Source: Thermodesulfobacteriota bacterium (GTDB taxonomy: Bacteria; Desulfobacterota; Desulfobacteria; Desulfobacterales; C00003060). Taken from it: 64,000 nt of DNA. The position numbers and the translations under genes were made by a program. The stretch covers positions 64,001-128,000 of the forward strand of contig JAXHVD010000006.1 in the NCBI GenBank assembly GCA_034189385.1, written 5' to 3'. How positions within the stretch are numbered: the stretch's first letter is position 1; each line of letters opens with the position of its first letter. Positions 1 through 64,000 of the stretch are shown here, piece after piece. The notes beneath the pieces were generated by a model, which was given only the letters and a program-made list of their open reading frames with translations, did not search any database and was not told where the DNA came from.

Positions 1-1734
1 ACGGAGCGCTATGCCACCAGGGTGATCATGGACGAAGACGGCCTGCCGGATTCGATCTGCACGTGCCCTTACGAATTCGACTGCAAGCACGGGGTGGCCG
101 TGGTGATCGAGTACCTCAAGCGGGTCGAAAACAACCGGCGCGTTTCCAAAGCAAATCAGGATGACCGTCGCCTGGAATTGCTGGAAAGTGAAGACTGGGG
201 CGATGAACCGAATGATGACGAAGACGTCGCGCCCGAGGATATACGACAGGATGTCGACGGTTTTCTTAAGGGCAAGACCAAAACCCAGCTCATCGACCTA
301 ATACATGAGCTTGCAGAGCAGTACCCGGAAATGGCAAGGGACCTCACCGACCGAAGACTCTTTGCGTCTGGCGATACAAAGGCGCTGGTGGCACGCTTGC
401 GCGAAGAAATTGACGAGATCACCGAAGAACCCGGCTGGCAGAACTATTGGAAAGGCGATGGCTACACGCCCGACTATTCCGGGATCCGTAAAAAGCTCGA
501 GACGCTGCTCAAGGCGGGGCACGCCGACGAGGTGCTGACCCTGGGCCGGGAGCTGATGACGACCGGCACCCGTCAAATCGAAGAAAGTCATGACGAAGGG
601 GAAACGGCCATGGAAGTTGCCGGCTGTATGCCCATCATCGTCGACGCCTTGGGCCGGTCTTCCCTCCCTGGGGCCGACAGGCTGAACTGGGCGCTGGATG
701 CCGTGCTCGAAGATCAATTTGAGGTGTGCGAGGCCTTTGAAGAATATCTCCAACGGCGGCACCCCAAGTCAGCCTGGCACACGCTTTCAGACAGACTGTT
801 GGCGCGTTTGAATAAGTCTAAAGGGGCCAAGGGCGACACGTTCGGTCGCAACTACGAGCGTGACCGGATCAGCGACTGGGCCATCCACACCCTGGAACGA
901 GCCGGCCGAAAGGAGGAGATCATTCCCTTATGCGAGGCTGAGGCCCGCCAGACATGCAGCTATGATCGTGTAGTCAAACGCCTGGTTGAGGCGCGGCGCT
1001 ATGAAGACGCCGAATATTGGATTCAGGAGGGAATTGCCGCCACAAAAGAAAAATGGCCCGGCATCGCCGCCGGCCTGCGGGATAGACTGCGGGAAATCCG
1101 GACCTCTCAAAAGAACTGGCCTGCCGTGGCGGCGATGCATGTTGAAAAATTCGTGCGCCACCCCTCACAGCAGGCTTTTACAGAATGCAAGAAGGCCGCC
1201 GGCGAGGTCAAGGCCTGGCCCAAGGTGCGCGAAGCCCTATTGCGCTACCTCGAAAAGGGTGAGCTGCCCTGGGAACAAAAGGGCTGGCCCCTTCCGGAGT
1301 CCGACTTGGACCGGCCTGATGCGGATCAGCGCAAGCGGTTTCCCCTGGTTGACGATCTAATCAACATCGCTATCCTTGAAAAAAAGCCCGACCAGGTGCT
1401 GAGATGGTACGATCAGCGTCCTAAAGACCGTTTTGCGTGGTACGGAATGGATGAGGACAGAATCGCCACTGCCGTCCAAGGCCACGCGCCAGATCGGGCC
1501 GTCCAAATGTGGCAAAACACAGCCGAACGCCTAATCGCCCAGGTCAAACCCAGCGCCTACCAGGAGGCGGCCAAGTACCTGCGCAAGGCCGCCAAGGTCA
1601 TGGGTCAGGAAAAGAAGCTGCCAGAGTGGGAAAGCTATTTGAAAGCGCTGAGAGAGCAACACCTACGCAAACGCCGTCTGATGGAAATCTTGGATGGCCT
1701 GGACGGAAAACCGATCGTGAAAAAAAGGCGCTGA
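1..1734 (+). CDS. SWIM zinc-finger protein with helical-repeat C-terminal region (5'-partial)
   Basis: SWIM-type CxC...CxH motif (CTCPYEFDCKH); frame is open from base 1, so the start lies outside the window. Confidence 0.8.
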   Translation, partial: TERYATRVIMDEDGLPDSICTCPYEFDCKHGVAVVIEYLKRVENNRRVSKANQDDRRLELLESEDWGDEPNDDEDVAPEDIRQDVDGFLKGKTKTQLIDLIHELAEQYPEMARDLTDRRLFASGDTKALVARLREEIDEITEEPGWQNYWKGDGYTPDYSGIRKKLETLLKAGHADEVLTLGRELMTTGTRQIEESHDEGETAMEVAGCMPIIVDALGRSSLPGADRLNWALDAVLEDQFEVCEAFEEYLQRRHPKSAWHTLSDRLLARLNKSKGAKGDTFGRNYERDRISDWAIHTLERAGRKEEIIPLCEAEARQTCSYDRVVKRLVEARRYEDAEYWIQEGIAATKEKWPGIAAGLRDRLREIRTSQKNWPAVAAMHVEKFVRHPSQQAFTECKKAAGEVKAWPKVREALLRYLEKGELPWEQKGWPLPESDLDRPDADQRKRFPLVDDLINIAILEKKPDQVLRWYDQRPKDRFAWYGMDEDRIATAVQGHAPDRAVQMWQNTAERLIAQVKPSAYQEAAKYLRKAAKVMGQEKKLPEWESYLKALREQHLRKRRLMEILDGLDGKPIVKKRR

Positions 1735-1739
1735 CAATC

Positions 1740-2963
1740 ATGTCTTCCGGTACCAAACACACATGGACCTTTCGCGCCCGTTTCAGGCGGCATGCCTTTG
1801 GGTGGCGCTCGCAAGCACCGATCAAGCGTATCAAGGAGGCTGTTTCGGAAATCAAGAAGGCGGCCCGCAAAGACCCCGTCCTAGGGGCCGAGGGGGCCGT
1901 GCTGTTCCTGGAAAAGATCTCGCCCGCCATTGAGCAGGTGGACAGCTCCTCCGGTGCCATTGGTACGGCCGTCAACAATGCCATCGAGGCACTGGTACCG
2001 ATCATTGCCGATGCACCGGCCGAGGGCAAGGTGCGCGAAAAATGGCTGAAACGTCTCTGGCAGGCAGTGGAAGCCGATGATATCCCCTACATCGAGATGG
2101 TTCCTGATCATTGGGGTACGCTGTGTGTGACTCCCGAACGGGCCTCGCGTTGGGCTGACGAGTTCATTGATGGGGTGCGGATGACGTGGGGGCCGGATCC
2201 GGAACTGCGCGGGTACTACAAGGGGACCGCGGCCTGTCTGAGCACCCTGCTCAAGGCCGGACGAAATGCCGAAATCATGGAACTGCTCGAAGGTGCCCCC
2301 TACAAGTTCTGGCATGATCGGAAATGGGGGGTGAAAGCCCTTCTGGCCATGGGCAAGAAGGCCGAAGCGCTTCGTTTTGCCGAAGATTCCCGGGGGCTGA
2401 ATCAACCGGATTCTATAATCAGCAAAGCCTGTGAAGAAATCCTGCTCGAAAGCGGCATGTTAGAGGAGGCCTTCAGTCGCTATGCCATGGGGGCCAATCA
2501 GAAAACCACCTACCTGGCAACCTTTCTCGCCATTATCAAAAAGTATCCGAACAAGAAGCCTGTGGATGTTTTGAAAGATCTTGTTGTCAGCACACCCGGC
2601 CTCGAGGGCAAGTGGTTTGCGGCGGCCAAATCGGAAGGGCTGTATAATGAAGCGATTGAGCTGGCCAATCGCAGCCCCTGCGACCCCAGGACGCTTACCC
2701 GGGCTGCCCGGGACATGGCTGAAACGGAACCACGATTTGCCGTTGAGGCCGGCATGGCGTCACTGCGGTGGCTGGTTGAGGGCTACGGTTACGAGATCAC
2801 CGGCGCGGACGTTTGGGCGGCCTATGACTACACCATGAAAGCTGCCGAGAACGGGGGATTCAGATCTGAGACCTTCGAACGGATCCGCAAATTGGTTGCG
2901 GCAGAGAAGACTGGTGAAGGTTTCGTCACCAGGGTTTTAGGCTGCGAACTCGGGTTGATATAG
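1740..2963 (+). CDS. Conserved hypothetical alpha-helical protein
   Basis: ATG 5 nt after the SWIM gene stop; 407 aa beginning MSSGTKHTWTFRARFRRHAFGW; no recognisable catalytic motif. Confidence 0.75.
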   Translation: MSSGTKHTWTFRARFRRHAFGWRSQAPIKRIKEAVSEIKKAARKDPVLGAEGAVLFLEKISPAIEQVDSSSGAIGTAVNNAIEALVPIIADAPAEGKVREKWLKRLWQAVEADDIPYIEMVPDHWGTLCVTPERASRWADEFIDGVRMTWGPDPELRGYYKGTAACLSTLLKAGRNAEIMELLEGAPYKFWHDRKWGVKALLAMGKKAEALRFAEDSRGLNQPDSIISKACEEILLESGMLEEAFSRYAMGANQKTTYLATFLAIIKKYPNKKPVDVLKDLVVSTPGLEGKWFAAAKSEGLYNEAIELANRSPCDPRTLTRAARDMAETEPRFAVEAGMASLRWLVEGYGYEITGADVWAAYDYTMKAAENGGFRSETFERIRKLVAAEKTGEGFVTRVLGCELGLI

Positions 2964-3268
2964 GTCAGAAGAGGGAACCAACGTCAGGTTACCAACTAGA
3001 GCAAATACGGTCCACACGTTGCACCAGCCTCATGATTGTGAAGAACTCACAGGCTGAAACAGCTCTTACCCTTCAGAATTCTTGACAAAACACCTGTTCC
3101 CTACTAGGGTCCTGGGCATGCCCTTTTCACCCGAAAATCCAAACAGCAAGGAAGGCCCCGGCCTTGAATAAGAGGCACGCCTAACATAAGAAACAGCGGC
3201 CTCTTTTGGTTTCTGGGGCAGGCCGGCCCACTCTTGGCTCGCACCTCTTTCACGGAAAGGCAGAAAAG

Positions 3269-4006
3269 ATGATGAAAAGACTGGCTGTTGTATTCTTGGT
3301 CTCCTTCCTCACACTGTTCTCATCGGCCGTCTTGGCCCAGGACAGCAATCAAGGCAAAAACAACTATCTTACTGTCACACTTGGACAGGTCTTTCCGAAG
3401 GACCTGGATTCCGATGAGAGGTATCCGGACCGGGTCTCCTTATCTGATGTAAAGCTGGAAAACGGCTTTATCGTTGGTGTCAAGGCAGGCCACATTCCCA
3501 AGAGGCTCACCCATGTGGAGCCGCTGGCAATAGCATTAGAACTTGAGGCCTTTGCGATTTCCGGAACGGACATCGAGGGAGAGTCTTACTACTTTCACCC
3601 TTTTGGTACAGACGTGGATCTTCATGCAGATGTTTCCATCATGGCGCTCATGTTCAATCTGCTTCTGCGAGACCCTTATGGTCAGGTCCATCCATACGGG
3701 GGCTTTGGAATGGGCTGGACCTGGCTTGACATGGAAGATGTGAAATTGGCCATGGAACCGGGATTTGAGTGGTCCGACGTGCCAACGAATATCAATAAGC
3801 AAGGAGACTTAGATGACGACTCTTTTGCGTTTCAAATCCTCCTTGGTGTCAATATAGACCTTACTCAGGCACTTTCGGCGGACTTAGGTTATCGATATCT
3901 TCGCATAGAGCCAGAAATTGAGTTCACAAAAGGGGGGGTCGATCTTGATACGAAGATGACCTTCACCACCCACATGATCACGGTCGGCTTAACCTACGCG
4001 TTCTAG
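3269..4006 (+). CDS. Outer-membrane beta-barrel protein (OmpA-TM/opacity-like)
   Basis: Signal peptide MMKRLAVVFL...VLA, PYGGFGMG motif, alternating beta strands, C-terminal Phe (LTYAF). Confidence 0.8.
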   Translation: MMKRLAVVFLVSFLTLFSSAVLAQDSNQGKNNYLTVTLGQVFPKDLDSDERYPDRVSLSDVKLENGFIVGVKAGHIPKRLTHVEPLAIALELEAFAISGTDIEGESYYFHPFGTDVDLHADVSIMALMFNLLLRDPYGQVHPYGGFGMGWTWLDMEDVKLAMEPGFEWSDVPTNINKQGDLDDDSFAFQILLGVNIDLTQALSADLGYRYLRIEPEIEFTKGGVDLDTKMTFTTHMITVGLTYAF

Positions 4007-4059
4007 TGGACGGACTGGTAAGAAAGGGGCAAGGGCTGCCGTGAGCCCCCCGATAAGAG

Positions 4060-4134
4060 TGGTAGGCACGGCGGGATTTGAACCCGCGACTTCTACCGTG
4101 TCAGGGTAGCGCTCTCCCCCTGAGCTACGTGCCT
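4060..4134 (-). tRNA. tRNA-Val(GAC)
   Basis: Reverse complement folds as a cloverleaf: acceptor AGGCACG/CGTGCCT, anticodon loop CTGACAC, T-loop TTCAAAT, encoded CCA. Confidence 0.97.
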
Positions 4135-4210
4135 AGAACAGGACATTTCGCTAACAAGTATTGCTGATCGTGTCAAGAAAAATGCAAGGGGCCATGGCCA
4201 CAAGCAGGGG

Positions 4211-4780
4211 TCACGAAACCGTGTTTGGGGTCTCCTCTTGGAGAATGCTGAGCCCCCTATAGATGTATTGTAATCCCGAGACCACTGTCATGGCAGCCGT
4301 GAACCAAAACAAAGTCGATTGTATTGAAATCATTTTCGGCACCTGGAACCCAACCAGGACAGAGCAGACCGTTGCCAGCTGGGCAACAGTGGTAATCTTG
4401 CTCAAAATGGAAGGCCTCGCCTCAAAATCCCGATCCATGATGTTCAAAAGGGCCACCCCAAATAGTATCACCATATCTCGTGTCATGACGATCACTGCAA
4501 GCCAGCTCGGGATGAAGCCTTGAACGGCCAGCGTGATAAATGCTGTCAACAATAGGAATTTGTCGGCCACAGGGTCAAGGTAGGTCCCCAGCATTGTCTT
4601 CTGTCGATAGACACGGGCCACAAATCCGTCAAGCCCATCTGTAATCGCCGCTATGGCAAAAACCAGCAGGGCGGCCACCCACAGGTGCCTAATCAGGCAG
4701 ATGGCAAAAAGTGGGGTCAGTAGAATCCTCAGGAGGGTCAAGGAATTGGGGATATTTATGGGAATAGCTCGTCTCACCAT
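4211..4780 (-). CDS. CDP-alcohol phosphatidyltransferase (PgsA-like)
   Basis: NIPNSLTLLR and DGLDGFVAR...LGTYLDPVADK signature; start is approximate. Confidence 0.88.
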   Translation of the reverse strand: MVRRAIPINIPNSLTLLRILLTPLFAICLIRHLWVAALLVFAIAAITDGLDGFVARVYRQKTMLGTYLDPVADKFLLLTAFITLAVQGFIPSWLAVIVMTRDMVILFGVALLNIMDRDFEARPSILSKITTVAQLATVCSVLVGFQVPKMISIQSTLFWFTAAMTVVSGLQYIYRGLSILQEETPNTVS

Positions 4781-4887
4781 GACAGGATCGGTTCTTGCCC
4801 CCGAGTCTATCTCAACCAGCCGTCTTCGAGACCCCAGGCCCTGGTGCGTAAACTCTAGCCCCTTGATGGCCAGTTTTCCACTCGTTA

Positions 4888-6186
4888 TCAATAGCCAGCA
4901 GGGGCGTAGGTTTTAAGATCATCAGAATGATACGTCTCCCAGTCGTCCTCTGGCCTTTTCCACCCTTTCCAGACATCTTGTTTCCGTATGATCTCCAGCC
5001 TTATCCGACTCCGATCCACCTCGAAAATATTGACTCCAAAGCCCTCAAAGCGCTTCAACATTAACTCGTCTGCCAGCATCCGGCTGTTTCCCTTTATGTC
5101 CACGTCCATCTTGGCCTCCCCGGCCTTGATAGCTTTTAGATGAACATCCTTGACGCTGTGAATCTCATCTCTGAGAATGGTCCGGAATTTGACAAAATCA
5201 CCATATTCCTCAATACCGCCCACCGTTAACTCCACGAGGAGGGGTTGACCTGCCTCCTTGCTCCAGTTTGCCACGAGTTGTTTACTCAGATCTTCGGCCA
5301 CGTCTGATGCAGCAAGCGCGAGTGCTTCAGTGCCAGCAACCATTTCATCTGCATGAACAGAAGCCCTGGTCCTCTCAAACGCGCCAATCGCCCTGCCGTT
5401 GTCGACCCGGATGGCGCGGACGGATAGCACCCCTTCAACGTTCTTCACACCCATACCTGAAACGTTCCCGCCGATGCGAGCGGAGCCTTGCCCCACAATC
5501 ACCACCTCAGCATTCAACTTCCTTGCGAGCCTGATGGCGACATCATCGCTTAATTCGCGCCCCTGGGATTCAGGGTCCAAGTGAATCCCCAGTGTAGAGG
5601 CTCTTGTCTTGTCGATGACAAAAAAACCCTTCTCGCGCATGTACCGTGATAGGGTCTTCTCAATGGTCAACTCGGAATCACTGAAGGGGCCTCGATCCCC
5701 GGAATAGCGAGGCAAGACCTGGCCTATGTTTTGCTCCCATAACAAGAACACGACACTCGGCATCCCTTTGTCCGTCGTAAGGATGCCCACGTCCTGCAAC
5801 ATCCCCTGAAGGACCTCACGGAACATGGTAACCCGCACCACCAACCGGTAATATGGACCAGATTGGGACTCTGTAAGCACCTTGTAATCATGTATAACCT
5901 CATCGGCTTTGGGATAGATTTCATCGCTCAATCGCTGAAAGCTCTCCACCACTGACGCCGACGGGACCAAAAGACCTACTCCTTGTTCAACAGCGTTTCG
6001 CAGGCCATCGGCAATAGCCTCGTCCCTGGCCTTGGCCACGTTGTCACGGTAGATCCTCCCTCTACCGATGACCTCCAAGATCTCCGTTTCTTCCGTCTGC
6101 TGGCCCCATGCCACAGGGCGAACCCCGCAGATATAGGCACACAAGAAAACTACCATCGAAACCCACACGTTGCTGAATCTTCTCAC
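4888..6186 (-). CDS. Exported protein with FlgT N-terminal-like domain
   Basis: Signal peptide; ARDEAIADGLRNAVEQ motif typical of FlgT_N/LPP20-like domains. Confidence 0.6.
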   Translation of the reverse strand: MRRFSNVWVSMVVFLCAYICGVRPVAWGQQTEETEILEVIGRGRIYRDNVAKARDEAIADGLRNAVEQGVGLLVPSASVVESFQRLSDEIYPKADEVIHDYKVLTESQSGPYYRLVVRVTMFREVLQGMLQDVGILTTDKGMPSVVFLLWEQNIGQVLPRYSGDRGPFSDSELTIEKTLSRYMREKGFFVIDKTRASTLGIHLDPESQGRELSDDVAIRLARKLNAEVVIVGQGSARIGGNVSGMGVKNVEGVLSVRAIRVDNGRAIGAFERTRASVHADEMVAGTEALALAASDVAEDLSKQLVANWSKEAGQPLLVELTVGGIEEYGDFVKFRTILRDEIHSVKDVHLKAIKAGEAKMDVDIKGNSRMLADELMLKRFEGFGVNIFEVDRSRIRLEIIRKQDVWKGWKRPEDDWETYHSDDLKTYAPAGY

Positions 6187-6393
6187 GTCCCGTCCCCTAC
6201 ATGCAATCAGGACCTTTATAACAGACCCTTCAGTGGCTGGCTTCTCCCTTGGCCCCTGGAAGGACAGATTCTAATTCCCACCAATACATGGATCTCCCGC
6301 TGGCCGCAGAAGATCTGTGCTCTATATACTCACGGGTGTGACATTTATCAATTGCAAAATCAAGGCGTGGGGGGTCGGCAGTGCTAGCGCACC

Positions 6394-7953
6394 TTACAAG
6401 ACAGCTCGCTTGTCCATTTTCTCGGCCTCCACATCGTGCTGCAACAAGAATTGAATCCGGTTGATGGCCTCCACATAGGCCTTGGCACTTGCCTTTAGGA
6501 TGTCGGTGCTGGACCCCCTGCCCAAAGCACGATGCCCCTCGCGGGAAACCCGCACCGTAGATATCCCCATCGCCTCTTTTGTCTCAGTAACGGCCTTCAC
6601 ATGCCAGTCCTCCAACTTGTGGAACGCCCCTACAATCTTGTCAATGGCCTTGAAGATGGCATCGATGGGGCCGTCCCCTTCAGAACTTGCCTCCAGCGTG
6701 ACTTCTTCCCTCCGGAGCCTCACCCGGGCTTCAGGGGCATCACCATTACCCGTAGTGACCTTGTATGATTCAAGCACGAAAAGCTGGCTCCCTGCCAGCT
6801 GGGCAAAGATCACATCCTGCACAATGACATCCACATCCTCATCATAGACCCGTTTCTTCTTGTCGGCCACCTCCAGAAAGTGGTCATACACCCTTTCAAA
6901 TTCCTCTTCATTAAGATGGTAGCCCATTTTTGAAATCTTGTCCTTTAGCGCATGTCTGCCCGATCTCGCCGTAAGGACCATCTCGTGCTCCGTAATCCCC
7001 AAGTCCTCGGGGCGGATAACTTCATAGGTGGAGCGATCTTTGAGTATGCCATCCTGGTGGACACCGGAAGAGTGGGCAAAGGCATTGGAGCCAACAATGG
7101 CCTTGTTGGCCTGAACCGGTATGCCCATAAGGCGGCTCACCAGCTTACTGGTACGCATGATCTCTTTCGTGTTCACCGAAGTCTGAAAGTTGAAATAGTC
7201 CTTCCGTGTCCTAAGAGCCATGACCAGTTCCTCTAAAGAGGCATTACCTGCCCTTTCTCCAAGGCCGTTCATGGTACACTCGACCTGTCTCGCCCCATTG
7301 ACGATGGCAGCCAGACTGTTTGCCGTAGCTAGGCCCAAATCATTATGGCAATGAACACTGAGAACCACCTTATCGATATTGGACACCCTTTCTTTGAGAT
7401 AGGCGATGAGATCTCCAAACTGCTTCGGCACAGCGTAGCCAACCGTATCTGGGATATTGACCACAGTAGCCCCGGCCTCAATCACCTTCTCTACCACCTT
7501 GGCCAGATAGTCCGGTGCTGTGCGCGAAGCGTCCTCGGTGGAGTACTCCACGTTGGGGCATAGAGATTTGGCAAGCTTTAAGGCCTCAAGGCCCCGCTCT
7601 AATGCCTTTTCTCGGTCGAGGCCAAATTTTTTCTGGATGTGGACATCTGAGGTGCCAAGAAAGACATGAATGCGGGGACGTTCTGCCTTTTTGATGGCAT
7701 CCCAGGCTGTTTCTATGTCTTTTTGAACGGCCCGGGCAAGGGCCACAATGGTGGGGCCCTTCACATTTTCAGCGATCCCTTCTACGGCCTGAAAGTCCCC
7801 TGGAGATGAGATAGGAAAGCCGGCCTCAATGCAGTCTACCTGCAATCTTGCAAGTTGCAGGGCAATTTCCAGCTTTTCTCTCGGATTTAAACACGCCCCC
7901 GGAATCTGTTCTCCGTCTCTCAATGTCGTGTCAAAAACAGCTATTTTTTCCAT
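6394..7953 (-). CDS. leuA: 2-isopropylmalate synthase
   Basis: FDTTLRDGEQ, HCHNDLG and GERAGN motifs; C-terminal regulatory domain (GDGPIDA); ATG at 7953 after a purine-rich RBS. Confidence 0.96.
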   Translation of the reverse strand: MEKIAVFDTTLRDGEQIPGACLNPREKLEIALQLARLQVDCIEAGFPISSPGDFQAVEGIAENVKGPTIVALARAVQKDIETAWDAIKKAERPRIHVFLGTSDVHIQKKFGLDREKALERGLEALKLAKSLCPNVEYSTEDASRTAPDYLAKVVEKVIEAGATVVNIPDTVGYAVPKQFGDLIAYLKERVSNIDKVVLSVHCHNDLGLATANSLAAIVNGARQVECTMNGLGERAGNASLEELVMALRTRKDYFNFQTSVNTKEIMRTSKLVSRLMGIPVQANKAIVGSNAFAHSSGVHQDGILKDRSTYEVIRPEDLGITEHEMVLTARSGRHALKDKISKMGYHLNEEEFERVYDHFLEVADKKKRVYDEDVDVIVQDVIFAQLAGSQLFVLESYKVTTGNGDAPEARVRLRREEVTLEASSEGDGPIDAIFKAIDKIVGAFHKLEDWHVKAVTETKEAMGISTVRVSREGHRALGRGSSTDILKASAKAYVEAINRIQFLLQHDVEAEKMDKRAVL

Positions 7954-8077
7954 CTCTTCTTCCCCCCTGGCTATGCAGTTTGTCTGAATCGGGATGAGAA
8001 ATCCCCCCTCAAGGGCCCTCCCATGCCCCCCGAGAGAGGGGGCGCCATGAAGCTTTCTGAGAGGGCTCCTTCCAACC

Positions 8078-8120
8078 AAAGAAAACAAAAAAGCCACAGA
8101 TCCTGCAAGCCCCCTGTGGC
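8078..8120 (-). terminator. Second terminator-like hairpin in leuA leader
   Basis: GCCACAG/CTGTGGC stem followed by TTTTTTGTTTTCTTT on the minus strand. Confidence 0.55.
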
Positions 8121-8124
8121 CTCC

Positions 8125-8160
8125 AAAAAGAAGGGCCGCAGGTTTTGCTGCCTGCGGCCC
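8125..8160 (-). terminator. leu attenuator terminator
   Basis: Perfect 10-bp stem GGGCCGCAGG/CCTGCGGCCC, 8-nt loop, then TTCTTTTT. Confidence 0.85.
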
Positions 8161-8185
8161 GTGATTGCTAAGACGGTGCGTTTGA

Positions 8186-8254
8186 CTACCGCAAGCAGCC
8201 TCCTCCCCGAAGGAGCCCCAAAAGAAGCAAAAGCGCTAGCGACAGTGAACGCAT
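8186..8254 (-). CDS. leu leader peptide (22 aa, 10 Leu)
   Basis: MRSLSLALLLLLGLLRGGGCLR*, AAGGA RBS, directly upstream of the terminator and leuA. Confidence 0.85.
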   Translation of the reverse strand: MRSLSLALLLLLGLLRGGGCLR

Positions 8255-8616
8255 ACCAAGTTCCTTTCAATTCAATGATAATAATCAGCAGACCATGCTG
8301 TTTTCCAAATGTCAAGCCATTTTTCTATACTATCGGCAAAAAGACAAAACCCTTGACTTGGATTCTGTCGGTTGCTAACAATCCCCCCGATTAACGATGC
8401 TCTTGGTCAACCTTTACGGCCAATTTCTCTGGGGCGAAGTTGGCCTTCTTATTTGAGGGGGAACTTGTCAAAAATTCAGGGCGACAGGTCGTTTAATTCG
8501 AAAATGGTTGAGTGTGTGAGCAAGTTTCAGACCTTTACGAATTCAATTACCTGTCGGCCGAGTAAATTTTAGGAGTTTTGCCAGGACTTATTTAGAACGA
8601 ACATAGAGGTGGAATT

Positions 8617-9420
8617 ATGAAACTTGACGAACACATCATCACCAAGGCTATCGTCCAGCGTTTCACTGAAAAGTGGCTGGACCATCTCCATTTGGACGTG
8701 GCCATCGTAGGGGGAGGCCCCTCAGGACTGGTAGCAGCCTACTATCTGGCAAAAAGCGGAAGGAAAGTGGCCCTCTTTGAACGCAAACTGAGCATCGGAG
8801 GCGGCGTGTGGGGCGGCGGAATGATGTTCAACGAAATCGTGGTTCAAGAAGAAGGCAAGAAGATTCTCGATGAAGTGGGCGTTTCTACGGAGCCTTTTGA
8901 GACCGGATACCATACTGCTGACGCCGTGGAAACGGCCAGTACCCTGACTTCCAAGGCATGCCAGGCAGGCACAAAGGTGTTCAACCTCATGACCGTGGAG
9001 GATGTGATGATCCGCCAGTCAGAGGGTCCGGAATCGGTGCGAGTCGTTGGACTGGTGCTCAACTGGACAGCCGTGGAAAAGGCTGCACTACATGTAGACC
9101 CCCTGACGGTCCGGGCCCGCTACACGATTGATGCCACCGGTCATGCCACTGAATTGATGCACCTTATCGTCAGGAAATCAGGAGCAAGGCTGCTGACGCC
9201 AACGGGAGACGTGGTGGGCGAAAAGTCGCTTTGGGCGGAGGTAGCAGAACAGTCTACCCTTGAAAATACGCGGGAGGCTTTCCCCGGTGTCTATGTCACA
9301 GGGATGGCGGCCAATGCCACGTTTGGGTCTTTCCGCATGGGCCCCATATTCGGCGGGATGCTCCTTTCTGGGAAAAAGGCCGCGGAGTTGATTCTCCAGC
9401 GATTGGAGACCGACACATAG
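8617..9420 (+). CDS. thi4: Sulfide-dependent adenosine-diphosphate thiazole synthase (His-type Thi4)
   Basis: [23 protein letters not shown] and [13 protein letters not shown] motifs. Confidence 0.95.
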
Positions 9421-9743
9421 GGTCGGCCACCCCCCTTGCCGGGGATCTCTCAAACACGCATCTCCCCAGGGCAATGACTACTCCATCTGGGTATACAACC
9501 CTTGGGGCCTGTCGGTCTGTCCCCCTTGACAAATGGGAGCCACTCCGAATGTAAGGCCATGGGCCTGAAGGACTGCGACAGGCTCGCTTTCGTTTACTGT
9601 CTCCATTCTGCTTCCTACAGTAGGCCTTGATGCAAGAAGCCCGTTCCAATCCTTTCTTCTGGAACCCTTTGTTGCGAATCGACGGGCTGACGTGGCGGCG
9701 GAAACTGCCACGCCCAGAGAGTCTCCAGGCATGCGCCATCTAC

Positions 9744-12197
9744 CTACATCATGTCCACCGGGTCGACATCCACGATCATGTTCACGGCACCCTTGCCCAT
9801 CTCCCGTTCGGCCCTAGCCTTAAGGACCCTGGTCAATCCATGTAACGGTGCCACCTTCAGTCCCTTCAGCAGGAGCTGCCATCGGTAGCGTTTTTTGAGT
9901 CTGGCCAAGGGGGCTGGCACAGGGCCCAATAGCCGCACTTCTTTCTTATAGGTCTTGTTCTCCCGTTGCAGCGCCCGACAGATTTCTCCCAGCCTTTGGG
10001 CATACCGGGCCGTCTGATCTCTGTCCCTTCCTGTTACCACAACCTGTACAAGGCGAGAATAGGGAGGATAGTAAAGCTCCCTGCGGTAGCCAATTTCACG
10101 CTCATAAAAGGCCGCGTAATCTTGATGACTTGCCGTGACGATACAGAAGTGCTCAGGATTAAAGGTTTGAAGTATCACACGCCCTTGTCGATCCCCCCGG
10201 CCTGCACGGCCTGCCACTTGGGCCAAGAGCTGAAAGGTGCGCTCTCCTGCCCGAAAATCAGGAAAGTTCAGGGAAAGGTCGGCACAAAGGATTCCCACCA
10301 GCGTGATTTTCGGGTAGTGATGTCCCTTTGCCACCATCTGGGTCCCCACCAGGATGTCGATGGCGCCTTCCCTTAAAGCCTTTAAGATCTTTACCAATGC
10401 CCCTTTTCGGACTGTCGTGTCCCGGTCTATTCGAGCCACTTCGGCTTTAGGGAAGACGGCCTTGACTTCGGCCTCCACCCTTTCTGTGCCAAGTCCAAGG
10501 AGTTTGATCTTGGAGCTGCCGCAGACCTGACAGCCCACTGTCTGAGCACAAGTGTAGCCGCAGTAGTGGCACCTGAAGGCATTGGCCTCCCGGTGGAGTG
10601 TCATGGTAATATCGCAATTCTTGCACCGAACAGGAACTCCGCAGCAACTGCACGTCGGGCAATTGGCAAAACCGCGGCGGTTTAGAAAAAGGAGAACCTG
10701 TTCCCTCCGGCCCAGGGTCTCGGAAATGGCGTCCTTGAGTTCTTGCGTTATAAAGGGCTTTGTCCGATGGGAGCCTTCTGTCTGGCGAAGATCTACAACG
10801 TGCACCTCTGGTAGGACCTGGTCTTCTATCCGTTTCCAGAGATGGAGGCCTTGAAACTTCTTCTCTTGCACATTGTAGTATGACTGCACCGATGGCGTTG
10901 CTGATCCAAGAAGGGCAACGGCTCCTTCCAGCTTGGCCCGAACCACAGCTAGATCCCGTGCGTGATAGCGCAGTCCCCCTGAGGCGGATTTATACGAGTC
11001 GTCGTGTTCCTCATCTACGATGACAAGACCCAAGTGATCAAAGGGCGAAAAGATGGCAGAGCGGGCCCCAATAGCCACCTTGGCCTCCTTGCGCACGATG
11101 CGCATCCACTGGTCAAAGCGTTCACCTTCGCTCAGCCCACTGTGGAGCAAGGCGATACAATCGCCGAAACGGGCTCGAAAGAGCCGTTCCGTCTGAGATA
11201 TCAAGGCGATCTCCGGAACCAGCACCAGGGCTTCGTACCCTTTATCCAAGGCTGCCGCCACGGCTGCCATGTAGACCTCTGTCTTGCCACTTCCCGTAAT
11301 ACCGTCAAGCAGATAGGCCTGAAAACCCTTGTCAAGCCCTTCCACCACCGTGGTGACCACTCTATCCTGCTCCTTGGTGAGGACCGGTGCGTTGGAGCTC
11401 GGTTCAATGGCCTCACCAAAGGGATCTCGATATACCTGCCGTTCAAAGAGATCCAGAAAACCGTCGGCAGCCATCTTCTTGACCAGACGTCCGGCCGACG
11501 GGACCTGGACTTTGAGGTCCCTTATGGAGATCTCGCCGAAATCGTCAATGATCCCCAGAATCTTACGCCGAGCCTGTGAAAGGGACCCGGCATACGGACC
11601 GTCTGCCACCGCTTTTAGATATCGTTCTTTCTTTGGCCGAACTCTCCCTGGCTGCACCCTCCGCTCCCTCATAATCCAGCCTGCCCGTTCCAGGCTACGA
11701 AGAGCTGTGTAAGGCACTTCTCTGTCCAGTGCCCTGGAGAGTCTGGATCGCCCCATAGGTCCTCGATTCAATAGGGTTTCAAGCAATTGCCGATCATGGC
11801 GCTCCATGGGAGAATCGACCAAAGCAGACTTACCTTGTTCGGTAATCCGCAGCCTCGTTACTTGGGTCATGTTAAGCCCACCAGGTAGGGCTGCCTTCAC
11901 CACTTCCCCAATGGGATAGAGATAGTAGTTTGCTATCCAACGAAAGAACCGTATCATGGAGGACGGAAAAAGAGGCTGGTCGTCCAGGATATCTGAGATG
12001 GATTTCACCCCTTCCTGGTCCGTGGTCTCAAGGAGGTCCAGGATGTAGCCCGTCACTTGGCGCACCCTGAAAGGGACTGTCACCCGCTTGCCCACCGCCG
12101 TCACGGCCCGAAAGGCTTCTGGTACCTCATAGGTGAAGGTTTTGGAAACAGGCAAAGCTACCGCCACTTCCACATATGGCTTGTCAGAACCGTGCAA
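9744..12197 (-). CDS. priA: Primosomal protein N'
   Basis: GITGSGKTEVY, DEEH, eight-Cys zinc region, GTQMVAKG, C-terminal DVDP. Confidence 0.97.
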   Translation of the reverse strand: MHGSDKPYVEVAVALPVSKTFTYEVPEAFRAVTAVGKRVTVPFRVRQVTGYILDLLETTDQEGVKSISDILDDQPLFPSSMIRFFRWIANYYLYPIGEVVKAALPGGLNMTQVTRLRITEQGKSALVDSPMERHDRQLLETLLNRGPMGRSRLSRALDREVPYTALRSLERAGWIMRERRVQPGRVRPKKERYLKAVADGPYAGSLSQARRKILGIIDDFGEISIRDLKVQVPSAGRLVKKMAADGFLDLFERQVYRDPFGEAIEPSSNAPVLTKEQDRVVTTVVEGLDKGFQAYLLDGITGSGKTEVYMAAVAAALDKGYEALVLVPEIALISQTERLFRARFGDCIALLHSGLSEGERFDQWMRIVRKEAKVAIGARSAIFSPFDHLGLVIVDEEHDDSYKSASGGLRYHARDLAVVRAKLEGAVALLGSATPSVQSYYNVQEKKFQGLHLWKRIEDQVLPEVHVVDLRQTEGSHRTKPFITQELKDAISETLGRREQVLLFLNRRGFANCPTCSCCGVPVRCKNCDITMTLHREANAFRCHYCGYTCAQTVGCQVCGSSKIKLLGLGTERVEAEVKAVFPKAEVARIDRDTTVRKGALVKILKALREGAIDILVGTQMVAKGHHYPKITLVGILCADLSLNFPDFRAGERTFQLLAQVAGRAGRGDRQGRVILQTFNPEHFCIVTASHQDYAAFYEREIGYRRELYYPPYSRLVQVVVTGRDRDQTARYAQRLGEICRALQRENKTYKKEVRLLGPVPAPLARLKKRYRWQLLLKGLKVAPLHGLTRVLKARAEREMGKGAVNMIVDVDPVDMM

Positions 12198-12493
12198 TTG
12201 GCCCTATTCCTTTTTTCTTGATCTGAAACCTTGAATTTAATATCAATGTGACCAGCATATTGCCATACAAAAAATGGCGGCGTGCAAGGAATGGCGAGTT
12301 GCTTGAAAGGGCCTGGCTAATGGAAAAGACCCCAGCCACCAGAGTGAAAGGAGGGAAACCTGCATGGAAGACGACCTGTGGCTGGGCCAGCAGGTCGCTG
12401 TAAGGACAATTGAAGATATGGGCAAGCAAGACGGGACATGCCGTCCTGTGAACAGTCACTGAGGAATCAGATCGGAGCTAAGAGGAGGTTCCA

Positions 12494-13207
12494 ATGCAAG
12501 AGTACACCATCCACCCCCTAGTCGTAGGGGCCAATGAGACTGACCAAGGGATTATGACGTATCTTCGGGATTATGGGCAAAGGATCTGGATTCCCATTTA
12601 TGTCTTCTACGTAGAAGGGGGGGACAAGACCATCCTGGTGGATACGGGGCTCGAGCAGTTTGTGGTGCCCGATGAGGTAGGAGAGACTTACGGTTTCAAG
12701 GTCCTTGAGTTTGAAGATGCCCTTGCCTCGGTGGGGCTCAAACCTGAAGACGTTGATGTCATCGTTCATACTCACCTTCACAACGATCACTGCGAAAACG
12801 ATTACAAGTGCTCCAATGCCAAGGTCTACGTTCAGAAGGCTGAAATGGATTTCTTCAGGAACCCCCATCCCATTGATCATAGGTATTACCCAGACGTATT
12901 AGATGGAGTCGATGTGGTAGAGGTGGAAGGGGATGCCAACATCTTGGACGGAATCGACGTGATCTTCAGCCCGGGACATACCGTTGGTGGGCAATCGGTG
13001 GCTGTGAATACTTCCAAAGGCAAGGCCATTATCACCGGCTTCTGCTGCAACGACAAGAATTTCCCTGCCTCCGGGCCCGCTATCGCGCCAGGGGTACATA
13101 TCGACGTGAGGGAGGCCTACGACAGCATTCAGAAGATCAAGGAGATGGCCGATATCCTGATCCCACTTCACGATCTTTCCGTGGGGCGGATGGAAACCAT
13201 CCCCTAA
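12494..13207 (+). CDS. N-acyl homoserine lactonase-family metallo-beta-lactamase fold hydrolase
   Basis: LVDTG, HTHLHNDH, PGHT and IPLHD motifs; AGAGGAGG RBS. Confidence 0.85.
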   Translation: MQEYTIHPLVVGANETDQGIMTYLRDYGQRIWIPIYVFYVEGGDKTILVDTGLEQFVVPDEVGETYGFKVLEFEDALASVGLKPEDVDVIVHTHLHNDHCENDYKCSNAKVYVQKAEMDFFRNPHPIDHRYYPDVLDGVDVVEVEGDANILDGIDVIFSPGHTVGGQSVAVNTSKGKAIITGFCCNDKNFPASGPAIAPGVHIDVREAYDSIQKIKEMADILIPLHDLSVGRMETIP

Positions 13208-13302
13208 GGGGCGTTGCACGGAAAAAAAGAATCTTACTTATCATGGCTGTCTTCTGCCCCATTTCCGTATCATCTTGAGTGCCGGAAACAGGCGACAGTG
13301 CA

Positions 13303-15453
13303 TCAACTCATGGGGTGGTCCTGGCTACCTGCGTTTTTAGATAAGTCCCCTTCTATAGTGGTCCACCTCTTGACCTTTTCTAGCAGCTCTGCGGGCTCTA
13401 TAGGCTTGGGTGTATAGTCATCCATGCCGGCCTCAAGGCAGCGCTCTTTGTCTCCTTTCATGGCATGGGCGGTCACGGCCACGATGGGAACTCCGTGATT
13501 GCGGACTGCGGATTGCGGATTGCGGATTCGAGCGGTAGCCTCCAGGCCGTCCATCTCCGGCATCTGAACATCCATCAGCACAAGGTCATAAGGAGCCGTT
13601 TCAAGCGCCTTAATTGCTTCATGGCCGTTGGCCACTGCATCGGCTCGGTAGCCAAAATTCTTCAGCATATGAAGTGCCACCTTCTGGTTGACCATATTGT
13701 CCTCGGCAACCAGTATTCGAATCTTGCGCTTCCGGTCTTCAGCAATAGAATGCCTGGTGACGAGGGTCTCTCTGGACATGTCTTTTCCTACTGCTTTTCT
13801 GCCGACCACTGTTGTAAGGCAGTCAAACAGCTCTGACCCCTTAACAGGCTTGGTAAGGTAGGCAGCAAAACCGATCTCCTTTGTCCGGGCTGCACCACCA
13901 GGCTCAGCAACAGAGGTCAGCATGACGAGAATAGTACCTTCAAGATCAGGATCTTCCTTTATCTTACGTCCCAGCGTCTCACCGTCCATCTCCGGCATTT
14001 GCACATCCAGGATAGCGATGTCAAAAGGCCCCCCCTCTGCCACCGCCTGGCGGAGCTTGTCCAGGGCCACTGCCCCCCCTTGAGCCTCATCAGAATGGCA
14101 ATACCAAGACCTGAGTTGCTCTCTCAGAACGAGACGGTTCGTAGCATTGTCATCCACCACCAGAATCCGTTTTCCTCGAATCTCCTCGGGAACCACCTTC
14201 ACCTCACGGCCTTGCCCCTGTTTTTCCAGGGTCGCCGTGAACCAGAACGCAGACCCTTTGCCTTCCTCGCTTTTCACGCCAATGTGACCGCCCAACATCT
14301 GGGTGAGATCCTTAGAGATGACCAACCCTAGACCTGTCCCGCCATACTTGCGTGTAGTAGAACCGTCCACCTGCGTAAATGGCTGAAAAAGACGGCCCAA
14401 TCGATTCACGGGTATCCCAATGCCTGTATCGGAGACTTCAAAGCGAATGGTTGCCTCTTTGTCGTCCTCCTCATCGACCGTAACCCGTATCACCACCTCG
14501 CCCTTTTCCGTAAACTTAATGGCGTTATTGACAAGATTCATGAGGACCTGGCGCAATCTTCCGGGGTCACCCTTTACCAGGGCAGGCACATCATGTTGGA
14601 TGAGGAGAACAAGTTCGAGGCCTTTTTTGACAGCTCCCAGAGCCAGAACACCCATCACATCTTCAACCGTCATCCTCAGGTCAAAGTCCATGATTTCAAG
14701 GTCTAGTTTTCCGGCCTCGATCTTTGAGTAATCCAGGATGTCGTTGATCACCGTAAGGAGAGAATCGGCGCTGGCGCTTATTGCCTCGGCATACTGACGC
14801 TGTCCAGAAGTCAATTCGGTATCCAGTAATAGGCCACTCATGCCGATGACACCGTTTATTGGCGTACGAATCTCGTGGCTCATGTTGGCAAGGAACTCGG
14901 TTTTGGCGTCATTGGCAGCCTCGGCTTTACTGGCCATCTCTTCGGCTTGGATAATAGCATCCTTAAGCTGCCTGTTTGTTGCCATCAATTCTCGGTTGGT
15001 GGCCTCCCCTTGCTCATTGGCCTTTTTAAGGGCCTCTGTCATCCGTCTGTTCTCAAGTGCCAGGTTGAAATGATCAAAGGCCCTGGCAATGGTTCCTCTT
15101 ACCCCTTCAGATGACCAAGGCTTGGTGAGATAGCCGAAGATTTGGAGACGGTTGATGGCAGCCATAGCGTTCTCCAGGCTCCCGTAGGCGGTGAGGATGA
15201 TCCGGACCACATCAGGTTTGCGTTCCCTAACGCCTTCGAGAAAGGTGATCCCATCCATCTTCGGCATCCGTTGGTCCGCCAGGACTACGCCAATGTCATG
15301 GGTTTCAAGCACTTCAAGACCAGCGTTTCCTGAATATGCGCTGAAGATGTTGTACCCTTGGGATTGCAGGTCCCGCCTCAAGCTGCTGACAGTGTTGGGT
15401 TCATCATCTACGATGAGTAGATTCCTGTTTTTTGCCCGATCATGATTAGACAT
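13303..15453 (-). CDS. Cytoplasmic hybrid histidine kinase (REC-HisKA-HATPase-REC-REC)
   Basis: [13 protein letters not shown]-box, N/G/F boxes, three receiver domains; GGAGG RBS before MSNHD. Confidence 0.93.
13497..13528. repeat. In-frame 7-bp tandem repeat (GATTGCG x ~4.5)
   Basis: gattgcg gactgcg gattgcg gattgcg gatt, encoding [11 protein letters not shown] inside the last REC domain. Confidence 0.8.
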
Positions 15454-15604
15454 CTCCACCTCCTGGTCACGTTCTATCCCGCTACTTGGAAGACCGATGG
15501 AGCCCACTGACAGAGCCTGGATCTTCTCTCTACGCCTGGACACCCAAGTACAGGCACAACTCTAATGGATGAATTGGACAACATCAAAAAGGGAGATTAA
15601 AAGA

Positions 15605-15620
15605 GCAAAGAGCATGCCAA
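15605..15620 (-). promoter_or_regulatory. sigma54 -24/-12 promoter of the hybrid kinase
   Basis: TTGGCATGCTCTTTGC matches TGGCAY-N5-TTGC about 150 nt upstream of the start. Confidence 0.7.
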
Positions 15621-15796
15621 CGAGACCACCTTTGGCGGCAAGACACAACCACCTAGAATCGTTCTAAATTAGTGAAGAGGCCCCTGCCCATCCATCTCAA
15701 GGTGACAAAACGTTACAATATTGCCGCTGGTGGTGTCATTTTGCCGACACGGTTTTAGATACAAAAAAACCCTGGCACAACTCTCCCTAACGTTCA

Positions 15797-15873
15797 TTGT
15801 GGACTTTTTGGGGTACCCCTTCCCGACTCCGTCGGAATGAGCGGGTCGCCCTGGCGAATCAAAAAGTCTACAA
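15797..15873. repeat. Inverted-repeat element
   Basis: TTGTGGACTTTTTG / CAAAAAGTCTACAA (13 of 14 match) enclosing an inner hairpin. Confidence 0.6.
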
Positions 15874-16051
15874 AACCAAGTAAGAAGGGATGGCACAGCT
15901 CCAAAGGCAAGAGGTTGGCGCACCGATCATGAATGGAGTAAGTGTTGCCGGGCAGAAAATGATCCCTGGCACGGGACAATCAAGTGCCGGGACCCCTCCG
16001 AGCTGCATGGTGGCTCCTGCGAGAGAAGAAGCTTATCGTGGAATGTCCTGA

Positions 16052-16396
16052 TCAACAGCTTAGGTGAAACCCTGCTACAACCTTCTTGCCCTCTTTAGAA
16101 AGCCGATTGTAAGAGTGACAGGCCGCTTCTGTTTTCTCCACCAGGACACGGATACCACGCCTCTTGAGGGCAGAGGTCACTGCCTCAGATACCCTGAGAG
16201 CGCCATAGGCCCCGGTGCCGAAGATGCAGACCTTTGCATCACTACTGAGCAGATCCTTCACATCTTCCAGCCCCACATGGTGGCCCTTTGAACGCCACCA
16301 ATCGGGTATGACACTGTTACCAATCAGCTTGACGTCGTTTCGGTATGCCTTGCCGTCGATCTGGATATGACCAAAGCGGTAGGATTGGATCTCCAT
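16052..16396 (-). CDS. Mth938-like domain protein
   Basis: IQSYRFGHIQIDG...GTG...T..AC..YN...FHLSC pattern. Confidence 0.85.
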   Translation of the reverse strand: MEIQSYRFGHIQIDGKAYRNDVKLIGNSVIPDWWRSKGHHVGLEDVKDLLSSDAKVCIFGTGAYGALRVSEAVTSALKRRGIRVLVEKTEAACHSYNRLSKEGKKVVAGFHLSC

Positions 16397-16697
16397 GAGA
16401 AATCCTTCGAGTCTCAGTGGCTCTCACCTGCTGAATGGGCCCACTGAATAATACCGGCCCTTCCAGATACCTCTCGAAGCCTCATATTCCACATCATGAT
16501 ATCATACTGCTTTCAAGCTGGCAACTGCACGCCTGCACCCTGTGGCATGATCAAGATTGGAAGTTGAACGGGTTAGAATAGTTGCGGCAAAAGGGTATGT
16601 TAAAAAATGTAAGATCGGGACTTGCCCCTGCTTGAAGTCTCGGCCTTTGAATATTTGATGTTGTGGCGGCCTGCCATGCTTGAGGCTGCACCAACCC

Positions 16698-17120
16698 CTA
16701 CATCTTGTAGAGCCTCTCGTCATAAAGATTGATCCAGTTCTCCTTCAAGACCCTGGCGGCCTCCCCTGTCTTGTCAACCTCTAAGATCAACACCGTAGCT
16801 TCCATTTGGATGCAAGGATAGACGTGGTGAATATTGATCTTTTCCAACGCAAGGATTCTCAAAATGGTGTTCAATCCACCTGGGTGGCTAGGAACCTGGG
16901 CAGCGATAACATCCACGGTCTCCGCCTTGAGACCAAGGCCGGTCAATGCGGAGACCGCCCCATCGGGGTCACTTGTAATGAGGCGCAGGGTCGCCTTTTT
17001 CTTTTCAGCCCCAACCCAAAAGCCGTGGACTTTCACGTCATTTTCGTGGAGATGACCGATAATTGCCGCAAGCTCCCCAGTCCTGTTCTGGACCTTCATT
17101 ACAAGTTCTTTAATCGTCAT
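16698..17120 (-). CDS. Tandem ACT domain protein
   Basis: NRTGELA and HPGGL ACT repeats; last gene of the oxidoreductase operon. Confidence 0.8.
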   Translation of the reverse strand: MTIKELVMKVQNRTGELAAIIGHLHENDVKVHGFWVGAEKKKATLRLITSDPDGAVSALTGLGLKAETVDVIAAQVPSHPGGLNTILRILALEKINIHHVYPCIQMEATVLILEVDKTGEAARVLKENWINLYDERLYKM

Positions 17121-17167
17121 GACAAACCTGCCCTCTTGTGTCACCTTCCCACGTGGACCTTTCGCCC

Positions 17168-17722
17168 TCATTCGTTGCCTTGCCTTTCCATAAAGGCAGC
17201 CCCTTCCTTAAGGGCCAAGGTGTTCATTTTGTGTATTTTTGATCCCTTTGCGGCAAAAATATCTTTTACGCTTTTCAAGATAGACTTCAATGAAACCACC
17301 CCGGTCTTCTGGGCAAAGGCCCCGATCATCACCATGTTGGCACCACGGAGATTGCCCAATTCGCTGGCAATCGTATTGACCGGTATAGACACAAATTCCA
17401 CATCCGCCCTTTTCGGCTTCAGATCTACGAGATCCTTGTTCAAGAAAACCGTCCCCCCTGGCTTCACCCTTCCTTCAAACCTGACAAGAGAAGGCGTGTT
17501 CATGAGCACCGCAAAATTCGGAAAAGAGGCCACAGGAGAGGCAATGGGCTCGTCGCTCACTGTAATGGTGCAGTTTGCTGTTCCCCCTCTCACTTCCGCT
17601 CCGTAGGAAGGCAGATAGGTCACATGCTTGTCTTCATGCATGCCTGCTGAAGCGAGAACGTACCCCATCATGAGGACCCCTTGTCCTCCAAAGCCTGAGA
17701 ATATGGTCCTGTTCATAGCCAT
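17168..17722 (-). CDS. 2-oxoacid:ferredoxin oxidoreductase gamma subunit
   Basis: SGFGGQG, PSYGAEVRGG and ANMVMIGA motifs. Confidence 0.93.
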   Translation of the reverse strand: MAMNRTIFSGFGGQGVLMMGYVLASAGMHEDKHVTYLPSYGAEVRGGTANCTITVSDEPIASPVASFPNFAVLMNTPSLVRFEGRVKPGGTVFLNKDLVDLKPKRADVEFVSIPVNTIASELGNLRGANMVMIGAFAQKTGVVSLKSILKSVKDIFAAKGSKIHKMNTLALKEGAAFMERQGNE

Positions 17723-17781
17723 TGTCTAAGAAAATCTCCCACGACTCTTTTTCTTGGTCCGCCTTTTCTTTTTTCGTCCAT

Positions 17782-18534
17782 TCAATTTGCGGTCTGAGTC
17801 ATATCCTTGATCACTTTAAGAGGGTAGTTTTTGACAACCTCTTCCTCCACCCTTTTACAGGCATCAACCGATGAAAGCTTCCAGTTTGTGGGACAGGGAG
17901 ACAAGACCTCCACCAGGGCAAAGCCCAGATCGTCTATCTGCACCTGAAATGCCTTCTTCAGAGCCTTTTTGGTCCTGATGACATTTTTGGGTGACGTCAC
18001 GGAGGTCCTCTCTATGTAAACGCTTCCCGCCGCCACAGCCAACATCTGACTCAGGTCCAAGGGATATCCATCGCGAAGGGCGATTCTCCCGCCTGGTGTG
18101 GTCGTGGTGGTTTGCCCCAGCACCGTCGTAGGCGCCATCTGCCCCCCAGTCATGCCGTAGCACCCGTTGTTGACAAAAATAACGGTTAAACGCTCACCCC
18201 GGTTGGCCGCATGTATGGTTTCAGCCGTACCAATGGCAGCAATATCCCCATCGCCCTGATAGGTAAAGACCACAAGATCAGGACGGGCACGTTTTATTCC
18301 TGTGGCCACGGCAACGGCCCGTCCGTGAGGGGCCTCTCCCATGTCGACGCGAAGATAATCATAGGCCAGGACGGCACATCCGGCAGGCGGGACGCCCACG
18401 GTACTTTCGCGAATTCCCAATTCGTCGATGACCTCAGCCACAAGCCGATGAATGATACTGTGCCCGCATCCCGGACAATAATGAAAGACCTTGTCCCCCA
18501 GCGCCTCTGGTCTTTTAAATACCTGTTTAGCCAT
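17782..18534 (-). CDS. 2-oxoacid:ferredoxin oxidoreductase beta subunit (TPP-binding, VOR type)
   Basis: [23 protein letters not shown] and SPCPTNW motifs. Confidence 0.93.
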
Positions 18535-18638
18535 GGAGATTATTCTCCTCTTCTCCCATCTATAGATTAAGACCGGCGCCTTACGCCATTGTCTAGGGCT
18601 TCACACGCTGCACACAGGGCCCAGTAGCCCTTTGGTCT

Positions 18639-19724
18639 TTATCTTCCATCCAACCCATACCTATACATGAGCCTGGTGATGGCATCTGCTATCTCGCGGG
18701 GTGTAGATATGATGCCCCCCGGCCTGCCGTAAAAGTGAACCGTAGCCTGCTCCCCCACGCTCATTCTAACGTCTTCCACCATTTGACCGGCATTCATCTC
18801 AAAGACCAGGACATGCTTGATCCTTTCGGTTAAGGTCCTGAGTTCCTTCTCAGGAAAGGGCCACAGGCTGATGGGTCGAAAAACGCCCGCCTTTAAACCC
18901 GCCTCACGCAGACGATTGACAGCCCCCTTTGCGATACGGGCTGCCGTACCAAAGGCCACCACAGCCAGCTCCGCATCGTCGAGAAGATAGGGTTCATGCT
19001 CGGTCTCGCGCTCACAGATGGCGGCGTACTTCCTGGCCAGCTTCCAGTTGTGTTGCTCCATCTTGACCGGGTCTAGTCTCAACGAGGCAATCAGCCGGCT
19101 CTCCCTTCCTTTTGCGCCATCCAGACGCCAATCCTTCTGAGGAAGAGTAGCCGGGTCAATGGGATCAGGAAATATCACAGGCTCCATCATCTGGCCCATG
19201 AGACCATCCCCCAAAAGGATCACCGGCATGCGGTAGCGGTCGGCCAAATCAAAGGCCTTCATCGTGAGCGTCACCAACTCCTGCCCCGAGTGTGGGGCCA
19301 AGACAATGGTGCGATACCCTCCATGCCCACCGGCCCTGGTGGCCTGGAAATAGTCCTGTTGGCCTGGGGCAATGTTGCCAAGGCCGGGACCACCGCGCAT
19401 GACATTTACAATCACCGCCGGCAGTTCCATGCCCGCAATATAGGAGATCCCTTCTTGCTTCAGGCTGATCCCTGGACTGGACGACGATGTCATGGCCCGC
19501 GTACCGGTCATGCTGGCCCCCATGACCATATTGATGGCAGCCAACTCGCTTTCGGCTTGGATGAAGGTGGCGTCCTCCATCTTGGCAAACCGCCCGGATA
19601 CGTATTCGGGAACCTCGTTTTGCGGTGTGATGGGATACCCCGCATAGAAACGGCATCCGGCCACAATGGCTGCCTCTCCGATCACGTGACTGCCACGCAT
19701 GAGTCGCTTCTTTTGTTTAGCCAC
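18639..19724 (-). CDS. vorB: 2-oxoacid:ferredoxin oxidoreductase alpha subunit (2-oxoisovalerate type)
   Basis: GYPITPQ, QAESE, TSSSSPGISLKQEG and RGGPGLG motifs. Confidence 0.9.
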   Translation of the reverse strand: MAKQKKRLMRGSHVIGEAAIVAGCRFYAGYPITPQNEVPEYVSGRFAKMEDATFIQAESELAAINMVMGASMTGTRAMTSSSSPGISLKQEGISYIAGMELPAVIVNVMRGGPGLGNIAPGQQDYFQATRAGGHGGYRTIVLAPHSGQELVTLTMKAFDLADRYRMPVILLGDGLMGQMMEPVIFPDPIDPATLPQKDWRLDGAKGRESRLIASLRLDPVKMEQHNWKLARKYAAICERETEHEPYLLDDAELAVVAFGTAARIAKGAVNRLREAGLKAGVFRPISLWPFPEKELRTLTERIKHVLVFEMNAGQMVEDVRMSVGEQATVHFYGRPGGIISTPREIADAITRLMYRYGLDGR

Positions 19725-19950
19725 GGAACACCTCTATGGCAACTTCAGGGCACATAATGGCACAAAGCGCACATCCTGTGCATTTGCGCTTCTTACTCTT
19801 TTCACTCTCCGTGTATTCGGCAGGATGATACCCTTTGACATTCAGCCCATTGCTTATCTTGATAGATCCCTTGGGGCACGCCTCGATGCAAAGACCGCAT
19901 CCCTTACACAGATCTCTGTTGATCCTGATAAAGCCCTTCTTCAACTCCAC
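19717..19950 (-). CDS. 2[4Fe-4S] ferredoxin (delta subunit)
   Basis: Two CxxCxxCxxxCP motifs; GTG start after an AGAGGGG RBS. Confidence 0.9.
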   Translation of the reverse strand: MELKKGFIRINRDLCKGCGLCIEACPKGSIKISNGLNVKGYHPAEYTESEKSKKRKCTGCALCAIMCPEVAIEVFRG

Positions 19951-20136
19951 ATCCCCTCTGAGAGTCATCAATAAAAATGGAACCATAAGACCCAGTTGCC
20001 CTATGTGTCAAGGGAAATTCCGGTAAACAAGAACAAATGTACCGGCTGCTATAGACAGTAGCATGGAGATACGTAGTTCAAGGCATCAGGCTTGACTATT
20101 TGGATGAAAATTCGATTCTCGATTTCCAAGGCGAGA

Positions 20137-20255
20137 TTGAACCCTCCCCGCGGCAAGCCACGGGGAATCTTCACCGCAAGGATGTTGTCATTTTAACTAT
20201 ACACTCGCTAACCCCGCCGCAAGCAGCGGGGAATGCGCTCGCTTATTCGGTTCAA
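20137..20255. mobile_element. Non-autonomous palindromic element (REP/PATE-like), copy 1
   Basis: TTGAACC/GGTTCAA ends; two CCCCG...GCAAGC...CGGGGAAT hairpins; second copy at 48868-49010. Confidence 0.7.
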
Positions 20256-20317
20256 ACACTTCTTGGCAGGAAATTCGTTGACAACCCGTGCCGGACATTG
20301 TACCTAGACGGCATATA

Positions 20318-20485
20318 GGCTCAGGTGCTCGTCTGGAGCTTAAAAGGAAACCCCGTGTGAGTCGGGGGCGGGCCCGCCGCTGTGATCGGGGACGAAAGCC
20401 GCACAATGCCACTGATCTGTCCTTGAGCGGATCGGGAAGGCGTGGCAAGTAGGATGATCCGATAGTCAGAAGACCTGCCTGGCCC
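20318..20485 (+). ncRNA. Cobalamin riboswitch (btuB leader)
   Basis: GGTGC...AAAAGGAA...GCCCGCCGCTGT...GCCACTG...GGGAAGG...AGTCAGAAGACCTGCC B12-box. Confidence 0.95.
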
Positions 20486-20546
20486 AAAGGGTGCCCTTCG
20501 CGGATTGAGGCAGGCCCATAGGTTTCGAGGATCAAACAGGGATATC

Positions 20547-20579
20547 CCCGGATCGATTTATTCGGTCCGGGTTTTTTTT
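20547..20579 (+). terminator. Riboswitch expression-platform terminator
   Basis: CCCGGATCGA/TCGGTCCGGG stem followed by T8, before btuB. Confidence 0.85.
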
Positions 20580-20663
20580 GGGGTGCCGTGTAAAGATCTG
20601 GAAAATAATGTCGACTCTGGGCTGCCCCTTGCACATTTACTTTGAACATTTTAAGAAATTAAT

Positions 20664-22739
20664 ATGAAACCCCTTGAAATCATCCGCTCGCGCATTTTCT
20701 TCTTCTGCCGCAGCAACTCTGTGCTTGCCTTCCTTGTGTCGTGTTTCTTCATGGCAGTCTTTGTTCCCGGCTCAGGCGTCGTGCTTGCAGAAGAACTGGG
20801 GCAAGCGGAAAGGGAAACCAGCAACACAGAAGCATATCCGCGGTTTGAGCTGGACGAGGTCGTGGTGACTTCCACCCCCATCCAAGAGCCGGTCAAAGCG
20901 ATCCCGCGACATGTGACCGTGATAACAAGTGAGGACATTGAACAAGCGCCGAGCAATAACGTGGTTGAACTTCTTGCGAGAGAGGCAAACGTCAATCTGA
21001 AAAGTTTTTTTGGTCATGACAAGCAAGCCGGTATTGATATTCGCGGGATGGGAGAAACCAGCGTGAGCAACGTCATTGTTATGGTCGATGGCTTCAGGCT
21101 GAACCCCCCTGACCTCGCAGGTGTTGATTTTGCGTCCGTATCCTTGGAACAAATTGAGCGAATCGAGATCGTTCGCGGGGCCGCATCTGTGGTCTACGGT
21201 GATGGCGCTGTTGGAGGAGTCGTTAATATTATTATGAAGAAAGGGAAAAGAGAGCCTGAGGCCCGTCTGTACAGCGCTTATGGCACTGACGAAACCTTTG
21301 ACGAGAGAGCATCGTACGGGGGACAGGTAGAAGATTTTGACTTCAACATTAATGGTACTTACTACGACTCTGACGGATATCGAGACAATGGGTTTCTGGA
21401 AAAGAAGGATGCCGCCGCTCGGTTTGGCTACGATTTGAACGATTACGTCAGGGCGTCATTATCTGCTTCATATCATCATGATGAGTATGGTCTACCGGGC
21501 AACGTCCCGATTGAGGACATAGACTCAAGAAGCCGCCGAAAGGAAACCGACAGGCCTGATGATTTTGGAGAAACCGTCGACAGACGGGTCATGGGCAGCC
21601 TTGATACAGACCTGGTTGAATGGGGCTTCTTCAAAATCAACGGTGCATATCGTCAACGGGACAACGATTTCATTCTCGGGTACACCCCCTTGAAGAGCAA
21701 GAGTAATCAAACAAGCAAGATTGACGAAGAGACGAAGAGTCTGGATGTAAAGTATGTGAAGGAATATGGTCTTTGGGGTTTGGAACATGACTTCCAGGCA
21801 GGCCTGGATTACTACCAGACAGATTATATCAGTGCAAGAATAGATCAGAAAAGAAGACATAACAGCGATGTTTACAGCCTGGGCTGCTTCTTCACAAACA
21901 GGCTGTCACTTTCAGAGGATTTGACGGCCCATGTAGGATATCGATATAATATCTACGAGGGCACGTTCCGTGTGGACGATCTGGAGAGATTTGGCTCTGT
22001 GGATAGATGGGTGAATGGAGATGAATTTGACGAGAATTGGCACAATAGTGCCTATGACATTGGCGCTGTCTATTCTCTGACCCATGACACCTCCTTTTTT
22101 GCCAGCTGCGCCATGAGCTTCCGAATTCCAAACGTGGATGAACTGGCCCTCCCAGGTGATAATTTAGAGCCTCAAGAGGGAAGGCACATAGACGTTGGCA
22201 TACGCCACAGGATAGAGGCCTTGGCCGAGGTTTCCCTAACGCTCTTCCACATAGAGATTGAAGACGAGATCTTCTTTGACGCAGACAAGAATGTAAATCG
22301 GAGCTTTGACGAAAAAACAAAGCGGCAAGGCATTGAAGTAGACGTGAAGGCCTACCCAACAGATGCCCTTTATCTCTGGGGCAATTATACCTACATGACA
22401 GCAAGGTTCGACGAAAGCGACAGTTTTGTTCCACTTGTGCCCAGATACCAGGCGTCCGTGGGCGTCGAATGGCAAGTCTTTGACCCTCTGTTGCTTGCCG
22501 TTACAGGGACCTTTGTGGGGTCGCGATACGACGGCAATGATTTGGACAATGATACCTTTGCGAAAATAGATGCTTATGAAGTCTTTGACGTCAAGCTAAC
22601 ATACACACACAACGGCCTGAAATTCTTTGCCGGAGCGAATAATATCTTTGACGAGTTATACGAAACCCTTGCCTTTAGCGAAAGCTACTTCACCATGCCG
22701 ACGCGCAGCTTTTATGGTGGTATAGAATGGGTCTTTTGA
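20664..22739 (+). CDS. btuB: TonB-dependent cobalamin receptor
   Basis: TonB box DEVVVT, plug motif [24 protein letters not shown]-terminal Phe, B12 riboswitch upstream. Confidence 0.88.
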
Positions 22740-24397
22740 CGCACCAAGACATTGTGTCTGAAAGCTTCACGACGCGCGCCTTTCTCTTTGTTGCTTTCCT
22801 GCAAATAGCCTTGCCGGCTTCGGTCTTATCCGGGCCCTATCCCCCTGCCGCAGGGGAACCTGGTTCCGCGGCTGTAAGCAAAGGCGATCCCGCCATCATA
22901 GCGTGGGCCACGGGATGGGAGAACTATCTCGTGGGAGAGGAGGTAAGTGAGACGTGGCAGAATCCGCACAAGGCCCTTGGCCCTGCCGAGGGGACATTTT
23001 TTGACATCGTGAGCCTGGGGCGGGGCGGAGAGATCATGCTCACTTTTGATTGGCCTATAAGAAATGGTGAAGGTTGGGATCTTGCCGTATTCGAGAATTC
23101 CTTCAATGATACGTTTTTGGAGTTAGCTTATGTGGAAGTGTCATCAGATGGGACGCATTTTTTGCGCTTTGACAATGATTCCCTCACTGCCGATCCTGTT
23201 GGGGGGTTTGGCGCAATTGACCCAACCGATGTCTATGGCCTGGCAGGGAAGTACAGGCAGGGATTTGGAACGCCGTTCGACCTTCGGGATCTGGCGACGA
23301 AGGAAGCGGTTTTGAATGGCACGGTCAACCTCAGTCGCATTACTCACTTAAGAATCGTGGATATTGTTGGCGACGGAAGCTGCGTCGATACCAGTGGTGA
23401 TGTCATCTTCGATCCATATCCGACGGTGCAGAGTGCCGGGTTTGATCTGGATGCCGTTGGAATCCGTTACGAAAACACCACACCACAGAATAGTGCACCT
23501 GATCCACCTGTATTGTCTGCCCCCCCGAATGAAGCCACGGATGTTTCACTGACGCCCACTCTTGAGACAGAGCCCTTTTCTGATCCTGATGAAGATGACG
23601 TGCACCTGATGACCACATGGCAAATCAGCAAGGCCTCAGATTTTTCGAATCTCCTATTTGAAGCAACAAGTAGTGCACTACTGACTGAGTTGACAATACC
23701 GCGGTTATTGTTGAAGGCAGGCGAGACGTATTACTGGCATGCCAAATTCTACGATGGAGCGGCACTTGATTCCGACTGGTCAGAACTTCATATGTTTCAG
23801 ACAGTCGACCTGTTTGATGATGAAAATGCAAATGGGATTCCTGACGATCAAGAACTAGGGGTTGGCAGCACGGTGGATCTGAACAATGACGGCATGGATG
23901 ACGTGTCCCAGATTGATGATCAATTCAAAGTCTTTAATACGGTGATGGGAGAAGGACAGATCGCTGTTGAGGCGCCAGCAGGTGTCATCATCGAGAGGGT
24001 TGAGTCAATGGATCCAGACGGCATTGCTGATATCACTTCTAAACCGGATTCGATACCGTTGGGGCTGGTAGGCTTGATATTGAAGGTCCCTAATCCTGGC
24101 AACAAGGTTACTGTTATAGTCTATCTCTCTGAAGCATCACAGGAGAATGCGAGATGGCACCGACATGATTCGATCCGCGGGTGGAGCGAGTATCCAAATG
24201 CTACCTTTAGCCAAGATAGGCGGTCAGTGACCTTAGAATTCCAGGATGGCGCCCACGGGGACGCAGATGGCGCAGAAAACACATGGATAGTGGACGCTTC
24301 AGGCGTTGGCTCCTTTGTGTCGCCAGAGCCACCAGAAAGCGGAAAGGGTGGTGTAAGTGGTAACGGCTGCTTTGTTTCCACACTGCTATGTCAATAG
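22727..24397 (+). CDS. Surface protein: BtuH-like domain, Fn3-like domain, choice-of-anchor-U-like domain, GCF C-terminal motif
   Basis: SLGRGG..LTF...NG...DLAVFENSF...[11 protein letters not shown]; DxNxNG Ca loops; [17 protein letters not shown]; ends [13 protein letters not shown]; overlaps btuB stop. Confidence 0.7.
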
Positions 24398-24412
24398 TCA
24401 TGCCGAAAAGCC

Positions 24413-25426
24413 CTAGCCCTTGTGTCTCAGTAGGATTCTAATAAAGACAGGGCCTCCTACAATGGCCGTGATGATGCCTACGGGCATCTCTGTGGGAGCC
24501 ACGACCGTGCGGGCCACGAGGTCACACAGGGTTAGGAAGGCGCCCCCCAGGCAGAAACAGGCTGGGAGCACCAGCCGATGGTCCGCGCCGGACAGGCGCC
24601 GCACCCCATGGGGGATGATCAGGCCCACGAACCCGATGGGACCGGAAAGAGATACGGCCGCCGCTGTGATGAGCCCCATTCCGATAATGACCTTCTTCTG
24701 CACAGCGGCTACTTGTACGCCGTGGCCTGCCGCCATGTCCCCTCCAAAGGCGAGCAGGTTCAGGGCATGCCCCTGAAAGAGGAGCAAACCCAGGCCCGGA
24801 ATCATGAGGGGTGCCAGGGTGAGCAACTCCCCGTAGCCTACCACGTCGAGCCCGCCCATGATCCATCGATCCATGGTAACGAGAAGATGGGGGCTTGCCA
24901 GATACCGGATAAGCAGAATGGCGGCCCCGCAAAGGATGTTGACGGTCACTCCGGCCAGGAGGATCGTGGCCATGGACACGCCTGCTGTCCTTGACGCCAC
25001 ACGATAAATCACCAAAATGGCGGCAAGACAACCGGCCAGGCTGAAGACCTGGACTGTGGACAGGGGGCCAAGGCGAAAGAAAAGGCCGGGGACCGAGATA
25101 GCCAGCACAGCGCCCACAGCCCCACTGCCCGACACGCCAAGGATAAACGGCTCGGCCAAGGGATTGCGAAGGGCGACCTGAAGGGCGCCCCCGGCCACGG
25201 CCAAGGTCCCGCCGACGGCAAAAGCCAGCATCACGCGAGGGATGCGGTGGTAGAAGAAGATATCGAAGTCCACGTTGGGTGCAGAAGAGAAGAGCCCGGC
25301 CAGGATTCGGGAGACCGACACGTGTTCTGTCCCCACAAGGGGAGCCACGGCCAGGACCGCCAGGGCGAGCAGCCCGTAGCCCACCAGGGCCGTTATGAGT
25401 CGCCGAGGGGTCATGACAGAGGTCAC
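24413..25426 (-). CDS. btuC: Cobalamin ABC transporter permease (FecCD family)
   Basis: RIPR, RNPLAEP and GPIGFVGLIIPH motifs. Confidence 0.9.
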   Translation of the reverse strand: MTSVMTPRRLITALVGYGLLALAVLAVAPLVGTEHVSVSRILAGLFSSAPNVDFDIFFYHRIPRVMLAFAVGGTLAVAGGALQVALRNPLAEPFILGVSGSGAVGAVLAISVPGLFFRLGPLSTVQVFSLAGCLAAILVIYRVASRTAGVSMATILLAGVTVNILCGAAILLIRYLASPHLLVTMDRWIMGGLDVVGYGELLTLAPLMIPGLGLLLFQGHALNLLAFGGDMAAGHGVQVAAVQKKVIIGMGLITAAAVSLSGPIGFVGLIIPHGVRRLSGADHRLVLPACFCLGGAFLTLCDLVARTVVAPTEMPVGIITAIVGGPVFIRILLRHKG

Positions 25427-26235
25427 GGCGCGGTCTCCCCCTCTTTTTTATTCCCCGTTGCCGGGAGCACGACCGGCCTGTTGGTTGTGGGATGGCGTGA
25501 TACAACGATTTCCTCGCCATAGACTTCGTAGAGGATGTCTGGGGTCAAGAGGTCGCCGGGAGGACCCTTGTGGGTGATGGCGCCTCCGCTTACAAGGAGG
25601 AGGCGATGACTGAAGAGCCCTGCCAGGTTCAGCTCGTGGGTAACCACCACCACACCCACACCCGAGGCCACCAGATCGGACAGAAGATTGAAGAACCGAA
25701 CCTGGTGATGGATGTCCAGGGCGCCCGTGGGTTCATCTAGAAGGAGCACTTCCGGCTCCTGGGCGATAACCGAGGCGAGGAGCACACGCTGCATCTCTCC
25801 GCCGGAAAGATGAGACAGCGGGCGGGTCCGTAAGGCTTCGGTCCGGGTCTGAAGAAGGGCGCGATCCACTGCTTTCATGTCTTGAGCCGTGAGAAAACCG
25901 AACCCCTTGGCATGAGGAAAACGGCCCATGGCCACCACGTCTTCCACGGCGTAGTCGAAAAAGGTCTCCACCTGCTGGGGAAGGTAGGCCACATGGCATG
26001 CCATCTTCCTTCGGGTCATCTCTGCCGTCGGCCTTCCTTTCAAGCGAACGGCGCCGGCCTGAGGGGTGAGGACGCCTGCGGTTAGCTTAAGAAGGGTGGT
26101 CTTGCCCGAGCCGTTAGGGCCGATGATGCCCAGGATCTCCCCCTCTTGAACAGAAAAAGAACAGGGGCCCAGACGCCAGTCACTGCCGGCGTAACCATAG
26201 GTGACATCTTCCACGGTCAGAAGATCACTGGGCAT
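25423..26235 (-). CDS. btuD: Cobalamin ABC transporter ATPase
   Basis: GPNGSGKT, LSGGE and LLLDEPT motifs. Confidence 0.9.
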   Translation of the reverse strand: MPSDLLTVEDVTYGYAGSDWRLGPCSFSVQEGEILGIIGPNGSGKTTLLKLTAGVLTPQAGAVRLKGRPTAEMTRRKMACHVAYLPQQVETFFDYAVEDVVAMGRFPHAKGFGFLTAQDMKAVDRALLQTRTEALRTRPLSHLSGGEMQRVLLASVIAQEPEVLLLDEPTGALDIHHQVRFFNLLSDLVASGVGVVVVTHELNLAGLFSHRLLLVSGGAITHKGPPGDLLTPDILYEVYGEEIVVSRHPTTNRPVVLPATGNKKEGETAP

Positions 26236-27164
26236 TATTCATCTCCGTCCATCTCTGGATGGAGCGCTTGAGCGATGGCCCTGACGGCAAGGCCCATGCG
26301 GGGACCGGGTACGAGAAGAAAGTCGTCGGTGAGGATATGGATTCTGCCGGACTGGACAGCCGGGACGGTCCGAAGCACCTGCCAGTCTGAGATGAGGGCC
26401 CTTTTCTGCTCATGCGACACCTCCTCGCCCGGTCTTAGCTCCAGAATTATTTCTGGTTTGCGCTTGATCAGGCTCTCCTTGGAGACCTCAGGGTAGGGGA
26501 CGGCAACGTCCTCAAAGATGCTCCCTCCTCCCGCCGCTTCCAGGAGTTCTCCCACGTAGCTTCCTTTTCCTGCCGTTCCAAGGCCGGAGAGCCCTGCGGA
26601 AGATCGCCACAAACAGACAAAGACCCTGGGCCGCTGGTAGACGGATACCTTCTTGCGAAGGGCCCCCAGATCCTCGCCGATGTTTCTACAAAGGCGAGCG
26701 GCCCGTTGCGGGCACTGAAAGACCTCGCCAAGCTGGGTGATGGCACTAAAGACCGAAGAGAGGCTCTCCATGGCCACGTGGACCACCCGGATCCCTTTGT
26801 CTCTGCAAAAGGTGTCCACCTTTTCATGTTTGCCATGGAGGAGAATCAGATCCGGACGGAGGGCCAGGAGCCTTTCTAGGTTTGGATTCACGTATCCGCC
26901 CACCCTGGGCAGTGCTCTTGCTTCCGAAGGGAAGTTATCAAAGTCACTGACGCCCACGAGACAGTGTCCCTGCCCCAAGGCGAAGATCGTTTCTGTGATA
27001 TTTGGCCCAAGGGAAACGGCCCGAAGAATAGGTTCGGGGCACGCTTCCTGGGCGTCCAAGGCGTCACCTTGGCACGACGTGAGCAATGCAAGGCAAACCA
27101 CCAGGCCAAGGATGGCGGCCAAAGCACCGATCGTCCGTTTTCTGAAAACGCCCATGGTGCACAT
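26235..27164 (-). CDS. btuF: Cobalamin-binding periplasmic lipoprotein
   Basis: Lipobox LTSC; SLGPNITE, PNLERLLALRPD and PGPR motifs; riboswitch upstream. Confidence 0.88.
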   Translation of the reverse strand: MCTMGVFRKRTIGALAAILGLVVCLALLTSCQGDALDAQEACPEPILRAVSLGPNITETIFALGQGHCLVGVSDFDNFPSEARALPRVGGYVNPNLERLLALRPDLILLHGKHEKVDTFCRDKGIRVVHVAMESLSSVFSAITQLGEVFQCPQRAARLCRNIGEDLGALRKKVSVYQRPRVFVCLWRSSAGLSGLGTAGKGSYVGELLEAAGGGSIFEDVAVPYPEVSKESLIKRKPEIILELRPGEEVSHEQKRALISDWQVLRTVPAVQSGRIHILTDDFLLVPGPRMGLAVRAIAQALHPEMDGDE

Positions 27165-27176
27165 CTCCCTAAGATG

Positions 27177-27207
27177 AAAAAACCCCAGACTGGCGGCCAG
27201 CCTGGGG
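27177..27207 (-). terminator. Riboswitch expression-platform terminator before btuF
   Basis: CCCCAGGCTGG/CCAGTCTGGGG stem followed by T6 on the minus strand. Confidence 0.8.
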
Positions 27208-27266
27208 ATGTCCCTTTTTTATCCTCACACTGTTTGAGCGTCTGCAGCCCCACCCCGAAGCCGCTT

Positions 27267-27390
27267 ATACCAAGTCGCATTCAAATCCTAGCTGCGTTGG
27301 CCTCGTCGGTTCTGTCCTCGACGTATTGCATATACGCCTGCGGGAAAACCTCCTTGTCGGCTTGCTATCTTTTTGAATGCAACTTGGTAT
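27267..27390. mobile_element. ERIC-like MITE (~124 bp)
   Basis: 19-bp TIR ATACCAAGTCGCATTCAAA / TTTGAATGCAACTTGGTAT (18 of 19); flanks compatible with a TA or TTA duplication; no ORF. Confidence 0.8.
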
Positions 27391-27406
27391 TACACACGTT
27401 CTCTTT

Positions 27407-27583
27407 GTGGCAGGTCTTCTGGCTTCCCCTCCCTTTCAGCGGCCTTCCCATTCCGATGTAGTTGAAACAGTGGTCAAAGAATGCCGAAAGGGTTCCCTCT
27501 TAAGCAAAGGAGGGAGAGGTAACAGCGGCGGGCCCGCTCCCGAGTTTCACGGGATTCCCTATTAAGCCCTAGGAGGCACCACG
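27407..27583 (-). ncRNA. Cobalamin riboswitch (btuFDC leader)
   Basis: Minus strand GGTGCC...AATAGGGAA...GCCCGCCGCTGT...CCACTG...GGGAAGG...AGCCAGAAGACCTGCC. Confidence 0.95.
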
Positions 27584-27683
27584 TTGCTTTTGTTATGCCA
27601 GCCCTTCTTTTCTGTCAATAGAAAACAGGTGTTCCTCTGAATCCGTAATCGAATGACTTACCTGAAGACTGCGGATGGGTCTT

Positions 27684-29312
27684 TCACTCTGGTTCAAAGA
27701 GGTCCACGAATTCGAACCGCTGCCCGTCAAAGAGCCCTTTGTCGCTTAGTTTGAGTTCCGGAATGACCAAGAGGGCCATAAAGGAAAGGGTCATAAACGG
27801 GGCCTTCAATGTTGCGCCAAGCGCTTTTGCACGCCCATCCAGGTGGGCATATGCCTTGGCCACTTCAAAGCCGTCTTTGTTGGACATGAGCCCGGCGACG
27901 GGTAGGGCAAGGGTCTCCACAAGATCATCGTGAACGACCGCAAGGCCCCCTTTGTTCTCAATCACCCTATTGACGGCGCGGCAAATATCTTCATCAGAGA
28001 CCCCAACGGCCACGACATTGTGAGAATCATGGGCCACCGATGCGGAAATGGCCCCTTTTTTCAGGCCGAAGTTCTTTACAAAGCCGATGGCAGGAGGCAC
28101 GTCTTGGTAACGGTTTACTACGGCAAGCTTCAGGATATCTCTTTCGGGGTCAGAAACCGCAAAGCCGTTTTCCACCCGCGGCTTCTGCCGGTTTCTCCCT
28201 GTCATCACCTGCCCGTCAATGGCCTCTATCACGTTGATGATCTCTCCGGTCGTTTGAACCTTAAAGTCTGACGTCTGCTTTTCCCGTGCACGAAAGTCAT
28301 TAACAACCCTTGATGGAACCCTTGGAAGCAGCGTTTTCCCTCTTTCAGCCACCTTCACTCCATTGATATAGGTGGCCAGGATGTTGAAATCCTCAAAATT
28401 GTCTATGACCAGAAAGTCGGCCCAATCTCCTTTTTGAAGAAGACCCACGTCCAAGCCGTAGTGGCGGACGGGATTCACACACGCACACTTCAACACCTTC
28501 ATCTTGTCGAAACCCAATGCCAAGGCCCTTTTTGCCAGTGCATTGATTTGCCCCATAACCAGATCATCAGGGTGCTTGTCATCGCTGCAAAGCATGGACA
28601 TGTCATTGTACTCATCAATGGCAAAGCTCAAGGTATCGAAGTTCTTGGCTGCCGAGCCCTCGCGAATATGAAGCTTCATCCCCAGTTTCAGCTTCTGCAA
28701 GGCCTCGTCTTTTTCGATGGTTTCATGATCTGTCTCTATCCCGGCCTTCACGTATTTCTCAAGCATCTCCCCCTTCACCCCAGGGGCGTGGCCGTCGATG
28801 CGCTTTTTGTATTTCTTGGCCAAGGCGATCTTGGCCAACACCTCCGGATCTTGATAGACTACGCCAGGATAATTCATCACTTCGCTCAGGAATTTGATCT
28901 CGTCTCTTTTCAAAAGCATTTCTACGGCTTCCGGTCCCAGCTCGGCCCCTGCCGTCTCAAAGTTGGTGGCAGGCACACAAGAAGGTGCACCAAAGTAAAA
29001 TTTCAACGGCACCTTCTGCCCATCCTCAATCATGTAATCCACCCCATCGATTCCCAACACGTTGGCAATCTCGTGAGGATCAGAAACCGTTGCCACCGTT
29101 CCGTGAATAACTGCTAGCCTGGCAAATTCAGAAGGAGTAAGCATGGAGCTCTCGATATGCACATGGGCATCAATGAGGCCAGGTATAATGAAGATATCGT
29201 AATGACTACGGTCTCGTGTGATGTCTACTATTTTGCCATTGGAAACCTTTAACGTCCCCGGATAGGTCTCCGAGTTCAAGGCATCCACAATATTGCCTGA
29301 AATCGTTTTCAT
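27684..29312 (-). CDS. ade: Adenine deaminase
   Basis: DAHVHIESS, DPHEIANV, DGHAP, REGSAA, SDDKHP and AHDSHN motifs. Confidence 0.95.
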   Translation of the reverse strand: MKTISGNIVDALNSETYPGTLKVSNGKIVDITRDRSHYDIFIIPGLIDAHVHIESSMLTPSEFARLAVIHGTVATVSDPHEIANVLGIDGVDYMIEDGQKVPLKFYFGAPSCVPATNFETAGAELGPEAVEMLLKRDEIKFLSEVMNYPGVVYQDPEVLAKIALAKKYKKRIDGHAPGVKGEMLEKYVKAGIETDHETIEKDEALQKLKLGMKLHIREGSAAKNFDTLSFAIDEYNDMSMLCSDDKHPDDLVMGQINALAKRALALGFDKMKVLKCACVNPVRHYGLDVGLLQKGDWADFLVIDNFEDFNILATYINGVKVAERGKTLLPRVPSRVVNDFRAREKQTSDFKVQTTGEIINVIEAIDGQVMTGRNRQKPRVENGFAVSDPERDILKLAVVNRYQDVPPAIGFVKNFGLKKGAISASVAHDSHNVVAVGVSDEDICRAVNRVIENKGGLAVVHDDLVETLALPVAGLMSNKDGFEVAKAYAHLDGRAKALGATLKAPFMTLSFMALLVIPELKLSDKGLFDGQRFEFVDLFEPE

Positions 29313-29492
29313 GTCCTCTTCCATCCTGCGAACAAATGAACTACCCAGCACCACACTGCGGGCATCATGCCATGCCCAGCACCATACATATTTATAACGA
29401 TTATGGGATGTTGTCAACAATGGCGCCTGCGAGAGGAGAGAATGAGGGCTTGGCAAGATTCGTGTAGGAATGTGTTAGGAAAGGCAGGAATC

Positions 29493-30590
29493 CTAGTTGC
29501 TAAACATCTTTTTCAACTTGCTGGAAAGCTTCTTTGATTCGAGGGCGGCAAACTCTTTGAGGAGGGCTTCTTGTTTTTTGGTGATACCTGTAGGGGTCTT
29601 GACCATCACCTGAATGATCTGATCCCCCCTGCCGTAGCCCCTCAAGGACGGAATCCCTTCGCCTCTAAAACGAAAGACCTCTCCCGGCTGGGTTCCCTTG
29701 GGGATGTGAAGCTCCTTGTCTCCGTTTAGGGTGGGCACAGTAATGTCGTCACCAAGCGTGGCCTGGACAAAAGAGATTGGGATCTGGCAGATCACATCAT
29801 TGTTGTTTCGTTTGAAGAACTCATGGGGTTCAACGTGGACATAGATGTAGAGGTCCCCGGGCGGGCCGCCGCGGGTACCGCTTTCCCCTTCACCGGTCAG
29901 TCTCAGCCTTGAGCCCGTGTCCACCCCGGCCGGCATTTTGACAGAGACCTTTTTCTTGCGCTCAACCTGTCCTGTCCCACGGCATTCTTTGCAGGGATGT
30001 GTTATTTTCCGGCCTTCACCCCGACAATAGGGGCAGGTGGTTCGGATGCTGAAAAAGCCCTGACTGCGACTGATTTGGCCGCTTCCGCCGCAATGGTGAC
30101 AATTCTCCGGCGAGGTCCCAGGCTCACAGCCCGTGCCCTCACAAGCCTCACAGCTTTCCAGCTTTTCGATCTCAATCTCCGTCTCCACCCCAAAGGCTGC
30201 GTCCATGAAGCTCACGGAAAGATCGTATCTGAGATCTGCCCCTCGCCGTGCTGCCGTCCGATTACGCCTGCCGGTGCCAAATCCAAAAAAATCCTCAAAG
30301 ATGTCGCCGAAGCTGGAAAATATGTCCTCAAATCCTCTGAACCCGGAAAATCCGGTCCCTTGAAGGCCTTCATGGCCATACTGGTCGTAGATACTTCTCT
30401 TTTGGGAGTCTCTTAAGACCTCGTAGGCCTCGGCGGCTTCCTTGAAGTTTTCTTCAGCTTCCTTGTCACCGGGATTGCGGTCTGGATGGTACTTCAGGGC
30501 CAATTTTCGATAATTGGACTTGATCTGGTCATCATCGGCGTCTCGACTAACACCGAGGACCTCGTAATAATCCCGCTTATTGGTCATCAT
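29493..30590 (-). CDS. dnaJ: Chaperone DnaJ
   Basis: J-domain with HPD, G/F region, four CxxCxGxG repeats. Confidence 0.97.
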
Positions 30591-30691
30591 TCTTTCTATG
30601 CCGTACATGCGACAGGGGGGCAGTTGTATTAACCCATAAAAATAATGCAGAAATCCGGTTTGTCAACACATGGCCGCCCCATCTTCAACAT

Positions 30692-31729
30692 CTAGACATT
30701 GAAGCGAAAATAGATCACGTCTCCATCTTGCACCACATAGTCCTTCCCCTCCAGGTGGACCTTGGCCTCCTTCTTGGCCTCCTGGTAGCTGCCTGCGGTG
30801 ATCAAATCATCAAAGGCCAAGACCTCGGCACGGATAAAGCCCTTTTTCATGTCAGAGTGGATCACCCCGGCCCCATCTAATGCCGTTGTCCCCCTGGGAA
30901 TCATCCAACAGCGCACCTCGTCATGAACCACGGTGAAAAATGAGATAAGACCCAGCAAATCACAGGACTGTCGGACAACCCTATCGGCGGCCAGTCCCTT
31001 GACATGATAGGCTTCCAAGAACTCTTCTGCCTCTTCAGGCGAGAGCTCGGCAAGCTCTGTTTCAAGCTTTCCCCGAACCACAACGGCCTTGGTCAGGGCC
31101 GAGGAATCATACCCAGGAGGGTAGTCTTCGTCTTCATCGTCGTTGTTATAGACGATCAGGGCTGGTTTTGCCGAAAGAAAAGTATATCCCCTGAGAAGGG
31201 GGGCTGCGGCCAGTTCAGGATCATCCCGAAGGGGCCTTTCATCCTCCAGGACCTTTCGGCATCTCTCCAGAAGCCCGCGCTCCTCATGGTTGATCTCCTT
31301 GCCCCGTTTTCTGTCCAGGTCCATGCGTTCCATGCGCTTTTCCACGACCACAAGATCAGCAAAGACCATGTCGCTCTCAAGGCTGAGAAGGTCCTCCTGC
31401 GGGTGCGGGGCATCGGCCCCTGGCAAAGAAAAATTGCGCACCACATGGACCAGGGCATCACAGGGACGCACCTCGCTCCAGAGGCCTTCACTTTCCTTCC
31501 TATCTTGGGTCTGAGTCGCGGCCCCCCACGGGAGGATGTATTCCAAATGGACATAGACGGTTTTCTTGGGTTTGAAGAGTTTGGTCAGGGCTTCAACACG
31601 CTCATCGGGGACACAGACGGTGCCGATCAGGGGCGCCTTTTTCCCCCATTCTTCGGGCTTGCTCCCTGTAAGGGCCTGGAAGACCGTGGATCTGCCTGAT
31701 CCTGGAAGACCTATCATCCCGAGTCTCAT
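30692..31729 (-). CDS. ychF: YchF/OLA1-family ATPase, divergent paralog
   Basis: VPDER, IHSD..KGFIRAEV, EGKDYVVQDGD and FRFNV are conserved; nucleotide motifs are atypical. Confidence 0.85.
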   Translation of the reverse strand: MRLGMIGLPGSGRSTVFQALTGSKPEEWGKKAPLIGTVCVPDERVEALTKLFKPKKTVYVHLEYILPWGAATQTQDRKESEGLWSEVRPCDALVHVVRNFSLPGADAPHPQEDLLSLESDMVFADLVVVEKRMERMDLDRKRGKEINHEERGLLERCRKVLEDERPLRDDPELAAAPLLRGYTFLSAKPALIVYNNDDEDEDYPPGYDSSALTKAVVVRGKLETELAELSPEEAEEFLEAYHVKGLAADRVVRQSCDLLGLISFFTVVHDEVRCWMIPRGTTALDGAGVIHSDMKKGFIRAEVLAFDDLITAGSYQEAKKEAKVHLEGKDYVVQDGDVIYFRFNV

Positions 31730-31911
31730 GGTCTAGACCTAGTCCTTGGTGAGCTTTCACAACCGTTGTGGCATTGAAAAGACAGGGGCAACCGCCAGAT
31801 CATCTATGGGTTTTTCCTTTACAAATCCTCTCTGATATAGTTGATATCAAGCAACCTGGCAAGGTTTTGTGGAAGCCAGGCTTATTGCCCATGAACCGAT
31901 GGCCTATACAA

Positions 31912-32685
31912 ATGAGACACATTACAAATCTCACCGTCTTTCTGTTTCTGACTCTCATCGCACCAGCCCTGGCCCTCGGGGCAGAGGAATTCCCCAAGCC
32001 AAAGGGCCTCGTCAACGACTTTGCCAATGTCCTCTCCGCCGATGTCGAACAGCGGCTCCTTGGGATTACCGGAGAGCTTCTGAAAAAGACCCAGGTGCCT
32101 ATCATCGTTGTGACCATGCCGGAGATCGGCGGTGAAGATTACAACGAATATGCCAACCGCCTTTATGAGGCATGGGGAATCGGGAAAAAAGGAGAGGATC
32201 AAGGCGTCCTTCTGTTTGTCACCATCAAAGAGCGGAAGATGCGCATCGAAATCGGCTACGGCCTAGAAGGGCTCATCCCCGATGGCCTGGCCGGCCAGAT
32301 CCGCGACCAGTATATGATCCCCTATTTGAGGCAAAACCAATTCGGCAAAGGGCTCTTAAACGGCACCCTTGCCATTGCCCAAATCATTGCCAAGGATGAA
32401 GGTGTACGCCTCACAGGCCAAGCTGCCGTGAGGCCGCCTCCTGAAAGAGGCTTCAGTTTTAAAAAAGTCTTTCTTCTGTTCGTCTTTCTTGGGCTTCTCT
32501 TATCCATGGGACGGAGACGAGGCGGAATCTGGCCCCTCTTGTTGCTCATGGGCATGGGCCGGGGCGGCTATTCCGGAGGATATGGCCGGGGCGGTTTTGG
32601 CGGGAGCTTTGGCAGCTTTGGTGGTGGTTTTGGCGGTTTTGGCGGCGGCATGAGCGGGGGCGGCGGCGCTGGCGGGGGGTTTTGA
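31912..32685 (+). CDS. TPM domain (YgcG-like) membrane protein
   Basis: VNDFANVL, WGIG..G.D.GVL and RIEIGYGLEG motifs; TM helix; Gly-rich tail. Confidence 0.9.
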   Translation: MRHITNLTVFLFLTLIAPALALGAEEFPKPKGLVNDFANVLSADVEQRLLGITGELLKKTQVPIIVVTMPEIGGEDYNEYANRLYEAWGIGKKGEDQGVLLFVTIKERKMRIEIGYGLEGLIPDGLAGQIRDQYMIPYLRQNQFGKGLLNGTLAIAQIIAKDEGVRLTGQAAVRPPPERGFSFKKVFLLFVFLGLLLSMGRRRGGIWPLLLLMGMGRGGYSGGYGRGGFGGSFGSFGGGFGGFGGGMSGGGGAGGGF

Positions 32686-32789
32686 GATGAGTTGTGAAGT
32701 TGAGAGTTCAGCGTTCCGAGTTCAAAGACTCCGGCCGAAAGGGAAGACCCTAACAGGGAATCCGGAACAATCTTCCAGGAGCGAATATC

Positions 32790-33524
32790 ATGTCCAAGAT
32801 ACCCAAAGAACCTCGTGAGGTTTTTTCCGACATCACTAGCGATTACAAGGCACTCTTTGCTGATGATCTGGTTTCCATTATACTTTACGGCAGTGCGGCC
32901 AGCGGAGAGTACATGGCCGGCAAGTCAGATATCAACTTCATGATAGTGCTTTCTGATAATGGCATCGATTCTCTTGAACGGACCTTTGAAGTGATCAAGA
33001 AATGGAAGAAACGAAAAGTGGCAACGCCCCTATTTCTAACGGAAGACTATATTCGCACATCACTCGATGCCTTTCCCATCGAGTACCTAAATTTTCAGAA
33101 CTGCCACCAGCTGGTATACGGCAAAGATATCTTAAAAGATCTCACCTTTGACCGCGATTATGTAAGGCTTCAGTGTGAAAGGGATATCAAGGGGAAACTC
33201 TTACTTCTAAGGGAGGCCTTTCTGGAAACTGGAGGCAAGGGAAAAGACCTTCAGGAACTGGTTGCACATTCTGTTCATGCCTTTGTTGCCGTCTTTAATG
33301 GGCTCCTTTACCTGAAAGGAAAAGAGGTTCCTCGCCGTAAACGGGACGCCGTGGCACAGGTCTGTGACACCTTTGACCTGGAAAAGGCCCTATTTGAAAA
33401 GCTTCTCGACATTAGGGAAAAGAAGATCACGCTATCGGCTACAGAGATGGCCGGCGTGTTTCAAGCGTACCTGAAACAAGTGAGGAATATGTGGAAACAG
33501 TTGGATAGACTGGACACAGAATAA
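32790..33524 (+). CDS. Nucleotidyltransferase-fold protein
   Basis: LYGSAASGEY..GKSDIN motif; DAFPIE. Confidence 0.75.
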   Translation: MSKIPKEPREVFSDITSDYKALFADDLVSIILYGSAASGEYMAGKSDINFMIVLSDNGIDSLERTFEVIKKWKKRKVATPLFLTEDYIRTSLDAFPIEYLNFQNCHQLVYGKDILKDLTFDRDYVRLQCERDIKGKLLLLREAFLETGGKGKDLQELVAHSVHAFVAVFNGLLYLKGKEVPRRKRDAVAQVCDTFDLEKALFEKLLDIREKKITLSATEMAGVFQAYLKQVRNMWKQLDRLDTE

Positions 33525-33575
33525 GGGCTTCTCACAATTGCCCTAAAATGATGTTTTTTCAAGGGAGGTAGTTCA

Positions 33576-34151
33576 ATGACAGGAGGACAAAAAACTGCGC
33601 TCATCGTCATAGGGGTTATCGTACTTCTTGTGCTCATTCCCTTTTCCTATCTGAAGGGGACCTACAATAGCCTCGTCAGTATGGACGAGGGGATCAAAGG
33701 GGCCTGGGCCCAGGTGGAAAACCAGCTTCAGCGCCGCTACGACTTGATCCCCAATCTTGTGGAGACCGTGAAGGGATACGCCAAGCACGAAAAAGAAGTG
33801 CTAATGGGTGTCACTCAGGCTCGTTCCAAGGTTGCCGGCGCAGGGAACATTAACGAAAAGATTGCGGCAAACAATCAACTCTCCTCAGCCCTGGCCCGCC
33901 TTTTAGTAGTCGTGGAGCGGTATCCTGATCTAAAAGCCAATACGAATTTCATTCGCCTTCAAGACGAATTGGCAGGAACAGAGAACAGGATTGCCGTAGA
34001 ACGTCGCCGTTTCAATGAGGCAGTGAAGGCCTTTAACGCCAGGATCAGGACCTTTCCCACGAACCTGATTGCCGGGATGTTTAGTTTTGAAAAGGGCACC
34101 TACTTCGAAGTACCTGAAGAAAAACAAGAGGCCCCTAAAGTAAAGTTTTAG
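33576..34151 (+). CDS. lemA: LemA family protein
   Basis: QRRYDLIPNLV, YPDLKA and ENRIAVERRRFN motifs. Confidence 0.95.
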   Translation: MTGGQKTALIVIGVIVLLVLIPFSYLKGTYNSLVSMDEGIKGAWAQVENQLQRRYDLIPNLVETVKGYAKHEKEVLMGVTQARSKVAGAGNINEKIAANNQLSSALARLLVVVERYPDLKANTNFIRLQDELAGTENRIAVERRRFNEAVKAFNARIRTFPTNLIAGMFSFEKGTYFEVPEEKQEAPKVKF

Positions 34152-34152
34152 A

Positions 34153-37100
34153 ATGGAGTATATTGCTGATCTTCATATCCATTCCTACCTTTCAAGGGCA
34201 ACAGCCAAGAACCTGAACCTCGAATATCTGAACTTGTGGGCCCAGCTAAAGGGAATCACTGTGCTTGCCACTGGTGACTTCACCCACCCCCAATGGTTTT
34301 CAGAGCTTTCTGAAAAGCTTGAGCCAAAAGAAGATGGTCTCTTTGCCCTAAGGCCGGCCTTTGCCGCAGAGACGGCCCCCATGGTGCCACCGACCTGTCA
34401 AGGGCCAGTCCGGTTCATGTTGTGTGTGGAGATCAGCAGTATCTATAAGAAGGATGGCAAGACCCGCAAGGTCCACAATCTCATCTTTGCCCCCACCCTT
34501 GAGGCAGCGAAAAAGATCAACCAGAGACTGGAACGGATCGGCAACATTGCCTCTGATGGAAGGCCTATCTTGGGCCTTGATTCCAAGACGCTCCTTGAAA
34601 TCGTCCTTGAGACATCAGAAGATGCCTTTCTCATACCAGCCCACATCTGGACACCATGGTTTTCCGTACTCGGTTCAAAATCAGGTTTTGACTCCATTGA
34701 GGAATGTTTTGAGGACCTCACTTGTCACATCTTTGCCTTAGAGACAGGCCTTTCAGCAGACCCTGCCATGAACTGGCGGCTCTCCGCCTTGGACAGGTTT
34801 ACGCTGGTTTCCAATTCTGACGCCCATTCGCCCGCAAACCTTGGCCGGGAAGCTAACCTATTTGACACAGAACCTTCTTATTTTGCTATCAGAGATGCGC
34901 TGAAGACGGGCGACCCGAAGCGCTTTTTGGGGACATTGGAGTATTTTGCCGAAGAGGGGAAGTATCATTTCGACGGCCACCGAAAATGCAAGCAGAGACT
35001 TTCCCCCCTTGAGACCCTCCAGAATAAAGGACTGTGCCCTGTCTGCGGCAGGCCCGTTACCGTTGGTGTCATGTATCGCGTGGAAGAGTTGGCCGATCGC
35101 AAGCCAGGGGCAAAACCAGCAGGGGCACATCCTTACACGAGCCTCCTTCCTTTGACCGATGTACTATCAGAGGTCCTCCAGGTAGGACCAAAAAGCAAGA
35201 AGGTAACGACAGCCTATGGCGCCCTGGTCGAAAGGCTCGGATCGGAATTTGAGATCCTAAGGAAGACACCTATAGACGCCCTTGAGCGTCATGGCCCGCC
35301 CCTCCTTTCAGAAGCGATTCATCGCATGAGAAACAATCAGGTCACTATTGCCCCAGGATACGACGGGGAGTTCGGAACGGTCTCCCTCTTTACAGACGAC
35401 GAGCGACACCTCCTCCTCGGACAAAAGAGACTGCTAGGAATACCAGCTGGAAGGAGGACTACGTGCCGGGCCCAAAACTCTCAACCGTTCTTGTTTGATC
35501 AAGCAACAGAAGCAGCCAAGAAGGAACCGCTCGTGGCTGAGACAAGAGCCTCTTTCATACAACCAGAAGCAAACGGAGCAATGGAGGGCTCTGGCACCTG
35601 TGAGGGTCTTCTGAAAAACCTGAACGAGGCCCAGCAGGAGGCAGTGCAATATAAAGGAGGCCCCCTGCTGATCGTGGCAGGGCCAGGCACCGGAAAGACC
35701 CGAACGCTGACCCATCGCATAGGTCATCTGCTTCAGGAGGGAATTGCCAAGCCGGAACAGGTACTGGCCGTCACCTTTAGTAATAAGGCCGCCCAAGAAA
35801 TGGCTGAGAGATTGGCAAGGATCGTCCGGGATCAAGAGTCACTGGACAAAACCACCGTTAAGACCTTCCACGCCCTCTGTCTTCACATCATATCTGAAGA
35901 GAGAGATGCCTTGGGAGTTGGGCACCCGATCTGCGTATTGAATGAATTCGACCGCAGAGATCTTGTCAAAATGGCCATGGAGCAGGCAGGAAGGACCCTT
36001 TCGCCTTCGACAGGAAGCCCAGAAAAACTTCTCCATTTCATTTCTTTGGCCAAGCAACGTCTGCTTTCTCCAGAAGATGATCTCAGCGGCACTCTCCCTG
36101 AGGCCCTCCTGGACCAGTTTCCGACCCTCTATAAGGCCTATGAACACCTTCTTCGGACCAGCCATCTTCTCGACTTTGACGACCTTATCTTTCAAACAGT
36201 CAGGCTTTTTGAAACCAATGCATCAGCTTGCAAGCAATACCAAGACCGATTTCGTTTCATATCCATAGACGAATACCAGGATATCAATCATGCTCAATAC
36301 AGACTGATTCGGCTTCTGGCGCGGCCCAGCCATGACATCTGCGTGATCGGAGACCCGAATCAGGCAATCTATGGATTCAGGGGAGCTGACGTACAGTATT
36401 TCCACTGTTTCTGTGCGGATTATCCAGGGGCGAAAACGATTCACTTGAACCAGAACTATCGGTCCACAGAAACCATTCTCCGAGCATCTGGACAGGTCAT
36501 GGGGGCCTGTGGCGGGAAAGGGGATGAAAATGGGGTTTGGTCTGGCATTTACGGAGCCAAGGTCCTCACCGTTGCCCGACTTCCCACAGAAAGGGCCGAG
36601 GCCGAATATATCATTAAGACGATCGATCAGGAGATTGGCGGCATCAGCCATTTCTCCATGGATAGCGGTCGCACCGACCCCGCTCACGGGAAGAGGGAAC
36701 GCAGTTTCTCCGATTTCGCCGTGCTCTTCAGGGTAAAGGATCAGGCAAAGGACCTGAGAAAGGCCTTTGAACGTTCGGGCATGCCCTTTCAGATGGTTGG
36801 AGATGAAAAGCTCGAAGCCCGAAAAGGGATCAGGGAGTTGATTTCTTATCTGAAGGTAGGACTGTCAGTTAGCACCGATTTTGACCTTCAGCGGATCATC
36901 AATTTCCCTCCAAGGGGGATCGGCAGAGGCACTGTTGAGGCACTGACCACATGGTCCCAAACCACAGCAAAGCCCTTTGCAACTGCTCTTGATCACGGGG
37001 CCGAGATCCCCGGCCTGAAACGGCCGGCCAGAGATAGACTCGCGGGCTTTTCAGAAGACCTGAAGAGACTGACAAAGCGCATCCATGGGCAAAAGGTACA

Positions 37101-37617
37101 TGAACAACTTCAACGGATACTAGATCAGTTCAACATCAGAAAGGCCATGTCCAGCGACGAAGGCTTCCAGGAAGACCTGGCAACCCTTTTGGCCATATCT
37201 CGGGCCTTTGAAGATAGGAGTACAGCATTTCTAACCACCCTTTCCCTTGAAAAAGGGCAAGATCTGTACGATCCTGCTGCGGAGAGAGTGACCCTGATGA
37301 CCATGCACGCATCCAAGGGCCTTGAGTTTCCGATCCTCTTTATTGCAGGTTGCGAAGACGGCTTGATCCCTTTTCGGAAAAAGGACAATGAGGGAGATCT
37401 TTCGGAAGAACAAAGACTATTTTATGTCGCCCTTACTCGGGCCCAGGACAAGGTCTTTCTCACCCACACCAACCAGAGGCTATGGTTGGGGAGGAAGAAC
37501 AAGCAGCGCATCTCCCCCTATGTTGAGGCGATACAAGAAGATCTCAAACAATACCGGAGCCCCTTTTCGGGAAGCCCGGCCCAAGGAAAAAGGGATCACC
37601 AGCTAAGCCTTTTTTAG
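34153..37617 (+). CDS. EndoQ-family PHP nuclease fused to UvrD/PcrA helicase
   Basis: DLHIHS, TGDFTHP, PAHIWTPW, SNSDAHS and a zinc-ribbon; then AGPGTGKT, DEYQD, NYRST and TMHASKGLEF. Confidence 0.9.
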   Translation: MEYIADLHIHSYLSRATAKNLNLEYLNLWAQLKGITVLATGDFTHPQWFSELSEKLEPKEDGLFALRPAFAAETAPMVPPTCQGPVRFMLCVEISSIYKKDGKTRKVHNLIFAPTLEAAKKINQRLERIGNIASDGRPILGLDSKTLLEIVLETSEDAFLIPAHIWTPWFSVLGSKSGFDSIEECFEDLTCHIFALETGLSADPAMNWRLSALDRFTLVSNSDAHSPANLGREANLFDTEPSYFAIRDALKTGDPKRFLGTLEYFAEEGKYHFDGHRKCKQRLSPLETLQNKGLCPVCGRPVTVGVMYRVEELADRKPGAKPAGAHPYTSLLPLTDVLSEVLQVGPKSKKVTTAYGALVERLGSEFEILRKTPIDALERHGPPLLSEAIHRMRNNQVTIAPGYDGEFGTVSLFTDDERHLLLGQKRLLGIPAGRRTTCRAQNSQPFLFDQATEAAKKEPLVAETRASFIQPEANGAMEGSGTCEGLLKNLNEAQQEAVQYKGGPLLIVAGPGTGKTRTLTHRIGHLLQEGIAKPEQVLAVTFSNKAAQEMAERLARIVRDQESLDKTTVKTFHALCLHIISEERDALGVGHPICVLNEFDRRDLVKMAMEQAGRTLSPSTGSPEKLLHFISLAKQRLLSPEDDLSGTLPEALLDQFPTLYKAYEHLLRTSHLLDFDDLIFQTVRLFETNASACKQYQDRFRFISIDEYQDINHAQYRLIRLLARPSHDICVIGDPNQAIYGFRGADVQYFHCFCADYPGAKTIHLNQNYRSTETILRASGQVMGACGGKGDENGVWSGIYGAKVLTVARLPTERAEAEYIIKTIDQEIGGISHFSMDSGRTDPAHGKRERSFSDFAVLFRVKDQAKDLRKAFERSGMPFQMVGDEKLEARKGIRELISYLKVGLSVSTDFDLQRIINFPPRGIGRGTVEALTTWSQTTAKPFATALDHGAEIPGLKRPARDRLAGFSEDLKRLTKRIHGQKVHEQLQRILDQFNIRKAMSSDEGFQEDLATLLAISRAFEDRSTAFLTTLSLEKGQDLYDPAAERVTLMTMHASKGLEFPILFIAGCEDGLIPFRKKDNEGDLSEEQRLFYVALTRAQDKVFLTHTNQRLWLGRKNKQRISPYVEAIQEDLKQYRSPFSGSPAQGKRDHQLSLF

Positions 37618-37678
37618 TGATGAAACCTGAAGAGAAAAATCATCTGCGATTCGTTATTTAGCAAATCAGGAAGGGACC

Positions 37679-38071
37679 ATGGAAGAGAAGCTAATAGAGA
37701 TGATAAAACTTGAAAATGGCCTGACTCTTGAGTTCTACGATGCTTCTAGGCCTCTAGCTGGAGACAGATGGATTGTCTCAATGGTGGCTTCCATAGAAGT
37801 GGGCCTCACGCCGGAATACTTCAAAGGCCAAAATTCAGCAGAGATGCTCCTAGAAGATATTGGGGCGGCAATAGGTGATAAAACCGTATACCGCTATGAA
37901 AAGATACGCAATTTCATTCCCGAGACCGAAAAGGACAAGGTGTTCAATGGACTTAAAGAACGCTTCTTGGACGCCAATCTCAGATACCTCTCTAGCCAGG
38001 AGTTCCCCCGGAAGCTGATCCTGAAGAAGTATCAAGAAGCTCATGGACGATCTATAAGATGGAAGGGCTAA
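37679..38071 (+). CDS. Hypothetical protein
   Basis: 130-aa ORF with RBS filling the gap after the helicase gene. Confidence 0.7.
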   Translation: MEEKLIEMIKLENGLTLEFYDASRPLAGDRWIVSMVASIEVGLTPEYFKGQNSAEMLLEDIGAAIGDKTVYRYEKIRNFIPETEKDKVFNGLKERFLDANLRYLSSQEFPRKLILKKYQEAHGRSIRWKG

Positions 38072-38149
38072 CAGGTCTGCGATCCTCTTCCCACCGGCTT
38101 GTGTTTTGACGTGACTGCGGGCAGTGGAGGAAACCAGAAACAGAGCGTT

Positions 38150-38737
38150 TCATGAATCCCCTTCATAGGAGCCGACAATGATCTCCTCTATGGAACGCTT
38201 TGGCACGTGGTGCACGCCTTCCCTATCACGCCAATACTTGATGTCTCCATCAGGTCCCACTCTGTCGACCTGAACCGCTTCTTTCGGCTTCCCCAGGGCT
38301 ACGACAATGAGGATTTCGTAGTGAGGGGGAATCTCTAAGGCCCCGCAAAGTTGCTTTCTCCTCACGGAGCCGACGATACACCCCCCCAAACCCATTTCCG
38401 TGGCGCCCAACAGAATGCTTTGCGCGGCTATGCCGTGATCACATCCGAAGGAGTGACTGACCTCCTTGTCTCCCAAGACGATGATATATGCCGATGGCCT
38501 CTCTCCTTCTGAGGGGCCGGGCCAGTCTTTGAGATAGGCGGCCCATGCAAGGTGAGAGAATATCACCGCGTTCTTTTCAGTACCGCAAGAAAGTATGTAC
38601 TTTAAGGGCTGCAGATTAGCTGCTGATGCAGAGAGTCTAGCCAAGTCCACCAGCTCTCTCAGGGTGGCCATGTCAATGGAAATATCTTCATAAAAACGCC
38701 GATAGCTCCTGTTTCTTAAGACTAACCCTCTCACCAT
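38150..38737 (-). CDS. Nitroreductase family protein
   Basis: RSYRRF, SASAANLQP, GLGGC and ALGKP motifs. Confidence 0.9.
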   Translation of the reverse strand: MVRGLVLRNRSYRRFYEDISIDMATLRELVDLARLSASAANLQPLKYILSCGTEKNAVIFSHLAWAAYLKDWPGPSEGERPSAYIIVLGDKEVSHSFGCDHGIAAQSILLGATEMGLGGCIVGSVRRKQLCGALEIPPHYEILIVVALGKPKEAVQVDRVGPDGDIKYWRDREGVHHVPKRSIEEIIVGSYEGDS

Positions 38738-38768
38738 CTTAGAATCCCCCCTGAAGACCTGCATATAT

Positions 38769-39269
38769 CTATGAGACATCTCCCAGTTCCAGCTCGAATT
38801 TCTGCTCAAGGACCTTGGTTCCCCACTGTGTGCCCTCTCGTTGTTCTGTCAGACGAAACCCGGACTTCTCATAAAGATGGCGCGCTGCATCAAGGCCTTC
38901 AAAGGTCCAAAGATACACTTTTTTGTAGCTTCTGTTCCTGCAAAAAGAGATGGCCTCCTCCATGAGTCTCTTGCCCATATCTTGTCCACGTATCTGCTCG
39001 GAAAGAATGAACCATCTCAGATGTGCCCCCTCTCTAACTGCATGGACCCCGTCAATAGCTATGGACCCCTCAACCCTATGGCTCAGACAGACGGTCCAAA
39101 ATCCGTCACGCCTATTGTCGAAGCGGCAAAGAAAGTCTGACAGTTCTGTGGCAACTTTCGCCTCGAAGAACAGCCCGAAACTCCAGTTTTGGTAGTAATA
39201 GCTTGCGTGCAACTCCACTATTCTACCAATGGCACCTGGAACATAGCCACACAGTTCCCCACGGATCAT
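38769..39269 (-). CDS. GNAT N-acetyltransferase
   Basis: HLRWF...RGQDMGKRL and ARHLYEKSGF motifs. Confidence 0.85.
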   Translation of the reverse strand: MIRGELCGYVPGAIGRIVELHASYYYQNWSFGLFFEAKVATELSDFLCRFDNRRDGFWTVCLSHRVEGSIAIDGVHAVREGAHLRWFILSEQIRGQDMGKRLMEEAISFCRNRSYKKVYLWTFEGLDAARHLYEKSGFRLTEQREGTQWGTKVLEQKFELELGDVS

Positions 39270-39359
39270 CACCCACTCCTGAAAGACATGATACTGGCGT
39301 CCCTTTTTCCAAGGGGCGGCCCATAACCACCCCAAAACGGCCTTGGAAGCGTCGTCAGG

Positions 39360-39860
39360 CTATCCGTCAGTCCTTTTATTGAGGACGTCGATGACGGTCT
39401 TTAACAATAGAAAGAGAAGGCCCGTGTCTTCATCAGTGAGATTGACAGGATCTTCCTCTTCAGGGGCCTCAAAGAGGGTATCCACCACGTACTTGATAAC
39501 ATATGGCTGAGTGCAGATCTGGACACTGGCGATCCTTTCATAAAATTTATCATGGGCCTTCTCCAGGCCCTCCATAAGCCTTTCGTTGGCCTCGTAACAC
39601 GCGATGATCTCCTCAGCGGAAACGCCCTTGAGCCCTTTGCCGTAACCCTTTTCAAACATCCGATAGACGACCAAGAACATATAAATTGCAAGCTCGGCGA
39701 CTTGCTGATTAAGGTCTTTGCTAAATTCCATCACGAAAGAGAGAAGGTCCGGCTGCTTCTTGCCCGCCATCTTCATCTCTTTCCTGGCGCGAGAGGGGCC
39801 AAAAAGAGCAGTCTCTTCCCAGGTTTCTTCAACGAGCTTCTGTGATAAGGACTCCATCAT
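39360..39860 (-). CDS. Hypothetical protein
   Basis: Helical ORF with GGAGAGG RBS, co-oriented with neighbours. Confidence 0.7.
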   Translation of the reverse strand: MMESLSQKLVEETWEETALFGPSRARKEMKMAGKKQPDLLSFVMEFSKDLNQQVAELAIYMFLVVYRMFEKGYGKGLKGVSAEEIIACYEANERLMEGLEKAHDKFYERIASVQICTQPYVIKYVVDTLFEAPEEEDPVNLTDEDTGLLFLLLKTVIDVLNKRTDG

Positions 39861-39932
39861 GCCTCTCCAGAACTCCAATGTCTTGTTCTGCGACGCGATT
39901 GAATGCTGATAATGCTCCTGTTCGTCCCCAGG

Positions 39933-40583
39933 TCATCTTGCTGAAAAATAGATGTCTCCGTAAAACGCAGTCACCTCTCCGTTGCCGTTGTCTGTATCTG
40001 TCATCAACGCAACAGCATCAATGGTTTGAATCTCCTCACCGAATAGCTTTTTGAAATCAGCCACTATGTTACGTTTCTCGAACTGCCATGTAGCTATCTC
40101 ATCTTCTGCTGACCGCAGCGCCATCATCATCGCTTTTTTGCCTGCAAAGACATTGGGCCAAATATGTCCTTTCGGCGAAGTGTTCGCCCAGACGTAATTG
40201 ATGGCCTTAGTCTTCCAGAAGAGCCATCCACCAGAGACCACAACATAGATTCGCGCGGCGTAGTCATCACCTGATTTGCTTTGCTCGTTGAGTTCGCCCA
40301 ACCGGTTTTCAATTCGCCAGCTCCAATTCAAGAAAGGATATTGCCTCAGATCAACACGAGTGTTTTTCACAAGCCCCGAGGCACGGGCGTGGCTGTCCGC
40401 CCGCAGTGCCTGTATCTGGTCAATGGGAGTGAGCATATAACGGGTTTCTCCCATAAATACTCTCGGTTTCCAACCGTCCAAATGGCCTGAAGAGAAGGCA
40501 CCCATCATCATTTGGTCTGCCTCTCCAGCACTGACCAAGGAGCTTAAGACCATACATATCAATAGAAGCGGCTGTTGTTTCAC
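39933..40583 (-). CDS. DUF3047 family exported protein
   Basis: LNWSWRI, GDDYAARIYV, INYVWA and MTDTDN motifs. Confidence 0.85.
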   Translation of the reverse strand: MKQQPLLLICMVLSSLVSAGEADQMMMGAFSSGHLDGWKPRVFMGETRYMLTPIDQIQALRADSHARASGLVKNTRVDLRQYPFLNWSWRIENRLGELNEQSKSGDDYAARIYVVVSGGWLFWKTKAINYVWANTSPKGHIWPNVFAGKKAMMMALRSAEDEIATWQFEKRNIVADFKKLFGEEIQTIDAVALMTDTDNGNGEVTAFYGDIYFSAR

Positions 40584-40666
40584 AGGTCATGCCACAGGGC
40601 TTCTATCCCTCAATCCGGGATCAACGGCAGCGCTTAGCCCATCCTCCACCTTGAGGGTCGGGCCCG

Positions 40667-41002
40667 TTATTCCTTTTCCTTTGGCAAATAGTCCTCTCTT
40701 ACAGGCGAAAACACTTCAATGGCAAGCGAGTCCTCTATAATATGCGCGCCATGTTCAACGCCACCGGGAATACACCAGCTGTCACCTGGCTGCGCCTCAA
40801 AGGTCTCCGTTCCGATGGAGAGACGAATCCGACCTTTCACAAGGTAGCCGGTCTGCTCATGGGGATGGGCATGTTTCGGCAAGGTGCTCCCCTTTTTCAA
40901 TAAGAATTCTGTCATCAGGGTTTTATCCCCGTGCACCAAGGTCTTTTGCTCTATTCCTTCAAGGGCCGAGTTATAGCCGCTTTCGCCGTGTTTGTTGTAC
41001 AT
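40667..41002 (-). CDS. Cupin domain protein
   Basis: HAHPHEQ.GY, PGD...IP..VEH and EVFSPVREDY motifs. Confidence 0.88.
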   Translation of the reverse strand: MYNKHGESGYNSALEGIEQKTLVHGDKTLMTEFLLKKGSTLPKHAHPHEQTGYLVKGRIRLSIGTETFEAQPGDSWCIPGGVEHGAHIIEDSLAIEVFSPVREDYLPKEKE

Positions 41003-41100
41003 GCCTGACTCCTTTAACGACCCCGACGACTCTTTTCTGCATCCGACAGCAGAGACCGGCTCATGGGATACCCCTCCCCTTGAACCGTTTGTTCTAACAC

Positions 41101-41544
41101 TCAGAGGTCCTGATATTCCGACATCACAGGAAAAACCCGCATGACATCGCCCGGAATGGCCCGAGGACGCCCTGTACCACCGTCCACGAAAACCCATTCC
41201 GTCTCACCTTTGGCAAGGACGGTGTTGTCCGTTATTCTCACGAATTTGTACCTCCGCAAAGACCTCACCCGACGGAAGTTGACCACCCAGGTAAAGGCTT
41301 CCACCTGATCGCCGGCAAAGGCGGGGCGCAGGTATTCAACTCTGTGAGAGCGCACCACCCAGGTTCCCCCGGCTGCCTCCATGGCTCGGGTGCCTCCCAC
41401 AATATCTGAATGGAGCAGGGCAACGTCCTGCATCCATTGAACGTACACCACGTTGTTGACATGACCGTTTTGGTCCACCACGTCATCCGGAACGGTAAAC
41501 CCATACCGATAGACGGGCCGGTTCTTATGGTCTATCTTGCTCAT
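41101..41544 (-). CDS. Acyl-CoA thioesterase (4HBT/hotdog)
   Basis: DQNGHVNNVVY and YLRPA motifs. Confidence 0.88.
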   Translation of the reverse strand: MSKIDHKNRPVYRYGFTVPDDVVDQNGHVNNVVYVQWMQDVALLHSDIVGGTRAMEAAGGTWVVRSHRVEYLRPAFAGDQVEAFTWVVNFRRVRSLRRYKFVRITDNTVLAKGETEWVFVDGGTGRPRAIPGDVMRVFPVMSEYQDL

Positions 41545-41658
41545 GGTATGTCAGGCACCATGGACGGCAGGCAACCCACTGAAATAGCCAGCCGCGTCCA
41601 AGTCCTTATGGGGCTTTTCATATGTCGCCAAACACGTGGAGGCCGAACCCACACGACA

Positions 41659-42198
41659 TTACTCGGCAGCCTTCCTCGCCACGAAGCCCTGGGTGTTTAG
41701 GCCTGTCGATGAGGGTGTCCCTGCCTTGCGTGCCAGAAAGGCCGGACCCAGCTTTTCGATATGGCCGTTTATACTGTCAAAGTAGTTGAAATGCTCTTGC
41801 TCTTCGTCGATAACCACCTCAAGAAGCTTCGTGCTGATGCTGTCGCCCTTTTCTTGGCATACCAACAAGAACTGGCTGTAGGCGGCAATGGCATTGTCTT
41901 CTTCTTTTGCGTCGAAAGCGAAAATAGACTCGACCTCCTGTCCTTTTTCAACCTTTCCGGCAAGCTCTGTTGTCGGCTCCCCCCCAAGTTCCTTTATTCT
42001 CTCGGCAAACATTTCCGCATGACGCATCTCGTCGATGGCGATCAGTTTGACCTGGGCCGCCATTTCTCCGTAGTCTGAGTCATCGAGATTGTAGTGGTGG
42101 TTCATATACTGGTGAATGGCCTGCAACTCCATAGCCCGTGCCTTGTTGAGCACTTCAATAACTGCTTGCCTCTTCTCCTCTCTCGTGTCTCTCGTCAT
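41659..42198 (-). CDS. bfr: Bacterioferritin
   Basis: Ferroxidase ligands E..AI.QY, DEMRH, E..AI..Y and DE.EH; heme Met present. Confidence 0.9.
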   Translation of the reverse strand: MTRDTREEKRQAVIEVLNKARAMELQAIHQYMNHHYNLDDSDYGEMAAQVKLIAIDEMRHAEMFAERIKELGGEPTTELAGKVEKGQEVESIFAFDAKEEDNAIAAYSQFLLVCQEKGDSISTKLLEVVIDEEQEHFNYFDSINGHIEKLGPAFLARKAGTPSSTGLNTQGFVARKAAE

Positions 42199-42377
42199 GA
42201 TCTACCTCCTTGGTTTTATTATCTTAACTAACCGCCGGCTTTACCGGCAGCATAGGGACGGCCCCACGGTTACTTAGGGATCTTGGGAATCAGTATGGAC
42301 GAACGGCGCCTTCAATAACCGCCAGATCCTCCTTATGGTGCATCAACAAGGTTCCGGTAATGGCCCCTCTGGAAAAG

Positions 42378-42809
42378 TCAGGACGTGCCCACCAGTGTGA
42401 CTTCCAACCGCCTCTGGCGGGCACGATTGTCGTGATTGATGACCACCACCTGCTGCCAGGTCCCCAGGGCTAAGGCACCGTCCCGCACGGCAATGGCAAT
42501 GGATGGCCCCAACAGGGCAGCTTGGACATGACTGTGGCCGTTTCCGTCGTGCCATGCCTTTTCGTGTTCGTACTCTATGTCCGGTGGTGCGATTCGCGAA
42601 ATAGCCCTTTTCAAGTCCTCCACCACTCCCGGCTCGTACTCTATGGTGGTAATAGATCCTGTGGACCCCACGATAGATGCATGCAGGCTCCCGTCCTTGA
42701 TGCCGGCCCTTTGTACCATAGCCGTGAGCTTGCCGGTAACATCCATCATATCAGGTCCAGTCTTCAAAGAGACTTGCAGACTGTCACAATATAGAACTGG
42801 GGGGCTCAT
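42378..42809 (-). CDS. yjbQ: YjbQ/UPF0047 family protein
   Basis: IEYEPG, HDGNGHSH and LGTWQ motifs. Confidence 0.88.
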   Translation of the reverse strand: MSPPVLYCDSLQVSLKTGPDMMDVTGKLTAMVQRAGIKDGSLHASIVGSTGSITTIEYEPGVVEDLKRAISRIAPPDIEYEHEKAWHDGNGHSHVQAALLGPSIAIAVRDGALALGTWQQVVVINHDNRARQRRLEVTLVGTS

Positions 42810-42915
42810 GATGCATTTTCCTCCAATGGACTTTTCTGAACCAAGAGGCGTTGCCTCTATGGTAGTCATTTACCTTCAAAGGATATCACGTACCAATGGG
42901 TTTACCTCTGCCGTT

Positions 42916-43794
42916 TCAGATGAAGTTTTCAACGGCCATCTGTTCTCTTAGGCGGCGTAGCTCCTTTTGAAAGGTGTAGCTTTGTTTTTCCAGGTTTTTC
43001 CAAAACTCCCTGATGCCGGCCAGCTTCTCTTGAAGAGGAGATTCCTTTAGTTTCACTTTCATTTTCCCCCTCTTTCCGGAGCGAATAATGATGACTTCTA
43101 TGTCATCTCTCGGTTCATAATCCTGCAATATGTCCCGGACCTCTGCCGAGGATCCCACTTGTTCATCTTCTATTTTCGTCAAAATATCCCCCGGCCTCAA
43201 CCCTGCTTCCTCTGCCGGGCCGCCTTCTTGCACATCGGCAATGAGAACGCCCCCACGGGGAGCTACACCGAAGTAGCTGGCCAGGTCCTGATTCAGATCC
43301 TGGGGACGGATTCCCATGTGCGGCCTGTCATACCCGGTAAGCCAAAATGGTTGGGGCCATTGCAAGAAAGACTCCGGGCCTTCTTGACCTCCTTCCCGCG
43401 AGCCCAATGAGACCCTCAATCTTTTTTCTTTGCCATCGTGAATGACTTCCAGCCAAACCGTGTCGCCTGGATTCATTCTTCTCAACATTCTACGGAAATG
43501 CCCAGGGCTCTTAACACGTGTTCCTCCAAGGAAGAGCATGATATCTCCTGCTTCCAGGTCCACCATATCGGCTGGGGAATCATCTACGACGGCGGTGATC
43601 AATACCCCTTGGCCGGGCTGGATACTAAACCGCTCTCGATCCATAGCGCCAATTTCTTCCACCAAGACCCCGAGCCAGGCGGATGTGTTATCTTTGCCTA
43701 CTCCGGCCTGGGCCCACTGTGGTTCCAGACCCCAGCCCACGACCAAGAAAAGGATTCCTATCTCTAACAAGACACCACCCCTTCTTACCTTCAT
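42916..43794 (-). CDS. Exported tandem-PDZ protein without protease domain
   Basis: Signal peptide; two PDZ repeats (WLGV...GVLI..V..DSPA; MGI...GVLI..V..GGPA..AGL). Confidence 0.8.
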   Translation of the reverse strand: MKVRRGGVLLEIGILFLVVGWGLEPQWAQAGVGKDNTSAWLGVLVEEIGAMDRERFSIQPGQGVLITAVVDDSPADMVDLEAGDIMLFLGGTRVKSPGHFRRMLRRMNPGDTVWLEVIHDGKEKRLRVSLGSREGGQEGPESFLQWPQPFWLTGYDRPHMGIRPQDLNQDLASYFGVAPRGGVLIADVQEGGPAEEAGLRPGDILTKIEDEQVGSSAEVRDILQDYEPRDDIEVIIIRSGKRGKMKVKLKESPLQEKLAGIREFWKNLEKQSYTFQKELRRLREQMAVENFI

Positions 43795-43810
43795 CAATGG
43801 CTCCTTTTTT

Positions 43811-44506
43811 CTAAGCTTCCTCATCAATGGCCTGCACATAGACCCGTGCAGTCCCTTTGTCGTAGAAGCCGAGTTTGCGGGCAGCGCCGGCGCTGAGGTC
43901 GATGATGCGACCTTTGACAAAGGGTCCGCGGTCGTTTACCCGCACAATGATGGAACGGCCGTTTTCCAGGTTTCTCACGCGAACGTATGTAGGCAAAGGA
44001 AGATACTTGTGGGCGGCACTGAGACCCTTTGGATCGAACCGCTCACCGTTCGCAGTCATACGGCCGCCTTTCTTATTAAGGGTCTCATACCCATACCAAG
44101 AGGCTGTCCCTTTTTCTTGATATGTCTTTGCCTCCTGCACAGACATGGGGACATAACGCCTGCCATAGACCACATAAGGAGCATTCTTCACTCGGCCCTT
44201 CTCAATGGCTTCCTTTGGGGAGAGACCGTCGATGGATTCGATTTCTTCATGGGTCAGGGGCCAGACAAGAGGCGCCATGGCCACACGGCAGCCGAATTTG
44301 CCAACCTTATAAGCGATCTTCCCGGTCCCCACGGTGGCCTTCGTGGCCCCCTTTGTCACGGCATAGGATGTCTTTACCGTCCCTTTGGCCAGCCGGTAGG
44401 TCGTTAAAGGGATGCCGCAACCAGGAACAGACCAGGCCAGGAAGACCATGACAATGATTGCGAGACCTTCTCGCCCGTGGAGCACGTGACAACCCTTGAC
44501 TTGCAT
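43811..44506 (-). CDS. rlpA: RlpA family lipoprotein (DPBB)
   Basis: GTASWYG, TANGE, AAHKYLP and RVNDRGPF..RIIDLS motifs. Confidence 0.92.
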   Translation of the reverse strand: MQVKGCHVLHGREGLAIIVMVFLAWSVPGCGIPLTTYRLAKGTVKTSYAVTKGATKATVGTGKIAYKVGKFGCRVAMAPLVWPLTHEEIESIDGLSPKEAIEKGRVKNAPYVVYGRRYVPMSVQEAKTYQEKGTASWYGYETLNKKGGRMTANGERFDPKGLSAAHKYLPLPTYVRVRNLENGRSIIVRVNDRGPFVKGRIIDLSAGAARKLGFYDKGTARVYVQAIDEEA

Positions 44507-44572
44507 ATTCTGTTGTTCCCAGCTTGTTTTTGCCTACCATGTCCTATACCTGGAATTCTGCAAGCCTTCAAT

Positions 44573-44766
44573 ATTGATGACGTGTAAAAAGTCCATTTTG
44601 CGCTCTCCGTGAGCATGTTGGGCACCCTTAGAATGCTAGGCTAAAAAGCTAAGACTCCGGCTAACATCCTTTAACAGTTAGCATTCTCCCGCGCAGAACA
44701 TCCCAAGTGCTTTTCTTCTAACATGCTCAATATCCTTCGCACAGGACTTTTTATGAAACTATCAAT
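44573..44766. mobile_element. MITE-like nested inverted-repeat element (~194 bp)
   Basis: ATTGAT..TAAAAAGTCC / GGACTTTTTA..ATCAAT ends; inner IRs TGAGCATGTT/AACATGCTCA and AGAATGCTA/TAGCATTCT. Confidence 0.7.
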
Positions 44767-44942
44767 GCGATCACACCCTATGGTCATGCAGCACTTCACA
44801 GTCTTCCACAGGCAGCGCCGGTGTGAGGGGTCCGGCAAGGTGTTGCCATGAACCTGCGGTTCTTGTTATAGAAGGCCCAAATATGTTGGTCGCCAGTCAT
44901 TCTCGACACGGGGCAAGGGACCAAGGAGAGAGGAAACAGATC

Positions 44943-45551
44943 ATGAAGGCGCCTTTTGAGCCTGTGACCACCAACCTGGCCTATGAAGAGGCCGCAGCCC
45001 TATTTGATGATCATGTGAAAGACCCAGGGATCCGCATGCATTGCAGAGCGTCTGAACAGATCATGAGGGGGCTGGCACGGCACTTCGGCCAAGACGAAGG
45101 GCAGTGGGGCATCCTGGGGCTCCTCCACGATATTGATTTTGACAAGACAAAAGATGATCCGGTGAATCACTGTGTCCTTGCCCGAAAAATATGGCAGGAT
45201 GCGGGCGTTTCGCATGAGGCCATAGAAATCATGGGCTCCCATGCTTGGGGAACAGGGTGCGGTGGAGGAAAGGTAGAGGAGAAAAAGAGAACTAGGGCCA
45301 TTGAACACGCCCTGGTGGCGTCAGAAACCATTACCGGTCTCATACATGCAGCGGCTCTCATGAACCCTGAGAAGAAACTTGCCAACGTAAAGGTGAAATC
45401 TATCAAGAAAAAATACAAGAGCAAGGCCTTTGCCCGAAATTGCAATCGCGAATTCATTGCAGAAATTGAAAACGTGGGGCTCCCGTTGGAGGAGTTCTTT
45501 GGTATTGCTATCAAGGCCATGCAAGAAATAAGTGACGAATTGGGACTGTAG
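44943..45551 (+). CDS. HDIG/HD-domain hydrolase
   Basis: H...GLLHDID and K.K.FA...NRE motifs. Confidence 0.85.
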
Positions 45552-45763
45552 CCGGAGGCCCGCCAATACGCCATCGCCCCAAGATGAACCAAGATCTGAC
45601 CGTTTGCCCCCTGCCTTTGCTCTCTTCTGTGAACCATTTTGGGTTTTTGGTGAGGCTGTTCTTTAATAGGGGGCGGCGCAGCCCTGTCCGTGTGCGAAAT
45701 CTCCTTCACAAAGCACGGGCTCTTCGAGCCCTAAAGGGCAACTGCAATGAAAGGAGTTCAGAG

Positions 45764-46183
45764 ATGATGAAAAGCTATCGAAAGGAGCTATGGTTTGAGG
45801 TGCCCACCCGCCGTGCCTTCATCAACATTACTCCCCAGGTGGAGGCCTGTCTTCAAGACAGCGGGATACAAGAAGGGCTTGTGCTGGTAAATGCCATGCA
45901 CATCACGGCTTCTGTCTTCATCAACGATGACGAATCCGGGCTTCATCACGACTATGACCTGTGGTTAGAAAGATTGGCGCCCCATGAACCGGTCTCTCAA
46001 TACCGTCACAATGTGGGAGAGGACAATGCTGACGCCCACATGAAGCGACAGATCATGGGCCGCGAGGTGATTGTCGCGGTGACAGGAGGAAGGCTTGATT
46101 TCGGCACTTGGGAACGGATCTTCTATGGTGAGTTCGACGGTCGAAGAAAAAAGCGGGTGTTGGTCAAGATGATTGGAGAGTGA
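45764..46183 (+). CDS. yjbQ: YjbQ/UPF0047 family protein (second paralog)
   Basis: [18 protein letters not shown] and [12 protein letters not shown] motifs; AAGGAG RBS. Confidence 0.9.
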
Positions 46184-46405
46184 AAAAGGCAAGTTTTCAT
46201 GATGCTTGACAGAGCCAGATCTTCCTGATATGGAGCCGCCTTGTTATGTCGAGGCCTTGGGATTTAGAGCAGCATTCTGCTCCTCCACCATGCCGACAGG
46301 TGGCAAAGAAGGCCTTGTGAGAATCGGTCACAGGCATTGCTGGGCAGGCATCGGTTGAATACAGAAGGGCTATCCATGAACCGTTTCGCAAAGGGGAATC
46401 GACGT

Positions 46406-46741
46406 ATGAAACCTGCTCTCTTTACGTCTATTGCAGCCATCGCTTTGTGTTTATCAGTGTTTGCCTGTTCCACGACGCGCAAGCTGAACGACCTGACCAT
46501 TGGGATGACCACAACGGAAGTGACTGCACTCATGGGCGAACCGGGCATTGCCCGTGAGCCCATGACCAACCAATACGGTCAGGTCATTGAACTATGGCAC
46601 TATGAAATGTACAACAACCGAGTGGACGCCTACCAAGCGTATTTTCTCTATTTCTATGAAGACAAACTGGCTAAATGGGGTGAAGCAAACCATTTGCCGC
46701 GCGCGAAGGTCTATGAAATGAAGTTTGAAAGCCAGAGGTGA
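46406..46741 (+). CDS. Small BamE/SmpA-like lipoprotein
   Basis: Lipobox VFAC; L.IGMT..EV...MGEP motif. Confidence 0.7.
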   Translation: MKPALFTSIAAIALCLSVFACSTTRKLNDLTIGMTTTEVTALMGEPGIAREPMTNQYGQVIELWHYEMYNNRVDAYQAYFLYFYEDKLAKWGEANHLPRAKVYEMKFESQR

Positions 46742-47156
46742 CAATCGACAATTATGGCATGAATGCCACAATTGGGGTGGTGATGCCATACCATCGGCGC
46801 CACAAAATTGCCTCGCCCAAGGGCGATCTAATTCGTGATTTATTGAAATTTCAACATGATAAAGGATGGGTTCTTTTGGCACAATAAGTGCAGATACAAC
46901 ACCATGTACGCGGGAGAATTCTGGGGCCGGTGGCAACATAGAGTCTCACCGCAACCATAATAGGATTTAGGATGAGACACCGACCCCGGCTCCGGAGCTG
47001 CCGCTCATTTCTCTGATTCCCAGCCATATTTTTGACAATCCGTCAACACACCGACTCTACAGACAACCTTTTCCGCACCCCCATGGCTTGCATTTAACCG
47101 ACAGAAACAGTCTTTGGGGCATGTATTCTTTCCTAAAACGCCTCGATCCATTGCAG

Positions 47157-47173
47157 TGGGCACAGATCGTGCA
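47157..47173 (+). promoter_or_regulatory. Possible sigma54 promoter
   Basis: GGGCACAGATCGTGCA gives GG-N10-GC about 100 nt upstream of the HD-GYP gene. Confidence 0.45.
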
Positions 47174-47269
47174 GAGGCCCTGGGGAAGAGGTTTCCCATT
47201 TCCTGAAGGTAACCAGCCAGCAGCTCTCTCTTGGCATGGCGTCATGGCGGGAGAAACAGGTGGTGATCA

Positions 47270-48430
47270 ATGCGTATTCTCGTTGTTGAAGATGATGAGC
47301 CGACCCTGCTTCTCATGAAAGAATGGCTCGAGGGTTGGGGCCACACCGTTTATCCAGCGGAAAGCGGATTGGAGGGATGGACAAAGCTCAAGTCTGTTCC
47401 TGTGGACATCGTCGTGACCGACTGGATAACGCCGGAGATGAACGGGCTGGAGCTTTGCGAGCGTCTACGGAAGGCCGAATTCGGACGTTACATCTATCTC
47501 ATTCTGGTCACTGCCCAAGACTCACAACAAAACATCGTCCGTGGTCTCGAAGCAGGGGTAGACGATTACATTACAAAACCGCTCAACTTCGAGCAGGTGC
47601 GTGCACGCCTTGATATTAGTGCTAGGATCTTAAAACTGAAAAGTGAGCTCACTCGCAGGGACAACGTCATAAGGGACAACTATTTTCAGGCGATTCATAT
47701 GCTCATCAACCTGATAGCAGCCTTTAATGAGGACCTAGGCAACCACTGTAGAAGGGTGGCTACGTTATCTGTCAGGTTGGCAAAGCGCCTCCCCGACGTC
47801 TCGGACTACGACCTGTCCATTGTTGAGGCCACCGGCCTTCTTCATGACATCGGCATGGTAGGCATGCCGCCTAGCGTCCTGACAAAACGAACGACAGAAA
47901 TGAACGGTGAGGAAAAGGATTCTTACAAGTGCCACCCCGCTTACGGAGAAACTATTTTAAATAAAGTTAAAATGTTACAGCCTGTAGCTGCGTTGGTCAG
48001 GGCCCATCATGAACAGTTTAACGGTCGGGGCTTCCCTGACGGCCTGAAAGACAACGAAATCCCTCTTTTGGCGAAGATCGTCTCAGCGGCAGATGCTTAT
48101 GACAAGGCTTTCTACAACTGGAAGATACCATTGGAAGAGATCCCCGACTGTCTGCAACGGCAGCGGGGGTATCAATTGGCGCCTCCCTTAGTGGATCACC
48201 TTATGGAAATCAACTTGGAGGACATAGAGGAAGAACGAAGAAAGGACTTCTTTGAAGTCCTTTTGGATGACGTGCAGGAAGGCATGACGCTATCTCGCAG
48301 TGTGAGAATGAAAAATGGGACACTCGTCATGCCGGCCAACACGGAGCTGACCAGCTACGGCATTGAAAAGCTAAAGGAATATGTAGAGCTGAAACGTATC
48401 GGCAACAGACTCTATGTCTACAAGCATTAG
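47270..48430 (+). CDS. Response regulator with HD-GYP domain (RpfG-like)
   Basis: REC (EDD, TDW, TKP); LLHDIG, HHE..NGRGFP and DAYD motifs. Confidence 0.9.
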   Translation: MRILVVEDDEPTLLLMKEWLEGWGHTVYPAESGLEGWTKLKSVPVDIVVTDWITPEMNGLELCERLRKAEFGRYIYLILVTAQDSQQNIVRGLEAGVDDYITKPLNFEQVRARLDISARILKLKSELTRRDNVIRDNYFQAIHMLINLIAAFNEDLGNHCRRVATLSVRLAKRLPDVSDYDLSIVEATGLLHDIGMVGMPPSVLTKRTTEMNGEEKDSYKCHPAYGETILNKVKMLQPVAALVRAHHEQFNGRGFPDGLKDNEIPLLAKIVSAADAYDKAFYNWKIPLEEIPDCLQRQRGYQLAPPLVDHLMEINLEDIEEERRKDFFEVLLDDVQEGMTLSRSVRMKNGTLVMPANTELTSYGIEKLKEYVELKRIGNRLYVYKH

Positions 48431-48441
48431 GGGAGAGTCAA

Positions 48442-48536
48442 ATGGACATTGCACCGGTCATCGGCCTTAAGGGGGGCTGCACCGAGGTGGCCAGTTTTCT
48501 TGATGGCAGTGGTTTATGTTTGTCAATTCCCCTAGC
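48442..48536 (+). pseudogene. motA/pomA 5' remnant
   Basis: RBS plus MDIAPVIGL.GG, then frameshifted MFVNSPS, matching the MotA N-terminal pattern; the rest is not recognisable. Confidence 0.55.
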
Positions 48537-48867
48537 TTCGTGCTTCATCAAATTCTCCAGGAGAAATGTGATTCATTCCATCAAATTAGTCTGAAGGGCG
48601 TTCATGTGTAAAATGGGGCCAACAAATAAGTCCATAAAAAAGTGGCGTTTTTGCTAAAACCGTCAAGAAAGAGGCGTTGCTTGCCTCTTTCTAACGGGTT
48701 GCGCCAGCGCCTGGCGGACCATTCCAACATCTGACTATCCCGGGCTTCTCAAGAGTGCCTCATTGGCCATTTCCCAGAAACGAATCGTCTTTCAATGCCC
48801 TGCACTGGTCCGTTCTTTCCTGTGATTACTATCGTCATCTTTAGTGGCCATGATGATGCCTTTTGCC

Positions 48868-49010
48868 TTGCACCGAATAAGCGAGCGCATTCCCCTTAGC
48901 TTGCTACGGGGTTAGCGAGCGTATAGTTAAACAGATAACAACCTTACGGTGCTGCGGAGCTCTCCCGTCAGGGAGAACATTCCCAGTGGCTTGCCACGGG
49001 GAGGGTTCAA
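48868..49010. mobile_element. Non-autonomous palindromic element, copy 2 (inverted)
   Basis: Reverse complement aligns to 20137-20255, with an extra internal hairpin TTCTCCCTGACGGGAGAG. Confidence 0.7.
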
Positions 49011-49190
49011 TTACCCTAAAGTCTTTTTTAAAACTGCCGATCTTTAGCAGTGAAAGGCGGTCGGAATGGATTCTCAAACAAAGGCCAATGGTCCCAGGCC
49101 CTAAGGCATGGGGCCGAGAGGAAGGGTGATGGGTTGGGCCTTTCGCAAAAAGCGACTGGGACATGCTGTGGAAGGACCCTTTGCGAGACG

Positions 49191-50417
49191 ATGAAGCCCA
49201 GGAGTATAACTCAAACCATCGTGCGATACGCCTTGATAACAGTGGCTTTTTTGATCGGCTGCTCCTATCAGCGCCACGTCACGCTTCCACTCCCTGATTT
49301 ACCCGAGGGCGTTCACGCCATCCCAAAAGAGAACATTTACGGGTCTTCCAGGGTGGCGGTCTTTGCATTTGCAGAGCCCTCTTACGCCCCTGGAACGGGA
49401 AGGCTTGCTGCGCAAACGATCGGTCATGCCTTGTTGAAAGAAGGCGTGTTTTCAGACGTGGTGGATGAATCTCAGCGGGTGTTCTTCGGCACAGCAAACC
49501 CCATGGATCTGGCCCGATCCGAAGCCTACGACCTGATCATCACCGGAGAGGTCCTCTACCACTTTGATGGCAGTGCATTACAAGCATCAAGGGTCACGGA
49601 GCGGATCCGCGTCAGGCACGTGGCCACCAAGAGGCTCCTCTGGCACGCCACTGCGGCAAGTGCGGGGAGGGCTGCCCCTTCTTTTGACTACATCCTGGTC
49701 AAGGGCATGGGATGTCCTGCGCTGCCCACCTCTGCCTTATTGCGGAGAAACGCGGAAAAGTTCTGTAACATGCTTCTCAGGCAGCCGCCTCAAGCCGCTC
49801 CCGCTGAAGAGAGTAGAGAGCTGCTGCTGATATCCCAGCAGTCGGCCTTGGAAGGGCTCCAAGAAAAGGTTAATGACCTGCTGGCACACAATGACGTGCT
49901 GGAAGAACAGCTTTGGGAAGAAATCCAGAAAAGCGAGGGGCTCCTCAAAGAGGTGGATAACCTTTCCGCACAGGCCGATCAAATGGAACAAGCGCTCAAA
50001 GAAGAGATCGAGAGGGGAGAGATCGCGCTGAAACGATATACTACTAAGACCGTCGTAAACCTGGACAACAGTATCTGTTTTGACTCCGGCTCAGCAAAAC
50101 TGAAAAAGGAAGTGAAAAAATCCCTGGCCAAACTCTCTAAGACCTTAAAGGACTTCCCAGATAACCATATCCAGATAGAAGGGCACACGGATGACCTTCC
50201 CACTCATGGCTATGATTTCTCTTCCAACTGGGAGCTTTCCTCAGCCCGTGCGGTGGCTGTCCTGCAATTCTTGGTGGGAAAAGGAGACATAGACTCCAAA
50301 AGGCTCTCTGCCGTGGGACACGGCGAAAACCGCCCCACCGTCCCGAACGATTCGCCTGAACACAGACGGATGAACCGCAGGGTAGACATTGTGGTTCTGC
50401 CGCCAAAGGCCCATTGA
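49191..50417 (+). CDS. Lipoprotein with coiled coil and MotB/OmpA-type peptidoglycan-binding domain
   Basis: Lipobox LIGC; FDSGSA, IEGHTDD.P, SNWELSSARA and NRRVDI motifs. Confidence 0.85.
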   Translation: MKPRSITQTIVRYALITVAFLIGCSYQRHVTLPLPDLPEGVHAIPKENIYGSSRVAVFAFAEPSYAPGTGRLAAQTIGHALLKEGVFSDVVDESQRVFFGTANPMDLARSEAYDLIITGEVLYHFDGSALQASRVTERIRVRHVATKRLLWHATAASAGRAAPSFDYILVKGMGCPALPTSALLRRNAEKFCNMLLRQPPQAAPAEESRELLLISQQSALEGLQEKVNDLLAHNDVLEEQLWEEIQKSEGLLKEVDNLSAQADQMEQALKEEIERGEIALKRYTTKTVVNLDNSICFDSGSAKLKKEVKKSLAKLSKTLKDFPDNHIQIEGHTDDLPTHGYDFSSNWELSSARAVAVLQFLVGKGDIDSKRLSAVGHGENRPTVPNDSPEHRRMNRRVDIVVLPPKAH

Positions 50418-50566
50418 CCTGAAAAAGCGGTTAAAATAACCTGTGAAAGGTCAACGATTTGACGCATGGTCGGGGACGTCACCATGCCATCAACCTTATG
50501 TTGAATTACCCCCTCCGTAAGCCCCCATATACTGTAGTCTTCAGGCCCATATCTTGGACGAACACG

Positions 50567-50582
50567 TTGGCATGATTCCTGC
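50567..50582 (+). promoter_or_regulatory. sigma54 promoter of the pilB-like gene
   Basis: TTGGCATGATTCCTGC; palindrome GTCAA-N4-TTGAC at 50450-50463 is a possible activator site. Confidence 0.6.
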
Positions 50583-50676
50583 CTAAAAGGGGTTGGACTT
50601 GGTTCTCCCGTACCTTCCGTGAAGTTGGCGGTGGTGGAGACATCCGGTACATCCAACAGGTTGAGAGGCAGGCTTC

Positions 50677-52602
50677 ATGATGCCACTTCAGAAAGACGCT
50701 GCCGGGATCGGCCCGGGCAAAAAGGCGCCTCCGGCAGATCCTTCCAAAGACTTCGGTGAAATCGTACCCCTGCTCTTGCAGGAAGGGTATATAACGGAGA
50801 AGCAGGTCCGTTATGCCCAGAGGGTCCGGTCAAAGCTCGAAACGTCTGCCCCTTTGCTGGGAGTTGTAAAGGAACTCCAATATGTTACCGATAAACAGAT
50901 CGAGAAGGTGCTCAGGGCGAATTTGGGTATCATACGAACAGGAAGCCTCCTGGTTGAGCTGGGACATATCAGCGAAGCAGACCTAGAGGCCAGTCTTGAG
51001 ATCCAGAAAAGGGAAAACCCTAAAAAGAAGCTGGGCGAAATCCTTGTTGCCCACAATTTCATCAATGAACGGACCATACTGGAAACCCTTTCTTTGCAGC
51101 TCGGTTTTCCTATTGTGGAGCCAGAGTTTGTGGAAATTGATGAAAAACTTGCATCCAAAGGAAGAACTGAGTTGTATGTGACCCGGGGCTTTCTTCCCCT
51201 TCGCAGGGAAGGTCAGGGCGTCTTTATAGCCTTTGTAGATCCCACGGACAGTCGTGATGTGGAGGCGGCCAAGAAGCTCTTTGGCAATGACATTACTGTA
51301 GCCATAGCCACCAAGGACTCTATCATCCGGGGAATCAAACGGATTCAGCCCGATGCCAAGACGACCTTGTCTGTGGGGATGGATGACAGCTCAATCGTGG
51401 AAACCGCAGATGCCATTATTCTTGCAGCTATTGAAGAAGATGCCAGCGATATCCACATCGAGCCCATGCATGACCGGATTCGTGTCCGCTTCCGCCAAGA
51501 CGGCGTTCTGGTCCATTACAAGGATTTTCCCCTGGAAATCATTCCATCCCTTACCAGTCGCATCAAAATCATGTGCGAAGCGGACATTGCTGAGAAGCGC
51601 AGGCACCAGGGCGGCCGCATTCTCTTTCAGCACAAAGGCGGAGAACTGGACTTGCGGGTCTCCTTTTACGTCACTGTCCATGGCGAAAAGATCGTGTTGC
51701 GCCTGTTGAACCGCCAGAACCAACTCTTCGACCTCGAAGACATAGGCATGTCGCGCAGGATGCTGGAAAGGTTTAAGGAAGACGCTATTGATCGACCAAG
51801 TGGCGTGGTCATCATTACGGGGCCCACTGGGTCAGGAAAGACCACCACGGTCTATAGCTCCATCAACTACCTCAATGATCCCCAGACAAGCATTATCACT
51901 GCTGAAGAGCCTGTCGAATACGTTATCCCCGGCATATCCCAGTGTTCTATCGATCCCAAGATCAACCTCACCTTTGATGAGACATTGCGCCACATTGTAC
52001 GCCAGGACCCGGACATCGTGGTCATCGGTGAAATCCGTGATACCTATTCAGCCGGAGTTGCCGTGCAAGCAGCACTGACAGGGCACAAAGTCCTCACCAC
52101 CTTTCACACGGAGGACAGCATCGGAGGGCTCATCCGGCTGCTGAATATGGACATTGATGCCTTTCTGATCTCCTCCACGGTCGTGTGTGTGGTGGCCCAG
52201 CGGCTTTTGCGAAGGGTGTGTAAGTCCTGCGAAATGCCCCATCAGCTAAGCCCCGTGGAACTCCGTCGCCTCCATTACGGCCCCCAGGATGTCCTTGGGG
52301 TGGAGTTTCGAAAGGGTCGAGGATGTCCTGAGTGTCGATATTCAGGGTACAAGGGGCGGGTGGCCATATTTGAGCTCCTTGTTCTTGAAGAGCCGGTTCG
52401 CGACGCCATCTTGGCCCGTAAGACCAGTCATCAGATCCGCAGCATCAGCATAGAGAGCACGGGACTGGTGACCCTTTTGGAAGACGGCATCGTCAAGGCT
52501 GCTGCTGGTATTACCACTGTTGAAGAAGTGCTCAAGTGTCTTCCGCGGCTGCAAAGACCTAGGCCTCTGGCAGAGTTACAGCACCTTCTGGGAGGAGCAT
52601 GA
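50677..52602 (+). CDS. GspE/PilB family ATPase with MshEN-like N-terminus
   Basis: ASDIHIEP, GPTGSGKTT, RQDPD, GEIRD, TGH, CxxC pairs and GYKGR motifs. Confidence 0.92.
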   Translation: MMPLQKDAAGIGPGKKAPPADPSKDFGEIVPLLLQEGYITEKQVRYAQRVRSKLETSAPLLGVVKELQYVTDKQIEKVLRANLGIIRTGSLLVELGHISEADLEASLEIQKRENPKKKLGEILVAHNFINERTILETLSLQLGFPIVEPEFVEIDEKLASKGRTELYVTRGFLPLRREGQGVFIAFVDPTDSRDVEAAKKLFGNDITVAIATKDSIIRGIKRIQPDAKTTLSVGMDDSSIVETADAIILAAIEEDASDIHIEPMHDRIRVRFRQDGVLVHYKDFPLEIIPSLTSRIKIMCEADIAEKRRHQGGRILFQHKGGELDLRVSFYVTVHGEKIVLRLLNRQNQLFDLEDIGMSRRMLERFKEDAIDRPSGVVIITGPTGSGKTTTVYSSINYLNDPQTSIITAEEPVEYVIPGISQCSIDPKINLTFDETLRHIVRQDPDIVVIGEIRDTYSAGVAVQAALTGHKVLTTFHTEDSIGGLIRLLNMDIDAFLISSTVVCVVAQRLLRRVCKSCEMPHQLSPVELRRLHYGPQDVLGVEFRKGRGCPECRYSGYKGRVAIFELLVLEEPVRDAILARKTSHQIRSISIESTGLVTLLEDGIVKAAAGITTVEEVLKCLPRLQRPRPLAELQHLLGGA

Positions 52603-53441
52603 TGGGGAAAAGATCTTTCGCAGACCTCCTGGATGAACACATCAAAAGCGAGAAGACCGTGCTTCCGCCATTTAACAAGACCGCTCTGCGTGTCCGGCGA
52701 GAAGTGGTTAAGGAGGAGCCGGACACCCGAGTGATAGAGGAACTCATTTCCCGTGACCAGTCTCTTGCAAGTCAGGTATTGAGGACCGCCAATTCCGCCT
52801 TTTGCGGTGGTCTCGTGAAAGTGATCACCGTGCACGATGCTGTCGTTCGTCTGGGAGTAAAAGAGGTTTCCAATATCGTCATCCTGGTCACACAGCGGAA
52901 CCACTTTCGCTCCAAAGACCCCTTTGTCAATGAGATCATGGAAAGACTCTGGCAACATTCCGTGCAATGCGCGATAGGGGCTCAGTGGCTTGCCAGGTAT
53001 TGCGGCTTTCAGTCCCTTGCAGATCAAGCCTTCATTGCAGGTTTGCTCCACGACGTTGGAAAACTGTTCCTTCTCATGGTCATCGAAGATATTTGCAGCT
53101 CCGGAAAGATGACCTCGCGACCCTCCCATGCCATGGTAAATGAAATCATGAACAGCTTGCACGCAGAACAGGGGTATTTTCTTCTGAAGAATTGGAACCT
53201 TCCGGAGACCTATTGCGTTATCGCCCGCGACCACCACACAGAGGAATTTGACTCCAAGGACCACTTGCTGGCAGTCATCCGACTGGTGAATAAGGCCTGC
53301 CACAAAATGGGCATTGGCTTGAAGACAGACACAGACATTGTCCTGGCGGCAAGTCCCGAAGCCGAGTTGCTGAACCTGTCTGAGGTCTCCCTGGCAGAGC
53401 TGGAGATCACGTTGGAAGACTCCCTGGCCCTGGCACCCTGA
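52599..53441 (+). CDS. HDOD domain protein
   Basis: LPP, D..LA..VLR.ANS, AVVRLG and AGLLHDVGK motifs; overlaps the ATPase stop. Confidence 0.9.
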   Translation: MMGKRSFADLLDEHIKSEKTVLPPFNKTALRVRREVVKEEPDTRVIEELISRDQSLASQVLRTANSAFCGGLVKVITVHDAVVRLGVKEVSNIVILVTQRNHFRSKDPFVNEIMERLWQHSVQCAIGAQWLARYCGFQSLADQAFIAGLLHDVGKLFLLMVIEDICSSGKMTSRPSHAMVNEIMNSLHAEQGYFLLKNWNLPETYCVIARDHHTEEFDSKDHLLAVIRLVNKACHKMGIGLKTDTDIVLAASPEAELLNLSEVSLAELEITLEDSLALAP

Positions 53442-53711
53442 AGGCGAGATCCTGAAAAACCCCAAGACACCTCATGGCGTGATGGCCTTTTCCTTGACAC
53501 AGGTTGATTTGTCCCTGTATTTGTGAATATAGGGGTATGTGTGTCCCGCTACGGATCCCACGCTGCATGTTGGCAGCAATGCCTCTTGTGAGTGCTAGGC
53601 AATAGACCCTCTGAAAGCCCCTGGGCTTTCCGACAACCGCCGTACGGACAAAAGGGTTACCCGTGGGGTTCAAAGGAGCCGTCCAAGTTCGCCCCGGAAG
53701 AGAGGAATTTG

Positions 53712-54395
53712 ATGGAAACAAAAATACTGATCGTTGATGACGACGTACATATCCGCAGCCTCCTTGCAAGCTTTATGGAGAAAAAGGGATACCACTTTGA
53801 CCTAGCCGAGAACGTGAACAGTGCCCTGGAATTCATGGAGAAAAACGAATATGATATTGTCTTAACGGACAAGAATATGCCTGATCAAGAGGGTAACCTT
53901 GAGGGAGGCATGACAGTATTGAGGTATGCTAAAGACCATGCGCCGGCCACGGAAGTGATCATGATTACAGGGTACGCCACCATAGAAACGGCTGTTGAAG
54001 CCATGAAACTCGGTGCCTTTGACTATGTCATGAAGCCCATTTCGCTCAATGAATTGGAAGAGAAAATCGAAAGAGTGTTGGAATATAGACGGTTCGTTAA
54101 TTCGGAAGATACGATCAAGACTTACAGAACCCTGCACAATCAATTGCTGAAGGTCCTAGAAAACAGAGAGGATCTTCCAGAGGATCGACTTCGCCAAATT
54201 ATAAAGACCCTGGGGGCAAGGATCGACAATGTGTTCGGTATGCAAAAGGATTATGAAACGATCATCCAGTCACAGGCCGATGCCTTAGAGCGAATTGAAG
54301 GGTACATAGCGGGCCTGGAGGAGACCATCCCCAAGGACAGTCCCTATTATGCCTTGATTGACAAAATTCGGGGGGAGTGCAAAAAACGAATATAA
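53712..54395 (+). CDS. Response regulator (REC plus helical C-terminus)
   Basis: ILIVDDD, LTDKNMP, ITGY and GAFDYVMKP motifs. Confidence 0.88.
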   Translation: METKILIVDDDVHIRSLLASFMEKKGYHFDLAENVNSALEFMEKNEYDIVLTDKNMPDQEGNLEGGMTVLRYAKDHAPATEVIMITGYATIETAVEAMKLGAFDYVMKPISLNELEEKIERVLEYRRFVNSEDTIKTYRTLHNQLLKVLENREDLPEDRLRQIIKTLGARIDNVFGMQKDYETIIQSQADALERIEGYIAGLEETIPKDSPYYALIDKIRGECKKRI

Positions 54396-54888
54396 ACGAC
54401 GCCACATATTGTGAGGCCCTTTTTCTTGACACATCACCCGTTCTTTCCTATACTCCTTTATCGTAATAAGCGAATCCTCTTCAGTTGTTCCCCCTGAACT
54501 TTCCTCACCAAAAGGCGAGTCCTTGTCAATCAGCGACATGGCACCATTTGGTCCCGAGGTGGAGACGTTGGCTATTCCCGTGACTGTGGGGCATGTTGTC
54601 CCCAAGTCGAATATATCAAGAATGTCGTATCACTGAAAGACATGGTTCAAACACCGGGTTGGCCCCTATGATCAAGAGGAGGCCTTCAAGGCAGGGGCCT
54701 TGAAACGTTTGGATTTCCGTCTTGTGTGATACAGGGTTGCATCTCAGGATTCGAGAAAGCAATGGGCCACACAAGGTTTCTCGTCCGTCTTTTTGACAAA
54801 ACGGTTTAAGCCAAAGCGCCTTTGCGCGTTTTTTCAAACAACTTGGCGTTGCTCTTGGCCAGGCGTGTCCTTGGGCGGAAAATAGCCC

Positions 54889-57198
54889 ATGGAGGTATCC
54901 GTGCCTCACGTTCCAAAGATTCTGGTTGTTGATGATGAGCCCCGTATCTGCGACAGCCTCAAAATAATATTGGGCCATGGCGGCTACGAGATACTGACCA
55001 GCTGCAGTGGCAAAGAGGCCTTGGCTTGTATGGCCCAACACCACATTGATCTTGTCATCTTGGACATGGTCATGCCTGAGACAGACGGCTGGGCGGTGCT
55101 GGACAGCATGGCTGGCCAGGAGGTACACACAAAGGTCATTGCCATGAGCGGCAATGCCTCCGTAGAGTCTGCAGTGGCAGTACTAAAGAGCGGCGCTTGT
55201 GATTATCTCAAGAAGCCCTTTGGGCATGACGAGCTCCTAGGACGGGTTCGAAGTGCCCTATCAAAGGACAGTGAAGAAAAAAGGAAGACTATCAGTCAAC
55301 ACCTGGAGCGGTCAGAGAGGCGATATCGATTCCTAGTCCAGGCTTCTCCTGACATCATCTATACACTCGACCGGGAAGGGCGGTTCACCTTTGTCAATGA
55401 TGCTGTTCATCACTTGCTTGGTTTCACCCGACAGGAGTTGATAGGCTCACCCTATACGACTGTTATCTATGAGAAAGATTTGAACAGGGCCAACTACCTT
55501 TTCAATGAAAGACGAACGGGAGACCGTGCGGCAGCAGGGGTGGAACTGCGATTGAGGATCGCTCAAAACGACAATGGGACTGAGCAACATGAGACCAGCT
55601 TTCTTCCCATAGAACTCAAAGCCACGGGCGTCTACGAATCACTGCGCCCTCAGGGTAGCCAGAAGAGATATTTGGGGACCTACGGTGTTGCCAGAGATAC
55701 AAGCAATCGAAAACGGGCAGAGGAGGCATTGCAGAGAAGCGAGGAACGTTATCGGGCATTATTCGAAAATAGCCCTATCGACACAGTCATCGTGGACCAT
55801 GAGGCAAGAGTGACAGATTTCAATCTTGCAAAGAGACGGTCAAGCGATAGGCTGCCCAAGGTTGGAGATGTGATGTACAAAGACTATGCCGGCAAGCACG
55901 GGACTGGCATGCTGGGTAAATTGAGAGAGTGCATGAGGACAGGGCTGCCTGAGGAGTTCCCGGAGCAAAGGTACGGTGATAGGTTCCTGCACATAAGGAT
56001 GTCTCCCTTCTCCGAGGGCGCCATCATCACATCCATAGACATCACGGCCCAGAAGAGGATCGAAGCGCAGTTCCAACAAGCTCAGAAGATCGAGGCCATT
56101 GGAACACTGGCTGGTGGCATTGCCCATGATTTTAATAACCTGCTTATGGCAGTGTTGGGAAATACCTCCTTGATACTCCACGACGTGGGTCCCGATCATC
56201 CCCACTATGAACGGCTAAAAAACATTGAAGAACACGTCAGAAGCGGAGCTGCACTCACCAGGCAGCTTCTCGGATATGCTAGGCAGAGACAGTATGAACT
56301 CCAGCGTATTGACTTAAATGCCTTGGTCAAAGAGACTGCCTATGCCTTTGGGAGAACAAGAAAGGACACTGTGCTTTACCAGGAATTGGCAGAAGGCCTG
56401 TATGAAATAGACGGTGACAAAGGCCAAATGGAGCAGGTTCTGTTGAATCTATACGTAAACGCCGCAGAGGCCATGCCTGGGGGCGGGAGCCTCTTTTTGA
56501 AAACCGTGAACCGATCCCGTGAAGAGGTCAGGGGCAAGCTCCATGATCCCCAACCTGGCAACTATGTCTTGTTGACAGTTACCGATACGGGTATTGGGAT
56601 GGATCGAGAAACTCGAGAGCGCGTATTTGATCCATTTTTTACCACAAAGGAACTGGGCCGAGGCACGGGGCTTGGGCTTGCTTCAGCCTATAGTGTCGTC
56701 AAGAGCCATGGTGGACACATTGAGGTGGCCTCAAAGAAGGGCAAGGGGACCACTTTCAGCATATATCTTCCTGCGACAAAAAAAAGGGAGGAGACCGCCA
56801 TCGCGGCATCTGAACAAAGTGCGATCAAGGGCAGAACCATCCTGTTGGTAGATGACGAAAAGATGATTCTGGATATAGGGGGTAAGGTGCTAAACCGCTC
56901 AGGTTACCATGTCCTGAAAGCGGCAGGGGGCAAAGAGGCGTTGCAGGTCTATAAAAGGCACAAAGATAAGATTGATCTGGTGATTCTGGATATGAGAATG
57001 CCTGACATGGGCGGCAGTGAGGTCTATAACCAAATCAAGGAGATAGACCCTGGCGTGAAAGTTCTCCTTGCCAGCGGTTACAGCATAGATAGCCAGGTGA
57101 GAGGACTTTTGGACCGTGGTTGTAACGGTTTTATTGAAAAGCCCTATAGAAGAGAAGAATTGACTGAGACCATAACGGAAATTTTGGACAAGCCATAG
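54889..57198 (+). CDS. Hybrid sensor kinase REC-PAS-PAS-HisKA-HATPase-REC (CckA-like)
   Basis: AGGIAHDFNN H-box, FDPFFTTK, GTGLGL; two REC and two PAS domains. Confidence 0.93.
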   Translation: MEVSVPHVPKILVVDDEPRICDSLKIILGHGGYEILTSCSGKEALACMAQHHIDLVILDMVMPETDGWAVLDSMAGQEVHTKVIAMSGNASVESAVAVLKSGACDYLKKPFGHDELLGRVRSALSKDSEEKRKTISQHLERSERRYRFLVQASPDIIYTLDREGRFTFVNDAVHHLLGFTRQELIGSPYTTVIYEKDLNRANYLFNERRTGDRAAAGVELRLRIAQNDNGTEQHETSFLPIELKATGVYESLRPQGSQKRYLGTYGVARDTSNRKRAEEALQRSEERYRALFENSPIDTVIVDHEARVTDFNLAKRRSSDRLPKVGDVMYKDYAGKHGTGMLGKLRECMRTGLPEEFPEQRYGDRFLHIRMSPFSEGAIITSIDITAQKRIEAQFQQAQKIEAIGTLAGGIAHDFNNLLMAVLGNTSLILHDVGPDHPHYERLKNIEEHVRSGAALTRQLLGYARQRQYELQRIDLNALVKETAYAFGRTRKDTVLYQELAEGLYEIDGDKGQMEQVLLNLYVNAAEAMPGGGSLFLKTVNRSREEVRGKLHDPQPGNYVLLTVTDTGIGMDRETRERVFDPFFTTKELGRGTGLGLASAYSVVKSHGGHIEVASKKGKGTTFSIYLPATKKREETAIAASEQSAIKGRTILLVDDEKMILDIGGKVLNRSGYHVLKAAGGKEALQVYKRHKDKIDLVILDMRMPDMGGSEVYNQIKEIDPGVKVLLASGYSIDSQVRGLLDRGCNGFIEKPYRREELTETITEILDKP

Positions 57199-57252
57199 GG
57201 CTTTTGCCTCTGCTTGGGCCGGCCACTTTCGCGTAAAGAAAAGAAAGGACAG

Positions 57253-58614
57253 CTAAGGATTCTTACTTGTACCAAGGGTCTGGAGGACGGTCTCGATCAC
57301 TTCAGATGCCTCAGGGCTTTTTACCACGACTGCATCCGCACCGGCTTCCAGGGCGCGCTTTCGCGTTTCAGCCCGATGGTCGGCAGTAAATAGGACCAGT
57401 TTCGTATCCTTGCAGGTATCTACTGCACGCACTCGCCGACACACCTCTATGCCAGTTAGAGTGGGCAGCGTGAAATCGATCACTGCTGCCACTGGTTTTT
57501 CCCGAATGATCAGATCCAGCCCGTCTCCTCCATTGGTTGCGGTCATTGGATGAAATCCGACCTTCTGAAAAAGACGGGCATAGAGTCTCAATATTACCGG
57601 ATTGTCGTCCACGATGACCAGCTTATTAGGTTCCAGTGGCGTCAGGGTGGGGCGGCTCTCGTCATCCTCCTCATAGTCAATCACCAAGAGCATGTCAGCC
57701 CCTTCCAGGACGGTCTCTCGGTCCGGGAAGATAAAATCTCGGCCGTTCTTGCGAAGCCCCATGATCTCCCGGCCCATCACCATGGAAACGGAGCGTATCG
57801 TTTCGCCCAACATGCTGGACCCCTCTTGGACACTTACCCATTGGGGGACTGCCTTGTGGCGGCGAGTCTCGTGCAATGTCGCCCGCTTCCGCGTAGCCGA
57901 AAGCACTTGCTCCGCGATCTGTTTGCCTGCAGTGGCAAAAGGTGAAATGACGTTATTCGCTCCACCGCGCAGTATCTTTTTCTCCGATGATGGATTCTCC
58001 GCCCGTGCGATGATGTGCAGCATAGGATTTAGATCCCGGGCAGTGAGGGCAGTAAAAAGATTGTCAGGGTCTGAATTGAGGAGGGCAAGAAGACCAGCGG
58101 CAGATTTTATTCCAGCCCCTAGCAATGTGGCTTCCCTCGTAGCGTCTCCTTCAACAATGAGATAGCCCTTCTCTCGAATCTTATGGGTCTGTGCTGCATT
58201 AGCCTCGATGATGACAAAATCAGCGCCTGTTTCTCTGAAATACTCCGCAGCGGCCATCCCAACCCTTCCATAGCCACAAACAACATAGTGGGACTTCAGG
58301 CCAGAGATCTTCTTTCTCATTTTCCTTATCCCCGATTTACCACTCCAGACCTTTTCAAGGAGCGATTCAACTATGGCATGTCCAACAAATGCAAGGCCTC
58401 CAACGCCAACAAGGATAAGCACGGTGGTGAATCCCCGCCCTATCTCCGATAGCGGTTTTACTTCCCCGAAGCCTACGGTCGTGATGGTAATGACGGACAT
58501 GTAGAGGGCTTCAAAGAATGTGTAATCCTCAATGAGGATATAGCCTGAGGTCCCAATGGCAATAATACTCAGGCACAGCGTCAAAGCCATCGTGATGCGT
58601 CGACGCGAAGACAT
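57253..58614 (-). CDS. 2-TM potassium channel with RCK (TrkA-N/C) and C-terminal receiver domain
   Basis: Selectivity filter TTVGFGE, RCK GYGRVG and GDAT, then REC VIVDDN...VIDFTLP...LFTA...VVK. Confidence 0.9.
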   Translation of the reverse strand: MSSRRRITMALTLCLSIIAIGTSGYILIEDYTFFEALYMSVITITTVGFGEVKPLSEIGRGFTTVLILVGVGGLAFVGHAIVESLLEKVWSGKSGIRKMRKKISGLKSHYVVCGYGRVGMAAAEYFRETGADFVIIEANAAQTHKIREKGYLIVEGDATREATLLGAGIKSAAGLLALLNSDPDNLFTALTARDLNPMLHIIARAENPSSEKKILRGGANNVISPFATAGKQIAEQVLSATRKRATLHETRRHKAVPQWVSVQEGSSMLGETIRSVSMVMGREIMGLRKNGRDFIFPDRETVLEGADMLLVIDYEEDDESRPTLTPLEPNKLVIVDDNPVILRLYARLFQKVGFHPMTATNGGDGLDLIIREKPVAAVIDFTLPTLTGIEVCRRVRAVDTCKDTKLVLFTADHRAETRKRALEAGADAVVVKSPEASEVIETVLQTLGTSKNP

Positions 58615-58768
58615 GACAAGGGCTTTCTACCTTCGTTGACAAAAACAAGACGGATTTTTTCCAGACCGTTGCCTCCATCCTCTTTCTCTCGGCGAAAGCC
58701 ACTTCGCAATTCTGCAAGAGGCGGAATCAAGGCCTGATCCAGGCCATTCCAACAAGCCACGGTAAGCT

Positions 58769-58784
58769 GCAATTTCTGTGCCCC
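58769..58784 (-). promoter_or_regulatory. sigma54 promoter of the K+ channel gene
   Basis: Minus strand GGGGCACAGAAATTGC (GG-N10-GC, CAC and TTGC conserved). Confidence 0.55.
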
Positions 58785-59128
58785 AGGGTCATTGGAGATA
58801 GCAGACAAGCCCACGGAGCTATTTCACCGTTTCCTCAGCAAGATGTCGGCCCCAGTATATGGGGACTGTAGCTTCTATGAACCCGTAGGGCAGATCCCTA
58901 GTTCTTTTGGGCCACTGCTGCGCTGTTTCAGGCGGTTTCCTTATAAAAGCCACGTCACAACTCCCACCCTCAGTGTCAAACAATTGGCACAAAATCATCG
59001 TGCACCCGTTGGATAATTCTTTCAGGACTTGCCTGGATTTAGTCACCGGCTCGTTTCATGTTCCGTATTCTACGAGAAGTACAGACATTATTCTGCCTCT
59101 TACCTACAAGGCAACTGGCCTGTTTTGT

Positions 59129-59145
59129 CTGGCACAATTCTGGCA
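59129..59145 (+). promoter_or_regulatory. Possible sigma54 promoter of the HTH gene
   Basis: CTGGCACAATTCTGGCA gives GG-N10-GC. Confidence 0.5.
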
Positions 59146-59196
59146 GGAAACTAGGAAAAGAAGAGAAAGGGATAAGCGTTTACGAGGAATGAATCC

Positions 59197-59415
59197 ATGA
59201 ACACAAGACAGAGGCTTAGGAAGTTTGTATCCACTGGGGAGATCGCGGAAATGTTGGAGGTCAGCCCACGAACTATTAGAAACTGGATCAACAAAGGTGA
59301 CATCAAGGCATACAAGATTGGCCAGAATCTGAAGATCCCCGCGGCAGAAGTCGTTCAGATGCTTCAGCGCTATGATCAACCCATCCCCGAGTGGCTGAAA
59401 GGTGGGGATGCGTAA
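59197..59415 (+). CDS. Small excisionase/MerR-like HTH protein (BldC-like)
   Basis: STGEIAEMLEVSPRTIRNWINKGDIKAYKIG..KIP. Confidence 0.85.
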   Translation: MNTRQRLRKFVSTGEIAEMLEVSPRTIRNWINKGDIKAYKIGQNLKIPAAEVVQMLQRYDQPIPEWLKGGDA

Positions 59416-59629
59416 CCTCCAACTCATGCCACATGGAAAAGCTAACACGGTTTTTCTGCTCATCGGCGAAGTCGGCATATCCACTTTCTAGGCGGTGGTC
59501 CCCATTGCCGACAAAGCAGAGGTCTCCTTCCTGGCTTGCCGATGCAAAGGGCTCGAAGATCGATACAGATGACCTTGGCGAAAAGTACCGGGCTGGTCAC
59601 TCGATGATCGTGCTCTCTTTCAAGTAGAT

Positions 59630-60172
59630 TCTGGCTCGTGGCATAGTCACTCTGGCCCTTGCAGCGGGTGTCCATATCTTAGGTTCTATAACCAAGCCTA
59701 TCAGGGATCAAAAACGGGGTGAGTAAAGGGGTTGATTCCGGAACCCCTGCATCGGGGCAGGTGCCATCTTCCGGCCAAGATGTGGCTAGGGGGGCATCTT
59801 CATAGGCGCATCTTCATAGGCGCATCTTCATAGGCGGCATATCTGGAGGAGATGTCCTCTATGACTAGGCACAACGCTGACAAGGCTCATCAGGTCGACA
59901 AATCAATGGATCACCATGGGTGACATATCCAAGGCAAGGGAGGAGGCTTCTAAGATCATCAAGACTATCGATAAGAGCCTCTCAGACGAATCTTTTGGCC
60001 CTCAACGCTGCCATTGAGGCAGCCAGGGCAAGAGAGGCCGGCAGGAAGACCGGTAGGTGCGCAAAGAGGGCCCAGCGAAAAGGACCGAGGCCTATGACAT
60101 CATGGCCAGCATGTAGGGAATGGAAATCCTAATCAGGCCGTTCCCAGGTAATGATGGTTTCAAGGATTTCCG
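59630..60172 (+). pseudogene. Decayed methyl-accepting chemotaxis protein gene
   Basis: Fragments [16 protein letters not shown] and [16 protein letters not shown], plus a tail like ..DGFKDF, collinear with the intact MCP but frameshifted and deleted; boundaries approximate. Confidence 0.8.
59794..59835. repeat. 14-bp tandem repeat x3
   Basis: GCATCTTCATAGGC x3, perfect copies. Confidence 0.95.
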
Positions 60173-60194
60173 ATGAAGAGGAGGAACAAGACAA

Positions 60195-60707
60195 ATGGCA
60201 GAATCGGCAAAAGCAATGGACCAAACAGGAGAGGCAATGGCAGAGAGGGAGGGAAAGTATCTTACTTTTTCTTTGGACAACGAGGAATACGGGATAGGCA
60301 TCCTAAAGATCAAGGAAATCATCGGGATGATGCCCATCACCACCGTTCCCCATACACCGGACTATGTAAAAGGCGTGATCAACCTACGGGGCAAGGTGAT
60401 CCCAGTGGTAGACCTGCGGCTTAGGTTTGGCATAGAGCCCGCCAACTACACGGATAGAACCTGCATCATTGTGGTTGAGATCTTAAGTCAATCCGGTACC
60501 GTCCTGATGGGAATCGTGGTGGATTCGGTTTCGGAGGTATTGAATATGAAGGCGGGAGAGATTGAGGAAACCCCCACGTTTGGAATCAAGCTGGATACTG
60601 AATACATCCTCGGGATGGCCAAGATGGAAGGCGGCGTGAAGATTCTGCTCGATATTGATCGAGTCCTTAACGCGGAAGAGATAGCGGCCATGGGAAAGGC
60701 GGCATAA
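60195..60707 (+). CDS. cheW: Chemotaxis protein CheW
   Basis: YLTFSL..EEYG, GVINLRG.VIPV.DLR and GIVVDSVSEV motifs. Confidence 0.95.
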   Translation: MAESAKAMDQTGEAMAEREGKYLTFSLDNEEYGIGILKIKEIIGMMPITTVPHTPDYVKGVINLRGKVIPVVDLRLRFGIEPANYTDRTCIIVVEILSQSGTVLMGIVVDSVSEVLNMKAGEIEETPTFGIKLDTEYILGMAKMEGGVKILLDIDRVLNAEEIAAMGKAA

Positions 60708-60790
60708 CAATGACGGCATTGTCCCGTTCCGCACCTGCCTCAGATGAGAAAAAAGGACGGCAACATGACTGACATCAAGGAGACTAAAGC

Positions 60791-61963
60791 ATGTATAAGG
60801 ATTTGAGTGTAGACAAGAAGATTACATTGGGATTCGGCTTTCTTATTCTGTTGGCTGCTGGAAGCGGGGGAATATGTGCGTGGAAAATCTGGTCAGCGGA
60901 CATGGCCCTTGGCACCCTCATGGGGACCATGAGTGTAATCATCCTGGTCTTTGGTTCGTTACTGGCATTCTACATTGTGCGCAGTGCCACCAAACCCATG
61001 AGCCTGATCATTGAAGGTTTGAATGAAGCGGCAGACCTGGTAGCATCTGCCTCTGGACAGGTATCCTTAGCCAGTCAAGAGTTGGCTAAAGGGGCATCCT
61101 CCCAGGCCGCATCTCTTGAAGAGACGTCTTCGTCTCTTGAGGAGATGTCGTCCATGACGAAGCAGAATGCCGACAACGCAAACCAGGCAGATGGTTTGAT
61201 GAAAGAGGCCAATAAGGTAGTGGAGCAAGCAGATGCTTCCATGGACAAACTCATCGTATCTATGGGGGAGATCTCCAAGGCAAGTGAAGAGACCTCCAAG
61301 ATTATCAAAACCATTGACGAGATAGCCTTTCAGACCAATCTGTTGGCCTTAAACGCTGCTGTGGAGGCTGCCAGGGCCGCCGAGGCCGGTGCCGGGTTTG
61401 CGGTCGTCGCCGATGAGGTTCGGAACTTGGCCATGCGCGCGGCCACGGCAGCCAAAGATACGTCAGAACTGATTGTGGACACGGGAAAAAAGGTGGCTGC
61501 TGGATCAGAGCTCATGACCAGCACCAATGATGCCTTCCAAGACGTGGCCCGAAGCGCTGCCAAGGTAGGGGAGTTGGTTGCAGAGATTGCTGCCGCCTCC
61601 CAAGAGCAGGCGCAGGGAATTGAGCAGGTAAACAAGGCCGTGGCCGACATGGACCGAGTGGTTCAACAAAATGCCACCAATGCAGAGGAGTCTGCTTCTG
61701 CCTCTAAGGAGATGAACACTCAAACCGAAGAGATCAAGGCAGGCATAGGACACTTGGTATCTATCGTTGGCAGTGGGGCTACCAATGAAGCAAAGGGTGA
61801 ACCGCCACCTGGCCTGGAGGGCGGTACTGGACAGGAAAAGACTTTAGCAGCCGATTCTGTGAAAGAGGTGGAAGCGACACAGGGACTTGCCCTTGGAGGT
61901 GAAGAAGACACTCCTGAAGAGGTCATCCCCCTAGATGATGATGACAGTTTCAAAGATTTCTAG
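60791..61963 (+). CDS. Methyl-accepting chemotaxis protein with almost no periplasmic domain
   Basis: Two TM helices with a short loop; [19 protein letters not shown]...[11 protein letters not shown]-terminal SFKDF pentapeptide-like tail. Confidence 0.93.
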
Positions 61964-62124
61964 TGGATCACCTGCGCCGACACCGTGGATCAATTCTTGC
62001 CTTCCGGTAAAGAGAGTGGAGATAAAGGGAATGTGGGTTCAGGGAAAAGCCTTGGTCACGTTAAGGTCTCAACTGAAAAAAGGTAGGAGAGGTGATTCCT
62101 CATGTGGGGCTAAATGCCCCCCGG

Positions 62125-62565
62125 CTAGTGAATGGTGATTTTCCCCTGAGCTGTTCTCCTCGCCAACTCCAAGGTCCCTTTCATGATGTCCTTCGTCTTT
62201 TCAGCGGTTTTTCTCAATCGCCTGAGATTTGTCTCAAAATTCTCAAGGGCCTCTTGGGCAGCCTTCATGTGGCCCCTTCTTTCAGTCCGCATGCTATCTA
62301 TTTTGAGGAAGTCCTTATAGGCATCAAGAATCTTCCTGTTCATGGGCGAGAGCTCGCCTATTTCCATCTCCAGCACATAATAATTCGATCTGTGATGGCT
62401 CACAAATCTGCAACCAGTAATCGTTCCGGTGAGCGAAAAAGACCTCAGGAGGATGCCTTCAGGTAATCTTACTTCAAGCTCTGTCTTCGTTCCCACTTTA
62501 CTCGGTGCATCCGCATAAAAGGTCACTGTTCCCTCTGTGAATTCGATCAATTCGTCCATCATCAT
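62125..62565 (-). CDS. PilZ-like beta-barrel plus coiled-coil protein
   Basis: Pattern P..VG...EL...LP......F...G.I.......Y...MEI..LS.....IL; lacks RxxxR. Confidence 0.5.
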   Translation of the reverse strand: MMMDELIEFTEGTVTFYADAPSKVGTKTELEVRLPEGILLRSFSLTGTITGCRFVSHHRSNYYVLEMEIGELSPMNRKILDAYKDFLKIDSMRTERRGHMKAAQEALENFETNLRRLRKTAEKTKDIMKGTLELARRTAQGKITIH

Positions 62566-62615
62566 GTGACTCTCAACCCTTTCTCCGGAATGGACCCACC
62601 GGTGCCATAGTTGTT

Positions 62616-62632
62616 TGCAACCACAATGCCAG
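62616..62632 (-). promoter_or_regulatory. sigma54 promoter
   Basis: Minus strand CTGGCATTGTGGTTGCA, about 50 nt upstream of the PilZ-like gene. Confidence 0.75.
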
Positions 62633-62958
62633 TCCCGGGCTTTTGCAGTTATGACACATTTATTCAAATAGTTATGTCAACTTAAGAGGTGCTTTCACGT
62701 CATTGTGTCAGGTCGCGCTAGCCTTATTTTGAGAGAATAGGCGGTCCCTTCCCTCATTATGATTGACAAAAACCATGGAAGTCGGCTTGCGGTTGCCGGC
62801 ACACGGAAAAGGAGAGCTGGTGTGTCAACGAAAAGCGCAACAGAGTGCGCCGCGGTCTAGGCAACGTAACCATTTGCGATTATAAAAAGCTCCGCTTCAA
62901 GACCTCTAGGGGGACCACTGTCATAAACAAGCTGTCACCTGCCCTTTGACCTTAAGAA

Positions 62959-62974
62959 TGGCGCACTAGTTGCT
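62959..62974 (+). promoter_or_regulatory. sigma54 promoter
   Basis: TGGCGCACTAGTTGCT matches TGGCRC-N5-TTGCW. Confidence 0.7.
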
Positions 62975-62984
62975 GATAAGATGT

Positions 62985-63074
62985 GTAAACGGTAGCAAGG
63001 CCTTTTCGGTTTGTTGCTTCTTACCCACCCTTGAACCCTGTTAGGCTTTCACTCGCTTAACAGGGTTTTTCTTT
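62985..63074 (+). ncRNA. Candidate sigma54-dependent small RNA (~90 nt)
   Basis: Lies between a sigma54 site and an intrinsic terminator; 5' hairpin, CU-rich linker, no ORF. Confidence 0.55.
63034..63074 (+). terminator. Intrinsic terminator
   Basis: AACCCTGTTA/TAACAGGGTT stem (extendable to 13 bp) followed by TTTCTTT. Confidence 0.8.
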
Positions 63075-63227
63075 GTCCCAAAATTCTATCGTGATTTAGT
63101 AAGATTATCCGTTAATTAGCAGGTTATAGCGCCAATTCCCTTTACAAGCCCGAGGAAAAAGCGTCACCTCGCCTTTACCACATCTTTCCTGGGGCTCTGA
63201 TTTCAAGAGATACTGACTAGTTTCTGT

Positions 63228-64000
63228 CTACCACGCAGGCACTCTCACCTCTTGGGTCAAGCTTACAGCAGCGCCATGGTTGTCAGCCGCAGTGAGTTTT
63301 ACTACAAAAATGCCCGGGACTTTGTATGTATGCGTGACGGTTTCCCCTGAACCAGTGGTGCCGTCGCCAAAATCCCAGCCGTAGTGTGCGATATATCCAT
63401 CTGGGTCTGTGGCACTTCCTGTAAATGACAGGGCAAAGGGGCTGCCACCTACGGGAGAGGCAAAGATTGCGACCTGGCGGGGCGGTTTGTTCGAGGCTTC
63501 TTCGGAAATTTTGGTTCGTGTCTTCAATTCATAGGAAACTTCAGGAACCTGCATGGGCCTTATCTCCTCTATTCCACCTCTCCTGCAGGCCCAACCCCCC
63601 AACTCTATCCCAACAACCACCGCATAGTTGCTATCGTCTTCCATGTACCCGCTGTTATAACTGGCTAGAAGAAACGCGTTCGTACCTGCTACAAAGGGGT
63701 AGGCCACTTTAAGGTGGCCCGTGCCCTCGTCATCGTCTGCTCGGACGACTCCCAAGTCCCCGTCCACCAACAGGCCGTTTTCAAAGGCATAATCAAAATG
63801 GAGTCCATACTTGTCCCGAACCTTCAGGTAGGTGTCTGTAACAAGAAGATCTGAGGCTACGTAGCGCTCCGTGGAGGATATGTTGTCGTCAGAGTCTAGC
63901 GCTTCTGTCATAAAGGCTCCAACACTCCCCCAGTCAAACAGATAGGCTCCCACAAGGCTCAACTGGCTCAGACTTGCTGTGTCGTCATAGTCATCAAGGT
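63228..64000 (-). CDS. PKD domain protein with probable beta-barrel N-terminal region (5'-partial)
   Basis: F.GSA.DPDG.I..Y.WDFGDG...G..VTHTY..PG PKD motif; frame is open to the window edge. Confidence 0.8.
   Translation of the reverse strand, partial: LDDYDDTASLSQLSLVGAYLFDWGSVGAFMTEALDSDDNISSTERYVASDLLVTDTYLKVRDKYGLHFDYAFENGLLVDGDLGVVRADDDEGTGHLKVAYPFVAGTNAFLLASYNSGYMEDDSNYAVVVGIELGGWACRRGGIEEIRPMQVPEVSYELKTRTKISEEASNKPPRQVAIFASPVGGSPFALSFTGSATDPDGYIAHYGWDFGDGTTGSGETVTHTYKVPGIFVVKLTAADNHGAAVSLTQEVRVPAW

Follow-up and report, generated by a model that had tools for sequence, protein, structure and literature searches.

RCK-gated channels respond to ions and nucleotides, and two-component control of K+ transport acts mostly via transcription, as in KdpDE. 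Response-regulator censuses reportedly list fusions of receiver (REC) domains to transporters. The described channels that stand closest to the protein studied here are MthK and GsuK. According to the available text of PMC2573919, a separately expressed soluble RCK chain (M107-A336) completes the ring of MthK. GsuK is a dual-RCK K+ channel of Geobacter that is activated by ADP and NAD+ (PMC3510474, available part). Nucleotide-binding RCK domains are defined, in the accessible text of PMC6957272, by the motif GxGxxG[17-18]xE/D. A precedent in which a phosphorylation state controls an RCK-bearing K+ transporter in trans is the PtsN-YcgO pair (PMC11808508, available part). Our literature searches found no description of a REC-fused K+ channel, although domain-census listings may exist in supplements, and the terms 'receiver' and 'response regulator' are absent from the main text, in the parts available, of two surveys of prokaryotic channels (PMC2234077; bioRxiv 10.64898/2026.03.26.714534).

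The gene described here lies at 57253-58614 on the minus strand of the window, i.e. the whole stretch of 64,000 nucleotides that was analysed. It is a single uninterrupted ORF of 453 amino acids, and its GC content is close to that of the surrounding DNA. The original prediction, that one ORF combines TM-pore-TM, RCK, a TrkA-C-like segment and REC, was borne out by Pfam matches to Ion_trans_2, TrkA_N, TrkA_C and Response_reg; all coordinates that follow for this gene are on the minus strand. The pore domain TM1-P-TM2 (residues 13-83, 58366-58578, E = 3.2e-15) contains the selectivity filter TVGFG (58465-58479) within the motif TTVGFGE at residues 45-51. It is followed by an RCK N-lobe of the nucleotide-binding type (residues 110-225, 57940-58287) with GYGRVG at 114-119, and by the RCK C-lobe (residues 259-312, 57679-57840), which scored 26.6 bits against a Pfam cut-off of 27 and lies above this cut-off in several homologues. 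An acidic and Pro-containing linker (57625-57678), variable in sequence and held in length, leads to the REC domain (residues 333-443, 57286-57618, E = 4.7e-18). All REC phosphorylation motifs that had been claimed are present: the acidic pair D336/D337 in VDDN, the phosphoacceptor D380 in VIDFTLP (codon at 57475-57477), T410 in LFTA and K432 in VVK. As two unfused 2TM-RCK paralogues are encoded in the same genome, the REC-fused protein is an additional channel. An AlphaFold2 monomer folded the individual domains (mean pLDDT 76.7) with low pLDDT at the RCK_C-REC linker, and its pTM of 0.37 implies that the arrangement of the domains is not fixed by the model. The complex prediction for an RCK dimer (two copies of residues 98-316) with REC (327-451) scored 0.00 in both runs, in which the controls did not fold, and counts neither for nor against a REC-ring contact.

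By sequence, MthK was the best solved match (residues 8-330, E = 3e-30), whereas by fold GsuK and MthK were the best matches with GsuK on top, and the RCK N-lobe alone best matched GsuK RCK2. The layout of 2TM and a single RCK is that of MthK, and an internal Met occurs at the spacing of M107 (PMC2573919, available text). The channel differs from MthK in having GxGxxG, which MthK lacks, and in its additional C-terminal REC. We take the acidic Ca2+ ligands of MthK to be D184, E210 and E212 in its own numbering, and presumably the first Glu of the MthK IIAEAE motif, to which Arg204 of the channel aligns, is a Ca2+ ligand. The MthK-type ligand set is incomplete in the channel: the E210 equivalent is Arg204 in 168/168 rows of group A, the homologue group of the window protein defined below, in which D182 and often E206 are kept. 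The nucleotide-binding RCK motif is complete, GxGxxG at 114-119 being followed after 17 residues by E137, and G114, G116, G119 and E137 were found in 120/120 rows. It is shared with the nucleotide-gated RCK rings of KtrA and TrkA, from which the window protein differs by the covalent fusion of its RCK to a 2TM pore; a by-eye reading of the sequence also gives Pro-Phe (225-226) where KtrA has a Mg2+-binding Pro-Glu. With GsuK the channel has in common both the TVGFG filter and the GxGxxG...D/E nucleotide site (PMC3510474, available part), but it carries one RCK per chain against two in GsuK, and the REC sits at the place of the second RCK of GsuK. K+ selectivity of the window channel is predicted from its filter; in GsuK, TVGFG gave weak K+ selectivity (same source, part available).

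The distribution of the fusion was studied in a homologue search that scored 7999 candidates and gave 892 matches. Among these, PF00072 was present in 119/119 of the best-listed homologues (query excluded), at an identity of 53-89%. The architecture search that had been proposed with the original prediction found RCK together with REC, by our own HMMs, in 239 of 371 fetched proteins pooled from three homologue retrievals, and the fusion is thus not a singleton. The combination of the same three domains recurs in an Atlas cluster with 164 members. The homologues are labelled 'NAD-binding protein', 'response regulator' or 'voltage-gated potassium channel' in databases; named cultured carriers include Desulfosarcina sp. 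BuS5, Thiovibrio frasassiensis and Desulfopila sp. IMCC35006, and among the taxa of the fused loci are Desulfobacterota, Bacteroidota, Calditrichota, Verrucomicrobiota and Anaerolineae. The fused form was not found among 40 sampled relatives (24 of the same genus and 16 of the same order); of 400 phylum genomes, with four candidates scored in each, 2 contained it. The fusion family is rare and patchy in its distribution. The fusions were sorted by BLAST score to two references into group A (n=168), to which the window protein belongs, and group B (n=71). Group A is a well supported clade (98-100); the trees leave the monophyly of A plus B, and hence one versus two fusion origins, unsettled, the REC tree having too few columns. 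An origin of the REC from DVU0259-like single-domain regulators was suggested by a sub-threshold NCBIfam match and a common Lys-Ser loop; it was not supported by HMM ranking, and a paper on it was not found in the literature search. Two family members appear interrupted by sequencing error or local decay, one being split by a frameshift (L104:481-1927) and the other having a stop just ahead of the REC (L162:238-1605).

The internal Met99 (codon 58318-58320; 58318-58334 with its Shine-Dalgarno-like bases) is kept in 159/168 group A and 60/71 group B rows. It stands 10 residues before H109, and M107 of MthK is equally spaced from its aligned His. The Met99 pattern was matched in 26 of 40 fused genes examined, and anti-SD pairing of at most -5 kcal/mol upstream of it was found in 20/26; the share was 23% for 144 Met codons elsewhere and 22% for synonymous shuffles. 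The same upstream signal was present in 89% of 57 unfused channels, and is thus an inheritance from the parent family. Met99 is a predicted start of soluble RCK-REC subunits of about 39 kDa. As such a soluble chain would carry a REC, there could be up to eight receivers per channel.

A C-terminal Hpt domain after the REC was found in 62/239 fusions (19/168 in group A and 43 in group B), and a tandem as in the REC-Hpt tails of unorthodox kinases thus occurs in a quarter of the fusion family. The His-x-x-Lys motif was matched in 57 of these 62 and not in the other 5, and Pfam confirmed the Hpt in 14 of 51 proteins scanned. The remaining 177/239 fusions end at the REC, with neither a C-terminal Hpt nor another output domain, so that no effector but the channel remains in those chains. 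On the tree the Hpt has a scattered distribution, which requires 13 or more changes within the 94 fused rows. Two further proteins, P0151 and P0292 (773-774 aa), have an N-terminal Hpt ahead of channel-RCK-REC, which by eye resembles the CheA P1 domain. A stand-alone Hpt gene lies two genes upstream of the channel gene at L016, where Hpt, REC-GGDEF and channel follow each other on the same strand, and another 32 bases downstream of it, also on the same strand, at L096. An Hpt was fused or present at 8/43 fused loci versus 1/117 control loci; the counts are not independent, L029 and L108 apparently being a single contig, and three family members in truncated or split form (L103, L106, L162) stand among the controls. 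Through Hpt domains that many homologues carry in fused form or have next to them, the family is tied to phosphorelays. The channel of the sediment bacterium itself carries no Hpt. Its genome (90% complete) encodes about 61 kinase-like ORFs and gave a single Hpt match (G000:C12:43369-43611), at the end of an HK-REC-REC-Hpt kinase, and as the holder of the only Hpt found in the genome this kinase is the leading candidate donor for D380. The kinase (L180:4253-7657 on the plus strand, contig C12) reads PAS-PAS-HK-REC-REC-Hpt and has a Cys-rich N-terminus.

The donor originally proposed was the convergent neighbour of the channel gene, a soluble CckA-type hybrid kinase at 54889-57198 on the plus strand with the domains REC-PAS-(PAS)-HisKA-HATPase-REC, whose stop codon lies 54 bp from that of the channel. 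In hybrid kinases of the CckA type, the phosphoryl group normally passes to the C-terminal REC of the kinase itself. The convergent arrangement is kept in a contig of about 90% identity (run X2, record 9), which indicates local synteny and nothing more. Kinases were not enriched near the channel, being found at 6/43 fused and 11/117 control loci, and other two-component genes occurred at 10/43 and 26/117, respectively. A recurring kinase family was not found among the clustered neighbours of 30 fused loci and the window, and a channel-REC-kinase fusion, sought in proteins of 794-2265 aa, gave 27 matches among 3078 candidates with channel or RCK Pfam domains in none, which is weak evidence against such a fusion. 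The gene neighbourhood thus revealed no conserved adjacent cognate kinase, and it is improbable that the convergent kinase serves as the donor to the channel REC. A sigma54-like promoter had also been claimed. The motif GGCAC-N5-TTGC is indeed present at 58769-58782 on the minus strand, 155 bp upstream of the channel gene, and rpoN is present in the genome; however, although there is no second exact match in the window, 0.74 are expected by chance, at least one match occurred in 54/100 shuffles, and the motif was found upstream of 2/37 fused homologues versus 0/107 unfused ones. It does not exceed chance, but it is well placed and a sigma54-like promoter of the channel gene is plausible.

The surroundings of the gene (window 47270-55000 and 60195-61963) are rich in signalling genes of the REC-HD-GYP-type, OmpA/MotB-like, HDOD, REC, CheW and MCP kinds, and include a gene for an MshEN-bearing T2SS/T4P ATPase. 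An ORF of 180 aa at 62125-62667 on the minus strand had no Pfam match, and its middle looks PilZ-like by eye. At a Desulfobulbales-type locus (L032:9563-12860) the gene of the fused channel immediately precedes cdaA-cdaR-glmM, the genes of c-di-AMP synthesis, in the same orientation; clustering gives this arrangement also in L034, L035, L037, L038 and L045, and it may be one inherited event. The window genome encodes a DAC, and c-di-AMP was considered as a candidate ligand of the RCK C-lobe.

Based on the comparisons above, we consider it probable that the protein is a nucleotide-binding channel of the GsuK/MthK kind, the gating ring of which is modulated by phosphorylation of the REC from an Hpt-type relay. 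It would be a tetrameric 2TM K+ channel that doubles as a response regulator and has ion flux as its output. Full-length and soluble Met99-started chains would assemble into a gating ring of eight RCK domains with up to eight RECs, in which the RCK would bind an adenine nucleotide. The phosphoryl group on D380 would come from a partner phosphorylated on His, for which an Hpt domain is the likeliest candidate. Phosphorylation may then shift the contacts between REC and ring and make the pore either more or less likely to be open, which would alter K+ flux or the membrane potential. The retention of both pore and REC residues in group A and the links to Hpt were counted in favour of a REC-gated channel. 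As in response regulators with a non-DNA output, the REC has its phosphorylation residues, its partner here being an N-terminal ion channel. In PtsN (PTS-Ntr)-YcgO, too, K+ transport is governed by whether a relay protein is phosphorylated, but PtsN is His-phosphorylated and acts in trans on a K+/H+ antiporter, whereas here an Asp receiver stands in cis on a channel (PMC11808508, available part). Against REC-gating it counts that no conserved cognate kinase was found and that a C-terminal Hpt could equally drain phosphate from the REC.

A canonical TM-pore-TM filter was present in 142/160 group A rows as compared with 47/107 unfused relatives, which favours a working K+ pore that is selected together with the REC. 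In the other 60/107 unfused 2TM-RCK relatives the filter is non-canonical, its last Gly being often replaced by Arg, Gln, Ser or Lys, which indicates that filter drift is common in the wider family. In group B the K+ filter was lost in 31/68 scorable rows, all 31 of which are also without E137. The REC residues are nevertheless kept in 31/31 and an Hpt is present in 25, a point against the REC-gating model: selection can act on REC and Hpt where a canonical pore is lacking, and the signal may flow in the opposite direction. A remodelled filter, TPTQFDE, occurs in 17 group B rows. The named filter-less members are planctomycetes; the cultured ones P0288, P0294, P0308, P0316 and P0319 have channel-RCK-REC(-Hpt) with the filter TPTQF[DH]E and have lost the acidic residue of the nucleotide site. 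From their sequences, the filter-less proteins may have either a pore with changed selectivity or the role of a non-conducting signalling scaffold or relay. A related set of 19 sequences (P0193, P0212, P0327, P0330 and others) consists of 2TM-RCK channels in which hemerythrin replaces the REC; they nest with group B on the tree and are candidate O2- or redox-gated K+ channels.

The signal could also run outward. The state of the channel and its RCK (nucleotide load, K+, voltage) would then govern access to the REC as a membrane-anchored relay or phosphate sink, from which the signal passes to Hpt and on to other regulators, while the pore acts as a sensor or scaffold and not as the output. The order REC-Hpt of the 62 tandem-bearing fusions, which is that of unorthodox kinases, agrees with this, as do the filter-less group B rows that keep REC and Hpt, the one-strand arrangement of Hpt, REC-GGDEF and channel at L016, and the hemerythrin set, which shows that the C-terminal slot is interchangeable. 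However, 149/168 group A proteins, that of the window included, have no C-terminal Hpt, and their filter is canonical more often than in the unfused relatives. The altered filter of group B is itself conserved and could mean a changed pore, and a hemerythrin in the same slot would more naturally feed into gating. Outward signalling, although the main rival of REC-gating, thus seems rather unlikely. For the family as a whole we lean, with slightly better than even confidence, towards ion channels that are response regulators, in which a kinase acts through an Hpt, often fused in cis, on a channel-borne REC that directly opens or closes the K+ pore; the TPTQFDE branch would have an altered selectivity or be a pure membrane phosphorelay hub.

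The conservation of the REC bears on whether its phosphorylation matters. Among the 168 group A rows, D336 is Asp in 164, D337 in 165 and D380 in 164, with Thr or Ser at position 410 in 167 and Lys at 432 likewise in 167. The full set of five catalytic residues is found in 213/228 filter-scorable fusions, the other 15/228 being variants; the phospho-site residue is Glu, Asn, His or Gln in 9/239 fusions, with Glu in three close homologues. The mean pairwise identity of 121 non-redundant group A rows was 52% for the pore, 59% for RCK_N, 37% for RCK_C, 12% for the linker and 55% for the REC, within which helix alpha1, the usual docking helix for kinase or Hpt, reached 73%. In these rows the stretch from position 312 to 333 measures 16-24 residues, and RCK_C is, linker aside, the least conserved domain of the group A channels. 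Eight gene pairs were compared for dN/dS, with dS mostly near or at saturation; in the three measurable pairs, those with the lowest REC dS, REC dN/dS was about 0.08, 0.06 and 0.15, like that of the pore. Judged from these alignments, the REC is intact and under purifying selection, constrained as strongly as the pore; the decay that the original prediction had named as an argument against itself was not seen. Pro directly after the REC Lys is common but not universal. Lys-Pro occurs in 81 of the 103 REC rows of the genome, a total that counts the channel's own row, but K432 of the window channel is followed by Ser, and in 36/36 sampled rows of groups A and B this residue is Ser, Thr, Gly or Asp and never Pro. 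Mean-field covariation, underpowered at an effective depth of 100-153, gave inter-domain pairs such as T191-L447 and I214-Q350, which were indistinguishable from phylogenetic noise.

The REC might also be a structural or docking module on the ring that acts independently of phosphorylation, with nucleotides alone gating the channel. The atypical Lys-Ser/Thr loop of both groups and the replaced phospho-Asp in the nine rows would fit such a module, and the very high conservation of alpha1 could reflect a fixed interface. Its intact catalytic positions in 213 of the scorable rows and the fused or adjacent Hpt domains with their phospho-His speak against it, and we regard a phosphorylation-independent REC as quite improbable. 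The missing Lys-Pro, the Glu in the three close homologues and the attachment of the REC through a linker of variable sequence that follows the least conserved lobe also count against the REC-gating model.

Reading across the RCK_C-REC junction had been proposed as a check as well, and contigs from two studies span it: one of run X1, possibly the source sample, with 0 differences, one of run X3 from the same study, and one of run X2 from the other study with 8 differences in 351 bases. An assembly chimera or a recent decaying fusion, which the 0/40 sampled relatives and 2/400 phylum genomes might have suggested, is refuted by the 239 REC-bearing homologues and the Atlas cluster of the same architecture, the bridged junction and the purifying selection on the REC, and is given practically no weight. 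The REC-fused channel is genuine and conserved, and as a form of 2TM-RCK channel it has apparently not been characterised so far. New here are the C-terminal Hpt on 62/239 fusions, the ribosome-binding signal at Met99 and the loss of the filter in 31/68 group B rows.

The protein is small, REC domains are chemically switchable and cultured carriers exist, which makes the idea of REC-gating readily testable; a channel combined with a chosen kinase could yield a signal-controlled channel for synthetic biology. If REC-gating is true, His-Asp signalling would be coupled directly to K+ flux and membrane potential by a ring-borne receiver, and two-component signalling would gain an electrical output without transcription. 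This would bear on what gates bacterial K+ channels in vivo.
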